Assembly (NCBI GenBank): GCA_963816185.1
Contig: CAWFJJ010000024.1
Coordinates: 544,001 to 608,000 of the forward strand
Source: Thermoanaerobaculia bacterium
Lineage (GTDB): Bacteria > Acidobacteriota > Thermoanaerobaculia > UBA5066
Direction: 5' to 3'
DNA length: 64,000 bases
Part shown: piece by piece, positions 1 to 64,000 of the stretch
Position numbering within the stretch: the stretch's first letter is position 1
How the letters are laid out: each line of letters opens with the position of its first letter
Program-made: the position numbers and the translations under genes
The notes under the pieces: generated by a model
Seen by the model: the letters and a program-made list of their open reading frames with translations, nothing else
What the model was told of the DNA's origin: nothing
Databases searched by the model: none

Positions 1-1272
1 GTGCTCACGCTCGACAAGCACGGAGAGACGGTCAAGGCAGAATTCTTTCGCTCGTTGATTCGGAGTCGCGCAAGACTGACGTACACGCAGGTAGGAGGGT
101 TGATCGAGGATTTCTTAGAAAGTGAAGAAGGAAACGCCTCTCGCAGCGCGGCGGCCGAGCCCTTGCCGCATTCACCTTCTAAGAAATCCCCGTTCTCTTC
201 GGACGTTGCTTCCATGCTCCGCGTCGCGCAGAAGGCGTCGGGTCTTCTCCGAGCAAAAAGATCCCGCCGCGGCTCCCTCGACTTCGACCTGCCGGACGCG
301 GACGTCATCCTCGGCGAAGGGGGAGACGTCGTCGAGATCATCCGGGCCGTGCGCAACGAGGCGCACCGCCTCATCGAGGAGTTCATGCTGGCCGCGAACG
401 AGGCAGTCGCCAAGCACCTCGAGTTCGTCCCGACGCCGGCTCTCTACCGCGTGCATGACAGGCCGGACGAGAGCCGCCTCGCGGACCTGAGGGTCGTGCT
501 CGGGCCGCTCGGCTACGACCTTCCCGAAGACGAGGAAGAGGTCACGCCCGCCACGTTCCAGACCATCCTCGACCAGGCGGCGGGAAAGCCCGAAGAGCGG
601 TTCGTCTCGGATCTCGTCCTGCGCGCCCAGAAGAAAGCCATCTACTCCGAGGAGTGCCGCGGGCACTACGCGCTCGCGGCGAAGCACTACTGCCACTTCA
701 CGTCGCCGATCAGGCGCTACCCGGACCTCCTCGTCCACCGGGCGCTCGTGGAGTGGCTCGCCATCCGCCGCCCGCCCGCCGCCGAGGAGGCGGAAGGGCG
801 CACGCGCTGGTTCCACGAGGCGGCGGCGCACTGTTCGTCGCGCGAGAGGCGCGCCGAGTCGGCCGAGCGCGAGGCCGTGGCGTGGAAGAAGTTCGTCTTC
901 CTGTCGTCGCGCGTGGGCGAGGAATTCTGGGCGTACGTCTCGGCGGTCGTGGGCTTCGGCCTCTTCGTCACGCTCGAGGACATCTACGTGGACGGCCTCG
1001 TGCCGATCTCGTCGCTCGAGGACGACTTCTATCGCTTCGAGGACGTCGAGCACCGTCTCGTGGGCTCCTCTTCGGGGCGCGTCTACCGGCTCGGGGACCG
1101 CCTCCGGGTGAAGCTCGTCAAGGCGGACGCGGAAAAGCGCGGCCTGGACTTCGTGCCTGTGGGCGACAGCGCCGGGCCGCGGCGAAAGAGCCGCGTCGAA
1201 GCCATCGAGCGGCAGCGACAGCAGCGCGGACGACGCCGGTCCCCCGCCCCACACGGCCGGGCGCGGCGATAG
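1..1272 (+). CDS. rnr: Ribonuclease R, C-terminal part (5' end outside window)
   Basis: RNB motifs AHRLIEEFMLAANEAVA and HFTSPIRRYPDLLVHR, then an S1 domain and a basic tail. Confidence 0.95.
   Translation: MLTLDKHGETVKAEFFRSLIRSRARLTYTQVGGLIEDFLESEEGNASRSAAAEPLPHSPSKKSPFSSDVASMLRVAQKASGLLRAKRSRRGSLDFDLPDADVILGEGGDVVEIIRAVRNEAHRLIEEFMLAANEAVAKHLEFVPTPALYRVHDRPDESRLADLRVVLGPLGYDLPEDEEEVTPATFQTILDQAAGKPEERFVSDLVLRAQKKAIYSEECRGHYALAAKHYCHFTSPIRRYPDLLVHRALVEWLAIRRPPAAEEAEGRTRWFHEAAAHCSSRERRAESAEREAVAWKKFVFLSSRVGEEFWAYVSAVVGFGLFVTLEDIYVDGLVPISSLEDDFYRFEDVEHRLVGSSSGRVYRLGDRLRVKLVKADAEKRGLDFVPVGDSAGPRRKSRVEAIERQRQQRGRRRSPAPHGRARR
108..189. repeat. AT-rich inverted repeat inside rnr (19-bp arms, 1 mismatch)
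   Basis: GGATTTCTTAGAAAGTGAA (108-126) and TTCACCTTCTAAGAAATCC (171-189) read directly; the same motif recurs at 58896. Confidence 0.85.
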
Positions 1273-2589
1273 GTGAGCGCCTTCAGGGTCGTCCTCGTCG
1301 GCCGCCCGAACGTCGGGAAATCGGCCCTCTTCAACCGGCTGGCGCGCGAGCGGCGGGCGCTCGTGCACGACCGACCGGGGATGACGCGCGACGCGCTCGA
1401 GATGACGGCGAAAACGCCGTCGGGCCGCCCGTACACGCTCGTGGACACGGGGGGGCTCGATCTGGACGCCGCGGGCGGCTTCGCCGCGTGGACGAGCGAC
1501 CGCGCGCTCGCGGCGGTGGCGGATGCCGACCTCATTCTCTTCGTCCTCGACGGGGTGGCCGGACGCCTTCCCGAGGACGAGCGCCTCGCCCGGCGGCTTC
1601 ATGCGCTCGGCAAGAAGGTCGTCGTGGCGTGGAACAAGTGCGACACGAAGACCGCGGCCGAGGCGCTTGCCGACGGCTTCGCGCTCGGCTTCCCGAAAGT
1701 CATCGGGGTCTCGGCGCTTCACGGCACGGGCGCGGACGAGCTTCTCGAGGCGATCGAAGAAGCCCTCCCGGCCGACCTCGACCCTGAGACGCGCAAGGCG
1801 CCTCTCCCGATCGCGATCGTGGGCCGGCCGAACGTCGGAAAGTCCTCTCTCGTGAACGCGCTCGTCGAAAAGGACCGTGTCATGGTGTCGGAGATCCCCG
1901 GCACGACGCGCGACTCCATCGACGTGCGCCTCTCGCGGGGCGGCCGCGAATACGTCTTTCTGGACACCGCGGGCATTCGCCGAAAAGGGAAGACGACCGA
2001 CTCTGCGGAGCTTCTCTCGATCGTCGCCGCCCGGAAGGCCATCGACCGGGCGCGCCTCGTCGTCATCGTGTTCGACGCCTCCGCCGGCATCACGTCGCAG
2101 GACGCCACGATCGCGGGTTATGCGGAAGAGGCGGGCCGCGGCGTCCTCCTCGTCGCGAACAAGTGGGATCTCGTCGAGAAGGACCGCGAGAGGACGGCGG
2201 AGCTCAAGCGCGACGCGGAGCGCCGGTTCATCTTCCTGCGCCGCGCCCCGTTCCTGCCGCTTTCGGCCACGACGGGAAAGGGCGTTCCGCGTCTCCTTCC
2301 CGAGGCCGACGCGCTCGCGAAACGGTTCGCGACGCGCATGTCGACGGGCGAGCTGAATCGCCTGCTGCAGAAATCGTTCGAGCGCGAGTCGCCCCGCTCG
2401 CGCTCGGGCCGGGACCTGAAGATCCGCTATGCCGTGCAGGTCGCCACCGAGCCTCCTCTCGTCCGGATCTTCGCCGACCGGACCGAGGCGCTTCACTTCT
2501 CGTTCGAGCGGTTCCTCCAGAACCGCATCCGGGAGAAGTGGAACCTGAACGGCGTGCCTCTCAAATTCGTGGTCAAAAAGGACGACTGA
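1273..2589 (+). CDS. der: Ribosome biogenesis GTPase Der/EngA
   Basis: Two GRPNVGKS P-loops, DTGG/DTAG, NKCD/NKWD, KH-like C-terminus. Confidence 0.97.
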   Translation: MSAFRVVLVGRPNVGKSALFNRLARERRALVHDRPGMTRDALEMTAKTPSGRPYTLVDTGGLDLDAAGGFAAWTSDRALAAVADADLILFVLDGVAGRLPEDERLARRLHALGKKVVVAWNKCDTKTAAEALADGFALGFPKVIGVSALHGTGADELLEAIEEALPADLDPETRKAPLPIAIVGRPNVGKSSLVNALVEKDRVMVSEIPGTTRDSIDVRLSRGGREYVFLDTAGIRRKGKTTDSAELLSIVAARKAIDRARLVVIVFDASAGITSQDATIAGYAEEAGRGVLLVANKWDLVEKDRERTAELKRDAERRFIFLRRAPFLPLSATTGKGVPRLLPEADALAKRFATRMSTGELNRLLQKSFERESPRSRSGRDLKIRYAVQVATEPPLVRIFADRTEALHFSFERFLQNRIREKWNLNGVPLKFVVKKDD

Positions 2590-2644
2590 CCCTTCGGATC
2601 GGCCGATCGATGTGTTAAAAAGAGTGGGACGAAACACTGACGAA

Positions 2645-3193
2645 ATGGCCGAAACGACGAGCGAAAACGCCGAGGTCCGCTACAAGATCGGGGATGTCTG
2701 CCGCATCGCGGACGTGCAGCCGTACGTTCTCAGGTATTGGGAGTCCGAGTTTCCCGTCCTCGCGCCCGACCGCTCTGTTCCCGGCCCGCGCACGTACACC
2801 GCGCGCGAGCTGGATCTCATCGGGCAGATCAAGAGGCTTCTCTACGACGAGGGCTACACGATCGCGGGCGCCAAGAAGCGCCTCGAGAGCGATACCTCGG
2901 GGGCGAAGTCGCACGACACGAATCCGGCGATCATTCCGCTCGAGGACGTGAAGGACGAGAAGTCCGAGAAAGCGAAGCCGGGCCGGCCTTCCGAGAAGGT
3001 GCCGGTGCGTACGCGGCCTTCCTCGAAGCCTGCCATGCCGTTGTTCGTCGAAACCGCTCCCATGGCCGGCCCGGGCGCGCCTCCGGCGCCTTCCGGTGTC
3101 GGACCCGCGGAGGTCGAGGCCGCCCAAGCGCCGGACCCCCGGCTCGCGCAGGTCGTCGCGGAGCTCAAGGAGATCCTGAAGCTGGTTTCCTAG
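2645..3193 (+). CDS. MerR-family transcriptional regulator
   Basis: YKIGDV...PYVLRYWESEF HTH; this family commonly lies upstream of tRNA-Pro(GGG); ATG at 2645 chosen as start. Confidence 0.9.
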   Translation: MAETTSENAEVRYKIGDVCRIADVQPYVLRYWESEFPVLAPDRSVPGPRTYTARELDLIGQIKRLLYDEGYTIAGAKKRLESDTSGAKSHDTNPAIIPLEDVKDEKSEKAKPGRPSEKVPVRTRPSSKPAMPLFVETAPMAGPGAPPAPSGVGPAEVEAAQAPDPRLAQVVAELKEILKLVS

Positions 3194-3226
3194 TCGCGCG
3201 CCGATGAATACCGTGGCGATCGCTTC

Positions 3227-4015
3227 GTGATCGAGCCGCCCGATTCGGCCGGGACGCGGCGGGACCGCCCCGATACGTACGTGGCCCGCGCCCTGCTCGG
3301 AGCGGCCTTCGCTCTCGGAGGCTTCGGGCTCCTGCTCTTCGCCGGCTTCCTCTTCGCGGGCCACCTCCACCTCACCGACCTCGGCCTCGGCAGGACGGCG
3401 GCGCTCGGCTGGGACGCCTTGCTGAGTCTGGCCTTCTTCGCCCAGCACAGCGGCATGGTCAGACGAAGCTTCCAGCGCCGGCTCGCGACGGCGGTGGCCC
3501 CTCACCTCCATGCGGCTCTCTACGCCCTCGTGTCGGGCCTCGTTCTGATCGCCCTCGTCGCTTTCTGGCAGGTCTCGGGTGAGTCCTTGATCAGCCCGCC
3601 GGCTTCGCTTCACTGGCTGCTCCGCGCCCTCTTCGCCGCGGGCGTGGCGGGAATGGTCTGGGGGCTTCGAGCGGTGCCGTCATTCGACCCCTTCGGCCGG
3701 GGACCGATCCTCGCGGATCTCCGCGGCCGTGCAGCGCCGCGTGCCCCCTTCGTCGTCGAAGGGCCCTACCGCCTGGTCCGCCATCCGCTCTACGCCTCGA
3801 CTCTCGTCCTGATCTGGTCGTGTCCCGAGTTTTCCGCCGACCGTTTGCTGTTCGACGTTCTCTGGACCGCGTGGATCGTCGCCGGCACCCGACTCGAGGA
3901 GAGGGATCTGGTGGCCGAGTTCGGCGATGCCTATCGCGGCTATCAGAGACGCGTGCCCATGCTGCTGCCGAGATGGCCCAGACACGCGCAGCCGGCTCGG
4001 ACGGAACGACAGTGA
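3227..4015 (+). CDS. Membrane methyltransferase (ICMT/PEMT/NnrU, MddA-like family)
   Basis: Several TM segments, FFAQHSGM, GPYRLVRHPLY, EERDLVAEFGDAYRGYQRRVPML. Confidence 0.8.
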   Translation: MIEPPDSAGTRRDRPDTYVARALLGAAFALGGFGLLLFAGFLFAGHLHLTDLGLGRTAALGWDALLSLAFFAQHSGMVRRSFQRRLATAVAPHLHAALYALVSGLVLIALVAFWQVSGESLISPPASLHWLLRALFAAGVAGMVWGLRAVPSFDPFGRGPILADLRGRAAPRAPFVVEGPYRLVRHPLYASTLVLIWSCPEFSADRLLFDVLWTAWIVAGTRLEERDLVAEFGDAYRGYQRRVPMLLPRWPRHAQPARTERQ

Positions 4016-4093
4016 CGGTCACACCTCGTGCTTCACGGCATGGTATAAACCACTACCCCCGAAGGGCTTCTGCTCTTCGATGTTGTCCTCGGT

Positions 4094-4170
4094 CGGGACG
4101 TGGCGCAGCCTGGTAGCGTACTTGAATGGGGTTCAAGGGGTCGCGGGTTCGAATCCCGCCGTCCCGACCA
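4094..4170 (+). tRNA. tRNA-Pro (GGG)
   Basis: Cloverleaf with acceptor CGGGACG/CGTCCCG, anticodon arm CTTGA-ATGGGGT-TCAAG, T-loop TTCGAAT, encoded CCA. Confidence 0.97.
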
Positions 4171-4189
4171 TTTCGGAGAACGGACCGCG

Positions 4190-4420
4190 ATGAAGGGAAC
4201 ACTCTCTAGTTCCACGGATTCCGCTTGGATCTATCGCCTCGACGACGGCAGCGTCCGCTCTTGGGCCCCGGCCTACATCTGCGACAAGGTACTCGGGAGA
4301 TTGCAGGGGTTGACGGCGAAGGTAACGATCGACTTCAGCGGCGTGTTCGTCCAGTCGGGGCCGCCGCGTGAACTGTATTTCCTCCCTGAAGATCTAGCGG
4401 TCGGCGTGCCGGTCGGATAA
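4190..4420 (+). CDS. Small hypothetical protein (76 aa)
   Basis: ATG 4190 with GGAG upstream, just after the tRNA; no recognised motif. Confidence 0.4.
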
Positions 4421-4508
4421 CAGGCCTTTGAGCGCTTTGAAATGGAAGCCGGGGAGGCGATTCATACCCCTCTAGACTAAAGGAAAACGGCCGCGGACGG
4501 AGGCGACC

Positions 4509-4985
4509 ATGTGGAACGTCGAGGTCCTTACGCAGAGTACGGCGGCGATTTGCTGGGAGGCGTGCGCACGGATGATGTGGTACTGGAGGCACGCCTCCGA
4601 GTCTGCCGACGACCGGCGCGCTTCGTACCTCAGGAAGGCGGGCCAGTTCGCGACGCTGAACCGAGGAATGCAGGAGCCGGAGATGAACATCTTTTACACG
4701 CAGCTCGAAATGCGCTCGAACCGGAGCGCCGGCGCGTCGGCTCTTCGCACCGCTTTGACGACCAGCCCGGTCGTTCTCGTCCTCGGGCGCCACGAAACAC
4801 GGCACGCCTGCCTCTGCGCGGGGTTCACGCCGGGGCGCCGGCCCACGTACCGGATCGTCAATCCCTGCTCCTCCCTGGCGATCGACTTCGTGACGGACAG
4901 CGAGGTCTGCACGGCGAGCGGGACGTCGGACATCGGGGCGCGAAATGTCGAGTCGCGAATGGGCAGCTGGATCTGGTTCTGGTGA
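4509..4985 (+). CDS. Papain-like cysteine protease (AvrRpt2/C70-C39-like)
   Basis: Q-x5-CWEACARM nucleophile motif, RHA (His), IVNP (Asn); GGAGG SD. Confidence 0.7.
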   Translation: MWNVEVLTQSTAAICWEACARMMWYWRHASESADDRRASYLRKAGQFATLNRGMQEPEMNIFYTQLEMRSNRSAGASALRTALTTSPVVLVLGRHETRHACLCAGFTPGRRPTYRIVNPCSSLAIDFVTDSEVCTASGTSDIGARNVESRMGSWIWFW

Positions 4986-5022
4986 TGCTCGCCGAGCGCA
5001 GATATCGCCCGGAGGGCGGGCC

Positions 5023-7524
5023 TCAGCCCTCGAACCTCACGGGCACGGGCGCCACCCGCCAGATCTCCTCGGCGTACTCGCGCACGGCTCGGTCGGATGA
5101 GAACGGGCCCATGGCGGCGACGTTCAGGATCGACATCCGCGTCCAGAGATCCGTTCCGAAGACCTTCGCCGCGCGATCCTGCGTCGAGACGTAGGACGCG
5201 AAGTCGGCGCAGTTGAAAAAGCGGTCCCGCCCGAGCAGCTCGTCCACGATCGGAAGGAAGACCCCTTCCTCCGGCCCGGAGAGGCCCGGAATCTCGGCGA
5301 TCGCGCGCTCGAGCTCGGCGCTCGCGGCCACGTGGCGCTTCGGATCGTCGCGCGCCCTCCGGAGCGCCGCGATCTCGTCGGCCTTCTTCCCAAAGATGAA
5401 GATGTTCTCCGGCCCGACGGCTTCGAGGATTTCGATGTTCGCGCCGTCGAGAGTCCCGATCGTGACGCCGCCGTTCAGCGCCGCCTTCATGTTGCCGGTG
5501 CCCGAAGCCTCGTATCCGGCCGTCGAGATCTGCTCGGAGAGATCCCCGGCAGGGAAGATCTTCTCGGCGCACGAGACCCCGTAGTTCGGGAAGAAGAAGA
5601 CCGAGAGCTTCCGCCTCATGGCGGGGTCGCTGTTGACGGCCTCGGCCACGGCGCTGAGGAAGCGGATCACGAGCTTGGCCATCGCGTAGCCCGGCGCCGC
5701 CTTGCCCGCGAAGAGGACGGTTCGCGGGGGCCCGGCGTCCACGCCGTCCCGGATCCTCCGGCGGAGGGCGAGCACGTGGAGGGCGTTCAGAACCTGGCGC
5801 TTGTATTCGTGGATTCTCTTGACCTGCACATCGAGCATCGCGTCCGGGTCGAAGACGAACCCGTGGAGGCGGCTGCAGATGCCGGACAGCTGCGCCTTGT
5901 TCGCGCGCTTGACCGCCGTCCAGCGCTCCCGGAAGGACGAGTCCTCCGAAACGGTCCGGAGCCTCGCGAGCTCGTCGAGGTTCGTGATCCATTTCTCGCC
6001 GATCGCCTCCGTGATCAGGGAGGCGAGGCCGGGGTTGCACTTCAGGAGCCACCGGCGCGGCGTGACGCCGTTCGTCTTGTTCTGGAAGCGACCCGGGAAG
6101 AGCTCGTGGAAGTCGCGGAAGGTGTCGGTCTTGAGGATCTCCGTGTGGATCTTCGACACGCCGTTGACGGCGTGGCTCCCGACGATCGCGAGGTGGGACA
6201 TGCGGACGACGCCGCCGTTCTCGCCGCCGAGGATGGCCGTTCGCTCGACTCTCTCCTCGTCGCCGGGGAAGCGGTCGCGGGCGCGCGCGCGGAACCGGCG
6301 GTCGATCTCCTCGATGATCTGGAGGTGCCGAGGGAGGAGCTTGCGGAAGATCGCCACGGGCCACGCCTCGAGAGCCTCCGGCAGGACGGTGTGGTTCGTG
6401 AAGGCGAACACGGCCTGGGTGATTTCCCACGCGCGTTCCCAGTCGAGCTTCTCCCGGTCGACGAGCAGGCGCATGAGGCCCGGGATCGCGACGGCCGGGT
6501 GCGTGTCGTTGAGCTGGATCGCGACCTTGTCTGGAAGCTCCTCCCAGCGGCGGTCCTGCTTCTTGAATCGCCGGAGCACATCCTGGAGCGTCGCCGACAC
6601 GAAGAAGTACTGCTGCTTGAGGCGCAGCTCCTTGCCCGCAAGCTGGTCGTCCGGCGGGTAGAGAACCTTCGAGATGTTCTCGCTCCGCGTCTTGTTCTCG
6701 ACGGCGTGGACGTAGTCGCCGGCGTTGAACGTCGCGAGGTCGAACTCGCGCGTCGAGCGTGCGGACCACAGGCGCAAGGAGTTCACGGTGTCGTTCCGGT
6801 AACCCGGCACGGGCACGTCGTAAGCCATCGCGTAGACGTCCTCGGTGTCCACCCAGTCCGCCCGGACGTCGCCCGCCTCGTCCCGGAACGTGATCGTGCG
6901 CCCGTAGAGCTGGATCGGGATCAGGGAGTCGGGCCGAGGGATCTCCCAGGGATTCCCGTACCGGAGCCAGTTGTCCGGCGCCTCGACCTGCTGCCCGTCT
7001 CGGATGCGCTGGCGGAAGATTCCGTACTCGTAGCGGATGCCGTAGCCGAAGAACGGAAGGGCGAGCGCCGAAGCCGAGTCGATGAAGCAGGCGGCGAGGC
7101 GGCCGAGGCCGCCGTTCCCGAGAGCGGGGTCGACCTCCCGCTCCGCGATGTTGGCGAGGTCGTAGCCGAGTTTCTCGATCGCCCGGGCGTACGCGGGATG
7201 AGCGCCGAGGCTGAGGATGTTGTTCAGGAGGAGCCGGCCCGGCAGGAACTCCATCGAGAGGTAGTACACGCGCTTGGCGTCCGAGCGGTAGTAGGCGTCC
7301 TGGGTCAGGAACCAGCGTTCCATGAGGCGGTCCCGGACCGCGTGGGCGAGCGCATGGTAGATGTCGAGCTCGGCGGCCGTGAACTCGTCCTTGGCCACCG
7401 CGTACATCATGTTCTCCGCGAAGGACTCCACGATCCCGGGCACGTCGAGATGTCCGGACACGGGCTTCGGAATTCGCCGTGGCGACGGGCTCCCGGGGTC
7501 GCTGGGGTCGGCTTCGTGGTCCAT
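5023..7524 (-). CDS. glgP: Glycogen/alpha-glucan phosphorylase
   Basis: [34 protein letters not shown] motif. Confidence 0.97.
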
Positions 7525-7635
7525 GCCCGGGATTCTAGGAGCGCGGGTTCACCCGCGCTCGGACAGGATCGTCCCGCTCAACAGGCGTTCGCCGCGCGTA
7601 AGATGTCGGGTTGCCTACGAACGGAGAGGACGAAC

Positions 7636-8781
7636 ATGATCGATTTTTCGCTGACCGAAGAGCAGGTTCAGCTCCAGGAGCTGGCCCGAAAATTCGCCAA
7701 GGAAGAGATCAGCCCGAAGGCGGCCTACCACGATCAGACAGGCGAGTTCCCGCGCGAGATCGTGCGGAAAGCCTGGGAGATCGGGCTGATGAACACGCAC
7801 GTCCCCGCCGAGTACGGCGGTCTGGGGCTCGGCGTCCTGGACGGCTGCCTCATCACCGAGGAGCTCGCCTACGGCTGCACGGGGATCGCGACCGCGATGG
7901 AGGCGAACGGCCTCGCCGCGGCGCCCGTCATCGTGGCCGGCAACGAGGATCAGAAGAAAGAGTTCCTCGGCGGGCTGACGAGGGAATTCCTCCTCGCCGC
8001 CTACTGCGTGACCGAGCCGGGAGCCGGCTCCGACGTGGCCGGCATCAGGACCATTGCGAAGCGGGTCGGCGACGACTACGTGATCAACGGCGAGAAGATG
8101 TGGATCACGAATGCCAGCGTCGCGAGCTGGTACTTCCTTCTCGCGTACACGGACCCCGCCGCCAAGCACCGGGGAATGTCGGGCTTCATCGTCCCGAGAG
8201 AGACACCGGGCATCACCGTGGGAAAGAAGGAGAAGAACCTCGGGCAGCGCGCCAGCGACACGCGGGCGATCACGTTCGAGGACGTGAAGATCCCGGCGAA
8301 GTACCTCCTCGGCAAGGAAGGCGACGGCTTCAAGATCGCGATGAGCGCCTTCGACCACACGCGCCCGACCGTCTCGTCGGGGGCCGTGGGCCTGGCCCGC
8401 CGCGCCATGGACGAAGCCGTCAAGTACGCGACGGAGCGGTCGACGTTCGGCCAGCCGATCGCGAAGTACCAGGCCGTGAGCTTCATGATCGCGGACATGG
8501 CCAAGGACGTGGAGGCGGCGCGGCTGCTCGTCTGGCAGGCGGCCTGGACGATCGACAACGGCCGCCGCAACACGAAGCTGGCCGCCATCGGCAAGGCGTT
8601 CGCGGCCGACGTCGCGATGCGCGTCACGACGGACGCCGTCCAGGTCTTCGGCGGATACGGTTACTCGCAGGAATACCCGGTCGAGAAGCTGATGCGCGAC
8701 GCCAAGATCTACCAGATCTACGAAGGGACGAGCCAGATCCAGCGCCTCATCATCGCCAAGGAGATCTTCGATCGGCGGTGA
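7636..8781 (+). CDS. Acyl-CoA dehydrogenase (medium-chain type)
   Basis: [40 protein letters not shown]; ATG 7636 with GAGAGG SD. Confidence 0.95.
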
Positions 8782-8793
8782 GAGCCGTCGTCT

Positions 8794-9264
8794 TCAGCGT
8801 TCCCGAAAGACTCGGGCCGTCGTGCGGCGCATCCGAAGCATCGGAGACGCGAAGGGGCGAACGGAGGGGCGAACGGCGGGCCGCGCCATGGGCCTCGGTG
8901 CGGCGGGATGCCCGGCCGAGTGCCTGTGGTGGCGGCCGAACGTCGGTTGGCCCCCGGACCACCCCGGGAGGTAGCTCGGAACGTAGACCGGAGCCTCGGC
9001 GACGACTTCAGGCTCGGGCTCTGTCGTCTCAGGCTCTGGCTCGTAAATCGGGACGAAGACGTCGAGTCTCTGCGGCACCGTGCTTTCGAACGCCGAGAAG
9101 CCTCCGACCGCCTTCCTGCCTTTGCGGAGCTCACGCGCGACGTCCGACAGGCTGCGCGGTGCGGCGCTGACGGGCGGTCTGTCGTTGTCGCCCGAGAGGA
9201 TCAGCGAGACCGTGGGTGGCGGAGCGGCTTCGATCGCTGCAAGAAGGGCGAGGGCCATCAGCAT
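8794..9264 (-). CDS. Hypothetical exported protein
   Basis: Signal-like N-terminus, GGAGGG SD, low-complexity Pro/Glu tail. Confidence 0.55.
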   Translation of the reverse strand: MLMALALLAAIEAAPPPTVSLILSGDNDRPPVSAAPRSLSDVARELRKGRKAVGGFSAFESTVPQRLDVFVPIYEPEPETTEPEPEVVAEAPVYVPSYLPGWSGGQPTFGRHHRHSAGHPAAPRPMARPAVRPSVRPFASPMLRMRRTTARVFRER

Positions 9265-9366
9265 GAGAGGCCCCTCCTACCCATGAGCATAGAGCGCCGA
9301 GATCTCCGCCGCCAGAGAGAATCAGGTCAGGTCTGTGTTCGCCGACCCGTCAAAGGTGCTCGCGGC

Positions 9367-12300
9367 TCACCGCGTCGGGGCGGTCCCCGCCGGCACCGCT
9401 GTCAGCCCCGGTCCGGACACCACCTTCGGCGCTCCTCCCAGGACGATCCGCACCCGGTGTACGTTGCCGTCGTCCACGAGCGGTATCGCGGCGGGATCGG
9501 CGGGCGCTCCGTCGAGCTCGGCGCTCGACACGCCGCCGCCGCGACGGTTCGGATTCTCGACCGCGATCGTGTAACGGGTCTTTCCGAACCGCCATTCGAT
9601 GGAGTAGCCCGGCCACGACGAGGGGATGCACGGGTTCAGCGTGAAGAAGGCGCCCCGGCGCGTGAGCCCGAGGATCCCCTCCAGCCCCACGCGATACATC
9701 CAGGCGGCCGAGCCCGTGTACCAGGTCCATCCTCCGCGTCCGCGGTGTGATGGGTGGTCGTAGACGTCTCCCGCGACGGCGTAGGGCTCGGTCTTGTATT
9801 GCTCGGCCTCGGCGGCGGTTCGCGAGTGGTTGATCGGGTTGAGCATGTGGAAGAGCTCGACCGCCTCGTCGCCGTACCCGAGGCGCGCAAGGGCGAGGAC
9901 GACCCACTGGGCCGCGTGCGTGTACTGTCCGCCGTTCTCGCGGACTCCCGGGAGATAGCCCTTGATGTAGCCCGGGTCGAGGGCGGTGCGGTCGAAGGGG
10001 GGCGAGAGGAGAAGGATGACCTGCGAGGTGCGCCTGACGAGCTGCGCGCGCACCGCATCCATCGCACGCTCGGCGCGCTTCTTCGGCGCGGCGCCGGAGA
10101 GGACGGCCCAGGTCTGCGCCACCGAGTCGAGCCTGCCCTCGTCGTTCTGGGAGGACCCGAGCGGCGTACCGTCGTCGAAGTAGGCGCGCCGGTACCACTC
10201 GCCGTCCCAGCTCTGTTCGAGCATCGCTCCCAGGCGCGCGCGCTCGGCGCGATAGCGCGCGGCGCGCGGCGCGTCGCCCCGTTCGTCGCACAGCGGCGCG
10301 AAGGCGCCCAGGACCGAGTGAAGGAACCATCCGACGAAGACGCTCTCCCCGCGCCCCTCGGGTCCGACCCTGTTGTAGCCGTCGTTCCAGTCGCAGCTCC
10401 CGATCAGCGGCAGGCCGTGGGAGCCGGCGGTGAGTGCGCGCTCGATGGCCCGAACGCCGTGGTCGAAGAGTGCGCCCTCCTCCGCCGAGACGGTCGGCAG
10501 ACCGTACGCCTCCGCCTCTCCCGGTGGAACGGGGGGCGCTTCCAGGAAGCGAATCCGTTCGTCGAGGACCGCGGCGTCTCCGGTCGCGTTCACGTATTCG
10601 GCGAGGGCGTACGGGAGCCAGAGGAGGTCGTCCGAGCAGCGCGTGCGGATGCCGCGGCCGCTCGAGGCGTCCCACCAGTGCTGTACGTCGCCCTCGATGA
10701 ACTGGTGCGCCGCCGCCCGGAGGAGATGCTCGCGGGTCAGATCGGGCCGCGTGAACATGAGCGCCAGGACGTCCTGGAGCTGGTCGCGGAAGCCGTACGC
10801 CCCGCTCGGCTGGTAGTAACCGGAGCGCGCCCAGAGGCGGCAGGCGAGGTCCTGGTAGAGGAGCCACCGGTTCACGAGCAGGTCGAAGGAGTCGTCGGGG
10901 GTCGACACGTGAACGGAGCCGAGCATCTCTTCCCAGAACGCCTCCACGGCGGCGAGCTCGGCGTCGGCCGCGGCGAGGCCGCCGGCTCCGGCGAACCTCT
11001 TGAGGAGCGCGCGGGCCTCGTCGAGGTCGCGCCCCTGGCCGAGGAGGAAGACGACGCGCCGCGTCTCGCCCGGCAGAAGGTCCACGGACACCTGCAACGC
11101 CGCGCACGGGTCGAGGCCGGCGCCGAAGCGGCCAGAGAGCTTCCTTCGGGTGAGCGCGGCCGCGCGTTGGAGCGAGCCGTTGCGGCCCAGGAACTCCTGG
11201 CGGTCGCCGGTGGCCGAGAGAAGCGCCTCGCCGGCGCCCGCGAAAGCGACGCGGCCGCTGAAGACCTCGTTGTAGGGATTGCGCGCCAGGACCGCGCCCG
11301 TCTCGCCGTCGCGTTCCGTCAGGACGAAGCGCGAAACGCCCGGCTTCGGGGGCCCGAGAGACCACTCGTTGTACGCGAAGAGGTCGAGTCGGCGAGGCCG
11401 ATTCGAGCGGTTCGTCAACGTCAGGAGCGACACCTTGACCGGCTTCTCCCGCGCCACGAAGACGGCCAGCTCCTGCGCGATGCCGCGCGTGGCGCTCTCC
11501 CAGCGCGTCACGCCCGGCGCGTGGCGCACCACCCAGCGCGGTGAGCGCGACGTCCGCCTGAGAGGCGCCGGCGTGGCGCCCCAGCAGGCGCCGCTCTCCG
11601 CGTCGCGCAGGAAGATGGCTTCCGCGGTCGGGTCGGTGACCGGGTCGTTCGCGAAAGGCGTGAGGCGGTTCTCGCGGCTGTTCTCGCACCACGTGTGGGC
11701 CGCGCCCGAGCTGGTGACGATGCTTCCGAAGGTCGGGTTCGCGAGGACGTTGACCCAGGGCAGCGGAGTCTCCCGATCGCCCTCGAGAACGACGACGTAC
11801 TCGCGGCCGTCGCGCGTGAAGCCACCGAGCCCGTTCTCCATGACGAGAGCCGGCGGCTCGACCGGCGGCTCCGGCGGCTCGTCGGGTCGAGGCTCGTAAG
11901 GCACGGCGGTGACACCGAGCGGAGGCTCCGGCTCCGGGCGGTCCAGCTGCTCCGCGAGCTCGCCGCGTTCGCCGGAGAGGACCGCACGGGCGACCGTATT
12001 GAGGAGAAACCGCTCGGCGTCGGGCATCGCGTCGCCCCGGAGAAGGAAGACCCCGCCGGATTTCCCCTTCCATGCGCCCCAGGCGCCGCCCTCGACGAGC
12101 TCGACGAGCTGCTGGTGCATCTCGTCGCGGTAGCTCGCGGGGTGCTCGTTCAGGATCACGGCGTCCGCTTTCAGCCCCTTGAGGCGCCAGAGCTCCTGCG
12201 CCATGAGGACGTGCCGCACGAGCGGCAGGTCGTCCGGCTCGGTCACGCGGACCAGGACGATCGGGAGGTCGCCGGAGATGCCGTTCCCCCAGAGGCCGGC

Positions 12301-15300
12301 CTGGCCCAGCGTGCTCTTCTCCAAAAGCTCCTTTTCGGCGCGCAGCGAGGCGTCGGAGAAGAAGACGCGGGAGCCAAGCCGCTCGAAGAGCTGGGCCTCC
12401 TCGACCGAGATCCCCAGGTGCCGGAGCGACACCTGCGCGTGCGTGTAGGCCAGCGCGAACGTGCGGGCGGCGACGCCGGGGTCGTGATACTTCTGCGCCA
12501 GATCGCGCGCGGCGGTCTCGTCCGCCGCGACGCCCGTCGCGAGGGAAAGGCGCGCGAAGGCGCCGGGCGCGAGCCGCAGCCGCGTCCTCAGGCTGAGGAT
12601 CGGGTCCAGCACGGCGCCCGTGGTGCCGGAGAGCGCGCGCCCATCGAGGGCGACGGGATCGTCGGGACCGCGCCCGCGTCCCAGGAATCGCATCCGGTCC
12701 GTCTCCCACTCGACCGGCGCCTGCATCCGCCCGTCGATGGACAGGACGTGAAAAGCGTAGACCGCCGGGTCGTCCGCGCTGCGCGGGCGGCGCCGAGCGA
12801 GAAGGGCCGTGCTCTCTTGCACCCACTCGGTCTCGATGAAGAGCTTCCCGAAGGCGGGATGCGCGACGTCTTCGGCGATGGTCCCCAAAGCGATCTCGAC
12901 GTAGCTCGTCAGCTCGATCTCGCGCGGCCGGTCGCTCTGATTCGTGACGGAGAGCCGCCGCACCTCGGCGTCGTCCTCCGGCGAGACGGCGATCTCGAGG
13001 CGAGTCTCGATGCCGTGATCGCGTCGCTGGATGACGGCCTTCTCGGGCAGGAGCTCCACGAGATAGTCCTCCGGCTCGACGCCGACGGGTTGATAGGCCG
13101 TGGACCAGACCGCGCCGCCGTGGACGTCGCGCAGGTAGACGAACTGACTGCCCGGGTCGCGCGTGGGGTCCTCGCGCCATCGCGTGACGGCGCGCCCCCG
13201 GCAGAAGCTCGCTCCGCCGCCGGCGTTCGTCACGATCGCGACATAGGCGCCGTTCGACAGGATCTGCGCGCGTGGGTACGGCGTGTGCGGCGAGCGGAGG
13301 CGGCGCGGGGCGCGAGCGAGCGGGGGAGCCGCGTGGGTCAGCTCGGCGGGGCGCGGCTGGATGACGGGAGCCTCGCGTGGCATCCGCTCCTGCAGGAGGA
13401 GCTCGGTCGCCTGAATCCTCGGGTCCGCGTGGAACCGGTCGACCATGATGTCGCGAAGAAGGACGTTCGCGAGGGCGACGAGCGTCATCCCCTGGTGGAG
13501 CGCAAGGTACGTCTTGACGACCACGCCCGCGTTTTCATCGGCGCCGCGCGGCACCTCGGGCCCCGCGCTTACACCAGCTCCGCCGTCGTCCGGCCGCCGG
13601 GGCGTGTAGTCGACGGCATCGTAATAGCCGAACCGTCCCTCGGCCCCCTCACCCGCCAGGCGCCTCAGGTTCCGCGCGGCCTCGGCCGGATTCACCATCG
13701 CGGCGAGGGCGGTCGCGTATGGCGCGACCACGAGCTCATCGGCCAGCCCGCGCTTCAGCCCGAGGCCCGGAACACCGAAGGCCTTGTACTGGTAGTTCCC
13801 GAGCCGGTCGACGAGGTTGAACGCCGATTCGGAGATGCCCCAGGGAACGCCGCGGTCGCGGGCGTACTGGCGCTGCCGCCGTACCGCCATGCGACACGTC
13901 TGGTCGAGGAGCGTCCCGGGATACGTCCTCATCAGAAGGAGCGGCATCAGGTACTCGAACATCGACGCGCTCCACGAGACGAGCGTCGGGACGCCGTCCA
14001 CGCTCACGACGAGCCGCCCGAGGTGGAACCAGTGGCTCTGCCGCACGTCCCCCTTGGCGATCGCGAAGAAGCTCGCCAGGCGCGCCTCGGAGGCGAGGAG
14101 GTCGTAATAGGAGCTGTCCAACCGGCCTGGCCCCAATGCATCGGCCAGCCGGTAGCCGATCGAGAAGAGCTGGCGTTCGCGGTCGTAGAGAAACCCGAAG
14201 CTCATTCCATCGGCGAAGGTCATGGCGCGCCGGGCAAGGTCGAAGAGGCGGGTTGCAAGCTGCGGTTGCGACGCAGCGAGCCGCCGGCACCCCTCGGCCA
14301 GCGCGAGCAGCGCCCCCGCGAGGTTGCCGCTGTCCACCGTGGAGACGTAGCGCGGAAAGAGCGGCGAGAGGTTCTGCGTGTCGTACCAGTTCAGGAGATG
14401 CCCCTCGTGCCGCTCCAGCCCTTCGACGGTCGTCAGCGTGCGCTCCAGCCTCTCGAGCATGGCGTCTGCCGGCAAGAACCCCAGATCGTGCGCCGCGAGG
14501 GTGGAAAGAAGGCCCATCCCGATGTTGGTCGGCGAGGTCCGGTGCGTCACGACGGGGGTGGCCTCTTCCTGGACGTTGTCGGGAGGCAGCCCGTGATCCT
14601 CGGGGCCTGCCAGCGTCTCGAAGTAGCGCCAGGTCTTTCGCGCCAGGGCGAGGAGGAGCTCGCGATCCGCAGGCGACAGTTCGCGCCGCCGCGGCGCGGC
14701 CGGTTGGCTCAGCCAGTAGGCCAGGAAGGGCGCGATCGCCCAGAGGGCGCCGAACAGCAGGGCAAGGGGGAACGCACGGGGACGGGCCGCTGCGGTGAGA
14801 GCCACGAGAACGGCGGCGGCGATCGGGCTCGCGGCCATTTCCACCAGGAACGAGCGGACCCCGTCGCGCAGGAGGCCTGCGGCCCGAGCGGCCTGCGCGG
14901 CGGCGGTCTCCCAGTCCAGCAGGCGGCGCTGCGTGATGACGAGCCTCACGAGAGTCAGGGCGATGGCATGCACCATCTCCCAGGCGTGATACGGGAGAAA
15001 CACGAGCGTCAGGAATGCCTGCGCGGAAGCCGTGCTCAGATCCTCGAGAAGGCCCCGCAGGTGGACGCGGGCGGGCTCGAACGCAGGCGGCCGCTTCAGC
15101 AGGTGGAAAAGAGAGGTGAGGAGCGGAAACGAAACGACTGAAAGTCCCGCCAGCGTCCATGCGAGCGGGTTTCCGGGCAGGATGGTCCAGGCTGCCGCAA
15201 AGAGAGCGAGGAGAGACGGCGCCACCAGACTTCTTCGCAGGTTGTCCAGGATCTTCCACTGGCTGATGAGCGGCAGGCGATTCTTCGCGAAGCCCTTCGA

Positions 15301-17637
15301 AGTCGGGACCATGGGCAGAAGCCAGGCGAGGATCTGCCAGTCGCCGCGCACCCAGCGCTCCTGCCGCCGCGCGTGCGCGAGGAGGTTCGCGGGATAGTCG
15401 TCCACCACCTCCACGTCGGAGACGAGCGCGGTCCGCGCGTGCAGACCCTCGAAGAGGTCGTGCGAGAGGAGCGCGTTCTCGGGGACGCGCCCGTCCACGG
15501 CCGCGCGAAAGGCGTCCACGTCGTAGAGTCCCTTGCCGGTGAAGACGCCCTCGCCGAACAGGTCCTGGTACGTGTCGGAGACGGCCGTCGTGTATGGGTC
15601 GACGCCCGTGTGCCCGGCGTACACCCGCGCAAAGAGCGATCCGGCGGCGCTCGCGAGCGTGATGCTGACGCGCGGCTGGAGGATGCCGTATCCCTCCGTC
15701 ACCCGTCCGACGGACGGGTCGAAGACGGGTTTGTTCAGCGGGTGAGAGAGGATTCCGATCAGCGTCTGCGCGGCGCCCCTCGGAAGCCGCGAGTCCGCGT
15801 CGAGCGTGAGGACGTAGCGCACCGACGGCAGGATCGACAGCTCTCCCTGCCGCACCTTGAAGCCGGTGTCGCTCGCGTCGCGGAGGAGCCTGTTCAGCTC
15901 CTCGAGCTTGCCCCGCTTCCTCTCCCAGCCCATGAACACGCCCTCTTTCGGGTTCCAGAGGCGTTCGCGGTGGAAGAGGAAGAAGCGGTCTTTCGCGTCG
16001 GGCGCGTGGCGGCGGTTGAGGTCCTCGATTCCAGCGGTGGCGGCGGCCAGGATCTCCTCGTCGCCCTCCATCGTCTCCGCGGGCGCGTCCTTGAAATCGC
16101 CGAGGATCGCGAAGTGGATGTGCGGGTCGAGGTTGCCGAGCGCCTGCACCTCGAGGTGCTCCAGAAGAGCCTCGACGCCCTTCACGCTTCCGAGCAGCGC
16201 CGGCACGACCACCATCGTGCGGGCGCTCTCGGGGACGCCCTCGATGAGATCGAGGCGGGACAGCCGCCGCGGCGGCACGAGCGCGGCGACGAGGCGCTGG
16301 ACGATGAGCACCGCGAGCTCGCTCGCGGGGATCGTCGCGAGAAGCGCCGCGACTGTCGCCATCTCGGGAGCGCCGGAGGCGCCGTCGTACTTGATCGCCG
16401 CGTAGACGACGAGGCCGGTGAGGAGGCCGATACCGCCCAGGTACGCCGCCGTCGCGTGGGAGAAGGCGAACCGGCGGAGCCTTTGGCCGAGCCGCGGGGT
16501 GTACGCGACGTCGATCTCCAGGCCCGGCCGGCCCGGGCCGATCAGGTGATGGCCGACGTGGGCGGTTCTCTCGCCGATCCCGTTCTGCTCCGCCGCCTGG
16601 CGCGCGCTTTCGACGGCGCGCAGGGCGACGCGTACCTGCGCCTCACCGGTGGGCTCGGCGAGCTCCTCCACGGCCTGGCGGTAGCGATCGCGGCTCTGGA
16701 AATCCATGCGCGTGTAGACCGCCGCCGGATCGCGCCGCAGGATCTGCTCCACCAGGCTGACCCGCTCCACGTAGCGGCTCCAGTCGAGCGTGGCGCAGAG
16801 CCGCAGGCTCGTGATCGTATTGCCGGTCGAGGCCTGGTCGGTGGCCTGGCGCTGGTACTCGGCGCGCACGGCGTCCTCGGACGTCGGACCTCCCGCGGGG
16901 AACGCCTTCTCCATCTGGGCATGGAGCGAGGAGACCCGCGGGTCGGACTCGCGCATCCGTTGCCGGAGCTGCGCGACGAAGGCGCTGTGAAGCGGCTCGG
17001 GGAGCGGCTCGGGAGGGCCGCCGCCAGCCACCCGCTCGAGCGCGGCGTCCGCCTCCCGCCTGGCGGCTCTTCCGGACAGGATCCCCGCCGCCAGGATCCG
17101 CAGGTTTTCCAGGAGCGCGAGCTTGAGCATGCTGGGCCACGCCCAGAGCTCGCCGATCGTCAGCGGAGCCACGGTCTGATAGGCGAGGACGAAGCGCGTG
17201 AGCCTCTCCGCGTCGAGCCGCCCGTCGCCGTGCCGGATCAGCTCCAGCGCCATCGCGTGGATGCGGGCCTTGCCCGAGAGCTCGCGCGCCGCGAGCTTGG
17301 GGAGCTTCTGGTAGTACCGGGAGGGGAGGTCGTGGCGCACGGCGCGCGCTTCCGACTCGACGAGGTGAAAGTTGTCGAGGAGCCACTCCGCCGCCGGATC
17401 GACGGCGTCGCCCCGGCGGACGTCGCCGGCCAGGAGCCGGTAGGCCTCGCGAAGGACCCGGAGGTTCGCGTCCAGCCGCGTCCGGATGTCGTGCCCGCCC
17501 GCCCGCGAGTCTCGCGCCAACGTGAAGACGCCGGCCAGGGTCTTCGCGCGCTCCTCGAGGCTCTCGAGGCCCAGGATCTCGCCCCTGAGCGGCGCTTCTT
17601 CCTCGGGGCGGCGCCGCCCGAACAGGGATCGCATCAT
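9367..17637 (-). CDS. ndvB: Cyclic beta-1,2-glucan synthase (Cgs/NdvB: GT84 plus glucoamylase-like plus GH94 domains)
   Basis: 2756 aa; [65 protein letters not shown]. Confidence 0.95.
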
Positions 17638-17660
17638 GGGTAATCGTAAACCCGCCAGGA

Positions 17661-18302
17661 TCAGTGCGGCTCCTCAAGGACAGAGAGCTGAGCTCGCACG
17701 ATGAACCGGTTCGGTGCGTGCCCGATCCACCCGAAGGGATAGCACGTCACGAGCGTGAGAACGGCGTCGCGGGTCGGGTCGAGAGGCCGCGTCTCCTCCG
17801 GCGCGACCACCTCGGTCGAGTTCACGAGGTACTCGTAGCTGCGGCCGGGTGTGCGGATCCGGATCGAGTCGTGGAGCCGTATATTCCGGAGCGCCCGGAA
17901 GAACGAGTCCCGATGCCCCGCGAGCGCCATGTTACCGACCTCGCCGGGTCGCGCCGTCCCGGGGATGTGCCCCACAGCGAGGCCGAGAGTCGTGTCGTCG
18001 TCCCCCTCCCGCACGATCGCCGAAATGCCGATCCGCGGAATCTCGATCCTGCCGAGGACGAGCGGATCCGCCTCGAGCGACGGCGGGGACTGCTCGCTGG
18101 CTGCCGACGCCGGAGAAGACTCGAGGCTGAACGTCGGCGCGGCGGCCCTTCTCTCCATATCGGAAAAGGCGCGCCCCTGGCGCGCCTGGTAGACGTGAGT
18201 GTTGACGATCGTCGCGAGGGCTCCGCCGAGGAGCGAGAGGCCGATGACGCAGAGGGCGATCGCGGCCCGGCGGAGCCATTGCACGACGCTGGACCTCGTC
18301 AA
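17661..18302 (-). CDS. Class D sortase
   Basis: N-terminal [21 protein letters not shown], conserved Arg (NRFIVRA). Confidence 0.92.
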
Positions 18303-19000
18303 GCCGCCCGGTTTGCGAACGTGCGGAGCGCGAAGGCCCCGCCAAGCGACAGCAGCCCGAGCGCGGCGAAGAGCGGAACATGGCTTGCCGTCTTCGGCAG
18401 CTGCTTCTCGGGACTAGCCTCAGCCACGGCGACTGGAGCCGGCCCCGGCGCCTTCTGAACCGCGACCGCGGGCGCCTCGTACGGCTTCACTTCCTGCTCC
18501 GGAGTCACGACGACGAGGGGCACGGTCTTGTATTCCGTTTCCTTCACCTCGTCCGGGATCGCGATCACGGGCTCCTTGGCCACGGCCGCGAGCTCCAGGG
18601 CACGCCGCTTCGGATAGATGATGTCCTGACCGTACGGTGTGTCGTGAGCGAACCAGGTCCGAAGCGCCTTCGGCTGGCCGGCGATGGCTGAGTAATAGAT
18701 GAAACGGCTCTCCGGAATCGCCTCGTCCGTTTTGATCACGTGCGGGGTGGCAAGGACGGTGGCGAAGACCTTCGATCCCATCTCATTCGTCACTTGCACG
18801 ACGTTCCGGTTGGACGAGAGCTCGACGACCTTGATTCGGTAGGTGCCGGGCTCTAGGACGGTACCGCCGACGTCCATCGGCTCCGTCAGGGTGAAGAGGC
18901 TCTTCTCCGTGTTGATTTGCGCGGTGGCGGCGGGCGTGTATGCGACCCCCAGGAATGCCGCAAAGGTGCCTAGCGCCAACCCTCTCACCAGGTTCTTCAT
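18299..19000 (-). CDS. Secreted protein with LPKTA sortase-type sorting signal
   Basis: Signal peptide; C-terminal LPKTA + hydrophobic helix + basic tail; 4-bp overlap with the sortase start. Confidence 0.88.
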   Translation of the reverse strand: MKNLVRGLALGTFAAFLGVAYTPAATAQINTEKSLFTLTEPMDVGGTVLEPGTYRIKVVELSSNRNVVQVTNEMGSKVFATVLATPHVIKTDEAIPESRFIYYSAIAGQPKALRTWFAHDTPYGQDIIYPKRRALELAAVAKEPVIAIPDEVKETEYKTVPLVVVTPEQEVKPYEAPAVAVQKAPGPAPVAVAEASPEKQLPKTASHVPLFAALGLLSLGGAFALRTFANRAA

Positions 19001-19155
19001 CTCGATACCTCATCTTTCTCAAATTGTTGTTGCCGTAAGTCAGGTCGAGCTGCCGGAGACGGTCCGGCGACCGGTAGGCTCGAGCGGAGAGAGAGCCGAA
19101 GTCCCCTGGCGGAGGCCACAGGGCCACGTCGCAACCGATGCTTCCGCGGAGGTCG

Positions 19156-19305
19156 TCAGACCACTCTTCGTCCCTGGATGAGCTGGATCAGGATGACCAC
19201 GACGGCGACGACGAGCAGGACGTGAATGAGGCCGCCCATCGTCGTGGAGGTCACCATTCCAAGAACCCAGAGAACCAGAAGGATCAGGCAGATTGTCCAA
19301 AGCAT
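19156..19305 (-). CDS. lmo0937/DUF5670-family small membrane protein (49 aa, absent from ORF track)
   Basis: Manual translation MLWTICLILLVLWVLGMVTSTTMGGLIHVLLVVAVVVILIQLIQGRRVV; AAGGA SD. Confidence 0.88.
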   Translation of the reverse strand: MLWTICLILLVLWVLGMVTSTTMGGLIHVLLVVAVVVILIQLIQGRRVV

Positions 19306-19398
19306 GGTATTTCCTTTCTTCCGTCTTTCGTCCTTTCGGGTTCAGGCGAGGAGCGGCGGGGACGGACTCCCGCCGCGCCAGAAGATGAGTCGTGGATC

Positions 19399-19953
19399 TC
19401 AGTTGAGGAGGTTGATGACCTTCTTGACGCCCTTGATCGAACGGGTCTTTTCGATCGCCGCCTTCGCGGACTCGGGGTTGTCGAGCTTGCCGCGCAGGCT
19501 GACGACGCCGTCGACGACCTCGACCTCGATCTTGAGCGCGTTCTTGCCGATCTCGGTCAGAAGGATGCTCTTCACTTTCATCTCGAGCGCCACGTTCTTC
19601 ACCGAGGCCTCGCTGGCGGCCAACGGCCCAGCGGCGTCCTTCACGGTCACCTTGTTGTCGACTTTCTTGATCCCCTCGACCGAAAGGGCGACCTCCTCGG
19701 CGAGCGCCTGGCTGGGCGACTTGGCCACCTCACCGGTGAGGGTGGCCGTCTCTCCGGAGACAGAGACCGTGATCCGAAGGGCGTCGGCGCCTAGCTTGTC
19801 GATCAGCTTGGCCTTGACGTGGGTGGCACTGAGCGCCTCGGAGACCTCCGTCGAAATCGTCTCGGGCTTGTCCGCGGCGTTCATGGGCGACGCCGGAAGG
19901 AGCCATGCGAGGGAGAGGGCCGCCGCGAGGATCGGGACTGGGTTCTTTCTCAT
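19399..19953 (-). CDS. Periplasmic double BON-domain protein (OsmY-like)
   Basis: Signal peptide and two BON repeats (SVEGIKKVDNKV; SIKGVKKVINLL). Confidence 0.88.
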   Translation of the reverse strand: MRKNPVPILAAALSLAWLLPASPMNAADKPETISTEVSEALSATHVKAKLIDKLGADALRITVSVSGETATLTGEVAKSPSQALAEEVALSVEGIKKVDNKVTVKDAAGPLAASEASVKNVALEMKVKSILLTEIGKNALKIEVEVVDGVVSLRGKLDNPESAKAAIEKTRSIKGVKKVINLLN

Positions 19954-19982
19954 TGTCTGAGTCTCCTGTCGAGCATCACAGT

Positions 19983-19997
19983 GCAATTCCACTGCCA
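19983..19997 (-). promoter_or_regulatory. Sigma-54 promoter upstream of the BON-sortase-cgs gene run
   Basis: TGGCAGTGGAATTGC (GG-N10-GC). Confidence 0.75.
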
Positions 19998-20043
19998 GAG
20001 AGCACGACCACACCGGCGCGATGGGGCCGAATCGTCCTTCCAT

Positions 20044-21267
20044 TCATTCCTCAACTGCGGCTTCGTCCTTCCTCCGGTCTGCCGAGATCTCGACGGCGAT
20101 GGCGGCGGCCTCCTCCGCGCCCACACCCTCCGTCCTGCGTTCGTACTCTTCCTCGCCGCGGTCGTCGGCTTCGCGCAGATCGGTGTCCATGGGCTGCTCC
20201 TGCTCACCGGGCAGCTCCACCCGCAGCTCCTCGATGAGCATCATCACCGCGGCCGCGACGGGCAGGGCGAGGAGCGCGCCGAGGATCCCCATCAGCGTTC
20301 CGCCCGCCAGGAGCGCGAACAGGACGACGGACGAGGGAAGGCGCAGCGCCCGGCCATAGATCCGGGGAACGAGCACGCGGCTCTCGAACTCCTCGTACGC
20401 CAGCATGAGGACGAGAACGACGACGGCAACGACCGGCCCACGCGCAAGAGCCGCGAGGACCGCCGGCGCCACCGAGAGAAGAGCCCCGATGTAGGGCAGC
20501 ACGTCCGCGAGGCCGGCGAACACCGCGAGCGCCAGGGCGTTCTCCACGCCGCACGCCGTCAGAAGCGCGAACGTGAAGATCGACATCAGCAGGGAGGTGA
20601 CCATCTGCCCACGGATGTACGAGCCGACGATCGTCTCGAGATTCATCATGATGCGGGAGAGCCGGACGTGGTGCGAGCGGGGGACGACGGCGAAGAGCCC
20701 CCCTCGGAGTCGGTCGCGGTCGATCATGATGTAGAGCCCGAGGAACAGGGCGCTCAACCCGTACGCGGCGGCGCCGAAGACGCGTATGGAGTAGGCGAAC
20801 ACAGTTGCACCGATAGTGCCCGTCGTCACGTCGTACTTGAGGCCGCGAAGCCAATTCGCGAGCGGGGCGCTCAGATGCGAGCCGGCGAGATGGTCCGCAA
20901 GGCGCGCGCGCAGCGCGGGCTCGTTCTCGAGAAGCGCCGTCGCCTGCGACACAAGAGTCGGGATCGTGAGGACGACGACGAGAAGCGCGAGGAGGAAGAA
21001 GACCGTGAACACGATCGCGATTCCGGCCCCGCGTCTCACGCGCTTTCCCTCGAGCCAGCGGACGACCGGGCTCAAGGTGCCGGCGACGAGGAGAGCGACG
21101 ACGAGCACGAGGAGGACGGGCCAGAGACGGATCAGCAGCCACACGGAGGCGCTGACGAGGACGAGCGCCACGATGGTCGCGGGGGATAGCTCGAAGCGCA
21201 CGTGACGCACTCGATCTCCGCCGACGGCGGGGAGTACCGGGGGCGCCGGCCGGGTGGCGTAAAGCAC
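20044..21267 (-). CDS. AI-2E family transporter (probable start GTG 21210)
   Basis: YIRGQ, LPYIGALL, PRIYGRAL, GILGALLALP. Confidence 0.9.
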   Translation of the reverse strand: MLYATRPAPPVLPAVGGDRVRHVRFELSPATIVALVLVSASVWLLIRLWPVLLVLVVALLVAGTLSPVVRWLEGKRVRRGAGIAIVFTVFFLLALLVVVLTIPTLVSQATALLENEPALRARLADHLAGSHLSAPLANWLRGLKYDVTTGTIGATVFAYSIRVFGAAAYGLSALFLGLYIMIDRDRLRGGLFAVVPRSHHVRLSRIMMNLETIVGSYIRGQMVTSLLMSIFTFALLTACGVENALALAVFAGLADVLPYIGALLSVAPAVLAALARGPVVAVVVLVLMLAYEEFESRVLVPRIYGRALRLPSSVVLFALLAGGTLMGILGALLALPVAAAVMMLIEELRVELPGEQEQPMDTDLREADDRGEEEYERRTEGVGAEEAAAIAVEISADRRKDEAAVEE

Positions 21268-21279
21268 GTAGTTCTCAGC

Positions 21280-21294
21280 GCAATCCTCTTGCCA
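21280..21294 (-). promoter_or_regulatory. Sigma-54 promoter
   Basis: TGGCAAGAGGATTGC. Confidence 0.75.
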
Positions 21295-21355
21295 GCGCTG
21301 GACTGCGCAACCGGGCGAATTTGCTCCGCCTCAGGTCGGGGAGAATCCCATTGGT

Positions 21356-21392
21356 CGGCACGCTTTGCCGATCTCCTCGGAAAAACGTGCCG
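21356..21392. promoter_or_regulatory. 37-bp tandem-palindrome element, copy 1 (putative enhancer/UAS)
   Basis: CGGCACGCTTTGCCG-ATCTCCT-CGGAAAAACGTGCCG; near-identical copies at 34290 and 37126. Confidence 0.75.
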
Positions 21393-21409
21393 CTCTGGGT
21401 CGTGCTCGC

Positions 21410-22681
21410 TTACTCGCCCTTTTCGGGGCCGTGCTCCTTCTTCGGCACTTGAGCCTGGCCTCCCTGCGGGGCTGCGTCGGGCTGATGACTCTGCGCGTGC
21501 TGGGGAGGGGCCGCTTTCGGGGGTGGCGCCGGGTGCGCGGACGACGTGACCACGGGCCCCTGACCGCGGGGCGGAGGGGCAGTCTGGACTCGAGAAGCGG
21601 ACGCGACGTGCCGCTCGCGCGCGGGCGTGGCCGGCTTGGCGATCACGACCGCCGGGTCTGCCGTCCGGGCGTGCACCTTCTGGGATTTCGCGGGCTCCAC
21701 GCGAACACGAGCCGGTGCGGTCTGCACGTGAGATACGGTCTTCTTCTGCGCAGGCGAAGAAGTGCTCTCATGCGCCCGGATCGTCTTCTCGTGTTGCGCC
21801 GGCTTCTCGGGGGCCACCCGCGCCGTCTTCTGCACCGCCTGGGATCCTTCGTGCTTCACCGTTGCACTGTGCCGCGGCGCGGGCGAGACCTCGTGTGCGA
21901 CCTTCGCGGCCTGCGGCGACGCGATGAACTTTGCTCTCTCAGCGGCCGGCGAGATCACGTTTCCCCGCTGGCCCCGGAGACCGGCGGCGAGCGGCACGGC
22001 CTTCGTGCGCGCGTCTCCGACGCTGACTCTCGCGATCTTCCTCTGCGTGGCGTGCTCCACCTGTACGACGGTCGGTCCGCCGCTCGTCAGCACGCCGCCC
22101 GAGGCGGCGAACCGTGTGATGGGCCGCGTACGAGAGAGGAGTGTGGCGTTCTGGGTTACGGGCACGCGCACCGTCCCCGCGTTCACGCCGACGAACCGGG
22201 TCGCGGGCACGAAGACGTAGGACGAGCGCGAGACGGTCACGGGAGGTCCGAGGTAGCCGGAGGCCCCGACGCTGAACGACGGCGGGACCGGCGCCCATCC
22301 GATGTCGTTGTCGCCGACGTACCACGTCACCCATGCCGGAGCCCAGATGATGCCCGGGATCCAGACCCATCCGTAGGAGTCCGACCGGCTCCACGTGCCG
22401 TAGTGGTACGGGTCGCCACCCCACGGGTCGTACGACACCCAGGTCCAGCCGTCCTCGGTGTAGAGCCACTCCCCGTTCAGATAAGGTTGCCAGTCTCGAT
22501 CGATTCCGCGGGGTCGCCAACAATGACCGTAGCTTTCCACCGTGACCCAGTCACCGTGAGGGCTCAGCTCGTCGTAGAAGAAGGAGATGCTGACGCCTCC
22601 GCTGGCGTCCGCACGGCTCAGTGGCGCCGCGACCGAAACGGCCAGGGCGAGGAGGAGGACGGGACGAAGACATTTTCTCAT
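21410..22681 (-). CDS. DUF6600-like secreted protein with basic low-complexity tail
   Basis: FYDELSPHGDW, WRP, YHYGTW, WAPAWVTW, IGWAPVPP. Confidence 0.8.
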   Translation of the reverse strand: MRKCLRPVLLLALAVSVAAPLSRADASGGVSISFFYDELSPHGDWVTVESYGHCWRPRGIDRDWQPYLNGEWLYTEDGWTWVSYDPWGGDPYHYGTWSRSDSYGWVWIPGIIWAPAWVTWYVGDNDIGWAPVPPSFSVGASGYLGPPVTVSRSSYVFVPATRFVGVNAGTVRVPVTQNATLLSRTRPITRFAASGGVLTSGGPTVVQVEHATQRKIARVSVGDARTKAVPLAAGLRGQRGNVISPAAERAKFIASPQAAKVAHEVSPAPRHSATVKHEGSQAVQKTARVAPEKPAQHEKTIRAHESTSSPAQKKTVSHVQTAPARVRVEPAKSQKVHARTADPAVVIAKPATPARERHVASASRVQTAPPPRGQGPVVTSSAHPAPPPKAAPPQHAQSHQPDAAPQGGQAQVPKKEHGPEKGE

Positions 22682-22718
22682 CTATCGATCTCTCCTTGGA
22701 GATCCAAACCAGGGAGAA

Positions 22719-22733
22719 GCAAACCGCGCGCCG
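22719..22733 (-). promoter_or_regulatory. Sigma-54 promoter
   Basis: CGGCGCGCGGTTTGC upstream of 22681. Confidence 0.65.
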
Positions 22734-22753
22734 GTGCTCGAGGGGGAATTCGC

Positions 22754-22768
22754 TGGCTCCGCGTTTGC
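22754..22768 (+). promoter_or_regulatory. Sigma-54 promoter
   Basis: TGGCTCCGCGTTTGC upstream of ATG 22802. Confidence 0.65.
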
Positions 22769-22801
22769 TGCTCTTTCGACGAGAAGGAGCCAGCAGGCGC
22801 C

Positions 22802-24377
22802 ATGCGCCGGATCGCGCTTTACCTCATTGCCGTCCTGTGCGTGCTCGCCACCCCGCGTGCGGGGGCGGAGGAGGTGGCTCCCGGCACTCCCATCGTGGCG
22901 GTGCTGATCGACCGGCACGACGTCTACGATCTCGGCGACCCGTCCACCTCGTCGTGGCCCTATCGATGGGTCGACGCCCTGCACATCCTCACCCGCGAGA
23001 ACTTCATTCGCTCCCTGCTGCTCTTCCAGGTCGGCGACCGGCTCGACCCTCTGCAGCTGGCCGAGAGCGAGCTCATTCTGCGAGGCACGGGCTTCCTCAA
23101 CCCAGTGAACATCTCGGCGCACGCAGCCCCCGGCGGGGCCGAGGTGGTGGTCGAGACCCACGACCAGTGGACGACCGGCGTCAACGTCAGGTTCGGCATG
23201 TCCGGGGATCGCCGTACGGTCGGCTTCGGTCTCTCGGAAGACAACGTCCTGGGGCTCGGCAAGAGCCTCCTTTTCGACGTCACGTCGGACCCCGAACGGA
23301 CCTCCACGACGTTCCGGTACAGGGACATCACGTTCTTCGGCAGCCGCTGGCAGCTCGAGGTGGAGCACCAGTCGTCCTCCGACGGGTCGACGGATCACCT
23401 GCGGGTCGAATACCCGTTCTTCTCCCTGACGACGCCGCGGGCGGGGGCTGTCGACTGGAGCCGCGACGAGTCCCTGAAGTACCTCTGGTCGGAAGGGGTG
23501 CGGCGTGTCACGGGCGAGGCGAACACGCGAGACTGGGAGGTCTGGGGCGGGCTCCGGCTGCTTGGCAGCGGCATTCGCACCGACCGCCTCCTCGCGGGAG
23601 CGTTCGGCGAGCACGCCACGTTCAGCGACTGGCACAGCCTCACCGGTCCCTCGTATCCGCAGCCGCAGGATCGCAACCTGGTGGGTCCGGAAGTAGGTTG
23701 GGACCACCGGACGTTCCGCTGGAAGCTCGTGCAAGGGTTCCGGGCGTGGCTTCGACAGGAGGACCTGCCGCTCGGGCCCAACTGGACGGTCGTGACCGGG
23801 CTCTCGCTGCCGTTCTTCGGCGGCGACGGCGTGCGGCTTCGGTACCACGTGAGCATTCGAGTCGGGCGAGTTCGCGGGGCGGACCTACACCTGGCAGCGC
23901 GCGGACCTCTCGGGCCGATTCGAGGGCCGCAGCCTGGGCAACGTCGTCACTCATCTCGAGGTCGGGGGCGCCATCACGGGGTCAGCGGGCCTGCGGGTGC
24001 GAGTCGCCGCCGACCTCGGCCACAACCTCGACGGGGAGAGGCAGCTCACCCTCGGAGCCGACACCGGTCTGCGCGGCTACGATCCCAACACCTTCGACGG
24101 GACTTCCCGGGTGGTGACCAACCTGGAGTGGCGCCGTCGCATCACGGGCGAGCTCTTGCACGTGGCGGCGCTGGGCCTCACGGGGTTTGCCGACGCCGGA
24201 AAGACATGGGGAGCGCGAGTCGGGCCGTCCACGGAAGGGTGGCGCGGCGACGTCGGCGCGGGCGTCCTCGTAGAGCTCACCCGCGCGTCCCTCGTGCGCA
24301 TCGTCCGCTTCGAGGTGGCAGTTCCCGATCGCGGCGGAAAGCCCGTCTACCTCGTCACGACCGATTCTCTGTTCTGA
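22802..24377 (+). pseudogene. Omp85/BamA-TamA-family outer-membrane protein with one +1 frameshift near 23850-23880
   Basis: Signal peptide and POTRA-like start in one frame; LRGY motif and terminal Phe in the 23997-24377 frame. Confidence 0.75.
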
Positions 24378-24384
24378 ACGGCGG

Positions 24385-25902
24385 CTATTCGAGCGTTTGT
24401 TGGAGCCGCTCCGGCTCCAGCATGATCTCCGTCATCTTGAAGAAATGGTGCCCCTTCACCGCCATCGTCACGGTCTCGGCCAGCATCCGGGGCCTGGCCA
24501 GCAGCCCCTTCACGAGGAACTTCCAGTAGGCCCCGGAATAGGACGAGAACGTCTGCCGAACGAGGGAGAAGAGAAGAGCCCTCACCTCGGTGGTGGTGAT
24601 CCTCCGGGCCGACGTCCGGTGGCGCTTCACGGACTTCAGCAAATCGAGGCAGCGAGCGAAGTACCGACCCGGGTCGTAGATCTCGGAGAGGACTCGCTTG
24701 TAGCCTTCGAGCAGCTCCCTCACGTCCATCCGGGGGACGAAGTTGAGCCTCAGGTCGTGCGTGTTGTTTCCGCCGCCGGACTCTCCCGCGAGGCGTCCTT
24801 CCTCCTGAAGACGCCGGTGCAGCCGGGTGCCCGGAAGCGCAGTCAGGAGGCTCACCATGGCCGACGGGATGCCGGACTCCTGGATGAAGCGGATCTGGCG
24901 ATCGAAGATGTCGCGGGGATCCGTGTCGAAGCCGAGGATGAAGCCCGCCGAGACCTCCATCCCCTTCCGCTGGATCGTCCGAACGCCGGCCAGCATGTCC
25001 GATCTCAGGTTCTGCCTCTTTCCAGCGGACTCGAGCGTGGCGCGGTCCGGGGTCTCCAGCCCCAGGAAGACCATGTTGAAGCCGGCGGAGACCATCTGGT
25101 CCATCAGCTCGCCGTCCTCCGCGAGGCCGAGCGTCGCCTCGGTGAAGAGGCCGAAGGGATAGCCCCTCTCCCGCTGCCACGACGCCACGCGCGGCAGGAG
25201 CGCCTTGACCTCTCTCACGTTGCCGATGAAGTTGTCGTCGACAACGAAGACCGACCCTCGCCACCCCGCGTCGTAGAGGAGCGTCAGCTCCTTCAGGAGC
25301 TGGTCGGCGCCTTTCGTGCGGGGCCGGCGTCCAAAGAGCTCGACGATGTCGCAGAACTCGCAGGAGTGTGGACAGCCCCGGGAGTACTGGACGGCCATCG
25401 TCGAGTACTTCCGCTGCTTGACGAGGTCGAATCGCGGCGGGGGCGTGAGAGTGATGTCGGGGCGAGCGGTGTCATCGTAGACGCGGCCGGCCCGGCCCTC
25501 GGCGAAGTCGGCGAGAAAGCGCGGGAGCGTGACCTCCGCCTCGTTCAGGACGAAGTGGTCGACGCCCTGGATCTGCTCGTGGCAGCTCGACGGGTACGGC
25601 CCACCCGCCACGACCGGCGTTCCCAGTTCGTTGCAGAGCCGGACGACTCTCTCGTGCGACTCCCTCTGGACGATCATCGACGACGTGAAGACGACGTCCG
25701 CGCGGGAGACGGCCGACGCACGAAGCCGCTCCACATTCATGTCCACGAGATTCACCTCCCAGTCCGCGGGGAGGAGGGAGGCGACAGTGAGAAGGCCGAG
25801 CGGCGGGATGGAAGCCTTCTTGCCGATGAACGGGAGCGCATACGTCATGCTCCAGTACGTCGGCGGAAGCTCGGGATACACCAGCAAGGCCCTGACGGAC
25901 AA
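24385..25902 (-). CDS. B12-binding radical SAM protein (DUF4070)
   Basis: PPLGLLTVASLLP, RGCPHSCEFC (CxxxCxxC), GFILGFDTD; start uncertain (TTG 25902). Confidence 0.9.
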   Translation of the reverse strand: MSVRALLVYPELPPTYWSMTYALPFIGKKASIPPLGLLTVASLLPADWEVNLVDMNVERLRASAVSRADVVFTSSMIVQRESHERVVRLCNELGTPVVAGGPYPSSCHEQIQGVDHFVLNEAEVTLPRFLADFAEGRAGRVYDDTARPDITLTPPPRFDLVKQRKYSTMAVQYSRGCPHSCEFCDIVELFGRRPRTKGADQLLKELTLLYDAGWRGSVFVVDDNFIGNVREVKALLPRVASWQRERGYPFGLFTEATLGLAEDGELMDQMVSAGFNMVFLGLETPDRATLESAGKRQNLRSDMLAGVRTIQRKGMEVSAGFILGFDTDPRDIFDRQIRFIQESGIPSAMVSLLTALPGTRLHRRLQEEGRLAGESGGGNNTHDLRLNFVPRMDVRELLEGYKRVLSEIYDPGRYFARCLDLLKSVKRHRTSARRITTTEVRALLFSLVRQTFSSYSGAYWKFLVKGLLARPRMLAETVTMAVKGHHFFKMTEIMLEPERLQQTLE

Positions 25903-26008
25903 CGGACCTACTCCCCTCGTGCCCCGCGGCGATTCGTCTTGCCGTGGATTTCCCGCTCGTTCATGGCGCCTCCTCAATCTTAGACCCCCGAGAGTCCGGC
26001 CGTGCTAC

Positions 26009-26023
26009 GCAGGTGGTATGCCA
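26009..26023 (-). promoter_or_regulatory. Sigma-54 promoter
   Basis: TGGCATACCACCTGC. Confidence 0.65.
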
Positions 26024-26088
26024 TGCGGAGCGCGAGAGAGAGAGCCGAAACGTTGGTGCTAGCATCGTTTTAGTGAAGAGAGAAGGCG

Positions 26089-27129
26089 GTGGAGCCGCCT
26101 CGCATTCAGCGGATCGGAGGCGACTTGAGCTCCGGAGCGGTCTTCGTCACGGGCGGCACCGGCTTCGTCGGTGGCAGGCTCGTGGCGGCCCTCCTGGCTC
26201 GGGGGCGATCCGTTCGGGGTTTGGCACGTCCGACGAGCGAACGACCCCCCGCTGCCGAGCGGCTCGAGTGGGTGACCGGTGACATCCTCGACCGCGATTC
26301 GCTCCGGCGCGGGTTGGCCGGGTGTACCGAGGTGTTTCACCTGGCCGCGTACGCCAAGAACTGGGCGAAGGACCCGTTGTTGTTCTTCCGGCTCAACGTA
26401 GAGGGTGCCCGGAACGTCTTCGAGGTGGCGGCGGAGGCCGGCGTCCGGCGCATCGTCTACACGTCGACGGTGGTGGTCTTCGGGCCGACGCCTCGGGGAG
26501 TCGTGGGGAACGAGGAGATGCCGAGGGCGACTCTCCGCTTCTTCACGGAGTACGAGGAGAGCAAATATGTCGCCGAGAAGCAGGCCCTCGAGCTGACCTC
26601 GCGGGGCTTCCCGATCGTGGCGGTCCACCCGACGCGCGTTTACGGGCCGGGGAAGCTGACGGAAGGCAACTCGGTCTCCCAGATGATCGACTTGTACGAC
26701 CGGGGGAGGTTCCCCGTCGTGCCCGGCCGGGGCGAGAGCGTCGGGAACTATGCATTCGTGGACGACCTCATCGAGGGGCACGTCCTGGCGATGGAGAAGG
26801 GGCGGGTGGGGGAGCGGTACATCCTCGGCGGCGAGAACTCTTCGCTGAGGGGCCTCTTCCACCTCGTGGACGAGTTGACCCAAAAGAAACATGCCCAAAT
26901 CGGCCTGCCTCGCTCGGTCTCGATGTCCTACGCCGCCCTCGAGAAGCGCAAGGCCGAGTGGCTCGGTGTCTACCCCCGAATCACGCCCGGGTGGGTGGAG
27001 ACGTTTCTCGAGGATTGGGCCTACACCAGCGCGAAGGCCGAGCGCGAGCTCGGCTACCGCATCACTCCCCTCAAGGAGGGCGTTCGCCGGACCCTCGACT
27101 GGCTGCACCAGCGGAGAGGCTCTCGATGA
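26089..27129 (+). CDS. NAD-dependent epimerase/dehydratase (HpnA/DFR-like SDR)
   Basis: TGGTGFVG, YEESK, GERYILGGEN. Confidence 0.9.
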   Translation: MEPPRIQRIGGDLSSGAVFVTGGTGFVGGRLVAALLARGRSVRGLARPTSERPPAAERLEWVTGDILDRDSLRRGLAGCTEVFHLAAYAKNWAKDPLLFFRLNVEGARNVFEVAAEAGVRRIVYTSTVVVFGPTPRGVVGNEEMPRATLRFFTEYEESKYVAEKQALELTSRGFPIVAVHPTRVYGPGKLTEGNSVSQMIDLYDRGRFPVVPGRGESVGNYAFVDDLIEGHVLAMEKGRVGERYILGGENSSLRGLFHLVDELTQKKHAQIGLPRSVSMSYAALEKRKAEWLGVYPRITPGWVETFLEDWAYTSAKAERELGYRITPLKEGVRRTLDWLHQRRGSR

Positions 27130-27848
27130 TTTCGCGCCAGCCGCCGCCCTCGACCGGAGGCCTCATCCGTTCCGCCGACCGCAGGGCGACGATCGTACTC
27201 ATCAGCGCGCCGGTGCTCGGGATCCTCTTCGTGTACCTCGGAAGCAAGCCGTTCTACTTCCAGCATCTGGCGTCGTCGTTCGTCCTCGGGGGAAACAAGG
27301 AGCTGACCGCCGGGCTTTTTACCTTTGCGTCGGCGTTCACCCTCCTGGGCCTGGTCCCGGCCCTGATCGTGAAGTTCGTGTTTCGGGAGCCGCTCTCGGC
27401 CTACGGGGTGCGGGCGGGCGACCTGTCCTTCGGCGCGAAGGCCTTCGCCGTCGTCGCACCGGTCATGGTGCTCCTCAGCTTCTCGGCTTCGAGGACACCG
27501 GAGTTCCTCGCCCAGTACCCGCTGAACCGGGCCGCGGGCGACAGTCCGCTCTCCTTCGCGGGCCATGCGATCGCCTACCTCTTCTTCTACGCGGGCTGGG
27601 AGTTTGGCTTCCGGGGATTCGTGCAGTGCGGATTGCGCGACGAGCTGGGGGACTGGAACGCCATCCTCGTCCAGACGCTCGCCTCGTCCATCCTCCACAT
27701 TGGCAAACCCCTCGGGGAGACGCTCGGCGCGGTCCTGGGCGGGCTCGTGTGGGGCGTCATCGCCTTCCGCTCGCGCTCGCTGCTCGTCCCTCTTCTGACC
27801 CACTGGGTGCTGGGCGTCTCTCTCGACCTCTTCATCGTCTGTCGGTAG
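27126..27848 (+). CDS. CPBP-family intramembrane glutamic endopeptidase
   Basis: WEFGFRG, ILHIGKP.GE, LLTHW. Confidence 0.85.
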   Translation: MISRQPPPSTGGLIRSADRRATIVLISAPVLGILFVYLGSKPFYFQHLASSFVLGGNKELTAGLFTFASAFTLLGLVPALIVKFVFREPLSAYGVRAGDLSFGAKAFAVVAPVMVLLSFSASRTPEFLAQYPLNRAAGDSPLSFAGHAIAYLFFYAGWEFGFRGFVQCGLRDELGDWNAILVQTLASSILHIGKPLGETLGAVLGGLVWGVIAFRSRSLLVPLLTHWVLGVSLDLFIVCR

Positions 27849-27858
27849 CGGTGCCTCG

Positions 27859-28770
27859 ATGACCGAGAGGCGGGCGAAAGACGACACGGCGCGACTGGTC
27901 TTCGGGCGGCTGGAGCTGCGGACGGCCGACGCCGTCATCCTCGCTTCGCTCGCGGCGTTCAGCCTCCTGGCGGTGGGCGGGAGGGCGGCCGTCGAAGGCT
28001 GGCCTCTTCTGGTCGCCCGGAACGCCTGTGTCTGCGCGGCCGTCCTGATCTCGGCGGCCGTCACGCCGCGGATCCGGCGTCCCGCCCTTGCGTTCTTCCT
28101 CCGCACGGCCACGGTCACGCTCTCGTACGCCTACCTGTTCAGTGCCGTCGCTGGACTTCAGCTGATCCTCCACGGACGCTTCAGGGACGACCTCGTTCTC
28201 GCTTTCGAAGCGCGGCTCTTCGGCGTCCAGCCCACCTTGTGGATGGAGCGATTCATCGCGCCCTCTCTCACCGAGTGGATGATGTTCTGCTACGTGATCT
28301 ACGTACCGCTCTACCCGGTCCTGTGTGCAATCCTCTGGGTGAAGCGGGGATGGGCGGCTGCGGAGGAGTCGTTCTTCACGCTGGGCCTCGTGAACGTCCT
28401 GTGCGACGCCGGCTTCATCCTCTTCCCCGTTGCCGGCCCGATGTACTGGATGCCGGACCAGTACCGCGTGCCGCTTCACGGATGGGTTTTCACCTGGGCG
28501 GGGGAGCTCATCCGGACACGAGCTCATTTCGTGGGCGGCTCTCTCCCGAGCCCTCATGCCGCCGCCGCAACGGTCATGTGGTTCATGGCCTGGAAGCATT
28601 ACCGTCCGGCGTTCTGGGTCCTCGCGCCGGTGATCCTCTCCCTCTATGTCTCCACGTTTTACGGCCGGTACCACTACGTGTCGGACACGATCCTCGGCAT
28701 CGCGACGGCCGGGCTGGCGTTGATCGTCGCGCCGCCGCTCCAGCGGGCGTGGGACCGGCTCGCTGGCTGA
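27859..28770 (+). CDS. PAP2_3 / inositol-phosphorylceramide-synthase (AUR1)-like membrane phosphotransferase
   Basis: FPVAGP, SLPSPHAA, YGRYHYVSD. Confidence 0.85.
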   Translation: MTERRAKDDTARLVFGRLELRTADAVILASLAAFSLLAVGGRAAVEGWPLLVARNACVCAAVLISAAVTPRIRRPALAFFLRTATVTLSYAYLFSAVAGLQLILHGRFRDDLVLAFEARLFGVQPTLWMERFIAPSLTEWMMFCYVIYVPLYPVLCAILWVKRGWAAAEESFFTLGLVNVLCDAGFILFPVAGPMYWMPDQYRVPLHGWVFTWAGELIRTRAHFVGGSLPSPHAAAATVMWFMAWKHYRPAFWVLAPVILSLYVSTFYGRYHYVSDTILGIATAGLALIVAPPLQRAWDRLAG

Positions 28771-28780
28771 GCAGATACAC

Positions 28781-31326
28781 CTAGAGCAGTGCGTGGCGGC
28801 GGTAGAACCACGTTTTCACGGCCTGCACCAGCAGGAGGTACGTCAGAGCGAGGCCCGCGATTGCGGCGAGCAACGTGACGGGTAGCGGAACGAAACGCAG
28901 CAGGCTCCCGAGCGGCGTGTAGGGCAGCACCGCAGCGATCGCGACGACGGCCAGCACGCTGATCAGGAGGGACCGGCTGGGACGGCTCTTGAGCGGGTTG
29001 CCCGCCGTCCGGATCACGAACACGACTAGCGTCTGCGTGGCCAGGGATTCCACGAACCAGCCGGTGTGGAACAGCGGGGCGTTGGTGGACGCGTGAAACA
29101 CCCAGAGCAGGATCCCGAACGTGAGGAAGTCGTAGATCGAGCTGATCGGGCCGATGATCGTCATGAAGCGGAGGATGAAGCCGATCTGCCATCGCTTGGG
29201 CCGGCGCAGCAGGGCGGAATCGACGTTGTCGCCGGGAATGCTGATCTGCGAGCTGTCGTAGAGAAAGTTGTTCAGAAGGATCTGGGTCGGCAGCATCGGC
29301 AGGAAGGGGAGGAAGAGCGAGGCCGCGGCCATGCTGAACATGTTTCCGAAGTTCGAGCTCGTCCCCATGATGATGTACTTCATGATGTTGGCGAAGCAGC
29401 GGCGCCCCTCGACGACTCCGTCGTTCAGCACTCCGAGGTCCTTCTCCAGGAGGATGATCTTGGCCGCGTCCTTCGCCACCTCCACGCCATTCATCACCGA
29501 AATGCCGACATCCGCGGTGTGCAGCGACGGAGCGTCGTTGATGCCGTCACCCATGTACCCGACGACGTGTCCCCGGGCCTTGAGAGCCAGGATGACCCGG
29601 TTCTTCTGCTCCGGAGACACGCGCGCGAAGATGGCGGCGTTCTCGGCCTGGTAGGCAAGGGCGGCGTCGTCCATGGTGTCGACGTCGCCCCCGGTGACGA
29701 CGTGGTCGGCCGCCAGTCCGACGTCGTGCGCGACCTTCCGGGTGACGTACTCGTTGTCGCCGGTCATGACGACCACCGAGACGCCGTTCTGTTTCAGCGC
29801 CTCGAGCACCGGGAGGATTCCCTCCTTGGGCGGGTCCAGGAAGGCCGCGAACCCGACCAGCGTCATGCCGCGTTCGGCCGCGATCGTGTAGGCATCCTGC
29901 TTGTCCACCTTCAGCACGGCGACCCCGAGCGTGCGATAACCGTCGGCGCTCAGCTTCTGGAAGGTTGCGGCTGCCTGGGCCCGCCGGCCCTCGTCGAACG
30001 GCTGGGGCGAGCCTTCGACGTTCACGGTCTGGCAGACGGAAAAGACGCTCTCGACATCGCCCTTCGTGATGAGGAGGTGCGCATCCCCGTGCCGCACCAC
30101 CACCGAGAGGCGCTTGCGCGTGAAATCGAACGGGATTTCGTCCACCTTCTCGTACTCCGCGATGGGCGGCGGCTCGTGTTTGAGGACCGCGTCGTCCAGC
30201 GGGCTCTTGATGCCGGCCTCGAAGTGGCTGTTCAGGTAGATGAGCTGGAGGACGCTCTCGTCGTCCACGCCCTGGACGTTGACGTGGCGGTCGAGCACGA
30301 TCTCGCCTTCCGTGAGCGTGCCCGTCTTGTCGCTGCAGAGGATCTCGATGCTGCCGAAGTCCTCGATGGCCGCGAGCTGCTTGACGAGAACCTTCTTCTT
30401 GGTCATCCGCCGCGCACCCCGCGCCAGCGTGACCGTGATGATCATCGGCATCATCTCCGGCGTCATCCCGACGGCCAGCGCGACGGAGAAGAGGAACGAC
30501 TCCATGCAGGGGTCGATGAAGCACGATGTTGACCAGCAGGACGAAGAGGACGAGGAGGATGATGACCCGCGTGATCATCAGACCGAAGTGGCGTATGCCG
30601 CGGCCGAACTCGGTCTCCGGCGGCCGCGCGGCCAGGCGCTCGGCGATCGCGCCGAAAGCGGTATCTCTCCCCGTGCACACGATGACCGCACTGGCCATTC
30701 CGGTCTGAACGGCGGTGCCCAAAAAGACGCTGTTGATCGCGTCGCCGATCGGGTGCTTTCCCGCCGGGAGATCCTTCGCGGATTTCTCGACGGGCACGGA
30801 CTCGCCGGTGAGCGCGGACTCGCGCACATGCAGGTCCTTCGCGTCCAGCAAGCGGGCGTCGGCCGGCACCAGGTCTCCGGCGTTCAGCCGGACGACGTCG
30901 CCGGGAACCAGCTCGGCGATCGGCAGGTCGCTGCTCCCGTCCATCGCGCAGAACGGCGGCCATCGTCGCGACCTGCTTCTGAATCTCCTCCACCGCATGG
31001 CGCGCCTGGAACTCCATGAAGAAGTTCAGCAGGACGCTGAGCAAGACCATCGCGATGATGATCAGTCCGCCCACCCGGTCTCCCAGCGAGAGAGAAACCG
31101 TGCTCGCGACCAGAAGGATGATGACGAGCGGGTTGGCGAAGAAGCGAAGAAAGCCGAGGAGCGCGGCGAAGCGCTGCTTGCGGACGAAGCTGTTCGGGCC
31201 GTGGAGACGAAGCCGCCGCTTCGCCTCGTCGGACGTCAGGCCGGCCGGAGTGGTCCGCAGCAGTCCGAGCAACTCCGCCTGCGGCCGGTCCCAGAAGCCC
31301 AGCAGAGGCGTCTCGCGTGGTTCCAT
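28781..31326 (-). pseudogene. mgtA: Mg2+-translocating P-type ATPase with two single-base frameshifts (about 30930 and 30506)
   Basis: GLT..EA..RL N-terminus, LTGES, DKTGTLT, GDGINDAP, SSNFGNMFS spread over three frames. Confidence 0.9.
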
Positions 31327-31443
31327 GCGCCTTTCGAACCGTCGCGGCTGAATTTATCAGAGTCCTGGCCGATCCCTCCTACACGTCGGCGTTAGCGACC
31401 GCGAAGCCCGCGGCCGCCGCGAGCCCGCCAATCGGCGGTGCCG

Positions 31444-31731
31444 TCACCACCTCCGCCGGGAAAAGAGGTGAATGATCGCCACGAAAAGGGCGGCGCCGAT
31501 GATGGACCACAGGACCGGGAACGGATGCCCGCCGATCGTGACCATCAGAGGCTCCGGGAGCTTGAGGTGCCGGGCGACCCAGGGCCCGAGAAGCGCCCCG
31601 ATGAAGCCCAGGACGGTCGAGACGATCAGCCCGCCACGGGCGCTACCCGCGATGGCCTTCCCGATGGCGCCGCACACAGCCGCGATCACGATGAGAAGCA
31701 GGAGTGCCGGCAGGGATATTGTCATAGGCAA
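31444..31731 (-). CDS. GlsB/YeaQ/YmgE transglycosylase-associated membrane protein
   Basis: LGFIGALLG, WSIIGAALFV. Confidence 0.85.
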   Translation of the reverse strand: MPMTISLPALLLLIVIAAVCGAIGKAIAGSARGGLIVSTVLGFIGALLGPWVARHLKLPEPLMVTIGGHPFPVLWSIIGAALFVAIIHLFSRRRW

Positions 31732-31744
31732 GTTCCTTTCAGGC

Positions 31745-32131
31745 TCAGGCGTGTAACTTCTCGGCCGCTTCCGCCTCGGCCTTGGTCTTGTGCACCGTTC
31801 TGTCCGCGTGGTTCGGTGGAGAGTAGATCGTGTAGAGCTTCAAAGGTGCCGTCTTCGATGCGTTGACGACGTTGTGATAGGTCCCTGCCGGCACAATGAC
31901 TCCGTCGCCGTCGCGCACCAGGCGTTCCTCCTTCTCGTCGAAAACGAACCTGGCTTCGCCACGCTCGATGCGGAAGAACTGATCGACGTCGGGGTGAACC
32001 TCGTCGCCGATGTCCTCGCCCGGTTGGAGGCACATCACCACGAGCTGGGCGTGCTTGGCGGTGAACAGCACCTGCCGGAAGTATGTATTCCTGAGAGCCA
32101 GTTCCTCGATCGCTCCAACGTATCCGGTCAT
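31745..32131 (-). CDS. Cupin-domain protein
   Basis: EDIGDEVH, VPAGTYHNVVN, LYTIYSPPNH. Confidence 0.9.
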   Translation of the reverse strand: MTGYVGAIEELALRNTYFRQVLFTAKHAQLVVMCLQPGEDIGDEVHPDVDQFFRIERGEARFVFDEKEERLVRDGDGVIVPAGTYHNVVNASKTAPLKLYTIYSPPNHADRTVHKTKAEAEAAEKLHA

Positions 32132-32208
32132 TGTGGGCCCTCCTTTCCCTCGGAATTGCTGCGATGGGTTCCCACCGACGGTTCGGCCGCCGGACTCTTG
32201 CGCTCTCC

Positions 32209-32733
32209 TCACATCGGGGGCTTCTTCTCCTCGGCCTTGGGCTCAGGAGCAGTGCCCATCTTCATCATCGGGCATTCCATCGCGCCCTTCGTGCCGTGCA
32301 TGTGCATGTGATGAATCATGTGCGCCATCATCGCGGGTTGCATCTCCATCATCATGGAGCGAAGCTCCTTGCGCTGGGAGACGAGCTCGTTGAGGACCGC
32401 CGCCATCGGCTTTTCCAGGGCGTCGACCTCTTTGGACTCCTTGGCGGCGTTCATCTCCGCCACCAGCTTGTCCAGCGTGGCGTCCATCGCCTGGAGCTTT
32501 TTCTGCATCTCCTGCTTCTTGGCCATCATGGCCTCGCACTCCGCCTTCATGTCGGCGTCGCGCTTGGCCTTCGCAGGGCTGGCCTTGTGGTGGCCGGTCA
32601 TCGCGGCCGCGTGAGGGCTCGTGGCGGCCGGCGTGGGCCCGGGAGGTGGAGGCGTCTGGGCGCCGACGCTCAAGCCAAGCACGAGCGCGGCAGCAGCAAA
32701 GATGCCAGGAACGAGGACCGTGAGATTTTTCAT
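32209..32733 (-). CDS. Met/His-rich exported helical protein
   Basis: Signal peptide; MAHMIHHMHMHG and CPMM; ATG 32733 with AAGGA SD. Confidence 0.75.
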   Translation of the reverse strand: MKNLTVLVPGIFAAAALVLGLSVGAQTPPPPGPTPAATSPHAAAMTGHHKASPAKAKRDADMKAECEAMMAKKQEMQKKLQAMDATLDKLVAEMNAAKESKEVDALEKPMAAVLNELVSQRKELRSMMMEMQPAMMAHMIHHMHMHGTKGAMECPMMKMGTAPEPKAEEKKPPM

Positions 32734-32813
32734 TGTCGCGTTTCCTTTCTGGCGGTCCGATCCGCTCGCAAGGGAGTGGGATCCGGCCGCGTTAAAACCG
32801 TGCCACGGAGACC

Positions 32814-32828
32814 GCAAGGCCGGTGCCA
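32814..32828 (-). promoter_or_regulatory. Sigma-54 promoter (Met-rich-cupin-GlsB-mgtA run)
   Basis: TGGCACCGGCCTTGC, near-consensus. Confidence 0.8.
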
Positions 32829-32903
32829 GCCCGCGGATGGCGGCGCTCTCGTCGCGTGGCCCGGTTAGCTCCGTCTTCCGCCCGCTCGGTACGGTTACGC
32901 GAC

Positions 32904-32918
32904 TGGCACGCCTCGTGC
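32904..32918 (+). promoter_or_regulatory. Sigma-54 promoter
   Basis: TGGCACGCCTCGTGC upstream of ATG 32951. Confidence 0.75.
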
Positions 32919-32950
32919 TCCCTCGTCTGTTGAGAAAGGGGGGAAAGATC

Positions 32951-33031
32951 ATGAACCTCATCCTCTTAGTCGTCGTGTTGCTGCTTCTGTTCGGGGGCGG
33001 TGGCTATTATTGGAACAGCAGACGCGGGTGA
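32951..33031 (+). CDS. 26-aa membrane microprotein (DUF3309-like)
   Basis: MNLILLVVVLLLLFGGGGYYWNSRRG with purine-rich SD and its own promoter. Confidence 0.7.
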   Translation: MNLILLVVVLLLLFGGGGYYWNSRRG

Positions 33032-33040
33032 TTGGTGCAG

Positions 33041-33085
33041 CTGAGGCCCGAGTTGCACAGGCCCCCGAGCGCGCGGGGGCCTCAG
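33041..33085. terminator. Hairpin between convergent genes
   Basis: GGCCCCCG..CGGGGGCC stem; CTGAGGCCC/GGGCCTCAG can pair as an alternative. Confidence 0.55.
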
Positions 33086-33095
33086 TTTCATCACG

Positions 33096-34193
33096 TTAGG
33101 CGCCCTTGAGGACGACCTTGAGGGCACGCTGCTTCGCCGCGTCGCCGAACGTGTCATAGGCCTTCATGACGTCCGCCAGCGCGAAGCGGTGGGTCACGAG
33201 CTTCTGGGGTGCGAGGCGGCCGGACTGCACGAGCTTGAGAAGCATCGGGGTCGTGATCGTGTCCACGAGGCGGGTCGTCAGCGTCATGTTGCGGTCCCAG
33301 AGCTTCTCGAGGTGCAGCTCGACCGGCTTGCCGTGGACCCCGACGTTGGCAAGGCGCCCGCCCGGCGCCAGAATAGACTGGCAGATGTCGAAGGTGGCTG
33401 GAACGCCCACGGCCTCGATCGCCACGTCGACGCCTTTGCCGTCCGTGAGGGCCATGACGCGCGCGATGGCCTTGCCGTCGGACGAGTCGATGACGTTCGT
33501 GGCACCGAAGGACCGGGCCACGTCGAGACGGTTCTGATCGACGTCGATCACCACGATGTCGGCCGGCGAGTAGAACTGCGCCGTCAGAAGCGCTGCGAGT
33601 CCGATCGGCCCGGCGCCCACGATCGCCACGGTGTCTCCCGGCCTCACCTGGCCGTTCAGGACCCCGCACTCGAAACCGGTCGGAAGGACGTCGCTGAGCA
33701 TCGCGTACGCCTCTTCGTCGGACCCGGGCGGAAGCGCGTAGAGGCTCGTGTCGGCGTGCGGGATGCGGACGTACTCGGCCTGCGTCCCGTCGATGACGTT
33801 GCCCAGGATCCAGCCGCCGCTCTTGCAGTGCGAGCACATCCCCTTCCTGCAGAACTCACACTTGCCGCACGCGGTGATGCAGGAGATCAGGACCGCGTCG
33901 CCTTGGTGGAAATTCGAAACGGCCGCTCCGGCCTCCTCGATCACACCCACGCCCTCGTGCCCGAGGATTCGCCCGTCTGTGACCGTGGGGACGTCGCCGT
34001 CGAGGATGTGGAGGTCGGTGCCGCAGATCGTGGATGTCGTGATTCGGACGATCGCGTCCGCGGCGTCCTTGATCATCGGCCTCGGTCTTTCTTCCCAGGC
34101 GCGCCGGCCAGGGCCGTGGAAGACGAGAGCCTTCATGGCCGTCTTCCCGGTACCGGTCCCGACTCTTTCCATCAGGGCTCGTGACTTGCTCAT
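33096..34193 (-). CDS. Zinc-dependent alcohol dehydrogenase family protein
   Basis: ICGTDLH, GHEGVG, CGKCEFC...C, GAGPIG. Confidence 0.93.
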   Translation of the reverse strand: MSKSRALMERVGTGTGKTAMKALVFHGPGRRAWEERPRPMIKDAADAIVRITTSTICGTDLHILDGDVPTVTDGRILGHEGVGVIEEAGAAVSNFHQGDAVLISCITACGKCEFCRKGMCSHCKSGGWILGNVIDGTQAEYVRIPHADTSLYALPPGSDEEAYAMLSDVLPTGFECGVLNGQVRPGDTVAIVGAGPIGLAALLTAQFYSPADIVVIDVDQNRLDVARSFGATNVIDSSDGKAIARVMALTDGKGVDVAIEAVGVPATFDICQSILAPGGRLANVGVHGKPVELHLEKLWDRNMTLTTRLVDTITTPMLLKLVQSGRLAPQKLVTHRFALADVMKAYDTFGDAAKQRALKVVLKGA

Positions 34194-34242
34194 CGCGTCT
34201 CGTCCTTTCGCATGGGGCGGGTTCCAGCTAACCGACCCTTCC

Positions 34243-34257
34243 GCAACAACGGTGCCG
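34243..34257 (-). promoter_or_regulatory. Sigma-54 promoter (adh)
   Basis: CGGCACCGTTGTTGC. Confidence 0.75.
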
Positions 34258-34289
34258 AATGACGCTCGCATCGCCGTGGACGGGCGCGC

Positions 34290-34326
34290 TGGCACGCTTT
34301 GCCGATCTCTCCGGAAAAACGTGCCG
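34290..34326. promoter_or_regulatory. 37-bp tandem-palindrome element, copy 2
   Basis: TGGCACGCTTTGCCG-ATCTCTC-CGGAAAAACGTGCCG between divergent sigma-54 promoters. Confidence 0.75.
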
Positions 34327-34416
34327 ATGTCCAAGGCACGAGCCGCGAGACTCGGGTCAATCCCCAGTGAGCCTCTACAACGAGATGTTCCTCAGGATGG
34401 TCTTCACTCTGAGGCG

Positions 34417-34431
34417 TGGCCTGCCGCTTGC
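34417..34431 (+). promoter_or_regulatory. Sigma-54 promoter
   Basis: TGGCCTGCCGCTTGC. Confidence 0.7.
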
Positions 34432-34443
34432 AGGGTCGTCCGC

Positions 34444-34833
34444 ATGATAAAAGCCAAGCATTTCACTTTAGCTGCCGCTCTCCTCGTCCTCGCCGCCGGC
34501 GTGTCCTTCGCGGGCACGGCGGGTGCGCAACCGCAACCCCCGATGCCGCCCGGGATGTCGACGCCCCCGATGCGCGGGGACCTGCACGTCCGGATCGTCC
34601 GGGAGGCTCGGCCGCCGCTCCGGCGGGAGGTCGTGACCGAGCGCCCGGGTCCGCACCACTTCTGGATCAAGGGGTACTGGCATCACACGGGCCAGGCCTG
34701 GGGCTGGAACGACGGTCGCTGGTCCGAGCGACGCGCCCACGCCCACTGGGTCGGCGCCCGATATCAGAAGGTGCGGGGCGGCACTCGATACACCCCCGGG
34801 CACTGGTCGAACGAGCACGTCATCCACAACTGA
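34444..34833 (+). CDS. YXWGXW-repeat secreted protein
   Basis: Signal peptide; FWIKGYW, WGWNDGRW, YTPGHW repeats. Confidence 0.85.
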   Translation: MIKAKHFTLAAALLVLAAGVSFAGTAGAQPQPPMPPGMSTPPMRGDLHVRIVREARPPLRREVVTERPGPHHFWIKGYWHHTGQAWGWNDGRWSERRAHAHWVGARYQKVRGGTRYTPGHWSNEHVIHN

Positions 34834-34917
34834 TCCGTCGGCGGAATGTCCTGAGGTTTACTTCTTCGAGCTGACGAAAAGCTCGGAGAGGTAAGCTGTT
34901 TTCGAGGACCTGACTCG

Positions 34918-36567
34918 ATGCCGACCCCGATGCGCGTTCTGCTCGTGGACGCCGACGAGGACAGCGCCGTTCTGATGCGCGGCCTGATCGACGACATGGC
35001 GGCCCCGACGGACGTGGAGCGGGCCGCGGGCTTCGATGCGGGTCTCGAGCGGATGTCGTCGCACCGATACGACGTCCACCTCGTGGCTTGCCGGCTCGGC
35101 ACGAGGAGCGGGGTCGACCTTCTGCGCGCCTATCGCGCGTCCGGCGGCGACGGTCCCGTGATCATGATCGCCGATGAGCCGGATCGCGCCGAGGACCTCG
35201 CGGCGGTGGAGAGCGGCGCCGAGGACTACGTCGTCAGGAATCATCTCGACTCGACGCTGCTCGAGCGCTCGATCCGATACGCGGTCGAGGCGTCGAAGCG
35301 CGAAGCGGCGCTCCGCCGCATTCGTGACGAGCTGGAGACTCGGGTCGCCGAGCGGGCCGACGCGCTCGAGACCATGAACGAAGCGCTGGCGGCCGAGGTG
35401 GCCGAGCGGCGCGCCGCCGAGCGCGCGCTGCGCGCGGTGGACCGCCGGAAGGACGAGTTCCTCGCCACGCTGGCGCACGAGCTCCGCAACCCGCTCGCGC
35501 CGCTGTCGAGCGCGACCGAGATCCTGTCGCGAACGCTCGACGCGGCGGGAGAAGGGGCAAGGCGCGAACGCGCCCTGCGCGTGATCGATCGACAGGTCGC
35601 ACACATGGTGCGCCTGATCGACGAGCTTCTCGACCTGTCCCGGATCACGCACGGGAAGCTGGACCTGCGCCGCGAGTGGGTTTCCCTCGCGGCCGTCATC
35701 GAGAGCGCGCTCGAGACGGCCGAGCCTCTCCTTCACGGCCGCCGGCAGGCTTTCGAGCTGGTCCTGCCCGAGAAGCCGGTGCTCCTTCATGCCGATCCGA
35801 TGCGGCTCGCGCAGGTCCTGTCGAACCTCCTTTCGAATGCCGCCAAATACACGGAGCCGGGCGGGCGAATCCGTCTCGAGGCCGTGCGAGACGGCGAGGA
35901 TCTCGTGGTGTCGGTCGTCGATTCCGGCATCGGGATCCCGGCGGCTCATCTCGCGCACGTCTTCACGATGTTCGGGCAGGGGCACCGCGCGCACGAGGCG
36001 GTCTACGGAGGGCTCGGAGTCGGCCTGGCGCTCGCGAAGAGCCTCACCGAGCTGCACGGAGGGAGCCTGACTGCGGCGAGCGAGGGCGAGGGTAAGGGGA
36101 GTGTCTTCACGCTCCGCCTCGCGTGCGCGGCCGCCGACGTCGCCGCTCCTCTGGCCGCGCGGGTTTCGCCGAGCGCGCCGCCGCCGCCGCGCCGGATCCT
36201 CATCGTCGACGACAACATCGAGGCCGCGCTCACGCTCGCCGAGCTCCTGGCGCTCGAGGGTCACGAGACGCACGTCGCGCACGATGGCCCGTCCGCCGTG
36301 GACACGGCGCGGCGCCTGAGCCCGGACGTCGCGATCCTCGACATCGGGCTACCCGGCTTCGATGGGTACGAGGCGGCGCGCCGCCTCCGGGCGGAGCCGG
36401 AACTGAGCGGGCTCCTCCTCGTGGCTCTCTCCGGCTGGGTCCAGCCGGACGATCGGGCACGGTCGCACGAGGCCGGCTTCGACCATCACTTCGCCAAGCC
36501 GGTCCAGCTCAAGAGCCTCGAGCTGGTCCTCCTGGAAGCGGGTGGTGATCGAGGCCGTACTTCTTGA
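34918..36567 (+). CDS. Cytoplasmic hybrid histidine kinase (pseudo-REC, HisKA, HATPase, REC)
   Basis: FLATLAHELRNPL, NAAKYT, DSGIGI, GLGVGL, C-terminal LDIGLP; N-terminal REC has Ala (LVACRL) where the Asp is expected. Confidence 0.93.
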   Translation: MPTPMRVLLVDADEDSAVLMRGLIDDMAAPTDVERAAGFDAGLERMSSHRYDVHLVACRLGTRSGVDLLRAYRASGGDGPVIMIADEPDRAEDLAAVESGAEDYVVRNHLDSTLLERSIRYAVEASKREAALRRIRDELETRVAERADALETMNEALAAEVAERRAAERALRAVDRRKDEFLATLAHELRNPLAPLSSATEILSRTLDAAGEGARRERALRVIDRQVAHMVRLIDELLDLSRITHGKLDLRREWVSLAAVIESALETAEPLLHGRRQAFELVLPEKPVLLHADPMRLAQVLSNLLSNAAKYTEPGGRIRLEAVRDGEDLVVSVVDSGIGIPAAHLAHVFTMFGQGHRAHEAVYGGLGVGLALAKSLTELHGGSLTAASEGEGKGSVFTLRLACAAADVAAPLAARVSPSAPPPPRRILIVDDNIEAALTLAELLALEGHETHVAHDGPSAVDTARRLSPDVAILDIGLPGFDGYEAARRLRAEPELSGLLLVALSGWVQPDDRARSHEAGFDHHFAKPVQLKSLELVLLEAGGDRGRTS

Positions 36568-37009
36568 GGCGGTTATAGATCGTCTTGAGGCTGATCCCGA
36601 GGAGGTCGGCCGCCTTCTTCCTGTCGCCGTTCACCGCCTCCAGGGTGGCGAAGAGCAGCTTGCGCTCGACCGCGACCAGCCGCTCACCCACACGCACGGG
36701 AACAGTGGGCCACGATTGCTCGTCTGCGGACGCCGCCGGCTCCCGTTTGGCCGAGCCTGACGCATCCAGGACTGGCGCCGCGTCCGTCTGAATGGTGACG
36801 TTCGATCCGGGCGCGAGTGTGATGACGTCACCCTTGGGGCCCTTGAGGCTCGTCACGCCCGGTGTGGAACCCGACTTGGCGCTGACCAGGATGTTGTTTC
36901 CGCTCGTCTTGACGGAAACGTTCCTGTTGCCTGGCTTGATGCTCACTTCGCCGGTCAGGCCGTTGAGCGTTTCCACGCCATGCTTGGCGCCGATGAGGCT
37001 GGTTTTCAT
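36509..37009 (-). CDS. Stand-alone Fis-type (HTH_8) protein, duplicate of the bEBP C-terminus
   Basis: C-terminal 57 aa match 39522-40928 at 46/57 positions (manual count); no REC or AAA+ domain. Confidence 0.75.
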   Translation of the reverse strand: MKTSLIGAKHGVETLNGLTGEVSIKPGNRNVSVKTSGNNILVSAKSGSTPGVTSLKGPKGDVITLAPGSNVTIQTDAAPVLDASGSAKREPAASADEQSWPTVPVRVGERLVAVERKLLFATLEAVNGDRKKAADLLGISLKTIYNRLKKYGLDHHPLPGGPARGS

Positions 37010-37035
37010 TCTGGAAGGTCTCCGCGTCGGGGTGC

Positions 37036-37050
37036 GCAAACTCCGTGCCG
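37036..37050 (-). promoter_or_regulatory. Sigma-54 promoter of the HTH-only gene
   Basis: CGGCACGGAGTTTGC. Confidence 0.8.
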
Positions 37051-37125
37051 GTGCGTAGACCGCCCGTCTCGTGCTCTCGGCGGCGTTCGCACTTCTGTTA
37101 TCGGCTTGGACAGGCCGCGCGCGCA

Positions 37126-37162
37126 CGGCACATTTTGCCGGCCTCTCCGGAAAAGCGTGCCG
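37126..37162. promoter_or_regulatory. 37-bp tandem-palindrome element, copy 3
   Basis: CGGCACATTTTGCCG-GCCTCTC-CGGAAAAGCGTGCCG. Confidence 0.75.
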
Positions 37163-37301
37163 ATCTCTTGGGCGGCCAACATCATTTTTTGGGTTCTGGT
37201 TGCGGCACGCTGTTCTGCGTATTACGGCTGTCCGGGCCCTAGCTCCCGGAGAGCCTCTCAAGGAATGCCGTGGCCCCGTGTCGACGGCAGGAAAGGTGGT
37301 C

Positions 37302-38192
37302 ATGAAACATCCGACTGCTCTTCTCGGAGCGCTGCTGTTGTGCTCCCTCCCTGCTGTCGCCCAGAAGTCCGAGCTGCCCCCGCTCGTCGTGCCCGCGAAC
37401 GCCGAGCACCACGTCGGCAAGGTGATCTGGGCTGATCTGGCGACCCCGGACCTCGACGGTGCAAAGCGGTTCTATTCAGGGCTGTTCGGCTGGACCTTCC
37501 GCGACCTTCATTTCCGCAAGACGGACTACTCCGTCGCGCTTCTCGATGGCCGGCCGGTAGGAGGTCTGGTCCACAGGCCTCCGCCGCCGGGCGAACAACG
37601 GCGGCCGGCGTGGCTGCCCTTCATCGCGGTTCGCGATGTCGATGCCGCTCAGCGGACGGCGCTGGAGCACGGGGCCAAGGTCGTGTTCGAACCCAGAACT
37701 TATGCGCAGCGCGGCCGCCAGGCGGTTCTCGCTGATCCCGAAGGGGCAGTCTTTGCAGTCCTCGCCTCGAGCAGCGGCGACCCGGGCGACTTCCTGGCGG
37801 CGCCCGGAGAGTGGATCTGGAGTGCGCTTCTCACCGCGGATCCAGACAAGGACGCGGCCTTCTATCAGGCGGTCTTCGGTTATGACGTTTTTGACGCGCC
37901 AAGTGACGACGGTTTGGAACACGTGGTCCTTTCGACCGACGACTACGCTCGCGCGAGCGTCAATGCTCTGCCCAGCCACTCGTCCCGCCGTCACCCCCAC
38001 TGGCTCAACTTCGTGCGCGTCACCGATGCCGTCGACATGGCAGCCAAGGTGGCTGCTCTGGGCGGGCGCGTGCTGGTCGAACCGCACGTCGATCGCCACG
38101 GTGGCAAGGTGGCGATCGTCGCCGATCCGACGGGAGCCCCCTTTGGATTGTTGGAGTGGTCGGACACCGATAGCAAGAAGGAGCCAAGATGA
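37302..38192 (+). CDS. Exported double VOC/glyoxalase-domain protein
   Basis: WADLATPDLDGAKRFYSGLFGW, DPEGAVF, DPTGAPFGL. Confidence 0.88.
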   Translation: MKHPTALLGALLLCSLPAVAQKSELPPLVVPANAEHHVGKVIWADLATPDLDGAKRFYSGLFGWTFRDLHFRKTDYSVALLDGRPVGGLVHRPPPPGEQRRPAWLPFIAVRDVDAAQRTALEHGAKVVFEPRTYAQRGRQAVLADPEGAVFAVLASSSGDPGDFLAAPGEWIWSALLTADPDKDAAFYQAVFGYDVFDAPSDDGLEHVVLSTDDYARASVNALPSHSSRRHPHWLNFVRVTDAVDMAAKVAALGGRVLVEPHVDRHGGKVAIVADPTGAPFGLLEWSDTDSKKEPR

Positions 38193-38518
38193 ACATCATT
38201 GCTCGACGCTGGAAGGTGCGTGCGCTCGGTCTCCTGCTGCTCGGCTCGCTGTCTGCCTGCACCGTAGGCGGCGAGGGATATGTCGGGGGCGTCTACGAAC
38301 CCTCCGGGTCCGACTACGGCGGCTGGGGGCCGGGTTATTACGTGGCACCGCCCCGCGGCGGCGAACGTCACGACGAGCACGGTAGAGAACGTCGCGACGA
38401 ACGTCGTCCCGAGCCTGCGAAGCAGTCGACTCCCCACGCCTATCGGCCTGCGCCCCCGTCCCGCCAAGCTCCGTCGATTCCGACGCGTCCGCACGATTCA
38501 CGTCGGAACGAGCGTTGA
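38189..38518 (+). CDS. Small Gly/Tyr/Pro-rich lipoprotein
   Basis: Lipobox LSAC; 4-bp overlap with the upstream stop. Confidence 0.7.
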   Translation: MNIIARRWKVRALGLLLLGSLSACTVGGEGYVGGVYEPSGSDYGGWGPGYYVAPPRGGERHDEHGRERRDERRPEPAKQSTPHAYRPAPPSRQAPSIPTRPHDSRRNER

Positions 38519-39098
38519 ACGTATAGAGAGCCCGTGAGTCCGTTTCACGATCTCGGCCGGCGTTGTGGCGGTCCGTTTCCAGCCGAGAGTGCGCGGAGTC
38601 TGCCGTCCTCCGACCACACGTCAGCGGTCGGTGGGCGCCCCGGCGCGAACGCCGACATTGGGGTCATTTCTTTCCCCCGGCTTGCGGGGCTGCTCTCCCT
38701 GGGCGTCCTCGGCTTAGTCGGACTCCTCTCGCTCGGCGTGGGCGGAGTGGTTCTCGTCCAGGGTTACGTCTTCCCGGCGTCAAAGACTGGGACGCGAGTC
38801 CTGATGGGCACGTCTCGGCACGCAGAGACAGAGTCCTCGCGTGCGAATGCCCGCAGCGGATCCGGCGCGTCTGCGAGGGCCACGGCTGGAGATCCCTCTG
38901 CTGAGGTTCTTGGGAACGGTAACAGTGCGCGGCGGCCTCGATGGGCTGCCGAGTCCGGCCAAGATCCTCGCGGCTCCGGGTCGATTTCGGAGAACCAGCC
39001 CCAGACGCAGGAGGCGGCGCACGTGGAAACGGCCGCAGCGCCTTAGGGTACCGGCCGCCTAGCCGCCTGATCAACGACAGACCGGATTTGCAAAAACG

Positions 39099-39113
39099 CG
39101 GCACCGCCCTTGC
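39099..39113 (+). promoter_or_regulatory. Sigma-54 promoter
   Basis: CGGCACCGCCCTTGC upstream of ATG 39137. Confidence 0.75.
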
Positions 39114-39136
39114 GGAGGAGAAGGGGAGAAGGAAAT

Positions 39137-39505
39137 ATGAATCCCCTTTTACTGGTCGTCGCTCTCGCGCTAAGTTCCCATCGGCCAGTTGTGGCTTCCG
39201 GTCCTCCCCCTGTCATGCATGTACAAACTGAAATTTCCATGCTCGCATGGTGTGACGTCTGGCAGCAGCCTACGATCATGGTGACGAACAACACACGGAT
39301 CGGCGTTGCCGTGTCGTGGACTCTGATGGCCTCGGGCACCGTGATTTCCCCGGATGACTGGGACGCGTGGTCCGACGTTTCCCTTCTGGGACCGCGGACG
39401 AGCACGGCGTGGATTTCGCCGGTATCCTCCCTGCGCCTCGTGATTTCTTATCTCGATTCGAATGCCCTCTCCTCCGGGCAAACCATCGAGGTCTCTTGCC
39501 CTTGA
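39137..39505 (+). CDS. Hypothetical exported protein
   Basis: Signal-like N-terminus, AAGGA SD, own sigma-54 promoter, two Cys. Confidence 0.6.
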   Translation: MNPLLLVVALALSSHRPVVASGPPPVMHVQTEISMLAWCDVWQQPTIMVTNNTRIGVAVSWTLMASGTVISPDDWDAWSDVSLLGPRTSTAWISPVSSLRLVISYLDSNALSSGQTIEVSCP

Positions 39506-39521
39506 CTCCGCGGGATTAGGC

Positions 39522-40928
39522 TCAGGAACCTCGATTTCGTCCTCCGGGAATCGTGTAGTGATCGAGGCCGTACTGCTTGAGCCGGTTGTAGACCGTCTTG
39601 AGGCTGATGCCGAGAAGCTCGGCCGCCGTCCTCCGGTCTCCGTTCACGGCCTGAAGGGTGGCGAGCAGCAGCTTGCGCTCGACCGCTTCCAGCTTCTCTC
39701 CGGCACGCACCGGTACCACGGGCCACGACTCCTCGTCCGCAGGCACCTCCGGCTGACGCTCGACCGGGTGCGACGGATCGAGGACCGCTTCCACCGCCTC
39801 CGTCTGAATGACAGGCGGGTCGCTCAGGACGTACGCCCGATGCACCGCGTTCCTCAGCTCGCGTACATTGCCCGGCCAGTCGTGCCGGTCGAGCGCCTCG
39901 AGCGCCTTCTCCTCGAACGACGTGAAGCCGCGTCGCTCCTTCTCCTCGAGCTGTGAGAGAAAATGGCTTGCGAGATCCGGGATATCCGCCTTTCGCTCGC
40001 GCAGGGTCGGCATTCGCAGCGGGAAGACGTTGAGCCGGTAGAAGAGGTCGGGTCGGAACGACCCGCTGCGCACGGCCTCGTTGAGGTCGCGGTTCGAGCT
40101 CGCCACGAGACGAACGTCGACGTCCAGCTCCTCGTTGCCGCCGACTCGCCGAAACGTGCGGGTATCGAGGACGCGAAGGAACTTCACCTGCAGCTCGGGC
40201 GGCATCTCCGTCACCTCGTCCAGGAAGACCGTTCCTCCGTGGGCCATCTCGAAGGTTCCGACACGGCGCCGCTCCGCCCCCGTGAAGGAACCCTTCTCGT
40301 GCCCGAAGAGCTCGCTCTCGACGAGGCTCGGCGAGATCGCTCCGCAGTTGACCGCGACGAACTGGCCTCGACTACGGCGCGACAGGGCGTGAACCCCGCG
40401 GGCCGCGACCTCCTTGCCCGTGCCGCTCTCTCCGGTGATCATTACGGGCGCTTCCGAGGCCGCCACGCGCGCGATCAGGCGGAAGACCTCCTGCATCGCC
40501 TTTGATCGGCCGACCATCTCCCCGACCTGACCCACGGCCGCCCGCTCTGGGTGCCCCGCAGGGTGCGGGTCGTGACGCTCCGAAAGGCGGGCGAGAGTCG
40601 ACGCGAGGCGGGAGGGCTTGAGAGGCTTGAGAAGGAAGTCGTGGGCGCCGGCCTTCATCGCCTCGACCGCGGCGAGAATCGAGCCCTGGCCCGTCAGGAC
40701 GAGGACGGCACAGTCCGTCTGGCCCGCTTTCGCGGCGCGCACGACGTCGAGCCCGTTCCCGTCCGGCAGCCCGAGGTCTGCGATGCAGACATCCGGCGCC
40801 AGGCGAGTCAACGCGTCGCGCGCGTCAGCCACCGTGCCCACTGCGGATGCCTCGTGTCCGAGCTCCTGGACGAGCTCGACGAGCGACGCTCGGACCCCAG
40901 GCTCGTCCTCGACCACGAGGACCTTCAT
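39522..40928 (-). CDS. NtrC-family sigma-54 activator (REC, AAA+, Fis HTH)
   Basis: GESGTGKE, ESELFGHEKGSFTGA, FLDEV, WPGNVRELRN, C-terminal HTH. Confidence 0.96.
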   Translation of the reverse strand: MKVLVVEDEPGVRASLVELVQELGHEASAVGTVADARDALTRLAPDVCIADLGLPDGNGLDVVRAAKAGQTDCAVLVLTGQGSILAAVEAMKAGAHDFLLKPLKPSRLASTLARLSERHDPHPAGHPERAAVGQVGEMVGRSKAMQEVFRLIARVAASEAPVMITGESGTGKEVAARGVHALSRRSRGQFVAVNCGAISPSLVESELFGHEKGSFTGAERRRVGTFEMAHGGTVFLDEVTEMPPELQVKFLRVLDTRTFRRVGGNEELDVDVRLVASSNRDLNEAVRSGSFRPDLFYRLNVFPLRMPTLRERKADIPDLASHFLSQLEEKERRGFTSFEEKALEALDRHDWPGNVRELRNAVHRAYVLSDPPVIQTEAVEAVLDPSHPVERQPEVPADEESWPVVPVRAGEKLEAVERKLLLATLQAVNGDRRTAAELLGISLKTVYNRLKQYGLDHYTIPGGRNRGS

Positions 40929-41620
40929 TGCCCGCCCTTCCGCCCGGCGTCGTCTTCAGGCCGGAGGGGCCACGAGAAAAGCGCCACGAGGCGTCCGCCG
41001 CGCTCGGTCAGCTCCAGGCGACCGCCATCGGCCTCGACGGCGGCCCGGGCCACGAAGAGAGGCTCGGCATCCTCGATCCCGTGAGGCAGATCGAGGAGCC
41101 GCTCGGGACGTCCATCGGCCGTCACTCGCGACCCCTCGACGGCCAGGGTCACCCGCCCGTTCTCGAGTCCCGCTCGTCCAACCGGCGGGGGAGCGCTTTC
41201 GCCTCGTGCTGCGAACGACGCGACGTTCTGGATGGCCTCGGCCGAAGCCCTGTGCCGCAGCGACAGGTGCGGAACCGCCACGGCTCCTTCGTGGAGCGGA
41301 ACGCCAGCCGCGCGGCAGACGTTGCCGAGAGACGTCTCTCCCGGCCGCTCGCCGGCGATCTCCGCGAGGCGGAGCAGGAGGTCGAGGAGCCGGTTCACCG
41401 TGCCCACATCGGCCTGCACCGCCCGCACCCGCTCCACCACCCACGCGAGATCGACTCCGGACGGTGCCATGAGCCGTCGCTCGACGAGGTCGAGCTTCAG
41501 TGCGGCGCCCGAGAGCGGGTCGGCCATGGCATGCCGGAGAGCGAGCAGGATACGAGCGGCTCCGCCGGCAGGGTCGGAAGGTGACACAGCGTCCATGTCG
41601 ACGAGCAACGAAGCTAGCAC
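40925..41620 (-). CDS. Degenerate histidine kinase, putative ChpT-like phosphotransferase
   Basis: H-box LRHAMADPL; ATP-binding G1/G2 boxes not recognisable; overlaps the bEBP start. Confidence 0.6.
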   Translation of the reverse strand: MLASLLVDMDAVSPSDPAGGAARILLALRHAMADPLSGAALKLDLVERRLMAPSGVDLAWVVERVRAVQADVGTVNRLLDLLLRLAEIAGERPGETSLGNVCRAAGVPLHEGAVAVPHLSLRHRASAEAIQNVASFAARGESAPPPVGRAGLENGRVTLAVEGSRVTADGRPERLLDLPHGIEDAEPLFVARAAVEADGGRLELTERGGRLVALFSWPLRPEDDAGRKGGQ

Positions 41621-41662
41621 ACTCCCGACAGGGAAGGGCCTCGTTCTATTGCGGGCGGCGGA

Positions 41663-42124
41663 TCACGGCGCGAGGTCGACGAGCATGGCGGAGAGCCCTG
41701 CGACGTGCCTCCGCTGCCGCGGGATCAGCTCGAGCTCGACGAGCTCCCGGGCGTCCTCGTCGAGCGAGCCCAGGGAGGCCTCGTACTCGACGAGACCGCG
41801 CTCCTCGACCCCGAGGAGAGCGCTTATGAACTTCTGCCTTTCCAGCACGGCCGATGCGCCGTTACCATCGAAAGCGACGGCGACCGAGGCCTCCCACGGG
41901 TCCGCCTCGAGCACAGGCGCGCCGCCCCGGGCCTGAACCGACCCTTGAAGAACCGCGACCGTGCGCTGGTGCTCGGAAGCGAGCTGCAGGAGATGGTCGC
42001 TCTTGACGACGGCCTTCTTCTTCACGGCGCGTAGGGCCTTCTGATATCCGGCCACCGCGGCGAGCTCGATGCGGAGGAGGGAGTTGAGGCGTTCTATCAC
42101 GGACTGGAGAGGAGCACACCGCAT
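41663..42124 (-). CDS. Ferritin-like DUF2383/PA2169-type protein
   Basis: LNSLLRIELAAVAGYQKAL, EH, EERGL..YE..L, LIP.Q..H. Confidence 0.75.
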   Translation of the reverse strand: MRCAPLQSVIERLNSLLRIELAAVAGYQKALRAVKKKAVVKSDHLLQLASEHQRTVAVLQGSVQARGGAPVLEADPWEASVAVAFDGNGASAVLERQKFISALLGVEERGLVEYEASLGSLDEDARELVELELIPRQRRHVAGLSAMLVDLAP

Positions 42125-42411
42125 GCCAGTTTCGGTTGCCAAATATCATTGCTTGTCGCCGCTTTCGTATTCCCTTCTCCGTTCAAAGTCGGCACCTCTT
42201 ACCTATGCATTCGGTAAGGCTTGCCGAGCCGTCCGCTCGAGGTTTCGATCGGGGAGGTCTGCTGTGCGGAGTCTCCCGCGCTTCCACGCGAGAAATCGAA
42301 TGGTCATCCGTAACGTAAGCACGATGGATACCTCCGCGTGGCACGTCGTGCTCCGAGTAAACATTTCAGTTTAGCCGGACCGCTCGTCCTCGTGCGGTCT
42401 GAGATCTCCGC

Positions 42412-42426
42412 TGGCACGGCCCCTGC
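42412..42426 (+). promoter_or_regulatory. Sigma-54 promoter
   Basis: TGGCACGGCCCCTGC. Confidence 0.7.
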
Positions 42427-42600
42427 TCCTCACCCTTGGGAGGCATCGACTCATGCACCACTGCCGCGCAGGCGAAGGCCGCCAGGAGCAGAGCAGTCAC
42501 CAGGGCGGTCGGAAGAAAGGAATACCGTCGGGTCTCGCGTGCGCCTCACCGAGCAGACCGGCGATGACAAGGGCCGCCGGGTGACGGTAAAGATCGAAGG

Positions 42601-44121
42601 CTGAGAGATTCATCTCGTGGCGGACGACTCCGCCGGGCGATTCTCCTCGTCGCCGCTGCCGCGGCGCTCGGCTTCCTCTGTCTCCTCGGGGCGACGAACC
42701 TCGTTCTGCGATCGGATTGGCTCTCGGGGCAGATCAACTCGGACCCCGCGACGCTGTTTGTTGTGTATACCGGTGCGCGATCGCTCTTGCCCGGGCGACT
42801 CCGATTCGACACGCTCGTCCTCCGAAGCCGGGACTCGAACGTGGAATGGGAAGCCCGGCTCGAGGGAGTGTCGGTTCGCGTGGGCCTCTTCGACCTTTTG
42901 AGGCGCCGTTTCCGGGCAGCTTCCGTTCGAGCGGACGGCCTCTCGTTCCGGCTCCGGGAGCGTCTCGAGCGGCCCGAGGCGACACCCGCCCGGCTCGCGC
43001 GATATCCCAGCATCGCGGGATTCGTCGAACCGCCCCTCCGCGATCCTCCGGCGCCTCCCGCCCCGCCGGGCGATCCCTGGAGCGTCGTCGTCGACGATCT
43101 GAGCGTCGGTCTCGTGCGCGAGATCTGGATCGACTCTTGGCGGTGGACGGGAACGGCCCGCGTAACTGGGGGGTTCTTCCTCCGTCCCGGCCTCCAGGCC
43201 GAGGTGCTTCCGAGCGAGCTCGCCGCCTCACGGGGCACGCTGCACTGGGGAGAGGAGACCGTCTCGCGCGAAACGACCGGGAGCGTGCGCGCGGTGCTTC
43301 CGCGGTTCGATACGCAGGCATACCCGGGCAACGCCGTCTGGAAAATCATGTCGGGGGCGGCGTCCCTCCGCGGCACGCTCGACGGACTCGCGTTTCTCGC
43401 ACCCGCGGGCGGCGGCCCGCATCTCGCGCCCGGCGGGACTGGGGCCGTTCGCGCGCGCGTTGCCCTGCAAGGCGGGCGGGGAAGCGCCCGGCTCGACGCG
43501 GAGGCTTCGGCCGTCGCCGTGAAGCTTGGAAAGCGGATGGTGCGGGGCGCGGCCCGGGCAAGTGTTTTCGCACGCCGGATCGATTTCCCGGCCTGGAGCG
43601 TGGCGTTCGACGGGACGCGCGTCAGAGTGAAGGATGTCTCGCTCGAGGGCGCGGCCGGCGCGCCATGGAGCGGCGTACTCGAAGCGCGACAGGCCCGCCT
43701 CGGGATCAAGGACGGGTCTTTGGACGCGCATCTCTCGGCGCGACTGGGAGACGGCCGGCCGCTCGTGGCCCTGGTGCCCTCCGGCCCGCCGAAGTGGATC
43801 GCGTTGGGCCTTCTCGATCTCAGAGACTTCGAGGCGTCGGGCCACCTGCGCGCGTCGCGGGGTTTCCTCGCGCTCGCGCCGGCCCACGCGGAAGCCGGGA
43901 CATTCTCGATCGACGCGGACTGGCGCGAGGCCCGTGGCCGCCGGTGGGGAGCCCTTCTCGTCCGCAAGGGCGCGCTCTCCCTCGGGCTCGGTCTCGGAGA
44001 GAACGGGACGTCGCTACAACTCGCACGTGCCACGGACTGGTTTGCGGAGGAAGCCCGACCCGGGGGGCTCCGGACGGATCAGCCGCGAGGATCGGAGGGA
44101 CCCGTGAGGCTGAGAAGGTAG
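42601..44121 (+). CDS. Membrane-anchored beta-rich hypothetical protein (possibly AsmA/TamB-like); start uncertain
   Basis: Frame open from 42568 with a TM segment (AILLVAAAAALGFLCLLG) upstream of the first GTG; CTG 42601 assumed as start. Confidence 0.6.
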   Translation: MRDSSRGGRLRRAILLVAAAAALGFLCLLGATNLVLRSDWLSGQINSDPATLFVVYTGARSLLPGRLRFDTLVLRSRDSNVEWEARLEGVSVRVGLFDLLRRRFRAASVRADGLSFRLRERLERPEATPARLARYPSIAGFVEPPLRDPPAPPAPPGDPWSVVVDDLSVGLVREIWIDSWRWTGTARVTGGFFLRPGLQAEVLPSELAASRGTLHWGEETVSRETTGSVRAVLPRFDTQAYPGNAVWKIMSGAASLRGTLDGLAFLAPAGGGPHLAPGGTGAVRARVALQGGRGSARLDAEASAVAVKLGKRMVRGAARASVFARRIDFPAWSVAFDGTRVRVKDVSLEGAAGAPWSGVLEARQARLGIKDGSLDAHLSARLGDGRPLVALVPSGPPKWIALGLLDLRDFEASGHLRASRGFLALAPAHAEAGTFSIDADWREARGRRWGALLVRKGALSLGLGLGENGTSLQLARATDWFAEEARPGGLRTDQPRGSEGPVRLRR

Positions 44122-44154
44122 CCGGGAATAGATCTTGCTGACACGGTTTTCCGA

Positions 44155-44934
44155 GTGAAGCGACGCGCGGTTGCCGCAATCTTTCTGGCCAGCCTCCTTG
44201 TCCCCGGCGCTCTGTGTTCCGAAACGGTCGCCGTGCGCCACGCGGAAGGACTCGTCCATGGCTTCCTCGTTCTCCGGTCGCTCGACGGCGTCTCGCTTGC
44301 GAGCGGGGACCTCATCCAGACATCCCGTGGCGACCGCGTTACGAGCCGCCTGGTCTTTCATTTCAAAGACGGCTCGATCCAGGACGAGACGGCGGTCTTC
44401 ACGCAGAGCGGACGGTTCCGGCTTCTGACCGATCACATGTTCCAGCGCGGCCCGACTTTTCCACACCCAATGGAGGTCTCGATCGACGCGGTGGGCGGAC
44501 GGGTGACGATCCGATATCGAGAAGACGACGGCAAAGAGAAGACCGCCGAGGAGCAGATGTCTCTGCCCGAGGACCTGGCCAACGGAATCCAGCTGACGCT
44601 CTTGAAGAACATCGCACCCGATGCCGTGTCGACAGAGGTGTCGATGCTCGTGGCGACACCGAAGCCGCGACTGGTGAAGCTCTTGATCACTCCGGCGGGG
44701 GAGGACTCGTTCTCCGCCGGCGGTGCCTCGCACAAGACGGTCCGTTTCAACGTCAAGGTCGAGCTCGGCGGCCTCGTGGGTCTGATCGCACCGCTAATCG
44801 GCAAGCAGCCGCACGACACGTCCGTCTGGATCCTCGGCGGGGAAGCTCCCGGCTTCGTGAAGTCGGAGGGGCCGATGTATCAGGGCGGCCCACTTTGGCG
44901 GATCGAGCTGGCGTCTCCCTTCTGGCCGCGGTGA
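44155..44934 (+). CDS. Conserved-looking exported hypothetical protein
   Basis: Signal peptide, typical codon usage; weak GG-N10-GC at 44124-44138. Confidence 0.7.
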   Translation: MKRRAVAAIFLASLLVPGALCSETVAVRHAEGLVHGFLVLRSLDGVSLASGDLIQTSRGDRVTSRLVFHFKDGSIQDETAVFTQSGRFRLLTDHMFQRGPTFPHPMEVSIDAVGGRVTIRYREDDGKEKTAEEQMSLPEDLANGIQLTLLKNIAPDAVSTEVSMLVATPKPRLVKLLITPAGEDSFSAGGASHKTVRFNVKVELGGLVGLIAPLIGKQPHDTSVWILGGEAPGFVKSEGPMYQGGPLWRIELASPFWPR

Positions 44935-44979
44935 GAGGGCTGGGCGGTAGCCTCGGCCGGGAGGGGTACTCTTGAAATC

Positions 44980-46284
44980 GTGAGAGCCTCCGAACCCCGA
45001 CGCCCGAAGAAGCGGCACGTCTTCGCGATCATCCTCGTTTCGGTCGCGGCGGGTTACGCGTTCGCCATCACCATCGCGAAGGCGGGCGCTCCGAAGCAGA
45101 CCGCCTACGAGCTGCCTCACGACTTCACGTTGAACGCGCCGACGTTCCTGCCGTCGGCGCTGCCCGGCGCGGTGCTGACGTCCGGCAACCGCCTCGACCT
45201 TCTCGAGAACGGCGACGCGATCTTTCCCGCCATGGTCGCGGCCATCTCCTCCGCCCGGAAGACGGTGAACTTCGAGGCCTACATCTTCTGGTCGGACGAG
45301 GTCGGCACGCGTTTCCGCGACGCGCTCGCCGAACGGGCCGCGCACGGCGTCGCGGTCCGCGTCCTCCTCGACGCGGTCGGTTCCTCGGGCAAGCGCCTGA
45401 AGGCCGGCGACGTCGAAGTCCTGCGCCAGGCCGGCTGCCACGTGGAATTCTTCCATTCGTTGAAGCCCTGGATGCTCTGGGTCTTCAACCATCGCAACCA
45501 CCGACGGATTCTCGTGGTGGACGGCACGCTCGGATTCACCGGCGGCGTCGGATTTGCCGATTCATGGCGAGGCAACGCCGATTCGAAGGACCATTGGCGC
45601 GACACGCAGCTGCGGGTGGAAGGGCCCGCCGCCCGCGGTCTCCAGCGCGCGTTCCAGGAGAACTGGTCGGAGGTGACGGGCGAGGCGCTCGTCGGCGACG
45701 AGTTTTTTCCCGTGCTTGAACAGGCCGGTACGAGCGCCGTCGCCGTCGTACCTTCCTCGCCTCTCGCGGCGATGTCGGGGGCGGGCCGCGTATACGCGAT
45801 CTCGCTCGCCGCCGCCGCGAGGGAGATCTGGATCGCGAACTCCTACTTCCTTCCGGACGAAGCGACTTCCGGTGTCTTGGTCGCCGCCGTGAAGAGGGGC
45901 GTGGACGTGCGGGTGATCGTTCCCTCGGATCGGCAGAACGACGTGCCGGCGACGAAGGCGGGGGGGCGCTCGTCCTTCGGACCGCTCCTCGCGGGTGGCG
46001 TGAAGATTTTCGAATATCAGCCAACGATGTTCCACCTGAAGACGATGGTCGTGGACGGAGTCTTCTCCACGGTGGGATCGGCGAACTTCGACGAGCGGTC
46101 CTTCCACCTGAACGAGGAGATCAATCTGTTCGTCTACGACGGCGAGTTCGCGGGGCGAATGAGGGAGACCTACCTTCGGGATCTGTCGCGCTGCCGTCCC
46201 TATACGTACGCGATGTGGAGGAGCCGTTCCCTCATAAAAAGAGTGACGGAGTGGCTCGTCGCGCCTTTCCGATCAGAGCTCTAG
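44980..46284 (+). CDS. cls: Cardiolipin synthase / phospholipase D family
   Basis: HRRILVVDG and HLKTMVVDG motifs, WRDT, GSANFD. Confidence 0.88.
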   Translation: MRASEPRRPKKRHVFAIILVSVAAGYAFAITIAKAGAPKQTAYELPHDFTLNAPTFLPSALPGAVLTSGNRLDLLENGDAIFPAMVAAISSARKTVNFEAYIFWSDEVGTRFRDALAERAAHGVAVRVLLDAVGSSGKRLKAGDVEVLRQAGCHVEFFHSLKPWMLWVFNHRNHRRILVVDGTLGFTGGVGFADSWRGNADSKDHWRDTQLRVEGPAARGLQRAFQENWSEVTGEALVGDEFFPVLEQAGTSAVAVVPSSPLAAMSGAGRVYAISLAAAAREIWIANSYFLPDEATSGVLVAAVKRGVDVRVIVPSDRQNDVPATKAGGRSSFGPLLAGGVKIFEYQPTMFHLKTMVVDGVFSTVGSANFDERSFHLNEEINLFVYDGEFAGRMRETYLRDLSRCRPYTYAMWRSRSLIKRVTEWLVAPFRSEL

Positions 46285-46359
46285 AGAGCACAACCATTTA
46301 TTAATGAATGATTACACTCCAGCGAGTCCAGAATATCTCTACGTTGATATAAAATAAAG

Positions 46360-46388
46360 TTGACAATATCAAACTAAGATCCTATACT
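46360..46388 (+). promoter_or_regulatory. Consensus sigma-70 promoter of hsp20 with overlapping inverted repeat
   Basis: TTGACA-17-TATACT; TTGATAT (46344) and ATATCAA (46366) flank the -35. Confidence 0.85.
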
Positions 46389-46460
46389 ACGTGGGTAGGC
46401 GAAAATCCCACCTAGGATTGGTTCGTCCGGAAGACAAAGTCTTCGGAAGGTAGACCTCAA

Positions 46461-46925
46461 ATGTTAGTCAGATGGAATCACCCTTTCCTCGAAGCCCAGC
46501 GCCAGAACCAGATGTTCAATGAAGGCTTTGGCCCGCGGGGCCGTGAGGAGGAAGTCGCGGCAGCGTGGGCTCCTCCAGTCGACATCGTCGAGACACCGGA
46601 GGCCCTGAACTTCATCGTCGAGCTCCCGGGTTTCAAGAACGAGGACCTGACCCTGAGGGTGGAGAACGGGGTTCTGACGCTCGAGGGCGAGAGGACGTTC
46701 GAGGCCGAGACGAAGGAGAGGAACTACCATCGCGTCGAGCGTTCGTACGGCAAGTTCGTGCGGGGCTTCACGCTTCCGAGCAACATGAATGCGGAAAAGG
46801 TCCAGGCGAACCTGACGGACGGCGTCCTTCTCATCACGCTGCCGAAGAAGGAAGAGACGAAGCCGAAGACGATCCAGATCGGCGCTGGAGTCCCGAAGCA
46901 CATCGCCATCCGCAAGGCAGCCTGA
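46461..46925 (+). CDS. Small heat-shock protein Hsp20
   Basis: WAPPVDI, ELPG, ERSYGKFVRGFTLP, DGVLLITLPK. Confidence 0.95.
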   Translation: MLVRWNHPFLEAQRQNQMFNEGFGPRGREEEVAAAWAPPVDIVETPEALNFIVELPGFKNEDLTLRVENGVLTLEGERTFEAETKERNYHRVERSYGKFVRGFTLPSNMNAEKVQANLTDGVLLITLPKKEETKPKTIQIGAGVPKHIAIRKAA

Positions 46926-46943
46926 GTTCTCGAGGTCCCCGGA

Positions 46944-46971
46944 AAGAGAGGCGGCGAGAGCCGCCTCTCTT
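46944..46971 (+). terminator. Intrinsic terminator
   Basis: AAGAGAGGCGGC-GAGA-GCCGCCTCTCTT perfect stem. Confidence 0.8.
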
Positions 46972-47003
46972 CGTTCTGCGACTGTCTCGATATAGTCAGG
47001 ACG

Positions 47004-48002
47004 ATGCGGAAGCGGGAGACGCCTGACGCCAGCCCGGCGATGTCTGGTCAGGATGCGCCGCGCGGCCGCAGGAAATGGGTCACCCACGGGTTGTCGAACC
47101 GCGTTGTGTACGGGGGACTCCATTACGGTGCCCGCTGGCTCCCTCTGCCCGTCCTCCACGGCATCTCACTCTTCGGCAACAGCCTCGCGGTCACCTTCAT
47201 GCATGAGACGCTCGAGGGCATCCGCGAGAACTACCGCCTCGCGCTCGGCCTTCCGGAGCGGGAGGCGCGGCGTCTGGCGCGCCGCCTTTTTTTCGAATAC
47301 GGCAAGTCGGTGATCGACGTCTGGCGCCTCCGGAGTGAAGCCTTCGTCCCGAAGATCACATCGTTCGAGGCGGACGGCGCGGTGCTCGCCGGGGTCCGGA
47401 AGAACGGCCGCGGCTTCCTTCTCGTGACCGGGCACGTCGGAAACTGGGAGATGGGCGCCGTGACGCTGCGCGGCCACGCCCTGACACCGGCCGTCGTCGG
47501 CCAGCCGGAGCTCGATCCGGACGTCGAGGCCATGCGCCTGAGCCTGAGGACGCGCCTCGGAGTCGAGTCGATCGACATCGGCTCGTCCACCGGCACGGCC
47601 TTTCGCGTGCGCGCGGCAGTCGAGGCGGGACGGGCGGTGGCGCTCCTCGTGGACCGCGCCTACCCGGAGGACCAGGTCGTCGTTCCCTACTTCGGGCGCC
47701 CCACGCCTTTTCTCCGCTCGCCGGCCCTCCTCGCCCGATTCTGCAAGTGCGAGATCCTCCCCGGCTTCTTCCTTCGCAGCCCCGACGGCTCCTACTTCAA
47801 CGTCTGGGGGGCTCCGGTCGCAGCGGACGAAAGGCTCTCTCCCGAGGCGGATGCGCGCCGCATCATGAGCCGCGTCGCCGCCGATCTGGAAGCCGTCGTG
47901 CGCGCGCACCCGACGCAGTGGTTCAACTTCTACCGGTTCTGGAAGGACGGGGGCGCTTCGGAAGAAGCGGCGCGGGCCGACGGGCGCGTCCACGCGCCGT
48001 AG
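47004..48002 (+). CDS. LpxL-like lysophospholipid acyltransferase
   Basis: TGHVGNWE, LLVDR, PTQWFNFY. Confidence 0.88.
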   Translation: MRKRETPDASPAMSGQDAPRGRRKWVTHGLSNRVVYGGLHYGARWLPLPVLHGISLFGNSLAVTFMHETLEGIRENYRLALGLPEREARRLARRLFFEYGKSVIDVWRLRSEAFVPKITSFEADGAVLAGVRKNGRGFLLVTGHVGNWEMGAVTLRGHALTPAVVGQPELDPDVEAMRLSLRTRLGVESIDIGSSTGTAFRVRAAVEAGRAVALLVDRAYPEDQVVVPYFGRPTPFLRSPALLARFCKCEILPGFFLRSPDGSYFNVWGAPVAADERLSPEADARRIMSRVAADLEAVVRAHPTQWFNFYRFWKDGGASEEAARADGRVHAP

Positions 48003-49225
48003 ACCCAGTTGCCGCAGCACCGGCTGCAGATGGGGAGCGGCTCTTTCGCGAGCTTCTCGCGGAAGCGTCCGGCGCGCTCGCCTGTCCAGATCTCCCGGAA
48101 CGGCGTCTTCCTCACGTTGCCGATGAAGTAGTCGGGAAAGTCACCGCAGAAGCAGACCTGGCCGTCCGGCTCGACCTGGGCGAAATACCAGGCCACGGGG
48201 CAGAGGTTGTGGCCGAAGGTTTTGCCTGCATCGGCGAAATAGTCGGGCACGCTTTCCGCAGGTACATCGGGCACGAACGAGATCCAGGGGCGGCCTCGCG
48301 CGGAGTCGAGAAAGCGCCGGCGGCGGAGGCCCTTCAGGAGCTTGACGAGCTGGGTCAGCTGACGCCCTTTCGTGACGGCGAAGTCCCCGCCGTCGAACTC
48401 GAATCCCTTCCAGGAGCTGCCCGAGACGCCGAACGTCTCGGACATCACCCTCTCGTACTCCGCGCCGGTGTCCTTCGACACGAACCAGCGAAGCCCGATG
48501 TTGACCGTGTCGAGCGGAAGGCTCTGGAGTGCCTCGAGCGCCGGCGCGATGTCTTCCAGGTTGAGCTCGGTGATCGGCAGGATCGCAAGGAGCATCGGCG
48601 CCGCGGACCCGAGCTCGTCGCGCACGCGCGCCACGGCCCTCACGCCGGCCGCGGCGCGCGCGAAGCTGCCGGCTTGTCCCCGGATCCGATCGTGAACGTC
48701 GGGCACGCCGTCGATGGAGACCATGATCGAGTCCACGCCGGCCTCGACGAGGTCGCGGGCCATCTCCTCGAGCCGCCAGCCGTTCGTGATGAGCGAGCAC
48801 GTCAGGCCGCGCCCCTTCACCTCCCGGACGAGAGGCAGGACGTCGGGATAGAGCAGCGGTTCGCCGCCGAACAGACTGATGATGGGCCGCGAGGGCGCGA
48901 GCTCGTCGAGGAGGCGAACGTAGTCGGAGAGAGCCATCTGGCGGTTCAATCCGATCAGCTCGCGAATCCGGTTTCTCTCTTTTTCACCATCGGTCGCGGT
49001 GGACGCGCCGAGCGCGCGGAAGATGCCTGTGTCTCCCCACTGTCCGCACATCTTGCAGCGGAGGTTGCAGAGGTTCGTGACGCGGAGCTGTACGAACGTC
49101 GGCATCGGGAGGTTGCCGGGGGCTGAAGCGGAAAGGTGGTCCATCACCTCGCGGCGTCCCTGGCTCATGCGGCCCAGGTGGCGACGCGCGAAACCCGCCA
49201 GCTTCAGACCTCGCCGAAAGCTCAC
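47930..49225 (-). CDS. Radical SAM protein with SPASM/twitch domain
   Basis: CNLRCKMC, GGEPLL, C-terminal Cys cluster; GTG start overlaps the upstream stop. Confidence 0.88.
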   Translation of the reverse strand: MSFRRGLKLAGFARRHLGRMSQGRREVMDHLSASAPGNLPMPTFVQLRVTNLCNLRCKMCGQWGDTGIFRALGASTATDGEKERNRIRELIGLNRQMALSDYVRLLDELAPSRPIISLFGGEPLLYPDVLPLVREVKGRGLTCSLITNGWRLEEMARDLVEAGVDSIMVSIDGVPDVHDRIRGQAGSFARAAAGVRAVARVRDELGSAAPMLLAILPITELNLEDIAPALEALQSLPLDTVNIGLRWFVSKDTGAEYERVMSETFGVSGSSWKGFEFDGGDFAVTKGRQLTQLVKLLKGLRRRRFLDSARGRPWISFVPDVPAESVPDYFADAGKTFGHNLCPVAWYFAQVEPDGQVCFCGDFPDYFIGNVRKTPFREIWTGERAGRFREKLAKEPLPICSRCCGNWVYGAWTRPSARAASSEAPPSFQNR

Positions 49226-50577
49226 GACGCTTTCTCCGGCGAGACGATTCCGGTCGCCCGTGCGAAAGCGCCGCGGCCCCGCAGGGCTTGCAGCACGCGT
49301 ATGAAGGCGGCGCAGACGTGAAAACCGAAGATCCAGAAGCGCGCCTTGAACGTGGGATGGAAAACGCCGCCTCCGAGCACCGTCGTGACGCCGCGTTCGA
49401 TCCACGGGTTCGGAGCCGGCGTGTAGAACGTCTCGAGCACGTGGGGTTCGTAGAAGCCGTGGACGAAGCGCTCGAATCGCCGGATCGCGCGGCGGTAAAC
49501 CTTTTCGAAGTCCCTGAAGTCGCTCGCATCCACTCTCCCTTTCGCGCGGAGCGCGCGGTCGACGGAAGAGGCCGCGAGCTCGGCCGACTGCATCGCGAGG
49601 AGGACGCCCGTCGAGAAGACCGGGTCGAGGAAGCAGGCCGCATCTCCCACGAGGCAGAAGCCGTCGCCCGAGATGCGGGGGGTCGAGTACGAGTAGTCCG
49701 CGATGGCCTGGACGTCCATCGTCCGGCTCGAGCCAGCCAGGAGATCGCACACTTCAGGCGTCGCCTGGAGCGATTCCTCGAACAGCTGCTCCACGCTTCC
49801 GCGCCGTTCCTTGAACCGCCGCGACGGCATCACGATCCCGACCGAGACCGAGCCGTCGGAGAAGGGGATCAGCCACCACCAGCCGTCCGGCGTCGTCACG
49901 ATGACGATGTCTCCGCCGGTGGGTCCCTCCGCGCGCCTGAAGGTGTCGTAGTGGGCGAACGCGGCCGAGCGGTCGAGGAGGGGATCGCGCCTGCGCCCGC
50001 CGAGGCGACGCGAGAGGAGCGCGTCGCGACCCGTGGCGTCCACGACCACCTTCGCGTCCACCGTGCGCGGCTCGCTTTCCCCTTTCAAGAGCACTCTCGC
50101 GCCGCGCGCCCTCTTGCCGTCGGCGCTGAACAGGACCTCCGTCACGCGCGCTTCCTCGAAGACGGCCGCTCCGGACTCCTGCGCGTGGTCGAGGAGAAGA
50201 GCGTCGAACTCGGCCCGTTTCACCTGGAACGCAGTCGGGTGGTCGCCGTCGATGCCGTTCGCGAACAGGACCGGGCGCGTGAAGGACGAGCCCTGATGGT
50301 AGAAGCGGGCTCCGCGCTTCACCTGAACCCCCGCCGCTTTCAGCTTCGAAAGCACGCCGATGCGCTCGAAGAGCGGCAGGTTCCAGGGCAGAAGCGATTC
50401 GCCGACGTGGAAGCGCGGGAACTTCTCGCGCTCGAACACGACGGCACGATGGCCCATCCGGGCCATCAGCGTCGCGAACGTCGAGCCGCCGGGTCCGCCG
50501 CCGCAGATGACCGCGTCGGCCTCGGCGGGGAAGGCCCCGGGTCTCACGTTCTCCTGTCCGGAGCCTTTCGCCGACAT
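49222..50577 (-). CDS. Flavin-dependent halogenase-like oxidoreductase
   Basis: GGGPGG, FPRFHVGESL, WWWLIP (WxWxIP), GDAACFLDPVFSTGV. Confidence 0.85.
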   Translation of the reverse strand: MSAKGSGQENVRPGAFPAEADAVICGGGPGGSTFATLMARMGHRAVVFEREKFPRFHVGESLLPWNLPLFERIGVLSKLKAAGVQVKRGARFYHQGSSFTRPVLFANGIDGDHPTAFQVKRAEFDALLLDHAQESGAAVFEEARVTEVLFSADGKRARGARVLLKGESEPRTVDAKVVVDATGRDALLSRRLGGRRRDPLLDRSAAFAHYDTFRRAEGPTGGDIVIVTTPDGWWWLIPFSDGSVSVGIVMPSRRFKERRGSVEQLFEESLQATPEVCDLLAGSSRTMDVQAIADYSYSTPRISGDGFCLVGDAACFLDPVFSTGVLLAMQSAELAASSVDRALRAKGRVDASDFRDFEKVYRRAIRRFERFVHGFYEPHVLETFYTPAPNPWIERGVTTVLGGGVFHPTFKARFWIFGFHVCAAFIRVLQALRGRGAFARATGIVSPEKAS

Positions 50578-50674
50578 GCCCGTGATTATCCACGCACCGG
50601 AGAGAGTCGGAGGTCAACGACCCCCAATTGAATCCGGCTCGCGGCTTCCTGCTTGGCGGGGGTTCCGCCCTGAG

Positions 50675-52243
50675 TCACTGCGACCTGGCGATGCGGAACC
50701 CGAGGTTGCCGTCGCGGTAGTCAGCGCTGCCGACGCCGCGGTACGCCGACCGGCAGCTCGGTAGGACGTCGTCCCACGTGCCGCCCCGCCTGACACGGCT
50801 GTTGCTCTGCGGGGGGCTGCCTCCCGTGGGGTCCGTCACCGCCGTCGTCGGGTAGGCGGCGTACCAGTCCTGCACCCACTCGTCCACGTTCCCGTGCACG
50901 TCGTACAGCCCATAGGGGTTCGGCTGCTTCTGTCCCGCGGGATGCTGCATGCCGCTCTGGTTCCCGCACCACCAAACGTAGGAGTCCGCGCTGCACGGTC
51001 CGCACTGGTCGTCGCAGTCCAGCGCGTCCCCAAACGAGAATCGGGTCGTCGTGCCGCCCCGCGCCGCCCGCTCCCACTCCGCCTCCGTAGGGAGCCGGAA
51101 GGCGGACGCCCCGCTGAGCCCCAACACGGCATTCAGCTTCTCCAGGAACCCTCCGCTTCCCGCGATGTCGTTCCAGGACACCTCCTCGACGGGACACGTG
51201 CCTCCGCAGCTGGAGTGGTAGCTCGGGTTGCTCCCCATCACCGCCTGCCACTGCGCCTGTGTCACGTCGGTCTTCCCGATGTAGTAGTCGGCCGAGAGCG
51301 TCACCTGGTGCTGCGTCTCGTCGCTCCCGCGGCTGCGCTCCGTGCCCGGCGATCCCATCAGGAACGTTCCGTGCGGAATCTTCTCCAGCACCAGCGGCAC
51401 GCCGCCGGGCAGCGTCACGGTCAGCTCCTGGCTGGCGGTGTCCGCCGCCGCGACGATCGCGAAGGGGTCGCCCGAGGCGTTGTTGATGACCGACGCGAAG
51501 GAGAGCACCGGCTGGTCGCTCGTGAACTCGAGGAAGAGGTTCGTGTCCGTCGTTCCGGAGGCGCCGGGGAAGCCGCCCAGGGACACCTGCCGGAATCCGT
51601 CGGCGGGCAGCGCCGGATAGGTGGCCGTCCCGATCGACGATCCGTCCCCGCGCCGGAGGTTCGCCGTCACCGTCGCGTTCGCGGTCCCCGGGTTCATGAA
51701 CACGACGTTGGTCCGGTAGCCCGTCGCGGAGCTCGTACTGAGCGCGAGCTGACCCAGGATCCCGGCACGCAGGGCCTGCGAGGCGTCGATCCCCGGCAGC
51801 CACTGCCCCGAGATCGCCCCCGACCCGCACGCGTTCACGTTGTTCACGCTCGACGAGACGATGAGAGACCCGGTCGCCTCGAGCCGGATCGGTCCGAACG
51901 AACCCAGACTCGCCCCGAAGAGGGACCTGAGGATGTTGTCGAAGGACGCCTGACTCCGCGCCGGTATCGTGAACGGCGAAGCCGGCACCGTCGCTCCGTT
52001 CGCCTGGTCGTAGAACGTCGCCGTCACCGTCACCGGGGACCGAGTGACGTTGAGGAGGCGGACGTCCGAGTGGAATTCGGCCCCGCCCGCTCCCGTGCTG
52101 TAGGCGGATGACGGCAGGACATAGGTCGCCGTCTGTGCCATCGCCGTGCTCGCGAGAAGCACCGCCGCGAAGGCGACGGCAGCGCGAGCCGCCAGGCCGT
52201 GATCGGTCCTTCGCCTGATTTCGTTCTGCTTGTTGAATCTCAT
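50675..52243 (-). CDS. Secreted protein with C-terminal FGE-sulfatase (CLec-fold) domain
   Basis: FLMGS, RLPTEAEWE, NPYGLYDVHGNVDEW, RGGTW, GFRIAR. Confidence 0.9.
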   Translation of the reverse strand: MRFNKQNEIRRRTDHGLAARAAVAFAAVLLASTAMAQTATYVLPSSAYSTGAGGAEFHSDVRLLNVTRSPVTVTATFYDQANGATVPASPFTIPARSQASFDNILRSLFGASLGSFGPIRLEATGSLIVSSSVNNVNACGSGAISGQWLPGIDASQALRAGILGQLALSTSSATGYRTNVVFMNPGTANATVTANLRRGDGSSIGTATYPALPADGFRQVSLGGFPGASGTTDTNLFLEFTSDQPVLSFASVINNASGDPFAIVAAADTASQELTVTLPGGVPLVLEKIPHGTFLMGSPGTERSRGSDETQHQVTLSADYYIGKTDVTQAQWQAVMGSNPSYHSSCGGTCPVEEVSWNDIAGSGGFLEKLNAVLGLSGASAFRLPTEAEWERAARGGTTTRFSFGDALDCDDQCGPCSADSYVWWCGNQSGMQHPAGQKQPNPYGLYDVHGNVDEWVQDWYAAYPTTAVTDPTGGSPPQSNSRVRRGGTWDDVLPSCRSAYRGVGSADYRDGNLGFRIARSQ

Positions 52244-52292
52244 GGGTCACCTCCCGTCATCCGGAAGAAACGGAAACGGGCGGCACCCGGGA

Positions 52293-52814
52293 TCACTTCA
52301 CGCCGGGAGGCGGCCGCACGTTGGTGTATTCGTAGCGGGTCTTCACGACGGAGCCATCCGGCAACGTGAGGGTTTGTCCCAGCAGCCAGCCGTTCGATTT
52401 CAAAATGTGCACGATCGAGTCCGTGCCGCTCTCGTTGCTGTGGACCCTGTACGCCGTCACCGCCTGACCGTCGACGGTTTCTCTGCCCGCATCGGCGCAG
52501 GTGTCCGGATGCGTCTTCAGCTTTTCCCGCGCCGCCTCGAGCATGGCTCCCTGGGGCGCGGCGCTGCGCCGCCACCGGCCGCCGATGCGCAGGTACTCGA
52601 CGCCGTCGGCGAAGATCGCCTCGCTGGACTCGACGACCTTGCCGGCTCTCCCGGCCGTCTTTGTCGTGTAGACGTGGTGAGGCATCTGCACCGCCTTGAT
52701 CGCGGCGTTGTAGAGCGCGTCGCAGGTGTCGGCGGCGCGCGCAGACGTCACGAAAACCATGCACGCGAGCAAGGCCGTGATCGGAATGAAGTGCACGATG
52801 TGTTGACGGGACAT
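52293..52814 (-). CDS. Exported hypothetical protein (paralog of 52866-53546)
   Basis: Signal peptide; C..GRETVDGQAV..Y motif. Confidence 0.75.
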   Translation of the reverse strand: MSRQHIVHFIPITALLACMVFVTSARAADTCDALYNAAIKAVQMPHHVYTTKTAGRAGKVVESSEAIFADGVEYLRIGGRWRRSAAPQGAMLEAAREKLKTHPDTCADAGRETVDGQAVTAYRVHSNESGTDSIVHILKSNGWLLGQTLTLPDGSVVKTRYEYTNVRPPPGVK

Positions 52815-52865
52815 GGTGTGTTCCCTCCTCTAGCGTTTCGATGGACTTGGCCGTTGCCCATCGAA

Positions 52866-53546
52866 CTACGGCATCGCGGGGACGAACGCGATTTGCGTTT
52901 TGCCGCCATGCGCATAGATCATGATGCTGCCGCTGGGACAGGCGTACTTGACGCCTTGGGATGCGGTCGTTCGAATGCAGGACTTCGGCGCGTTGGATGC
53001 GTACCAGCCGTCCACCGTCTTCACCGCGTCACCCGTTTCGAGCACCATCGGCACGCCCCTCGCAACCGCCGACGCCGGCATGTCGTTCATGTTGCGGCCG
53101 CGCGGGTACATCGGCAGCTTGCCGTTCATCTGTGCGGCGGAGGGAGCGGCCCGAATGGGTTCTTGAGACGTCCATCGATACGCGATGTGGCCTTTGCCTT
53201 TGCCGGTCACGTTGCCGTCCTGCTCCTCGCGCAGCAGCAATCCCGAGGTCTTGGAAATCCAGATCTGCGCATCGGTGCTTCCGGTCTTCGACTGATACTG
53301 CTCGCGATAGACCTCCGCAGCCTGACCGTCCACAACCTCGTCGCGCAGATAGCTGCAGGTGTGGGCGCCGAGACCGTAAATGCCCGGCGTGTCAGCGGCA
53401 AAGTGGTAACCGGTCGTCTTCATCTGCCCGTGGCTGCTTCCGGTCTTTCGGTTGGCCTCCAGGATCCTGCCGCAGGCGTCTTGGTCCGCATGGGCGCTGA
53501 CGCTTGCCAGTGTGAACAGAGCGACGATCAATGCGGGGAATTTCAT
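52866..53546 (-). CDS. Exported hypothetical protein
   Basis: Signal peptide; CSYLRDEVVDGQAAEVY, IWISKTSGL; GGAGG SD. Confidence 0.75.
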   Translation of the reverse strand: MKFPALIVALFTLASVSAHADQDACGRILEANRKTGSSHGQMKTTGYHFAADTPGIYGLGAHTCSYLRDEVVDGQAAEVYREQYQSKTGSTDAQIWISKTSGLLLREEQDGNVTGKGKGHIAYRWTSQEPIRAAPSAAQMNGKLPMYPRGRNMNDMPASAVARGVPMVLETGDAVKTVDGWYASNAPKSCIRTTASQGVKYACPSGSIMIYAHGGKTQIAFVPAMP

Positions 53547-53625
53547 GATCCGATCTCCTCCGTCTGCGTCCGAGTTGCGATTCCTTTTCGGCTCATCGCT
53601 TTCCAGGCTTTCGACTCGTGATGAT

Positions 53626-54507
53626 TCATCCGCCTAAGTTCGGCGACTCCAGGACCTTCTTCGCCGCCGCGATCGCGACCCGGTGCGGGTCCTTCACGAA
53701 CTGAGGCTGGATCAGGATGTGGTGCGCGCCCTTGCGCACGAAGAACATCCGGCCCATCCCGACAAAGAACGCCTCGTCGCCCAGATCGGGCACGGTCTCG
53801 CCGCCGGCCTCCGGGCGGCTCGCGTTTCTCCCCGCTTCCATGCTCATGGAGAGCGCGGCGGAGCAATGCACCGAGAACAACGGCCGCTCTCCTCCGGGTC
53901 CGGCGCGCGTCCCGGGGTCCTCTTTCTCGGCCTGCGCGCGCATGGCGCCCGCAATCTGGTCGATCATGCGCGAGACCTGCGCATCGCCGGCAGCTCCCGG
54001 CGCGCTCTTCATCGCGATCGCTTCCGGGTTGAGCGAGGGATCCGGGATCCCGTAGTAGACGCATGTATCCGACGTCGACTCCGTCCGCGTGACCGCCGTT
54101 CCAGCGATCGCCGCGGCGTCCTCCTTGGAAAGGAGGCTGCAGCCGTAAGACTCAGGCCTCTTCTCCTCGCGAGCCATCTTCCCCATGCTGCGAGCCACTC
54201 GGCCGATCGCTCCATCGCCGGGGGCGCCGCCCGCGATGCGCGTTTCGACCGCTCTGGCCAGTCGACGGCCGACCACGTACACGCCGGCCGCGGCGGCGAC
54301 CCCGACCACCGCCACGACCGCGAGCACCCAGAGGATCGCTTTCCCTCCGGCCGACGTTCCCCCGCTCGGGACGGCCTGCGCCGGCGCATGGCCGGCGCGC
54401 TCGCCGCAATTCGAGCAGAACCAGTCATTCCCGAAGATCGGGGCCCCGCATTTCCGACATTTCGCCAGATCGTTCATCGACGCATCTCCTTTGCAGGGCG
54501 ACGACAA
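53626..54507 (-). CDS. Zinc-ribbon single-pass membrane protein
   Basis: CRKCG...FCSNCG, TM helix, CSLLSKE extracytoplasmic domain. Confidence 0.75.
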   Translation of the reverse strand: MSSPCKGDASMNDLAKCRKCGAPIFGNDWFCSNCGERAGHAPAQAVPSGGTSAGGKAILWVLAVVAVVGVAAAAGVYVVGRRLARAVETRIAGGAPGDGAIGRVARSMGKMAREEKRPESYGCSLLSKEDAAAIAGTAVTRTESTSDTCVYYGIPDPSLNPEAIAMKSAPGAAGDAQVSRMIDQIAGAMRAQAEKEDPGTRAGPGGERPLFSVHCSAALSMSMEAGRNASRPEAGGETVPDLGDEAFFVGMGRMFFVRKGAHHILIQPQFVKDPHRVAIAAAKKVLESPNLGG

Positions 54508-54597
54508 TTCCCAAACGAGGCCCGACTTGATCTCGGCGGGGCATTCCTGACGGTCAAGCTCTCGCCTGGAAAGAACGGTAACTCCGGCAGTCAGGGA

Positions 54598-57576
54598 TCA
54601 TTCCCGCGGTGTCTGGCGGGGGGCGCGCGACGTCCCACGGGCGGAGAGAAAGGCCCGCGCGGTCGGATAGAGATCGACATCGACCGCCGGCATGGCGCTC
54701 AGGGACTTTCGCGCGGTCCGCATCGCCGCGGCGCTCTTGGCCGAGAAGGGTTCACATCGCCCGCTCAGAAGCTGTGCCTGGAGGCGCCAGATCGGATCCA
54801 CGGGATGGCTGGCTCCGTCGATCTCGGCGAGCGCGCCGGCGAGCAGGGGCTCAGCCTCGGGACAGCGATTCGCGCCGACCAGGAAATCGGCTAGCGGGAT
54901 CGCCCATTCATACGTCATGTTGCCCCGGGAGGGCACGAGCTCCTTTCCGATGCCCAGACCCGCGCGAAAATCCCGTTCCGCGAGTCCCGCCTCGCCGCAC
55001 ATCTCCTCGGCGATCGCGACCTCACGCAGGGCCACGGCCACGTTGCCGGATTTCTCGCCTTCTCGCCTCCTCTGCAGCTCCAGGGCCTGCCGGGCGAGCT
55101 CGAGCGCTTCGCGAGGCCTCCCTTCCCGCTCGAGCGTCGTCGCGAGATTCTCGCGGGCCAGGGCCCCCGTGGACTGGCCGTTGTCCTCGCGTAGCTCCGC
55201 CAGGACCTCCCGCTCCAACGATTCCGCTTCCGATGCCTGGCCGGCGTGGAGCAGCGTGATCGCGAGGTTATTCTCGACCGAGAGCGTGTCCGGATGGCCC
55301 TTTCCCGAGACCCTCTGGTACCGGGCGAGGAGCTCCCGGAAGACCGGCACCGCTCCGGTAAAGTCTCGGCGCGACGCGCGAATGATCCCGAGCATATTGA
55401 GCGCTTCGCCGATCTTCGGGTGATCGTCGGGCAGCGCGCGGCGAAGGACCTCGAGCGCTCCCTCTGCGGTCTTCTCGGCGTCGTCGTGGCGATTCTGGTC
55501 GTCATAGACGCCGGCGAGCTCGATCTGGGTCGCGCCGACGAGCGGATGCGCGGGCCCGAGGACCTTCCGGCGGATCGCGAGCGCGCGTTCGAGCGCGGCG
55601 GCCGACTCCGGATACTCACCGGCCTCGTTGAGACGAAGGCCGAGATTGTGCAGCGAGCCGGCGACCCCGAGTGACTCCGGACCGAGCGTCCTCTCGCGTA
55701 TTCCCAGAGCCTGTCGCAGGAGCTCGATCGCTTTCGACTCCCGGCCGAGGTCCGACTGGTTTGTGGCGAAATCGTCGAGGCGCGCCGCGCTTTCCGGCGA
55801 GCCCGTTCCGAAGCGGCGCTCGCTCGCGGCGAGAGCCTCCCGGAACGGCGCCTCGGCGCGCGCGAACTGCCCCTGGTCCTCGAGCAGCCGGCCGAGGTGG
55901 CCGAGGCTCTGGATCACGGCCGGATCATCCGCACCGAGGCTCGCGCGACGAGCCGCCAGCGCCTCGCGGAGCAACGGCTCTGCGCGGGCGAAGTCCGCTT
56001 CGAGCCGGAAGATCTCGCCGAGCTGATCCAAGCTCGCGGCAACCTCCGCGCTCCGGGCGGGAAACGCCTGACGGCGCAGCCGCAACGCCTCCTGGGCAAG
56101 AGGCAGCGCGCGGTCGTAGAGGCCGAGCGCGACGTACGACGCCACCATGGCGTGGAGCAGACGGGCGCGCACCTCCGGCTCGCCGGCGAGGTCGGATCGC
56201 AGGCGGGCGACGCCTTCGTCGAGGAGCTCCTGGGCGGTGAGAGACGAGCCCCGGGCGAGGGTCGGATCCGAGCCCTCGAACAGTCGGACGAGGAACGAGG
56301 TCACCTCCTGCGAGGCGCGCGCCTCGCGGGCCTTGGCGCGCGCTTCCTCGAGCGCGGCCCCGAGAGCGCCGACGAGGGCGAGGAGGAGCGTCGCGGCGAC
56401 CGCGAGCGTCCAACGGTGTCGCGCGGCGAACTTCCCGGCGCGGTAGCGGAAGCTGTCCGGTCGAGCGCGGATCGGCAGAAAGGAGAGATGCCGCCGCAGA
56501 TCCTCGGCGAGCGCCGCGGCAGAGGGATACCGGCGGTCGGGCTCGTTTCGGAGCGCGGTGAGGAGGATCGTGTCGAGATCCCCGCGCAAGGCGCGGCGGC
56601 GCCGCCGACGTGACAGAGTCGGAAGCTTGGCGGTCGCCACCGCCGTGCTGGGCCGGGCCGTTTCCTCTGCGATGCCGGCGGGCGCGATCTCCTCCCGTGC
56701 CCCCGGAGCGGAGAACGGCCGACGCCCAACGAGCAGCTCGTAGAGCACGACACCCAGCGCCCAGACGTCGGTCGCCGTCGTGACTCGCTCGCCGCGGATC
56801 TGTTCGGGCGCGGCATAGGCCGGGGTCAAATGGCGCTCGAGGGTGCGCGTCCCTTCGTCGTCGTCGCCGAGAAGCTTCGCGATGCCGAAGTCCAGGAGCT
56901 TGACGTCGCCGCTCGCCGTTACGAGGATGTTCGAAGGCTTGAGATCGCGGTGCACCACGAGCCGGCGGTGGGCGTGGTCGACGGCCGCACAGACTCCGAG
57001 GAAAAGCTCGATGCGCTGCGAGAGAGAGAGGCCCCGCGCGTCGCAGTAGTCCCCGATCGGGACCCCCTCGACATACTCCATCGCGAAGAACGGAAGGCCC
57101 TCGGGAGTCACGCCGCCGTCGAGCAGACGGGCGATGTGCGGGTGCTCGAGCCCGGCGAGGATCCGGCGCTCGGCGAGAAAACGCCGGATTGCCTCGTCGC
57201 CGGCGAGGCCGAGGCGCGCGACCTTGAGGGCGACCCGCTGCTCGAAGTGTCCGTCGCAGCGCTCACCGAGGAAGACGATTCCCATTCCGCCGAGTCCCAG
57301 CTCGCGGACAAGGCGGTAAGGACCCAGCTGCCGTCCGATCCAACCATCCAGCAGGGCGTCGCCGCCTTCGAGAAAGCGCGCGAGGCGCTGCGCTGCGCTT
57401 CGGTCGAGAGGAGAGTCGGCCTCCGAATCGGCCGTCAGGAGATCGACGACCCGCCGGCGGAGCGCATCGTCCCCGCCGCAGGCCGCCGCGACGTGGAGGT
57501 CGCGCTCGGGGGGCTCGAGATCGGCGACGTCCTGGAAGATCTCGAGCGCGCGACCCCACGCTTCCTCTGCACTCAC
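54598..57576 (-). CDS. Membrane Ser/Thr kinase with TPR repeats (ECF-associated)
   Basis: GLGGMG, HRDLKPSN, DFG, TM, TPRs; overlaps the ECF stop. Confidence 0.93.
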   Translation of the reverse strand: MSAEEAWGRALEIFQDVADLEPPERDLHVAAACGGDDALRRRVVDLLTADSEADSPLDRSAAQRLARFLEGGDALLDGWIGRQLGPYRLVRELGLGGMGIVFLGERCDGHFEQRVALKVARLGLAGDEAIRRFLAERRILAGLEHPHIARLLDGGVTPEGLPFFAMEYVEGVPIGDYCDARGLSLSQRIELFLGVCAAVDHAHRRLVVHRDLKPSNILVTASGDVKLLDFGIAKLLGDDDEGTRTLERHLTPAYAAPEQIRGERVTTATDVWALGVVLYELLVGRRPFSAPGAREEIAPAGIAEETARPSTAVATAKLPTLSRRRRRRALRGDLDTILLTALRNEPDRRYPSAAALAEDLRRHLSFLPIRARPDSFRYRAGKFAARHRWTLAVAATLLLALVGALGAALEEARAKAREARASQEVTSFLVRLFEGSDPTLARGSSLTAQELLDEGVARLRSDLAGEPEVRARLLHAMVASYVALGLYDRALPLAQEALRLRRQAFPARSAEVAASLDQLGEIFRLEADFARAEPLLREALAARRASLGADDPAVIQSLGHLGRLLEDQGQFARAEAPFREALAASERRFGTGSPESAARLDDFATNQSDLGRESKAIELLRQALGIRERTLGPESLGVAGSLHNLGLRLNEAGEYPESAAALERALAIRRKVLGPAHPLVGATQIELAGVYDDQNRHDDAEKTAEGALEVLRRALPDDHPKIGEALNMLGIIRASRRDFTGAVPVFRELLARYQRVSGKGHPDTLSVENNLAITLLHAGQASEAESLEREVLAELREDNGQSTGALARENLATTLEREGRPREALELARQALELQRRREGEKSGNVAVALREVAIAEEMCGEAGLAERDFRAGLGIGKELVPSRGNMTYEWAIPLADFLVGANRCPEAEPLLAGALAEIDGASHPVDPIWRLQAQLLSGRCEPFSAKSAAAMRTARKSLSAMPAVDVDLYPTARAFLSARGTSRAPRQTPRE

Positions 57577-58115
57577 GGTGAGCCCGGGGAGAGCGTCGCG
57601 AGCAGGAACGCCCGCGCCGCGCGCCAGTCGCGTTTGACCGTGGCGGTCGACTCGTCGAGCGCCTCCGCCGTCTCCTCGACCGACAGGCCCCCGAAGAAGC
57701 GCAGCTCGACCACGTGCGCCATTCGCTGGTTCGCGCCTTGCAGCTTCGCGAGCGCGGTGTCGATCGCAATCAGCTCCGCGGCATCGGCTCCGACCTCGGA
57801 CGCGACATCCCCGAGCGTCGCGATCTGGAGCCCGGCGCCGCGCTTCAAAGCCGTGTGGTTACGCGCGTGGTCGACCAGCACCTGTCGCATGGCCCGCGCG
57901 GCAAGAGCGAAGAAGTGCGAGCGGTCCTTGACGGACGCGCCGCGAGCGAGCTTGAGGTACGCTTCGTGGAGGAGCGCCGTCGTGCGAAGGGTTTCGCCGG
58001 GGCGCGCTCGCCGGATCTGCCGGTGCGCCAGCGCGTGCAGCTCTTCGTACAGCGCTTCGAACGTGAGGGAATCCGGACCCGGGGGACCGGAAGCGGCGTT
58101 CGACTCGGGATCCAT
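57573..58115 (-). CDS. ECF sigma factor, kinase-associated type (ECF43/TIGR02999-like)
   Basis: TLRTTALLHEAYLKL, MRQVLVDHAR, VELRFFGGL, TVKRDW. Confidence 0.92.
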   Translation of the reverse strand: MDPESNAASGPPGPDSLTFEALYEELHALAHRQIRRARPGETLRTTALLHEAYLKLARGASVKDRSHFFALAARAMRQVLVDHARNHTALKRGAGLQIATLGDVASEVGADAAELIAIDTALAKLQGANQRMAHVVELRFFGGLSVEETAEALDESTATVKRDWRAARAFLLATLSPGSP

Positions 58116-58134
58116 TGCGCCGCGCCGCGCCGGT

Positions 58135-58620
58135 CTAGGCCTTGACCTCTTCCCTGACCCACACCCCGTTCTTCTCGACGTAGTTGAAGCGAGGCTTGCC
58201 GTTGACCTTGTGGACCGTCGTGTCGGTGATCACGATCTTCCCATCCTCGTTCTTCATGTAGAAGTCGACGTCGACCATCGTGCCGTCCTTGGCCTTGAAG
58301 TCCGTGCAGGCGAAGTACGTGTCGGCGGAGAGGGGCGTCAGCTTGTCGGTATGAACCTTGACGAGCGTGAGGTCCCAGGTCCTCTTCAGTACCTTGTCTT
58401 CCACCTTGAAGACCCCGCCCTCGGCCTTCGTCTTCTCGGCGATGTGGGCCTTGATGGCCTTGTCGAGGTCGGCCGTGCTGACGGTCTTGGCCTTCTCGGA
58501 CTTCGAGGGCTCGCCCTTCGCGGGATGCTCATGCCCCGCCGGATGCTCCTGCGCAAACCCTGGAGACGCCGCGAGAAGGAACGCTCCCGCGAGGATGGCC
58601 GCGTAACGAGTTGTTCTCAA
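58135..58620 (-). CDS. Exported hypothetical protein with His-rich N-terminus
   Basis: Signal peptide, EHPAGHEHP, YFACTDF; GGAGG SD. Confidence 0.75.
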   Translation of the reverse strand: MRTTRYAAILAGAFLLAASPGFAQEHPAGHEHPAKGEPSKSEKAKTVSTADLDKAIKAHIAEKTKAEGGVFKVEDKVLKRTWDLTLVKVHTDKLTPLSADTYFACTDFKAKDGTMVDVDFYMKNEDGKIVITDTTVHKVNGKPRFNYVEKNGVWVREEVKA

Positions 58621-58760
58621 GGTTCACCTCCCGGGTCGGATCATAGTCACAAGGGACTCGCTCGGAAATCGCATACCCCGCCCGTCACGCTCGCAGGTCT
58701 CCACCCGCCAGGCTCTTCGCGCGGACCGGGCTCGTTCGCAGCTACAATCCGGTCATCCAC

Positions 58761-61520
58761 GTGACGATCGCATCCGGTGTCCGCCTGGGACCGTACGAAG
58801 TACTTGCGCCTCTCGGGGCGGGAGGGATGGGAGAGGTCTACCGGGCGAAAGACCCTCGCCTCAATCGTGATGTCGCGATCAAGGTACTGCCGGGAGATTT
58901 CTTAGAAGGTGAAGAGCGCAAGGCGCGTTTCGAGCGAGAAGCTCGCTTGCTTGCGGCGCTGAATCACCCCGGCATCGCCGCCATCTACTCGTTCGAAGAA
59001 ATCCCCGGTTCTCCTTCTCGCCACATCCTCGTCATGGAGCTCGTCGAGGGCGAGGGTCTCGACCAGAGGATCGGCAGCCCCTCTCTTTCCCTCGAAGAAT
59101 CCCTTTCCATCGCCCGGCAGATCGCCGAGGCTCTGGAGGCGGCGCACGAGAAGGGGATCGTGCACCGGGACCTGAAGCCTGCGAACGTGAAGATCAGTCA
59201 CGACGGGCGGGTGAAGCTGCTGGACTTCGGCCTCGCGAAGATCTTCGAGAGCGAGGCAGGCGGCTCGAACCCGTCGATCTCGTATTCGCCGACGCTGACG
59301 GCGCGCGCCACGGCGGCGGGCGTCATCCTCGGGACGGCGGCGTACATGTCGCCCGAGCAGGCGCGGGGCAAGGCGGTGGACAAGCGGACGGACATCTGGG
59401 CGTTCGGGTGCGTGCTCTACGAGATGCTTGCGGGGAAGAGAGCCTTCGAAGGCGAGACGGTCTCCGACACGCTCGCGTCGATCCTCAGGGGAGAGCCGGA
59501 CTGGGCGGCATTGCCGCCGGGAACACCGGAGAAAGTCAAAGAGATTCTTGGAAAGTGCCTGAGGCGCGAGGCGAAGCAGCGCCTCCACGACATCGCGGAT
59601 GCGCGCCTCGACCTCGAGGAATTGAAGGCAGCCGGCGCGTCGAGATCCTCCGGTCAATTTCCCTTCGAAGAAAAGACCGCGGTGCCGAGCCCAACGGTGG
59701 CAAGCGCAGAAGGGACGAGTCGTGAGCGAGGGAGCAAGAGGTCTCTCTATCTCTCCTGGGCGGTTGCGGCCGCGTTCGCGGCCGCGGCCGGGGTGCTCGC
59801 CCTGCGCGCTCGCGCCCCCGAAGTGCGCGTGTATCGCGCGACGATCAACCCTCCCGAGGGCACGGTCTTCGCCGTCGACACGACACAGCCTGGGCCGGCG
59901 GTTCTCTCGCCTGACGGACGGAAGCTTGCGTTCACGGCTCGCGGAGTCGACGCGAAGGTCAGGTTGTATGTCCAGCCCCTTGACTCCACCGGGGCGCAGC
60001 CCCTGCCGGGGACGGAGAACGCCCAGTACCCGTTCTGGTCTCCAGACAGCCGCTTTCTCGCATTCGGAGCCGATCAGAAGCTCAAGAGGATCGAGGCGTC
60101 CGGCGGACCGCCGTCGATCCTCTGCCCGACGACCGATTTTCCGAAAGGGGGAACGTGGAGCGCTCGAGGCGTGATCGTCTTTGCTCCCGCGGCCGGCGGG
60201 CCGCTCCACGTCGTCTCCGAGAACGGAGGCGAGTCGAAGCCGATCACGAAGCTCGACGAGAAGCGGGGCGAGAATTCCCACAGGCTCCCGTTCTTCCTTC
60301 CGGACGGGCGGCACTTCCTTTACCTCGCCCGCCTCGGGAGCGCGCTCCCGGCTGAGGGGCATCAGATCTTCGTGGGCTCCCTCGACGGCGGCGAATCGAA
60401 GGCTCTCCTCAGTTCGCCGACAGCCGCGGAGTACGCGTCCGGTTATCTCCTCTTCCTGCGCGACCGCGACCTGATGGCGCAGCGCTTCGATCCCAAGAGT
60501 CTCGCTCTTGAGGGGGAGGCGCACCCCGTGGCCGAGAACGTCAGCGTGCTCACCGGCGCCGCCAAAGCGAACTTTTCCGCCTCGCAGGCCGGGGTTCTCG
60601 TGGCCCAGATCGGAGCGGCCGTCGTCCTCGGAGCACAGCTCGAATGGACGGACCGTGCGGGGAAGCTGCTCGGCACGTTGGCGGATCGCGATGCCTACGA
60701 CGAGGTCAGTGTTTCACCGGACGGGCGCAGCGTCGCCGTGTCGCAGATCGATCTGAAGGCGGGCACACACGACATCTGGATCTGCGACGTCGCTCGGAAC
60801 CTGAAGACGCGATTCACGTTCGATCCGGGCGAGGAGCTCACGCCGCGTTGGGCCCCGGGCGGCCGCTCGCTCGTTTACGTAGCCGGCCGCGGCGCGCAGC
60901 AGGGACTTTATCGGAAGGAGATAGGAGGCTCCGGCGTGGAGGAGCTGCTGTACGCGTCGGAAACCGTCAAGGTCCCGAGCGGCTTCTCGCCGGATGGAAA
61001 ACTTCTCGCTTTCAACGAGGTCGGAACCGACACCGGCCTCGACATCTGGATCCTGCCGCTGACGGGGGACCGCAAGCCATATCCGTTTCTCAAGACGAAT
61101 TTCAATGAGTCGAACGCCGTTTTCTCCTCTGACGGAAAGTGGCTTGCCTATAACTCGAACGAATCCGGGCGGGCCGAGGTCTACGTCACTCCGTTTCCGG
61201 GTCCCGGCCGCAAGTGGCAGGTCTCGACGCAGGGAGGGGCGTATCCCGAGTGGCGACAGGGTGGCCGGGAAATCCTCTACCAGGACCTCAAGACCAACGA
61301 GATCATGGCCGTCCCGGTAGCCTTCAAGGGCGACGCCCCGGACTTCGGTGCGGCCCGGGAGCTCTTCACGGCAACGCCGCCGCTGGCCGGGTTCGCGCGA
61401 CGCTACGACGCGACCGCCGACGGGAAGAAGTTCATCATGATCCGCCCGAACCAAACGAGGGAGACGGGATCGCTCACGCTCGTCGTAGGCTGGACGGCGG
61501 AGCTCGAGGGAAAGAAGTGA
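58761..61520 (+). CDS. Ser/Thr receptor kinase with TolB/PD40 beta-propeller
   Basis: GAGGMG, HRDLKPAN, DFG, TM, repeated SPDG motifs. Confidence 0.95.
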   Translation: MTIASGVRLGPYEVLAPLGAGGMGEVYRAKDPRLNRDVAIKVLPGDFLEGEERKARFEREARLLAALNHPGIAAIYSFEEIPGSPSRHILVMELVEGEGLDQRIGSPSLSLEESLSIARQIAEALEAAHEKGIVHRDLKPANVKISHDGRVKLLDFGLAKIFESEAGGSNPSISYSPTLTARATAAGVILGTAAYMSPEQARGKAVDKRTDIWAFGCVLYEMLAGKRAFEGETVSDTLASILRGEPDWAALPPGTPEKVKEILGKCLRREAKQRLHDIADARLDLEELKAAGASRSSGQFPFEEKTAVPSPTVASAEGTSRERGSKRSLYLSWAVAAAFAAAAGVLALRARAPEVRVYRATINPPEGTVFAVDTTQPGPAVLSPDGRKLAFTARGVDAKVRLYVQPLDSTGAQPLPGTENAQYPFWSPDSRFLAFGADQKLKRIEASGGPPSILCPTTDFPKGGTWSARGVIVFAPAAGGPLHVVSENGGESKPITKLDEKRGENSHRLPFFLPDGRHFLYLARLGSALPAEGHQIFVGSLDGGESKALLSSPTAAEYASGYLLFLRDRDLMAQRFDPKSLALEGEAHPVAENVSVLTGAAKANFSASQAGVLVAQIGAAVVLGAQLEWTDRAGKLLGTLADRDAYDEVSVSPDGRSVAVSQIDLKAGTHDIWICDVARNLKTRFTFDPGEELTPRWAPGGRSLVYVAGRGAQQGLYRKEIGGSGVEELLYASETVKVPSGFSPDGKLLAFNEVGTDTGLDIWILPLTGDRKPYPFLKTNFNESNAVFSSDGKWLAYNSNESGRAEVYVTPFPGPGRKWQVSTQGGAYPEWRQGGREILYQDLKTNEIMAVPVAFKGDAPDFGAARELFTATPPLAGFARRYDATADGKKFIMIRPNQTRETGSLTLVVGWTAELEGKK
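58896..58915. repeat. Copy of the rnr AT-rich motif inside the kinase gene
   Basis: GATTTCTTAGAAGGTGAA(GA): 18/18 identical to the reverse complement of 171-188. Confidence 0.8.
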
Positions 61521-61527
61521 GCGAGAC

Positions 61528-64000
61528 GTGACGCTGGCGGCCGGCACGAAGCTCGGGACGTACGAGGTTCTGGCCCCGCTCGGCGCCGGGGGGATGGGAG
61601 AGGTCTACCGGGCGAAGGATCTTCGCCTCGGGCGCGACGTCGCTATCAAGGTCCTGCCGGAAGAATTCTTCGAAGATGAAGAGAGAAGGACCCGCTTCGA
61701 AAGAGAGGCGCGGACGCTTGCGAGTCTGAATCATCCGGGCGTCGCCGCGATCTATTCATTCGAAGAAATCCCTGGTTCCTCTGATTCCCCCGGCTCGCAC
61801 GTCCGCCACATTCTCGTGATGGAGCTCGTGGAGGGCGAGTCGCTACGCCAGCGGATCTCCGAGGGCGCCCTGCCGGTGCGCAAGGCCGTGGACCTCGGAG
61901 CCCAGATCGCGCGCGGCCTCGCGGCCGCCCACGAGAGCGGGATCGTCCATCGGGACCTCAAGCCGGAGAACGTCGTCCTCACGAAGGACGGGCGCGCGAA
62001 GATCCTCGACTTCGGCCTCGCGAAGCAGCGCGCCGCCACGCCTGAAGAGGACACGAAGTCGCCGACGCTCGCGAGAGCGACGGACGCCGGGACTCTCCTC
62101 GGGACCGTCGGGTACATGGCGCCCGAGCAGGTGAGAGGGCAGAGTGCCGACGCGCGGTCCGACATCTTCGCGTTCGGGTGTGTCCTCTTCGAGATGCTGA
62201 CGGGCCGGCGCGCGTTCAGGGGCGACTCCGCGATCGAAACCATGAACGCGATCCTGAAGGAGGAGCCGCCCGAGCCCGACGTTTCGGCGGCGAAGATTCC
62301 TCCCGACCTCGACCGGTTCATCCGGCACTGTCTCGAGAAGAATCCCGCCGAGCGGTTCCAGTCCGCGCGAGACGTCGCGTTCGACCTCGAGGCTCTCGCG
62401 GGGAGCTCGTCGACGGGCCGTGCCACAGCCGTCATGCCGTCCGGCGGCGGCCGTCGCTGGCGCGTCGTCGCGGCCGTGGTCGTCGCAGTCGCCGCGATCG
62501 TCGCGGCGCACGTCGCGGGCTTCCGCCGGGGCAAGAACGCGGCGGCCCCGGTCCCGTCGTTCGCGCAGCTCACGTTCCGGCAGGAACCGATTTTCACCGC
62601 GCGCCTCGCCCCGGACGGCAAGACGGTCGTCTTCAGCTCCGCTCCGTCCGGCAATGCTCCCGAGATCTTCTCGGTCCGCTCCGACTTCGCGGGCGCGAGC
62701 CCTCGCCGCCTCCTCTCCGGCCAGCTCCTCGCGATTTCGTCCCGCGGCGAGTTGGCCGTCCTGAGCCATGCGCGGTACCTCGCCCACAGCCTCTTCGAGG
62801 GCACGCTCGCGCGGATGCCGCTCGAAGGCGGCGCGCCGCGCGAGATCCTCGACGGCGTGCGCGAGGCCGAGTGGTCTCCGGACGGCTCCGATCTCGCGGT
62901 GATCCGCGCCGTGGGCGGGAAGGACCATCTCGAGTTCCCCGTCGGAAAGGTCCTCGCCGAGACGGGCGGGTACTTCAGCAATCCGCGCTTCTCCCCGCGC
63001 GGCGACCGGATCGCGTTCTTCGAGCACCCCTTCAAGTACGACGACCGAGGCGGGATCGCCTCCGTCGACCTCGCGGGCAAGAAGACGGTCCTTTCGGACG
63101 GGTATTGGGGAGAGGAGGGACTCGCGTGGTCGCCCGGCGGAGACGAGGTCATGTTTTCCGCCGGGACCGCGTACAACAACTTCAAGGTGTTCGCGGTCTC
63201 CCTCTCGGGCCGGCGGCGCGTCGCGCTCGAGAGCGCCGGGGGCCTGACGATCCACGACATCCGGGGCGACGGGCGCTGGCTCGCCACGCGGGACGACTTC
63301 TTCCGCGAAATGCCCGTCTTCGTACGCGGGCAGGCGCACGAACGGGACCTCTCCTGGCTCGACCTCTCCGACCCCGTGGCCTTCACGCGGGACGCGGGGA
63401 CTCTTCTCTTCATGGAGGAGAGCGGCAGCGTGGGCGTGAACTACGCCGTGTGCGTTCGCCAGACCGACGGGTCGCCCGTCGTCCGCCTCGGGGAGGGCGC
63501 CGCCGCCGACCTGTCGCCGGACGGCAAGTGGGCGCTCGCGAACGTTCCGACGACGCCGCAGCAGCTCGTTCTGTACCCCACGGGCGCGGGCGAGGCGCGA
63601 CGGCTCGAGCGTGCGGGACTCGTCGCGTTCGACTCCGCGCGGTTCTTCCCGGACGGCAAGCGAATTCTCACCTGCGGTCACGAAGAGGCCAAGGCCGTCC
63701 GCTGCTACGTCCAGGACGTCGCGTCGGGCGGGTCCCGGCCCTTGACGCCGGAGGGAACCACCGACGGATATCCCGCGCCCGACGGCAGGACGGTCGTGGT
63801 GAGGACCCCCGCCGGCGATCTCGCCCTCCATCCCGTAGACGGAGGCGAGGGGCGGCCCGTCACGGGCACGAAGCCCGGCGACACCGTCGTCCGCTGGAGC
63901 ATCGACGGGCGCTCGCTGTTCGTCGTGTCGGGCACGGAGGTCCCGGCGCGCGTCGAGCGCCTCGATCTCGCGACGGGCCGGCGAGAACCGGTTCGCACGC
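61528..64000 (+). CDS. Second Ser/Thr receptor kinase with propeller domain, 3'-truncated (absent from ORF track)
   Basis: Manual translation from GTG 61528: GAGGMG, HRDLKPEN, DFG, TM near 62460, SPDG repeats; no stop seen in the portions checked. Confidence 0.92.
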   Translation, partial: MTLAAGTKLGTYEVLAPLGAGGMGEVYRAKDLRLGRDVAIKVLPEEFFEDEERRTRFEREARTLASLNHPGVAAIYSFEEIPGSSDSPGSHVRHILVMELVEGESLRQRISEGALPVRKAVDLGAQIARGLAAAHESGIVHRDLKPENVVLTKDGRAKILDFGLAKQRAATPEEDTKSPTLARATDAGTLLGTVGYMAPEQVRGQSADARSDIFAFGCVLFEMLTGRRAFRGDSAIETMNAILKEEPPEPDVSAAKIPPDLDRFIRHCLEKNPAERFQSARDVAFDLEALAGSSSTGRATAVMPSGGGRRWRVVAAVVVAVAAIVAAHVAGFRRGKNAAAPVPSFAQLTFRQEPIFTARLAPDGKTVVFSSAPSGNAPEIFSVRSDFAGASPRRLLSGQLLAISSRGELAVLSHARYLAHSLFEGTLARMPLEGGAPREILDGVREAEWSPDGSDLAVIRAVGGKDHLEFPVGKVLAETGGYFSNPRFSPRGDRIAFFEHPFKYDDRGGIASVDLAGKKTVLSDGYWGEEGLAWSPGGDEVMFSAGTAYNNFKVFAVSLSGRRRVALESAGGLTIHDIRGDGRWLATRDDFFREMPVFVRGQAHERDLSWLDLSDPVAFTRDAGTLLFMEESGSVGVNYAVCVRQTDGSPVVRLGEGAAADLSPDGKWALANVPTTPQQLVLYPTGAGEARRLERAGLVAFDSARFFPDGKRILTCGHEEAKAVRCYVQDVASGGSRPLTPEGTTDGYPAPDGRTVVVRTPAGDLALHPVDGGEGRPVTGTKPGDTVVRWSIDGRSLFVVSGTEVPARVERLDLATGRREPVRT

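Follow-up and report, generated by a model that had tools for sequence, protein, structure and literature searches.

Few DNA-level signals are known to shape a bacterial genome as a whole, and over-represented words such as REP, DUS/USS, HIP1, Chi and the sites of Noc or SlmA count among them. To our knowledge, almost all of these words come from a handful of cultured groups, and we know of no chromosome-position signal in the phylum Acidobacteriota. The sites of Noc (NBS), SlmA (SBS) and MatP (matS) are 12–16-bp palindromes present in tens of copies and either excluded from the terminus or confined to it. Known uptake signals (DUS of Neisseriaceae, USS of Pasteurellaceae) occur about once per kb, and Rickettsia palindromic elements (RPE) are conserved over their full length of ~100–150 bp. 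REP sequences form REPIN doublets which fold into hairpins and are accompanied by RAYT transposases (PMC3116915, PMC3733652), with doublet spacing peaking at 71 and 110 bp (PMC3116915). HIP1 of cyanobacteria (GCGATCGC) is an 8-bp true palindrome, tied to methyltransferases and found about once per gene (PMC5861425, PMC4390886), and known uptake sequences are reported to show an orientation bias within genes (PMC2346458).

The word described here belongs to uncultured soil Acidobacteriota. It was noticed in a stretch of 64,000 nucleotides (the window) of contig C24 of a Thermoanaerobaculia genome (G000; 5.09 Mb, 67% GC). A first-pass annotation of the window had not recognised it as a described family, and no published description was found in the literature that we searched. 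The genome contained 427 matches to the repeat arm vs 37 matches to the reversed control, which gives a family of ~390 arms and a density of ~1 per 12 kb. The core TTCTTAGAA occurred 337 times, with ~4 copies expected from base composition arithmetic. The arm consensus is GATTTCTTAGAAGGTGAA in purine-rich surroundings, and the word as a whole spans ~18–30 bp, in which purine-rich sequence precedes GAT TTCTTAGAA GGTGAA and many copies continue with GAGGG. The word is asymmetric, the only symmetric part within it being TTCTnAGAA. The outer parts of the arms are purine repeats of variable length with a fuzzy outer edge, and at least 80% purine was found in 99 of the 337 outer flanks of core copies. 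Arrangement of the arms as tandem short units was considered and rejected, only a weak 3/6-nt periodicity being found.

The word was present in all 28 genomes of this Thermoanaerobaculia genus, with 21–210 copies of the exact 12-mer per genome vs 0–3 for the reversed control. It was sparse in the sister genus and absent in 38 other relatives (0/26 from other genera of the family and 0/12 from other families), and it is usable as a sharp genus marker for binning.

A scan of the window allowing up to 3 mismatches gave three sites only, namely the two rnr arms and the single kinase arm (Table 1), and no arm match (≤3 mismatches) appeared in any of 100 dinucleotide shuffles. The 19-bp inverted arms first seen in rnr were recovered with 44 bp between them and 1 mismatch, and the feature of 82 bp in total is one head-to-head pair. 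The two arms are read in frame as part of rnr and give the peptide DFLESEE...HSPSKKS. The exact 18-bp copy that had been reported in a kinase gene lies at 58896–58913 and is the reverse complement of the right rnr arm.

Table 1. Positions of the word and of its host genes in the window
Feature	Position	Strand	Remarks
rnr (RNase R), host gene, last 423 codons	1..1272	+	ORF; full gene G000:C24:542933-545272
Left arm GGATTTCTTAGAAAGTGAA	108..126	+	Read as (E)DFLESE; 1 mismatch from family 18-mer
Pair interior, GC-rich	127..170		In frame, encodes EGNASRSAAAEPLP; unrelated to other copies
Right arm, reverse complement of GGATTTCTTAGAAGGTGAA	171..189	-	Read as HSPSKKS
Outer flank CCGTTCTCTTCGGACG, pyrimidine-rich	190..205		Agrees with usual outer flank of other copies (by reading)
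Ser/Thr kinase gene, host, 919 aa	58761..61520	+	In large paralogue family; ORF and paralogue alignment
Single arm, GDFLEGEE	58895..58913	+	In Ser/Thr kinase ORF; non-insertion
Arm-like GAATTCTTCGAAGATGAA, 3 mismatches (C24:605663)	61663..61680	+	Next kinase paralogue, equivalent position, EEFFEDEE

Orthologues of rnr were intact in all 31 relatives searched. The suspected expansion of an RNase R loop was real: the segment from RLTYT to MLRVA measures 156 nt here, against 96–99 nt for the matching segment in each of 11 orthologues taken from two further families within the order, so that the gene of G000 exceeds these outgroups by 57–60 nt in frame. A repeat of only a few copies, with the same peptide already present in distant orthologues without the DNA motif, is not what was found. 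The left arm aligned with native RLLE, ELLE or AFFQGEE in relatives without the word, and its rare codons were retained throughout the genus. The interior had no second copy in the genome, and its length across 18 orthologues ranged from near zero to ~100 nt. In the right arm, the rare codons TCA CCT TCT AAG AAA were retained in most orthologues.

Codon usage at the rnr site departed from that of the genome. Leucine was encoded by TTA in 9 of 15 cases, vs 0.3% of Leu codons genome-wide by our gene calls, which bears out the remark that this codon is atypical for such DNA. Asp was GAT in 12/12 cases (17.9% genome-wide), Glu was GAA in 14/16 (20.3%), and Gly was GGT in 7/10 (6.8%), while identity to the window copy at four-fold sites of rnr was just 0.53–0.81. 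In the EPSP synthase gene, the exact 9-mer core was retained in 12 of 29 species, and 7 further species differed from it at the central base only. Comparison with a relative, G003, showed that 43 of 78 syntenic arms were at least 15/18 identical, vs 24/78 for control 18-mers just outside the arm and 18/78 just inside, a comparison biased by ascertainment because the arms were picked by closeness to the consensus in G000. In these comparisons, the arms are conserved as DNA at orthologous sites, against codon bias. Such over-abundance and selection at orthologous places, coding sequence included, resemble HIP1; unlike HIP1, the present word is asymmetric, at least 18 bp long, paired and far rarer.

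Some arms, those of EPSP synthase and the kinases, arose in place without insertion. The EPSP synthase arm EIFLEGV aligned ungapped, column for column, with TIEAGRT of a genus that lacks the word. DFLE[GS]EE with TTA is found in four kinase paralogues, and most members of the subfamily show EEFFEGEER in those columns. The HisRS arm also aligned without gaps, but it is a 3-mismatch variant. In AlaRS, an 8-residue gap adjoins the arm, and dTDP-glucose dehydratase has 10–14 extra residues compared with solved structures. Pfam families were present in 19 of 20 host proteins checked; arithmetic on Pfam spans was too crude as a test for the absence of insertion because the dehydratase flagged in this way has its 10–14-residue insertion. 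In rnr, the left arm may have arisen in place from a native FFxGEE/LLE-like stretch, and the right arm with the interior would be extra DNA gained before the split of the genus from its sister genus and tolerated by the protein as a surface loop; the interior would later have diverged and become shorter, with the arms retained. Like RPE, the palindromic repeat is tolerated in frame as extra surface residues (rnr, dTDP-glucose dehydratase); unlike RPE, the arms alone are common to the copies, and some arms are not insertions. Many proteins of the genus have unusual linkers, acidic ones (EDFLEGEE) and Ser/Lys ones (SSPSKKSS), for which the arms account.

Our preferred reading, held tentatively and with somewhat less than even confidence, is that the word is a putative protein-recognition word maintained by selection and not an active MITE. 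It would be recognised in double-stranded DNA by a DNA-binding factor specific to this lineage; the factor would often engage two sites facing each other, and the sites would be maintained through selection or biased transmission with no active transposition. Both the existence of such a reader protein and its role are inferred.

With gene calls taken from a crude ORF caller, on which these counts rest, 173 of the 337 core copies were intergenic, though intergenic DNA makes up 14% of the genome, and 164 were in called genes. The repeat had been described as genome-wide and coding-embedded: genome-wide it is, at the DNA level, and coding-embedded by half only. The coding copies used all four stop-free frames (45, 38, 23 and 58 copies). 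A peptide-level motif was rejected because four stop-free frames and both strands are in use. Single arms formed the majority (215 of 337 core copies), 84 single arms being on the strand of the gene and 81 on the opposite one.

Pairing was strongly oriented. Core arms formed 61 convergent vs 4 divergent pairs with a spacing mode of 74–76 bp, and more loosely defined arms formed 77 convergent vs 3 divergent pairs with a modal spacing of ~75 bp. Similarity between copies dropped to shuffle level ~11 nt inside the core. Most of the 61 pair interiors had no other copy in the genome, the exceptions holding other nested repeats or short weak matches only. The short over-represented word with hundreds of copies, the mostly inverted doublets with a preferred spacing after genes, the occasional intragenic copies (repair and housekeeping genes included) and the vertical persistence are shared with REP/REPIN. 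A fossil REPIN- or MITE-like selfish element is an unlikely source of the family, though one of some weight: its unit would have multiplied through transposition in the common ancestor of both genera, the mobilising enzyme would have been lost, and the present copies would be decaying remnants deleted at different rates. The 77:3 bias and the sharp spacing mode match a transposon with terminal repeats, resemble the REPIN doublet peaks and count against a binding word. So do the arm–interior–arm units that are present or absent whole between species and the 10–35 extra residues which accompany the arm in rnr and dTDP-glucose dehydratase. The ten-fold range of copy number in the genus suits a selfish repeat better than it suits a constant set of sites, and it is hard to see what the variable purine-rich flanks would do in a binding site. 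A same-strand stop codon 10–60 bp outside the arm (42 of 66 cases) also suits the fossil element, as do interiors never common to two copies, as expected if copying ended long ago. Y1 transposases fit as well: of the family's 10 genera, 9 had them, but only 4 of 28 relatives within the genus did, and no PF01797 match was found in G000.

Several observations speak against this origin. Arms are kept at orthologous sites across the genus despite strong GC and codon pressure, as remnants should not be, and neutral decay of the arms is already contradicted; some arms came without insertion. The Y1 genes inspected (three in this genus, three in the sister genus) were flanked by GGGTCAGGTC... repeats, which differ from the arm. 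Over 9 flanking positions, singles were as intact as pairs (3.87 vs 3.63 mismatches, P = 0.24), whereas REPIN singlets decay more. The single arm is not palindromic, and in folding, single arms with their flanks did not surpass shuffled sequence (z +1.38 and +0.47). A true MITE-like family in the same genome was not depleted near the origin (4 copies vs 4.5 expected on the dnaA contig), whereas the word family is. The word differs from REP/REPIN in the lack of a GTAG or CGTC tag, in the lack of a RAYT in G000, in having half of its copies within genes and in pair interiors unrelated between copies; unlike a MITE, it has no conserved full-length sequence, interior included. Convergent arm pairs 0.4–6 kb apart (75 in G000) contained ordinary genes, and five single genes enclosed by arm pairs had no transposase domain. 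As for a target-site duplication, the arms have a fuzzy outer edge, and at the one clean gain, compared with five relatives, no direct repeat was evident. No copy in G000 shows signs of recent copying. The MITE-like option of the first-pass annotation fares poorly, with unrelated interiors, no parent element found in G000, no matching transposase found, and some arms formed in place.

The window's rnr pair folds as a long hairpin (-39.7 kcal/mol, z -4.2), and many pairs directly follow stop codons, as would suit an element acting at the RNA level, in which the arms would pair in the transcript and serve for termination, stabilisation or RNase III cleavage. We regard this as very improbable: singles predominate with no strand preference relative to genes, and pair interiors showed no self-complementarity (mean z -0.55, with 3 of 41 below -2). 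Taken alone, the rnr interior showed no folding (z +0.65). A 20-kb stretch containing 12 arms matched no Rfam family at E ≤ 1. Terminator-like sites in the 20-kb test region (22 vs 14.5 ± 4.4 in shuffles) were barely in excess, and none of those listed was at its arm pairs. Formation of a longer hairpin through interiors or outer flanks was not supported, own-partner and different-element complementarity being equal (0.32/0.33; 0.30/0.31). A 23S IVS-protein cassette was likewise dismissed, with one sub-threshold PF05635 match 3 kb from the nearest arm.

The word family is depleted around the replication origin in four genomes, the result of the mapping relative to the origin that the first-pass annotation had suggested. 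The core, syntenic dnaA contig of G000 carried 8 arms vs 39.2 expected (~5-fold depletion, P = 1.6e-9). In exact-word scans of three relatives, 1 of 50 matches was around dnaA in G011 and 1 of 60 was within 200 kb of dnaA in G039, while the dnaA contig of G038 carried 1 of 100 listed places (101 matches). The Noc, SlmA and MatP sites are comparable in that they are sequence-specific, evolve in place, also inside genes, and have a density which tracks the origin-terminus position. Unlike them, the present sites number in the hundreds, are asymmetric and often paired, and are excluded from the origin region, and their cognate protein is putative.

Depletion near the origin would also be compatible with a repair scar, in which a templated patch is added on both ends of a chromosome break before joining; inverted arms around filler would then be commoner far from the origin, where a sister copy is unavailable. 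The fixed pair orientation with unrelated interiors and the fuzzy purine-repeat outer parts of variable length agree with such a scar. It is highly unlikely nevertheless: there is no enzyme or template candidate, length-neutral arms replacing native sequence in essential genes would be hard to obtain, and the 75-bp spacing mode is unexplained.

A DNA uptake signal of the DUS/USS kind, accumulated by biased transformation because the competence machinery prefers the word, appears improbable, although it shares much with the family. As with DUS and USS, the word is lineage-specific, is equally frequent on the two strands at counts well beyond chance, originates within genes through substitution, forms inverted pairs just 3' of genes and is rare in atypical DNA: contigs with GC < 0.655, which may be recent imports, carried 1 arm vs 13.8 expected. 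ComEC was found in 26 of 28 genus relatives and in G000, and DprA in 5 of 5 genomes checked; ComEC is equally present in 8 genera without the word, and its presence does not discriminate because it was found in all 10 genera. The near-complete genome G034 (99% complete, 360-contig assembly) had no ComEC match and the fewest copies in the genus (21), a single data point; its ComEC loss was rejected as a natural experiment, as it concerns one genome only and DprA is still present there. Unlike DUS and USS, the word is about ten times sparser, asymmetric and longer (at least 18 bp), its pairs lie ~75 bp apart and form no compact terminator stem, and it has no orientation bias within genes. Such a model does not provide for the strong origin depletion seen in four genomes. 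The earlier proposal of a protein-binding or uptake signal fits the genus-wide DNA conservation better than a MITE does, but its second half, a plain uptake signal, is weakened by the density of ~1 per 12 kb and by the origin depletion.

Returning to a recognition word, its presence at hundreds of places, even in essential genes, and hardly near the origin makes it look like a signal read by the cell rather than a jumping gene. Our leading guess for its role, possible but on the whole doubtful, is a task tied to chromosome position: organising, segregating or repairing the bulk of the chromosome and not the origin region. Somewhat less probable still is that a lineage-specific factor marks the whole chromosome except the origin region, as a mirror image of nucleoid-occlusion sites; the pressure for such marking would have to be strong enough to rewrite codons in essential genes (EPSP synthase) and to keep the RNase R loops. 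If true, this would give the phylum a chromosome-position signal of a new kind. The word unites features which are usually separate, namely paired repeats, origin in place in essential genes, conservation against codon bias and an origin-to-bulk density contrast of about five-fold or stronger. If a protein reads the word, the family would offer a ready and testable way into chromosome organisation or DNA exchange in these bacteria.

Contigs from soil RNA libraries (runs X1–X4) covered 7–11% of the sampled words with at least 92% likeness, and at one arm (L033:1845) many unrelated contigs stack and then continue unlike each other. These matches show only that the arms occur in those libraries and are no proof of transcription. 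Polarity of the KOPS or Chi kind was rejected, arm orientation having no link to GC skew in G000. By eye, no pattern of orientation runs was seen in G039; in G011, the arms formed orientation runs, including one of 15 consecutive arms (P = 0.005).

The arm GGATTTCTTAGAAAGTGAA and its inverted partner in rnr (RNase R), reported by the first-pass annotation, were recovered with 44 bp between them and one mismatch. Both lie in the 3' part of rnr and are translated in frame (DFLESEE...HSPSKKS). The further copy reported in a kinase gene is also in frame, in a Ser/Thr kinase, and reads GDFLEGEE. When the window was searched with up to 3 mismatches, these three arms were all the matches, and the same search of 100 dinucleotide shuffles of the window gave zero. 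The arms of the rnr pair form a hairpin (-39.7 kcal/mol, z -4.2); no independent fold was seen for the interior of this pair or for single arms. Coordinates are collected in the table.

Coordinates of arms, repeat families and associated loci (G000, genome of the window; G011, a related genome; C, contigs; L, individual loci)
Feature	Location	Description
Window	G000:C24:544001-608000	
rnr left arm	window 108-126	GGATTTCTTAGAAAGTGAA
rnr right arm	window 171-189	inverted partner
Kinase arm	window 58895-58913	Ser/Thr kinase gene
Kinase cluster	window 58761-64000, on to G000:C24:634000	at least 8 paralogous Ser/Thr kinase genes, TolB/WD40-like C-terminal parts
Ser-rich linker	L053:1-318; L059:1-318	arm encodes SSSPSKKSSSS, two relatives
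Arms with RNA-library pile-up	L033:1829-1871; L033:4500-4532	contigs with unrelated flanks
Run of one orientation	G011:C1:2198887-2546611	15 consecutive 12-mer copies
Second repeat family	G000:C25:104917-105135	~150 bp, 49 copies, 72-98% identity, long internal inverted repeat
Third repeat family	G000:C28:225098-225260	~100 bp, 13 copies, up to 98% identity
Y1 (IS200/RAYT-like) transposase genes	L281:1401-2395; L282:1932-2950; L285:1964-2983; others	26-45-bp inverted repeats starting GGGTCAGGTC

The genome of the window (5,088,052 bp, 30 contigs, 67.2% GC) contains 337 copies of the core of the arm, TTCTTAGAA, compared to ~4 expected from base-composition arithmetic. For the 18-mer GATTTCTTAGAAGGTGAA, 15, 48, 116, and 239 matches were found at 0, 1, 2, and 3 mismatches, respectively; the genome-wide repeat proposed before is confirmed. 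With up to 4 mismatches there were 427 matches vs. 37 for the reversed word, and with up to 5, 725 vs. 165; the excess corresponds to a family of ~390-560 arms. The conserved part of the arm extends from ~4 nt outside the core to ~11 nt inside it, and purines dominate the GAAGAG-like outer side (at least 80% purine in 99 of 337 flanks). Pairs up to 400 bp apart were mostly convergent, i.e., head to head (77, vs. 3 divergent and 35 direct); of the 61 convergent pairs with exact cores, 19 had a spacing of 73-78 bp. Across 41 pairs, no overall self-complementarity of the interiors was detected (mean z -0.55), and the sequences just inside or outside the arms were no more complementary to their own partner than to that of another element.

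The description of the repeat as coding-embedded held for about half of the family: 164 core copies lie within genes and 173 are intergenic, according to a crude ORF-based caller of our own (3995 genes, 85.6% coding). The coding copies use all four stop-free frames (FLE 45, [FL]LR 38, SKK 58, LLR 23), and this use is uneven (P = 0.0014). Single arms lie on the same strand as the gene in 84 cases and on the opposite strand in 81. This frame and strand use ruled out a peptide motif, as well as an RNA element, as a general explanation. Where a same-strand gene ended within 200 bp outside an arm, its stop codon was 10-60 bp off in 42 of 66 cases. Pfam families were present in 19 of 20 host proteins checked, which were picked as long, high-scoring genes and are not a fair sample; these hosts include ValRS, AspRS-type, AlaRS, HisRS, UvrD/PcrA, a UvrA-like ATPase, an AddA-like helicase-nuclease, a DEAD helicase, and dTDP-glucose dehydratase. 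In two relatives, the arm-encoded Ser-rich linker directly follows a segment resembling helix-hairpin-helix (ComEA-like) by eye (…VKGVGSGKKLDSLKKVLKL…).

At the place of the left arm, [DEN]F[LF]E is present in all 18 rnr orthologues of the genus. The stretch from RLTYT to MLRVA measures 87-213 nt in the 16 of them where it could be delimited, vs. 96-99 nt in all 11 orthologues from other families (two from unpublished genomes, G019 and G024; the other nine agree), in line with the expanded RNase R loop suggested earlier. In the sister genus both arms are present with exact cores, and the interior has a 20-nt block common to two species of the window's genus, so the rnr unit is older than the split of the two genera. 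Genera without the word have AAFFQGEE or AELLEK at the left-arm position, so the left arm appears to derive by conversion from a native near-match; the right arm and interior are extra DNA. Among species, the interior was repeatedly shortened, lengthened, or lost, and the arms were mostly retained. The rnr arms are written in the rarest codons of the genome: TTA for 9 of 15 Leu (0.3% genome-wide), GAT for 12 of 12 Asp (17.9%), GAA for 14 of 16 Glu (20.3%), and GGT for 7 of 10 Gly (6.8%); the right arm uses TCA, CCT, TCT, and AAA. Four-fold sites of rnr had 0.53-0.81 identity to the window's copy, with an estimated saturation level of 0.39.

The EPSP synthases of 29 species have the arm ATTTTCTTAGAAGGTGTG (IFLEGV) without indel; its core is exact in 12 of them and differs at the central base alone in 7 more. 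It aligns column-for-column with TIEAGRT of a genus without the word (five outgroups, one of them, G019, unpublished), and in one relative, G003, it was replaced via a substitution cluster. In kinases, DFLE[GS]EE with TTA occurs in four paralogues and EEFFEGEER in most subfamily members, which indicates that the window's kinase copy is a conversion in place with no insertion. The peptide LPEEFFEGEER is conserved in most of the clustered Ser/Thr kinases. In dTDP-glucose dehydratase, the arm is accompanied by 10-14 extra residues compared to solved structures. Of 78 syntenic arms compared between the window's genome and 784 kb of G003, 27 were kept at up to 4 mismatches, 19 were weak, 13 were aligned with non-motif sequence, 8 were partly gapped, and 11 were absent. 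Identity of at least 15/18 was found for 43 of the 78 arms, a figure somewhat inflated since arms were chosen by closeness to the consensus in the window's genome, vs. 24 and 18 of 78 neighbouring control windows. The whole element region evolves much faster than outer sequence 100-150 bp away (0.52-0.65 vs. 0.84 identity). Single and paired arms were equally preserved. Species can also differ by entire units, e.g., one pair of the window's genome is missing from five relatives.

These data contradict an active MITE or REPIN: some arms arose in place, and for as long as the genus has existed, arms have been retained despite mutation pressure. Interiors are also unrelated from copy to copy; in equal-spaced pairs their identity is at shuffle level beyond ~11 nt from the core, and the majority of the 61 interiors are unique in the genome; the remainder contain other nested repeat families or have just short weak matches. 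No cognate transposase was found. Y1 transposase was not detected in the window's genome. Of the family's 10 genera, 9 have Y1 genes, including one genus with them in all 17 genomes and the sister genus with them in 7 of 8, yet just 4 of 28 relatives within the window's genus have any; the six Y1 genes inspected are flanked by GGGTCAGGTC... repeats rather than by the word's arm. Genes enclosed by distant arm pairs were ordinary. A fossil mobile origin is kept alive by the paired architecture, the gains and losses of whole units, and the ten-fold range in copy number. Two further repeat families, the second nested between TTCTTAGAA arms at several loci and the third between an arm pair, have conserved interiors and thus look like genuine MITE-type repeats.

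Most of the evidence fits a selected recognition word for a putative DNA-binding factor, with a function tied to chromosome position; this reading and a fossil mobile origin may both apply, as an old repeat with arms later co-opted. Arm density in the window's genome is uneven (variance/mean 3.2 in 50-kb bins). With origins placed by dnaA only, and in this genome also by a weak skew switch, its dnaA contig, C29 (syntenic with relatives at 78-92% identity), has 8 arms vs. 39.2 expected (P = 1.6e-9), just one of them genic, and, among the eight largest contigs, the highest intergenic fraction. There the ~150-bp family shows no depletion (4 copies vs. 4.5 expected) and so looks like a true MITE. 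In the related genome G011, the 3.88-Mb contig carries 49 of 50 exact 15-mers and the ~0.9-Mb dnaA contig 1 (P = 3.7e-4); in G039, 1 of 60 words lies no farther than 200 kb from dnaA (P = 0.012); in G038, among the 100 of 101 14-mer matches listed, the main contig has 98 and the dnaA contig 1. Low-GC contigs (GC below 0.655; 164 kb) carry 1 arm vs. 13.8 expected. Arm orientation in the window's genome had no link with gene strand or GC skew and occurs in runs (P = 0.002); the tabulated G011 run, over 350 kb, has a shuffling P of 0.005. Further long runs are located nearby, and the runs of both genomes are not accounted for by gene strand. A plain uptake signal fits many features as well, but the word density is too low compared to DUS/USS, the arms are depleted around the origin, and ComEC is no commoner where the word occurs.

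All 28 other genomes of the genus contain the exact 12-mer TTTCTTAGAAGG (21-210 copies each, strands about equal; reversed control 0-3), as do 7 of 8 of the sister genus (1-16 copies); no copy was found in 26 genomes from eight other genera of the family or in 12 from two other families of the order. All genomes compared are MAGs, and counts in relatives are of exact words only. The genome with the fewest copies in the genus (G034, 21; 99% complete, 360 contigs) is the sole near-complete member without a ComEC match (two models); DprA is present. With one genome per GTDB species, at least 118 loci matched, 106 of them GC-rich among the matches listed, where the exact 18-mer has a partner within ~130 nt in 24 of these 106. 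The matches listed are mostly from Thermoanaerobaculia or Acidobacteriota MAGs, with single matches in a few unrelated records (Bacteroidales, Winogradskyella, Pelagibacter, Aquifex, others). Titles and abstracts of the papers retrieved on Acidobacteria MITEs and on palindromic sequences in Thermoanaerobaculia gave no account of the word family. In four soil RNA-library runs, many contigs pile up on arms at two places of one locus (depth 70-120 vs. ~10-20 nearby), indicating that arms from many loci of related organisms occur in those libraries.

Follow-up and report, generated by a model that had tools for sequence, protein, structure and literature searches.

The window analysed here, a stretch of 64,000 nucleotides, raises the question of how a DNA motif that forms a facing pair in rnr came to stand repeatedly in the coding sequence of a protein kinase, and what it may do there. 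The kinase gene (58761..61520, + strand) encodes a 919-aa Ser/Thr protein kinase with a PD40 beta-propeller and contains five motif copies. As the original prediction had placed copies inside the catalytic domain, four of the five (aa 48, 79, 112, and 263) lie within the Pfam kinase domain (aa 12-275). The left arm of the first pair (58892..58917, + strand; centre 58903, 34.7 bits) contains an exact GATTTCTTAGAAGGTGAAG (58896-58914), which is translated as D-F-L-E-G-E-E within the 919-aa ORF. The right arm (58982..59007, - strand; centre 58996, 23.9 bits), 93 bp from the left arm, encodes Y-S-F-E-E-I-P; its TACTCGTTCGAAGAAATCC at 58986-59004 matches the rnr right arm at 15 of 19 positions and is followed by a pyrimidine flank. 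This flank is the outer purine tract of the arm (59003..59019, - strand; pyrimidines on the + strand), which encodes P-G-S-P-S in a length-variable loop insertion.

A third copy (59081..59106, - strand; centre 59095, 23.0 bits; S-L-E-E-S-L) had been overlooked in the original prediction. The weaker copies that it did report near 59541 and 59658 were scored as the left arm (59538..59563, + strand; centre 59549, 18.0 bits) and right arm (59654..59679, - strand; centre 59668, 24.4 bits; F-P-F-E-E-K, in the linker past the kinase domain) of a second facing pair, 119 bp apart. The neighbouring paralog (61528..64000, + strand), which runs past the window end, joins a motif-type N-lobe to the catalytic lobe of another subfamily (HRDLKPENV). 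Its expected equivalents were also recovered, with a left arm at 61659..61684 (+ strand; centre 61670, 31.1 bits) and a right arm at 61749..61774 (- strand; centre 61763, 26.6 bits). The reference pair in rnr (105..192; centres 116 on the + strand, 36.4 bits, and 181 on the - strand, 31.8 bits) lies in a loop segment of 41-104 aa in the genus vs. 44-45 aa in outgroups. No site of 10 bits or more was found between 181 and 58903, which bears out the reported lack of copies at 9-46 kb. The description of this block as accessory was only partly right: a single syntenic block of the sister-genus genome G082 contains reciprocal best hits to 14 of its 27 called genes. A site-free gap of 58.7 kb somewhere in the contig has a probability of about 0.09 under a uniform model.

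The motif consists of a core, TTTCTT[A/C]GAARG, and a purine-rich outer flank. The core is a 9-bp pseudo-palindrome with asymmetric flanks and the whole site spans 25-35 bp, with fuzzy outer ends. A weight matrix trained on the genome's own sites (thresholds in bits) found 755 sites of at least 20 bits in the genome vs. 66 in the reversed genome, and matches with at most three mismatches numbered 162 vs. 1, 1, and 4 in three order-5 Markov simulations. Since the genome counts far exceed those of the simulations and the reversed genome, the motif is not a product of chance. Neighbours within 300 bp (n = 309) were mostly facing (230 +/-, 37 ++, 36 --, and 6 -/+), and a facing mate was present for 659 of 821 sites (~80%). 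Gaps of 100 bp or less between sites numbered 173 vs. 11 expected, while the longest reached 131 kb, and 19 of 58 intergenic pairs had spacings of 74-78 bp. About two thirds of the sites (500/755) were within called genes; intergenic density was nonetheless 3-fold higher. It should be noted that sites of one pair, and genomes of one genus, are not independent of each other.

Arm-to-arm identity was the same as in shuffled pairings (5340 vs. 5311 ± 49; 237 pairs), so the arms would each be read separately, as double-stranded DNA, and would not pair with each other. An RNA or ssDNA hairpin was ruled out by this lack of covariation and by the absence of Rfam matches at E ≤ 0.1 in 58500-62200. KOPS and Chi are oriented with the replichore, but the motif is not (343 vs. 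344 sites overall; 53 vs. 65 among unpaired sites). Distinct G-rich words with replichore polarity are also present in the genome. Unpaired coding sites showed no transcription-strand bias (56 sense, 46 antisense), and the spacers no 10.5-bp helical phasing (p = 0.11). A 9.25-bp term gave p = 0.001, uncorrected, among 16 periods tried.

The host lineage consists of uncultured soil bacteria. The motif was strong in all 20 genomes of the genus examined, weak in the sister genus, and absent elsewhere in the class; G082 is a weak carrier rather than a clean negative, with 23 sites of at least 16 bits (13 facing vs. 2 divergent). No alternative dialect was found in 100 kb around dif in the motif-free genome G159. 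The genome was present in five DNA sequencing runs, with shares of 0.05-0.36, and no RNA runs were among those listed. A search of mostly open-access literature found no description of the motif, and the literal strings matched unrelated work only.

The original prediction held that the motif had accumulated in the kinase by substitution rather than only by insertion. In an alignment with outgroups, the left arm stands without indels in place of PEAFAADAER, PEAVAEDAER, or PEALGQDPER, and the right arm in place of IYGLEES. However, the outer flank of the right arm is a Ser-rich insertion of 0-17 extra residues among the genus homologues. Substitution thus accounts for the arms, which replace host residues and at which synonymous sites follow the motif, but not for the flanks. 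The convergence of synonymous sites, proposed as a check, was clear among 22 homologues: motif-core Glu codons were GAA in 82 of 87 cases vs. 31 of 221 elsewhere in the domain. Of 184 coding sites of the genome, 39 aligned to gaps in G082, compared with 3.7% of random positions. A weak site on the same strand was retained at 39 of 145 orthologous G082 positions, against 14 of 3025 chosen at random. Density was 213-246 sites per Mb in genes with 35-70% protein identity to G082 and 12 per Mb in those above 80%.

Homologues encoding the same peptides with ordinary GC-rich codons, named beforehand as evidence against motif accumulation, do exist in the literal sense. Seven, from G082, G341, G031, and the unpublished G025, keep the peptides; of the corresponding Glu codons, 6 of 22 are GAA, against 6 of 55 at control positions. 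These seven are probably decayed relics. Five belong to the sister genus, where weak sites and the Ser-rich flank insertion persist. The remaining two occur once each in two genomes of a different family; transfer is suggested by these single occurrences and by the absence of such kinases among 38 of the outgroup genome G027. These results bear on a reading restricted to this kinase, that EEFFED and YSFEEI were fixed first for protein function, with the DNA motif acquired afterwards through synonymous changes. The seven homologues from motif-poor genomes would fit that order, as would the occurrence of IYSFE(N/E)V without the motif in a related kinase subfamily and the poor resolution at the base of the motif-type N-lobe clade. 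Against it stand the probable history of the seven and the recurrence of EEFFED/YSFEEI-type peptides at hundreds of unrelated loci, and it would leave the genome-wide pairs unexplained. We consider it very improbable.

The first pair belongs to a larger unit. From the start codon to the hinge ELVEGE (58761..59054, + strand), DNA identity and trees define a marked N-lobe cassette common to kinases of other catalytic-lobe subfamilies. In five paralog pairs, DNA identity per 30 bp was 67-97% across the N-lobe and 33-63% just past the hinge, and the marked N-lobe was found on at least four catalytic-lobe subfamilies. The catalytic lobes under motif N-lobes do not form one clade (p-AU 2e-42, at least four changes forced). 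Catalytic lobes of the EN/DN/GN type carried the marked N-lobe in 13 of 34 cases in this genome vs. 0 of 32 with the ancestral A-type N-lobe in G027; this control is one outgroup genome, represented by 38 of its 58 listed kinases, in which other N-lobe types are shuffled too. Because catalytic-lobe monophyly was rejected, we infer that the marked N-lobe spread by recombination, and sequence comparison indicates that this kinase front end has been copied onto other kinase genes.

Motif density also depends on chromosomal position, dropping 3- to 8-fold near the origin. In the genome studied here, the contigs bearing dnaA and dif had 23 vs. 187 coding sites and 207 vs. 577 intergenic sites per Mb, while GC3 was flat (0.84-0.89 in most bins). 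The trend was seen in core genes and in no-hit genes, with an origin class of only 24 genes for the core. The dense zone spans ~2.4 Mb, a plateau of about 1.2 Mb on each side of dif with hundreds of sites. In G011, counts per 0.8 Mb outward from dif were 17, 17, 15, 6, 7, and 3 (n = 65, KS p = 2.6e-5). In G019, the distance between dnaA and dif is only 0.73 Mb, and sites are sparse mainly to one side of dnaA; contig C2 of G019 has 40 sites in its first 835 kb and 9 in the next 0.7 Mb. The 18 sites of G174 showed no clear positional pattern. The suggestion that the motif marks long-resident DNA finds no support as the main pattern; chromosome position and low protein conservation are better predictors of density.

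Our preferred reading, to which we give somewhat less than an even chance, is that the motif represents putative paired protein-binding sites of a lineage-specific complex, selected in the terminus-side chromosome. The complex would bind facing copies in twos, with a preferred distance of about 76 bp. Selection would act chiefly on the half of the chromosome around the terminus, where the sites would help to organise or segregate it. Arms would have been written wherever the protein tolerated F-L/F-E-[G/E], S-F-E-E, or P-S-K-K, and the pair-bearing kinase N-lobe would then have been copied onto paralogs by homologous recombination between P-loop and hinge. The motif-binding protein would be a putative chromosome organiser. 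A bolder form, which we regard as rather unlikely, is a chromosome-domain code, in which a two-headed machine would read facing sites ~76 bp apart across the terminus half, while selection would rewrite hundreds of proteins and drive the marked N-lobe by conversion. Its reader could be the ParB paralog encoded beside dif, loaded on dispersed pairs and not on one centromere.

Three other explanations address the genome-wide pairs. DNA with a facing pair might be taken up, protected, or recombined more often, by the logic of uptake sequences or a double Chi, without serving the chromosome. Such a recombination drive is unlikely, but has several points in its favour. The motif is lineage-restricted, ComEC is encoded by 55 of the 61 family genomes, this one among them, and the invasion of paralogs by the marked N-lobe is as expected of a biased donor. 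Furthermore, like uptake sequences (PMC2817400), the motif builds up by substitution where genes and residues are poorly conserved. The same source describes uptake sequences as spaced around the genome more evenly than random, however, whereas the motif is clumped in pairs with long gaps. A drive predicts neither the 74-78-bp optimum nor the depletion on the origin side, Chi-like replichore polarity is absent, and ComEC, also found in 16 of 17 motif-free g13 genomes, does not track motif carriage.

A site-directed mutational process, whether overwriting from a template or slippage next to a bound protein, might instead write arms and purine tracts without selection. The low-complexity, length-variable outer tracts would suit it, as would the gain, loss, and duplication of arms at one locus (in rnr, 12 of 22 genus genomes have both arms, 5 only the plus arm, and 3 only the minus arm) and the sites that adjoin frameshifts in kinase pseudogenes. 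Yet sites hold orthologous positions across two genera, rare codons are held at core positions across the 22 homologues, and no writing enzyme was found in the gene-loss screen, Pfam scans, or Y1 profile search, which makes this process improbable. Even less probable are relics of small REPIN-, MITE-, or RPE-type mobile elements with inverted ends and diverged interiors. Facing doublets peaking near 76 bp do recall REPIN doublets, with their 71-bp peak (PMC3116915), 9 of 64 coding pairs have spacers missing from G082, and rnr loop expansions of different species share some spacer text. However, 43 of the 64 enclose host sequence alignable in G082, the spacer of the first kinase pair being the conserved alphaC region. 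Instead of the homologous interiors and sharp ends of MITE or RPE elements, we found mutually unrelated spacers (223 of 279 singletons), fuzzy outer ends, no covariation, and mostly coding sites. The Y1/RAYT transposase (PF01797) was not found in this genome and is present in 4 of 26 other genus genomes, yet it occurs in 17 of 17 motif-free g13 genomes. A mobile-element origin for the kinase pairs is thus largely refuted by these comparisons.

For the protein-binding reading, the search for a reader gave one weak candidate, of low probability, in the dif-linked ParB paralog. Its CTPase and HTH motifs are intact, and 10 of 15 genus genomes have a motif site between its stop codon and dif; the present genome has none beside it. 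The paralog is encoded by 59 of the 61 order genomes, the majority of which lack the motif. Its recognition helix is nearly invariant, and no conserved palindrome for it was seen outside coding sequence in the loci examined. A histone-fold wrap was rejected, as PF00808 was not found in the 61 family genomes. Gyrase and topo IV were also rejected: both are present with unremarkable C-terminal domains (nine sequences), and ParC occurs in motif-free G130 as well. A gene-loss screen against G082, covering 2.0 of 4.2 Mb, gave 142 candidates, 108 of which remained after tblastn; an EVE domain was the only nucleic-acid-related hit among the 17 candidates or neighbours scanned against Pfam.

KOPS and Chi apart, several known systems share features with the motif. 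Like the USS of Pasteurellaceae and the DUS of Neisseriaceae, it is a lineage-specific word in hundreds of copies, born by mutation and recombination and not by insertion, which enriches its peptides and favours poorly conserved genes and residues (PMC2817400). Unlike them, it is 80% in facing pairs with a ~76-bp optimum, clumped, origin-depleted, and about five-fold less dense. Like the sites of MatP/matS and XerD/XDS, it is terminus-side and without replichore polarity (PMC7163298, PMC11894783), clearly in this genome and G011 and less clearly in G019 and G174. However, matS sites number about 23 within about 800 kb (PMC7163298) and MatP co-occurs with MukBEF in gamma-proteobacteria (PMC7163298, PMC11894783), while the motif has hundreds of asymmetric paired sites over about half the chromosome, two thirds of them in genes. 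Its half-sites TTTC...GAAR resemble TGTTTCAC-GTGAAACA and TATTTCCC-GGGAAATA of Noc/NBS and ParB/parS, and many dispersed sites, regional exclusion, and a second ParB-family gene also recall Noc (PMC7383237). In contrast to the 16-bp palindromes parS and NBS, the centre is 3 bp and not 4 bp, the flanks are asymmetric, and pairs look obligate; NBS avoids the terminus (PMC7383237) where the motif avoids the origin, and the ParB paralog shows no clear co-occurrence with the motif. REPINs share inverted doublets at a preferred spacing, but they are GC-rich palindromes outside genes that show compensatory changes and have a linked RAYT (PMC3116915); the motif has none of these traits. HIP1 of cyanobacteria is likewise an over-represented word of unclear function studied for selection (PMC5861425), but it is a perfect palindrome of 8 bp linked to methyltransferases (PMC4390886) rather than a 25-35-bp asymmetric site in facing pairs.

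With neighbouring genera in which it is strong, weak, or absent, and with a reshaped kinase family, the motif offers a natural experiment on the rise, proteome cost, and decay of a DNA signal. Few DNA words are known to justify the rewriting of proteins (uptake sequences and HIP1), and neither shares the geometry and chromosomal distribution of this motif. The 76-bp pair provides a concrete bait for a new chromosome-organising or recombination-biasing protein. For a separate hairpin repeat, 22 of 29 copies from dense regions lay within 300 bp of a motif site vs. 5 of 14 from sparse regions (p = 0.018).

The window spans C24:544001-608000 of the draft genome G000, which comprises 5.09 Mb in 30 contigs at 67% GC. 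Genes were called with a dicodon script of our own, which gave 4098 genes and 86% coding sequence and misses some genes. The main finding concerns the gene at 58761-61520, which encodes a 919-aa Ser/Thr kinase carrying a PD40 propeller; a paralogous kinase gene begins behind it at 61528. A genome-trained weight matrix placed five motif sites in the first gene (58903+, 58996-, 59095-, 59549+ and 59668-), two in its paralog and two in rnr; within the window, no site of ≥10 bits was found between the rnr pair and the kinase sites. Every coordinate quoted in the original prediction, that the motif had overwritten kinase codons as an inverted pair, was correct on re-checking. For a motif-free block (9367-44121), 14 genes have their reciprocal best hits together in a single block of the sister-genus genome G082 (48-92% identity, several well above the 67% median), which suggests a putative island, shared or recently exchanged.

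The motif consensus is a purine run, W-T-T-T-C-T-T-[A/C]-G-A-A-R-G and further purines, with TTC-N3-GAA as the invariant part. G000 contains 755 sites of ≥20 bits, versus 66 in the reversed genome, and 162 matches with up to three mismatches, versus 1, 1 and 4 in Markov simulations. Called genes hold 500 of the 755 sites, using all six frames, and the intergenic site density is three times the genic one. Among 309 neighbours within 300 bp, 230 were facing and 6 pointed apart, and 223 of 279 facing pairs had unique spacers. Spacing was 74-78 bp in 19 of 58 intergenic pairs and broader in coding pairs (e.g., 93 and 119 bp in the 919-aa kinase). No leading-strand bias of the sites was found in G000. 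Arms were no more alike within pairs than between pairs (5340 versus 5311 ± 49), so each arm tracks the consensus separately; a hairpin reading was rejected on this ground, and the pattern would fit protein binding to duplex DNA. Motif zones also hold 77 of the 493 TTA codons in G000 genes of ≥100 aa.

In an alignment of 29 kinase homologues, the left arm is free of indels; its peptide reads PEAFAADAER, PEAVAEDAER or PEALGQDPER in outgroups and PEEFFEGEER or PGDFLEGEER in the genus. At the right arm, IYGLEES became IYSFEEI and the outer tract gained 0-17 residues, mainly Ser. The proposed check for synonymous convergence on the motif came out positive: core Glu codons are GAA in 82 of 87 cases (four positions, 22 genus homologues), versus 31 of 221 Glu codons across the catalytic lobes of those homologues, and rare codons (GGT and AGR) occupy the motif Gly and Arg positions. 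Genome-wide, G082 orthologues cover 184 internal coding sites: 145 of these align and 39 are gapped (random positions, 3.7%). Among 64 coding pairs, the spacer is host sequence alignable to G082 in 43 and not in 9. In rnr, the left arm arose from L-L-E via substitution and the right arm involved insertion, and arms were gained, lost or doubled among species. The indel-free left arm, the GAA codons and the 43 host spacers therefore bear out the main point of the predicted accumulation by substitution, with insertion, seen in the Ser tract and the 39 gapped sites, as a second route. Frameshifted kinase copies (G000 C24:360068-360959 and the C28:382674 region) keep strong motif pairs, with small indels near the arms.

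Of the 61 kinases that were extracted from G000, 21 have a motif-type N-lobe. These N-lobes form a single clade (51 rows, SH-aLRT 96) that holds with motif columns removed, then including six other rows, five of them long-branch. A test on 27 chosen rows rejected monophyly of the underlying catalytic lobes (p-AU 2e-42); these rows require a minimum of four changes. In five paralog pairs, DNA identity was 67-97% over the N-lobe and 33-63% right after the hinge. Among the 34 catalytic lobes of EN/DN/GN type in G000, 13 bear the motif-type N-lobe; in the outgroup G027, none of 32 bears the ancestral A-type N-lobe. The second kinase of the window is one such chimera, with a motif-type N-lobe on another catalytic-lobe subfamily. 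Since catalytic lobes of different subfamilies share one N-lobe, the paralog copies are not separate origins, as had been anticipated; we read them as a record of repeated conversion events. A genuine paired DNA signal, specific to this lineage, has overwritten kinase codons and spread along with the N-lobe.

The original prediction had set the same peptides with GC-rich codons elsewhere against overwriting. Such genes exist: seven homologues (G082 and G341 of the sister genus, G031, and G025, an unpublished genome on which all G025 claims depend) use ordinary codons for peptides of the EEFFED/YSFEEI type, with GAA at 6 of the 22 equivalent Glu positions (control, 6 of 55). They probably represent decay of the motif, because weak same-strand sites lie at 39 of 145 orthologous G082 positions versus 14 of 3025 random positions, the Ser-rich flank is retained in the G082 and G341 homologues, and the motif-type peptide is patchy in the other family (absent from all 38 G027 kinases read). 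For the kinase gene only, the peptide might instead have preceded the DNA motif, since IYSFE(N/E)V is present without the motif in a related kinase subfamily and branching at the clade base is not resolved; we consider this order highly improbable.

All 24 genus relatives examined contain the strict pattern, and none of 16 genomes from two other families does. Among 401 class genomes, the motif 12-mer had 27-211 copies in all 20 genus genomes and 25 in G174, a genome of the sister genus; the remaining 380 had 0-4 each. A looser pattern had 18-33 copies, chiefly of the TTC form, in five more sister-genus genomes. The 2.0 Mb of G082 examined held 23 sites of ≥16 bits (control 4), with 13 facing versus 2 divergent pairs. 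In G159, of a third genus of the family, no site of ≥12 bits was found in 100 kb around dif. No description of the motif was found in the literature searched.

The most likely mechanism, which we favour tentatively, is that selection maintains predicted protein-binding sites, in pairs, on the terminus side of the chromosome. In G000, site density on the dnaA contig (C29, dnaA at 112 kb) versus the dif contig (C28, dif at 475.6 kb) was 23/Mb versus 187/Mb in coding and 207/Mb versus 577/Mb in intergenic sequence, and GC3 stayed flat while site density varied. Genes that have G082 hits and genes that lack them both showed the trend, the origin class comprising only 24 core genes. An unrelated hairpin repeat has motif arms alongside 22 of its 29 copies where sites are dense, versus 5 of 14 where they are sparse. 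The genome G011 is in two contigs, the smaller of which was oriented to place dnaA across from dif; moving away from dif, successive 0.8-Mb intervals hold 17, 17, 15, 6, 7 and 3 sites, a plateau and then a step. However, in G019, only 0.73 Mb separates dnaA and dif, and the sparse zone lies chiefly on one side; the trend is seen in G000 and G011, G174 being uninformative. In the 3.9-Mb G019 genome (C2), that distance reflects a rearrangement, an assembly error or an origin that is not at dnaA. Recombination drive ranks second and seems unlikely. Uptake sequences share the mode of accumulation and matS the chromosomal location trend, but the motif lacks a defining feature of every family tested.

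As reader of these predicted sites, the dif-linked ParB paralog is a doubtful candidate. The second parA-parB operon (G000 C28:473853-475630) ends 92 bp from dif, a dif match accompanies the locus in most family genomes examined, and the ParB family binds TTTC...GAAA half-sites, as described in PMC7383237. The interval between the parB paralog and dif contains a motif site in 10 of 15 genus, 1 of 3 sister-genus and 0 of 12 other genomes. However, 59 of the 61 order genomes carry the paralog, its recognition helix being nearly constant, and no conserved local palindrome was found in the loci examined. Other candidates were rejected: RAYT/Y1 occurrence was anticorrelated with the motif, ComEC was general in the family among motif carriers or not, and topoisomerases were unremarkable. 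No histone fold was found in 61 family genomes, and a gene-loss screen against 2.0 of the 4.2 Mb of G082 gave no candidate. Four genomes of family f1 encode two A subunits of type IIA topoisomerases, one of gyrase and one ParC-like; G027, which belongs to the neighbouring family, encodes one.

G000 also has a distinct hairpin repeat of ~70 bp, GC-rich and REP-like (stem GTCAAGGG...CCCTTGAC), at 46 places (e.g., C24:143402 and C28:410427), with 34 full copies, versus 1 in 2 Mb of G082. Its stem arms visibly covary, it is frequently located inside a motif pair, and no Y1 transposase was found in G000. Around dif in G159, G082 and G000, G-rich purine words (GGGGAG, GAAGGGGA) are oriented toward dif, in the manner expected of KOPS-like signals; they differ from the paired motif. 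In G082, a 22-bp palindrome of the AACTGATGGACGTCCATCAGTT type has 25 half-site matches in the first 64 kb of C1 (1-64200) and 1 in the following 1.9 Mb, away from dnaA and parB (both on C2). A second dif-like site lies at G082 C1:2715949, possibly on an integrated element.
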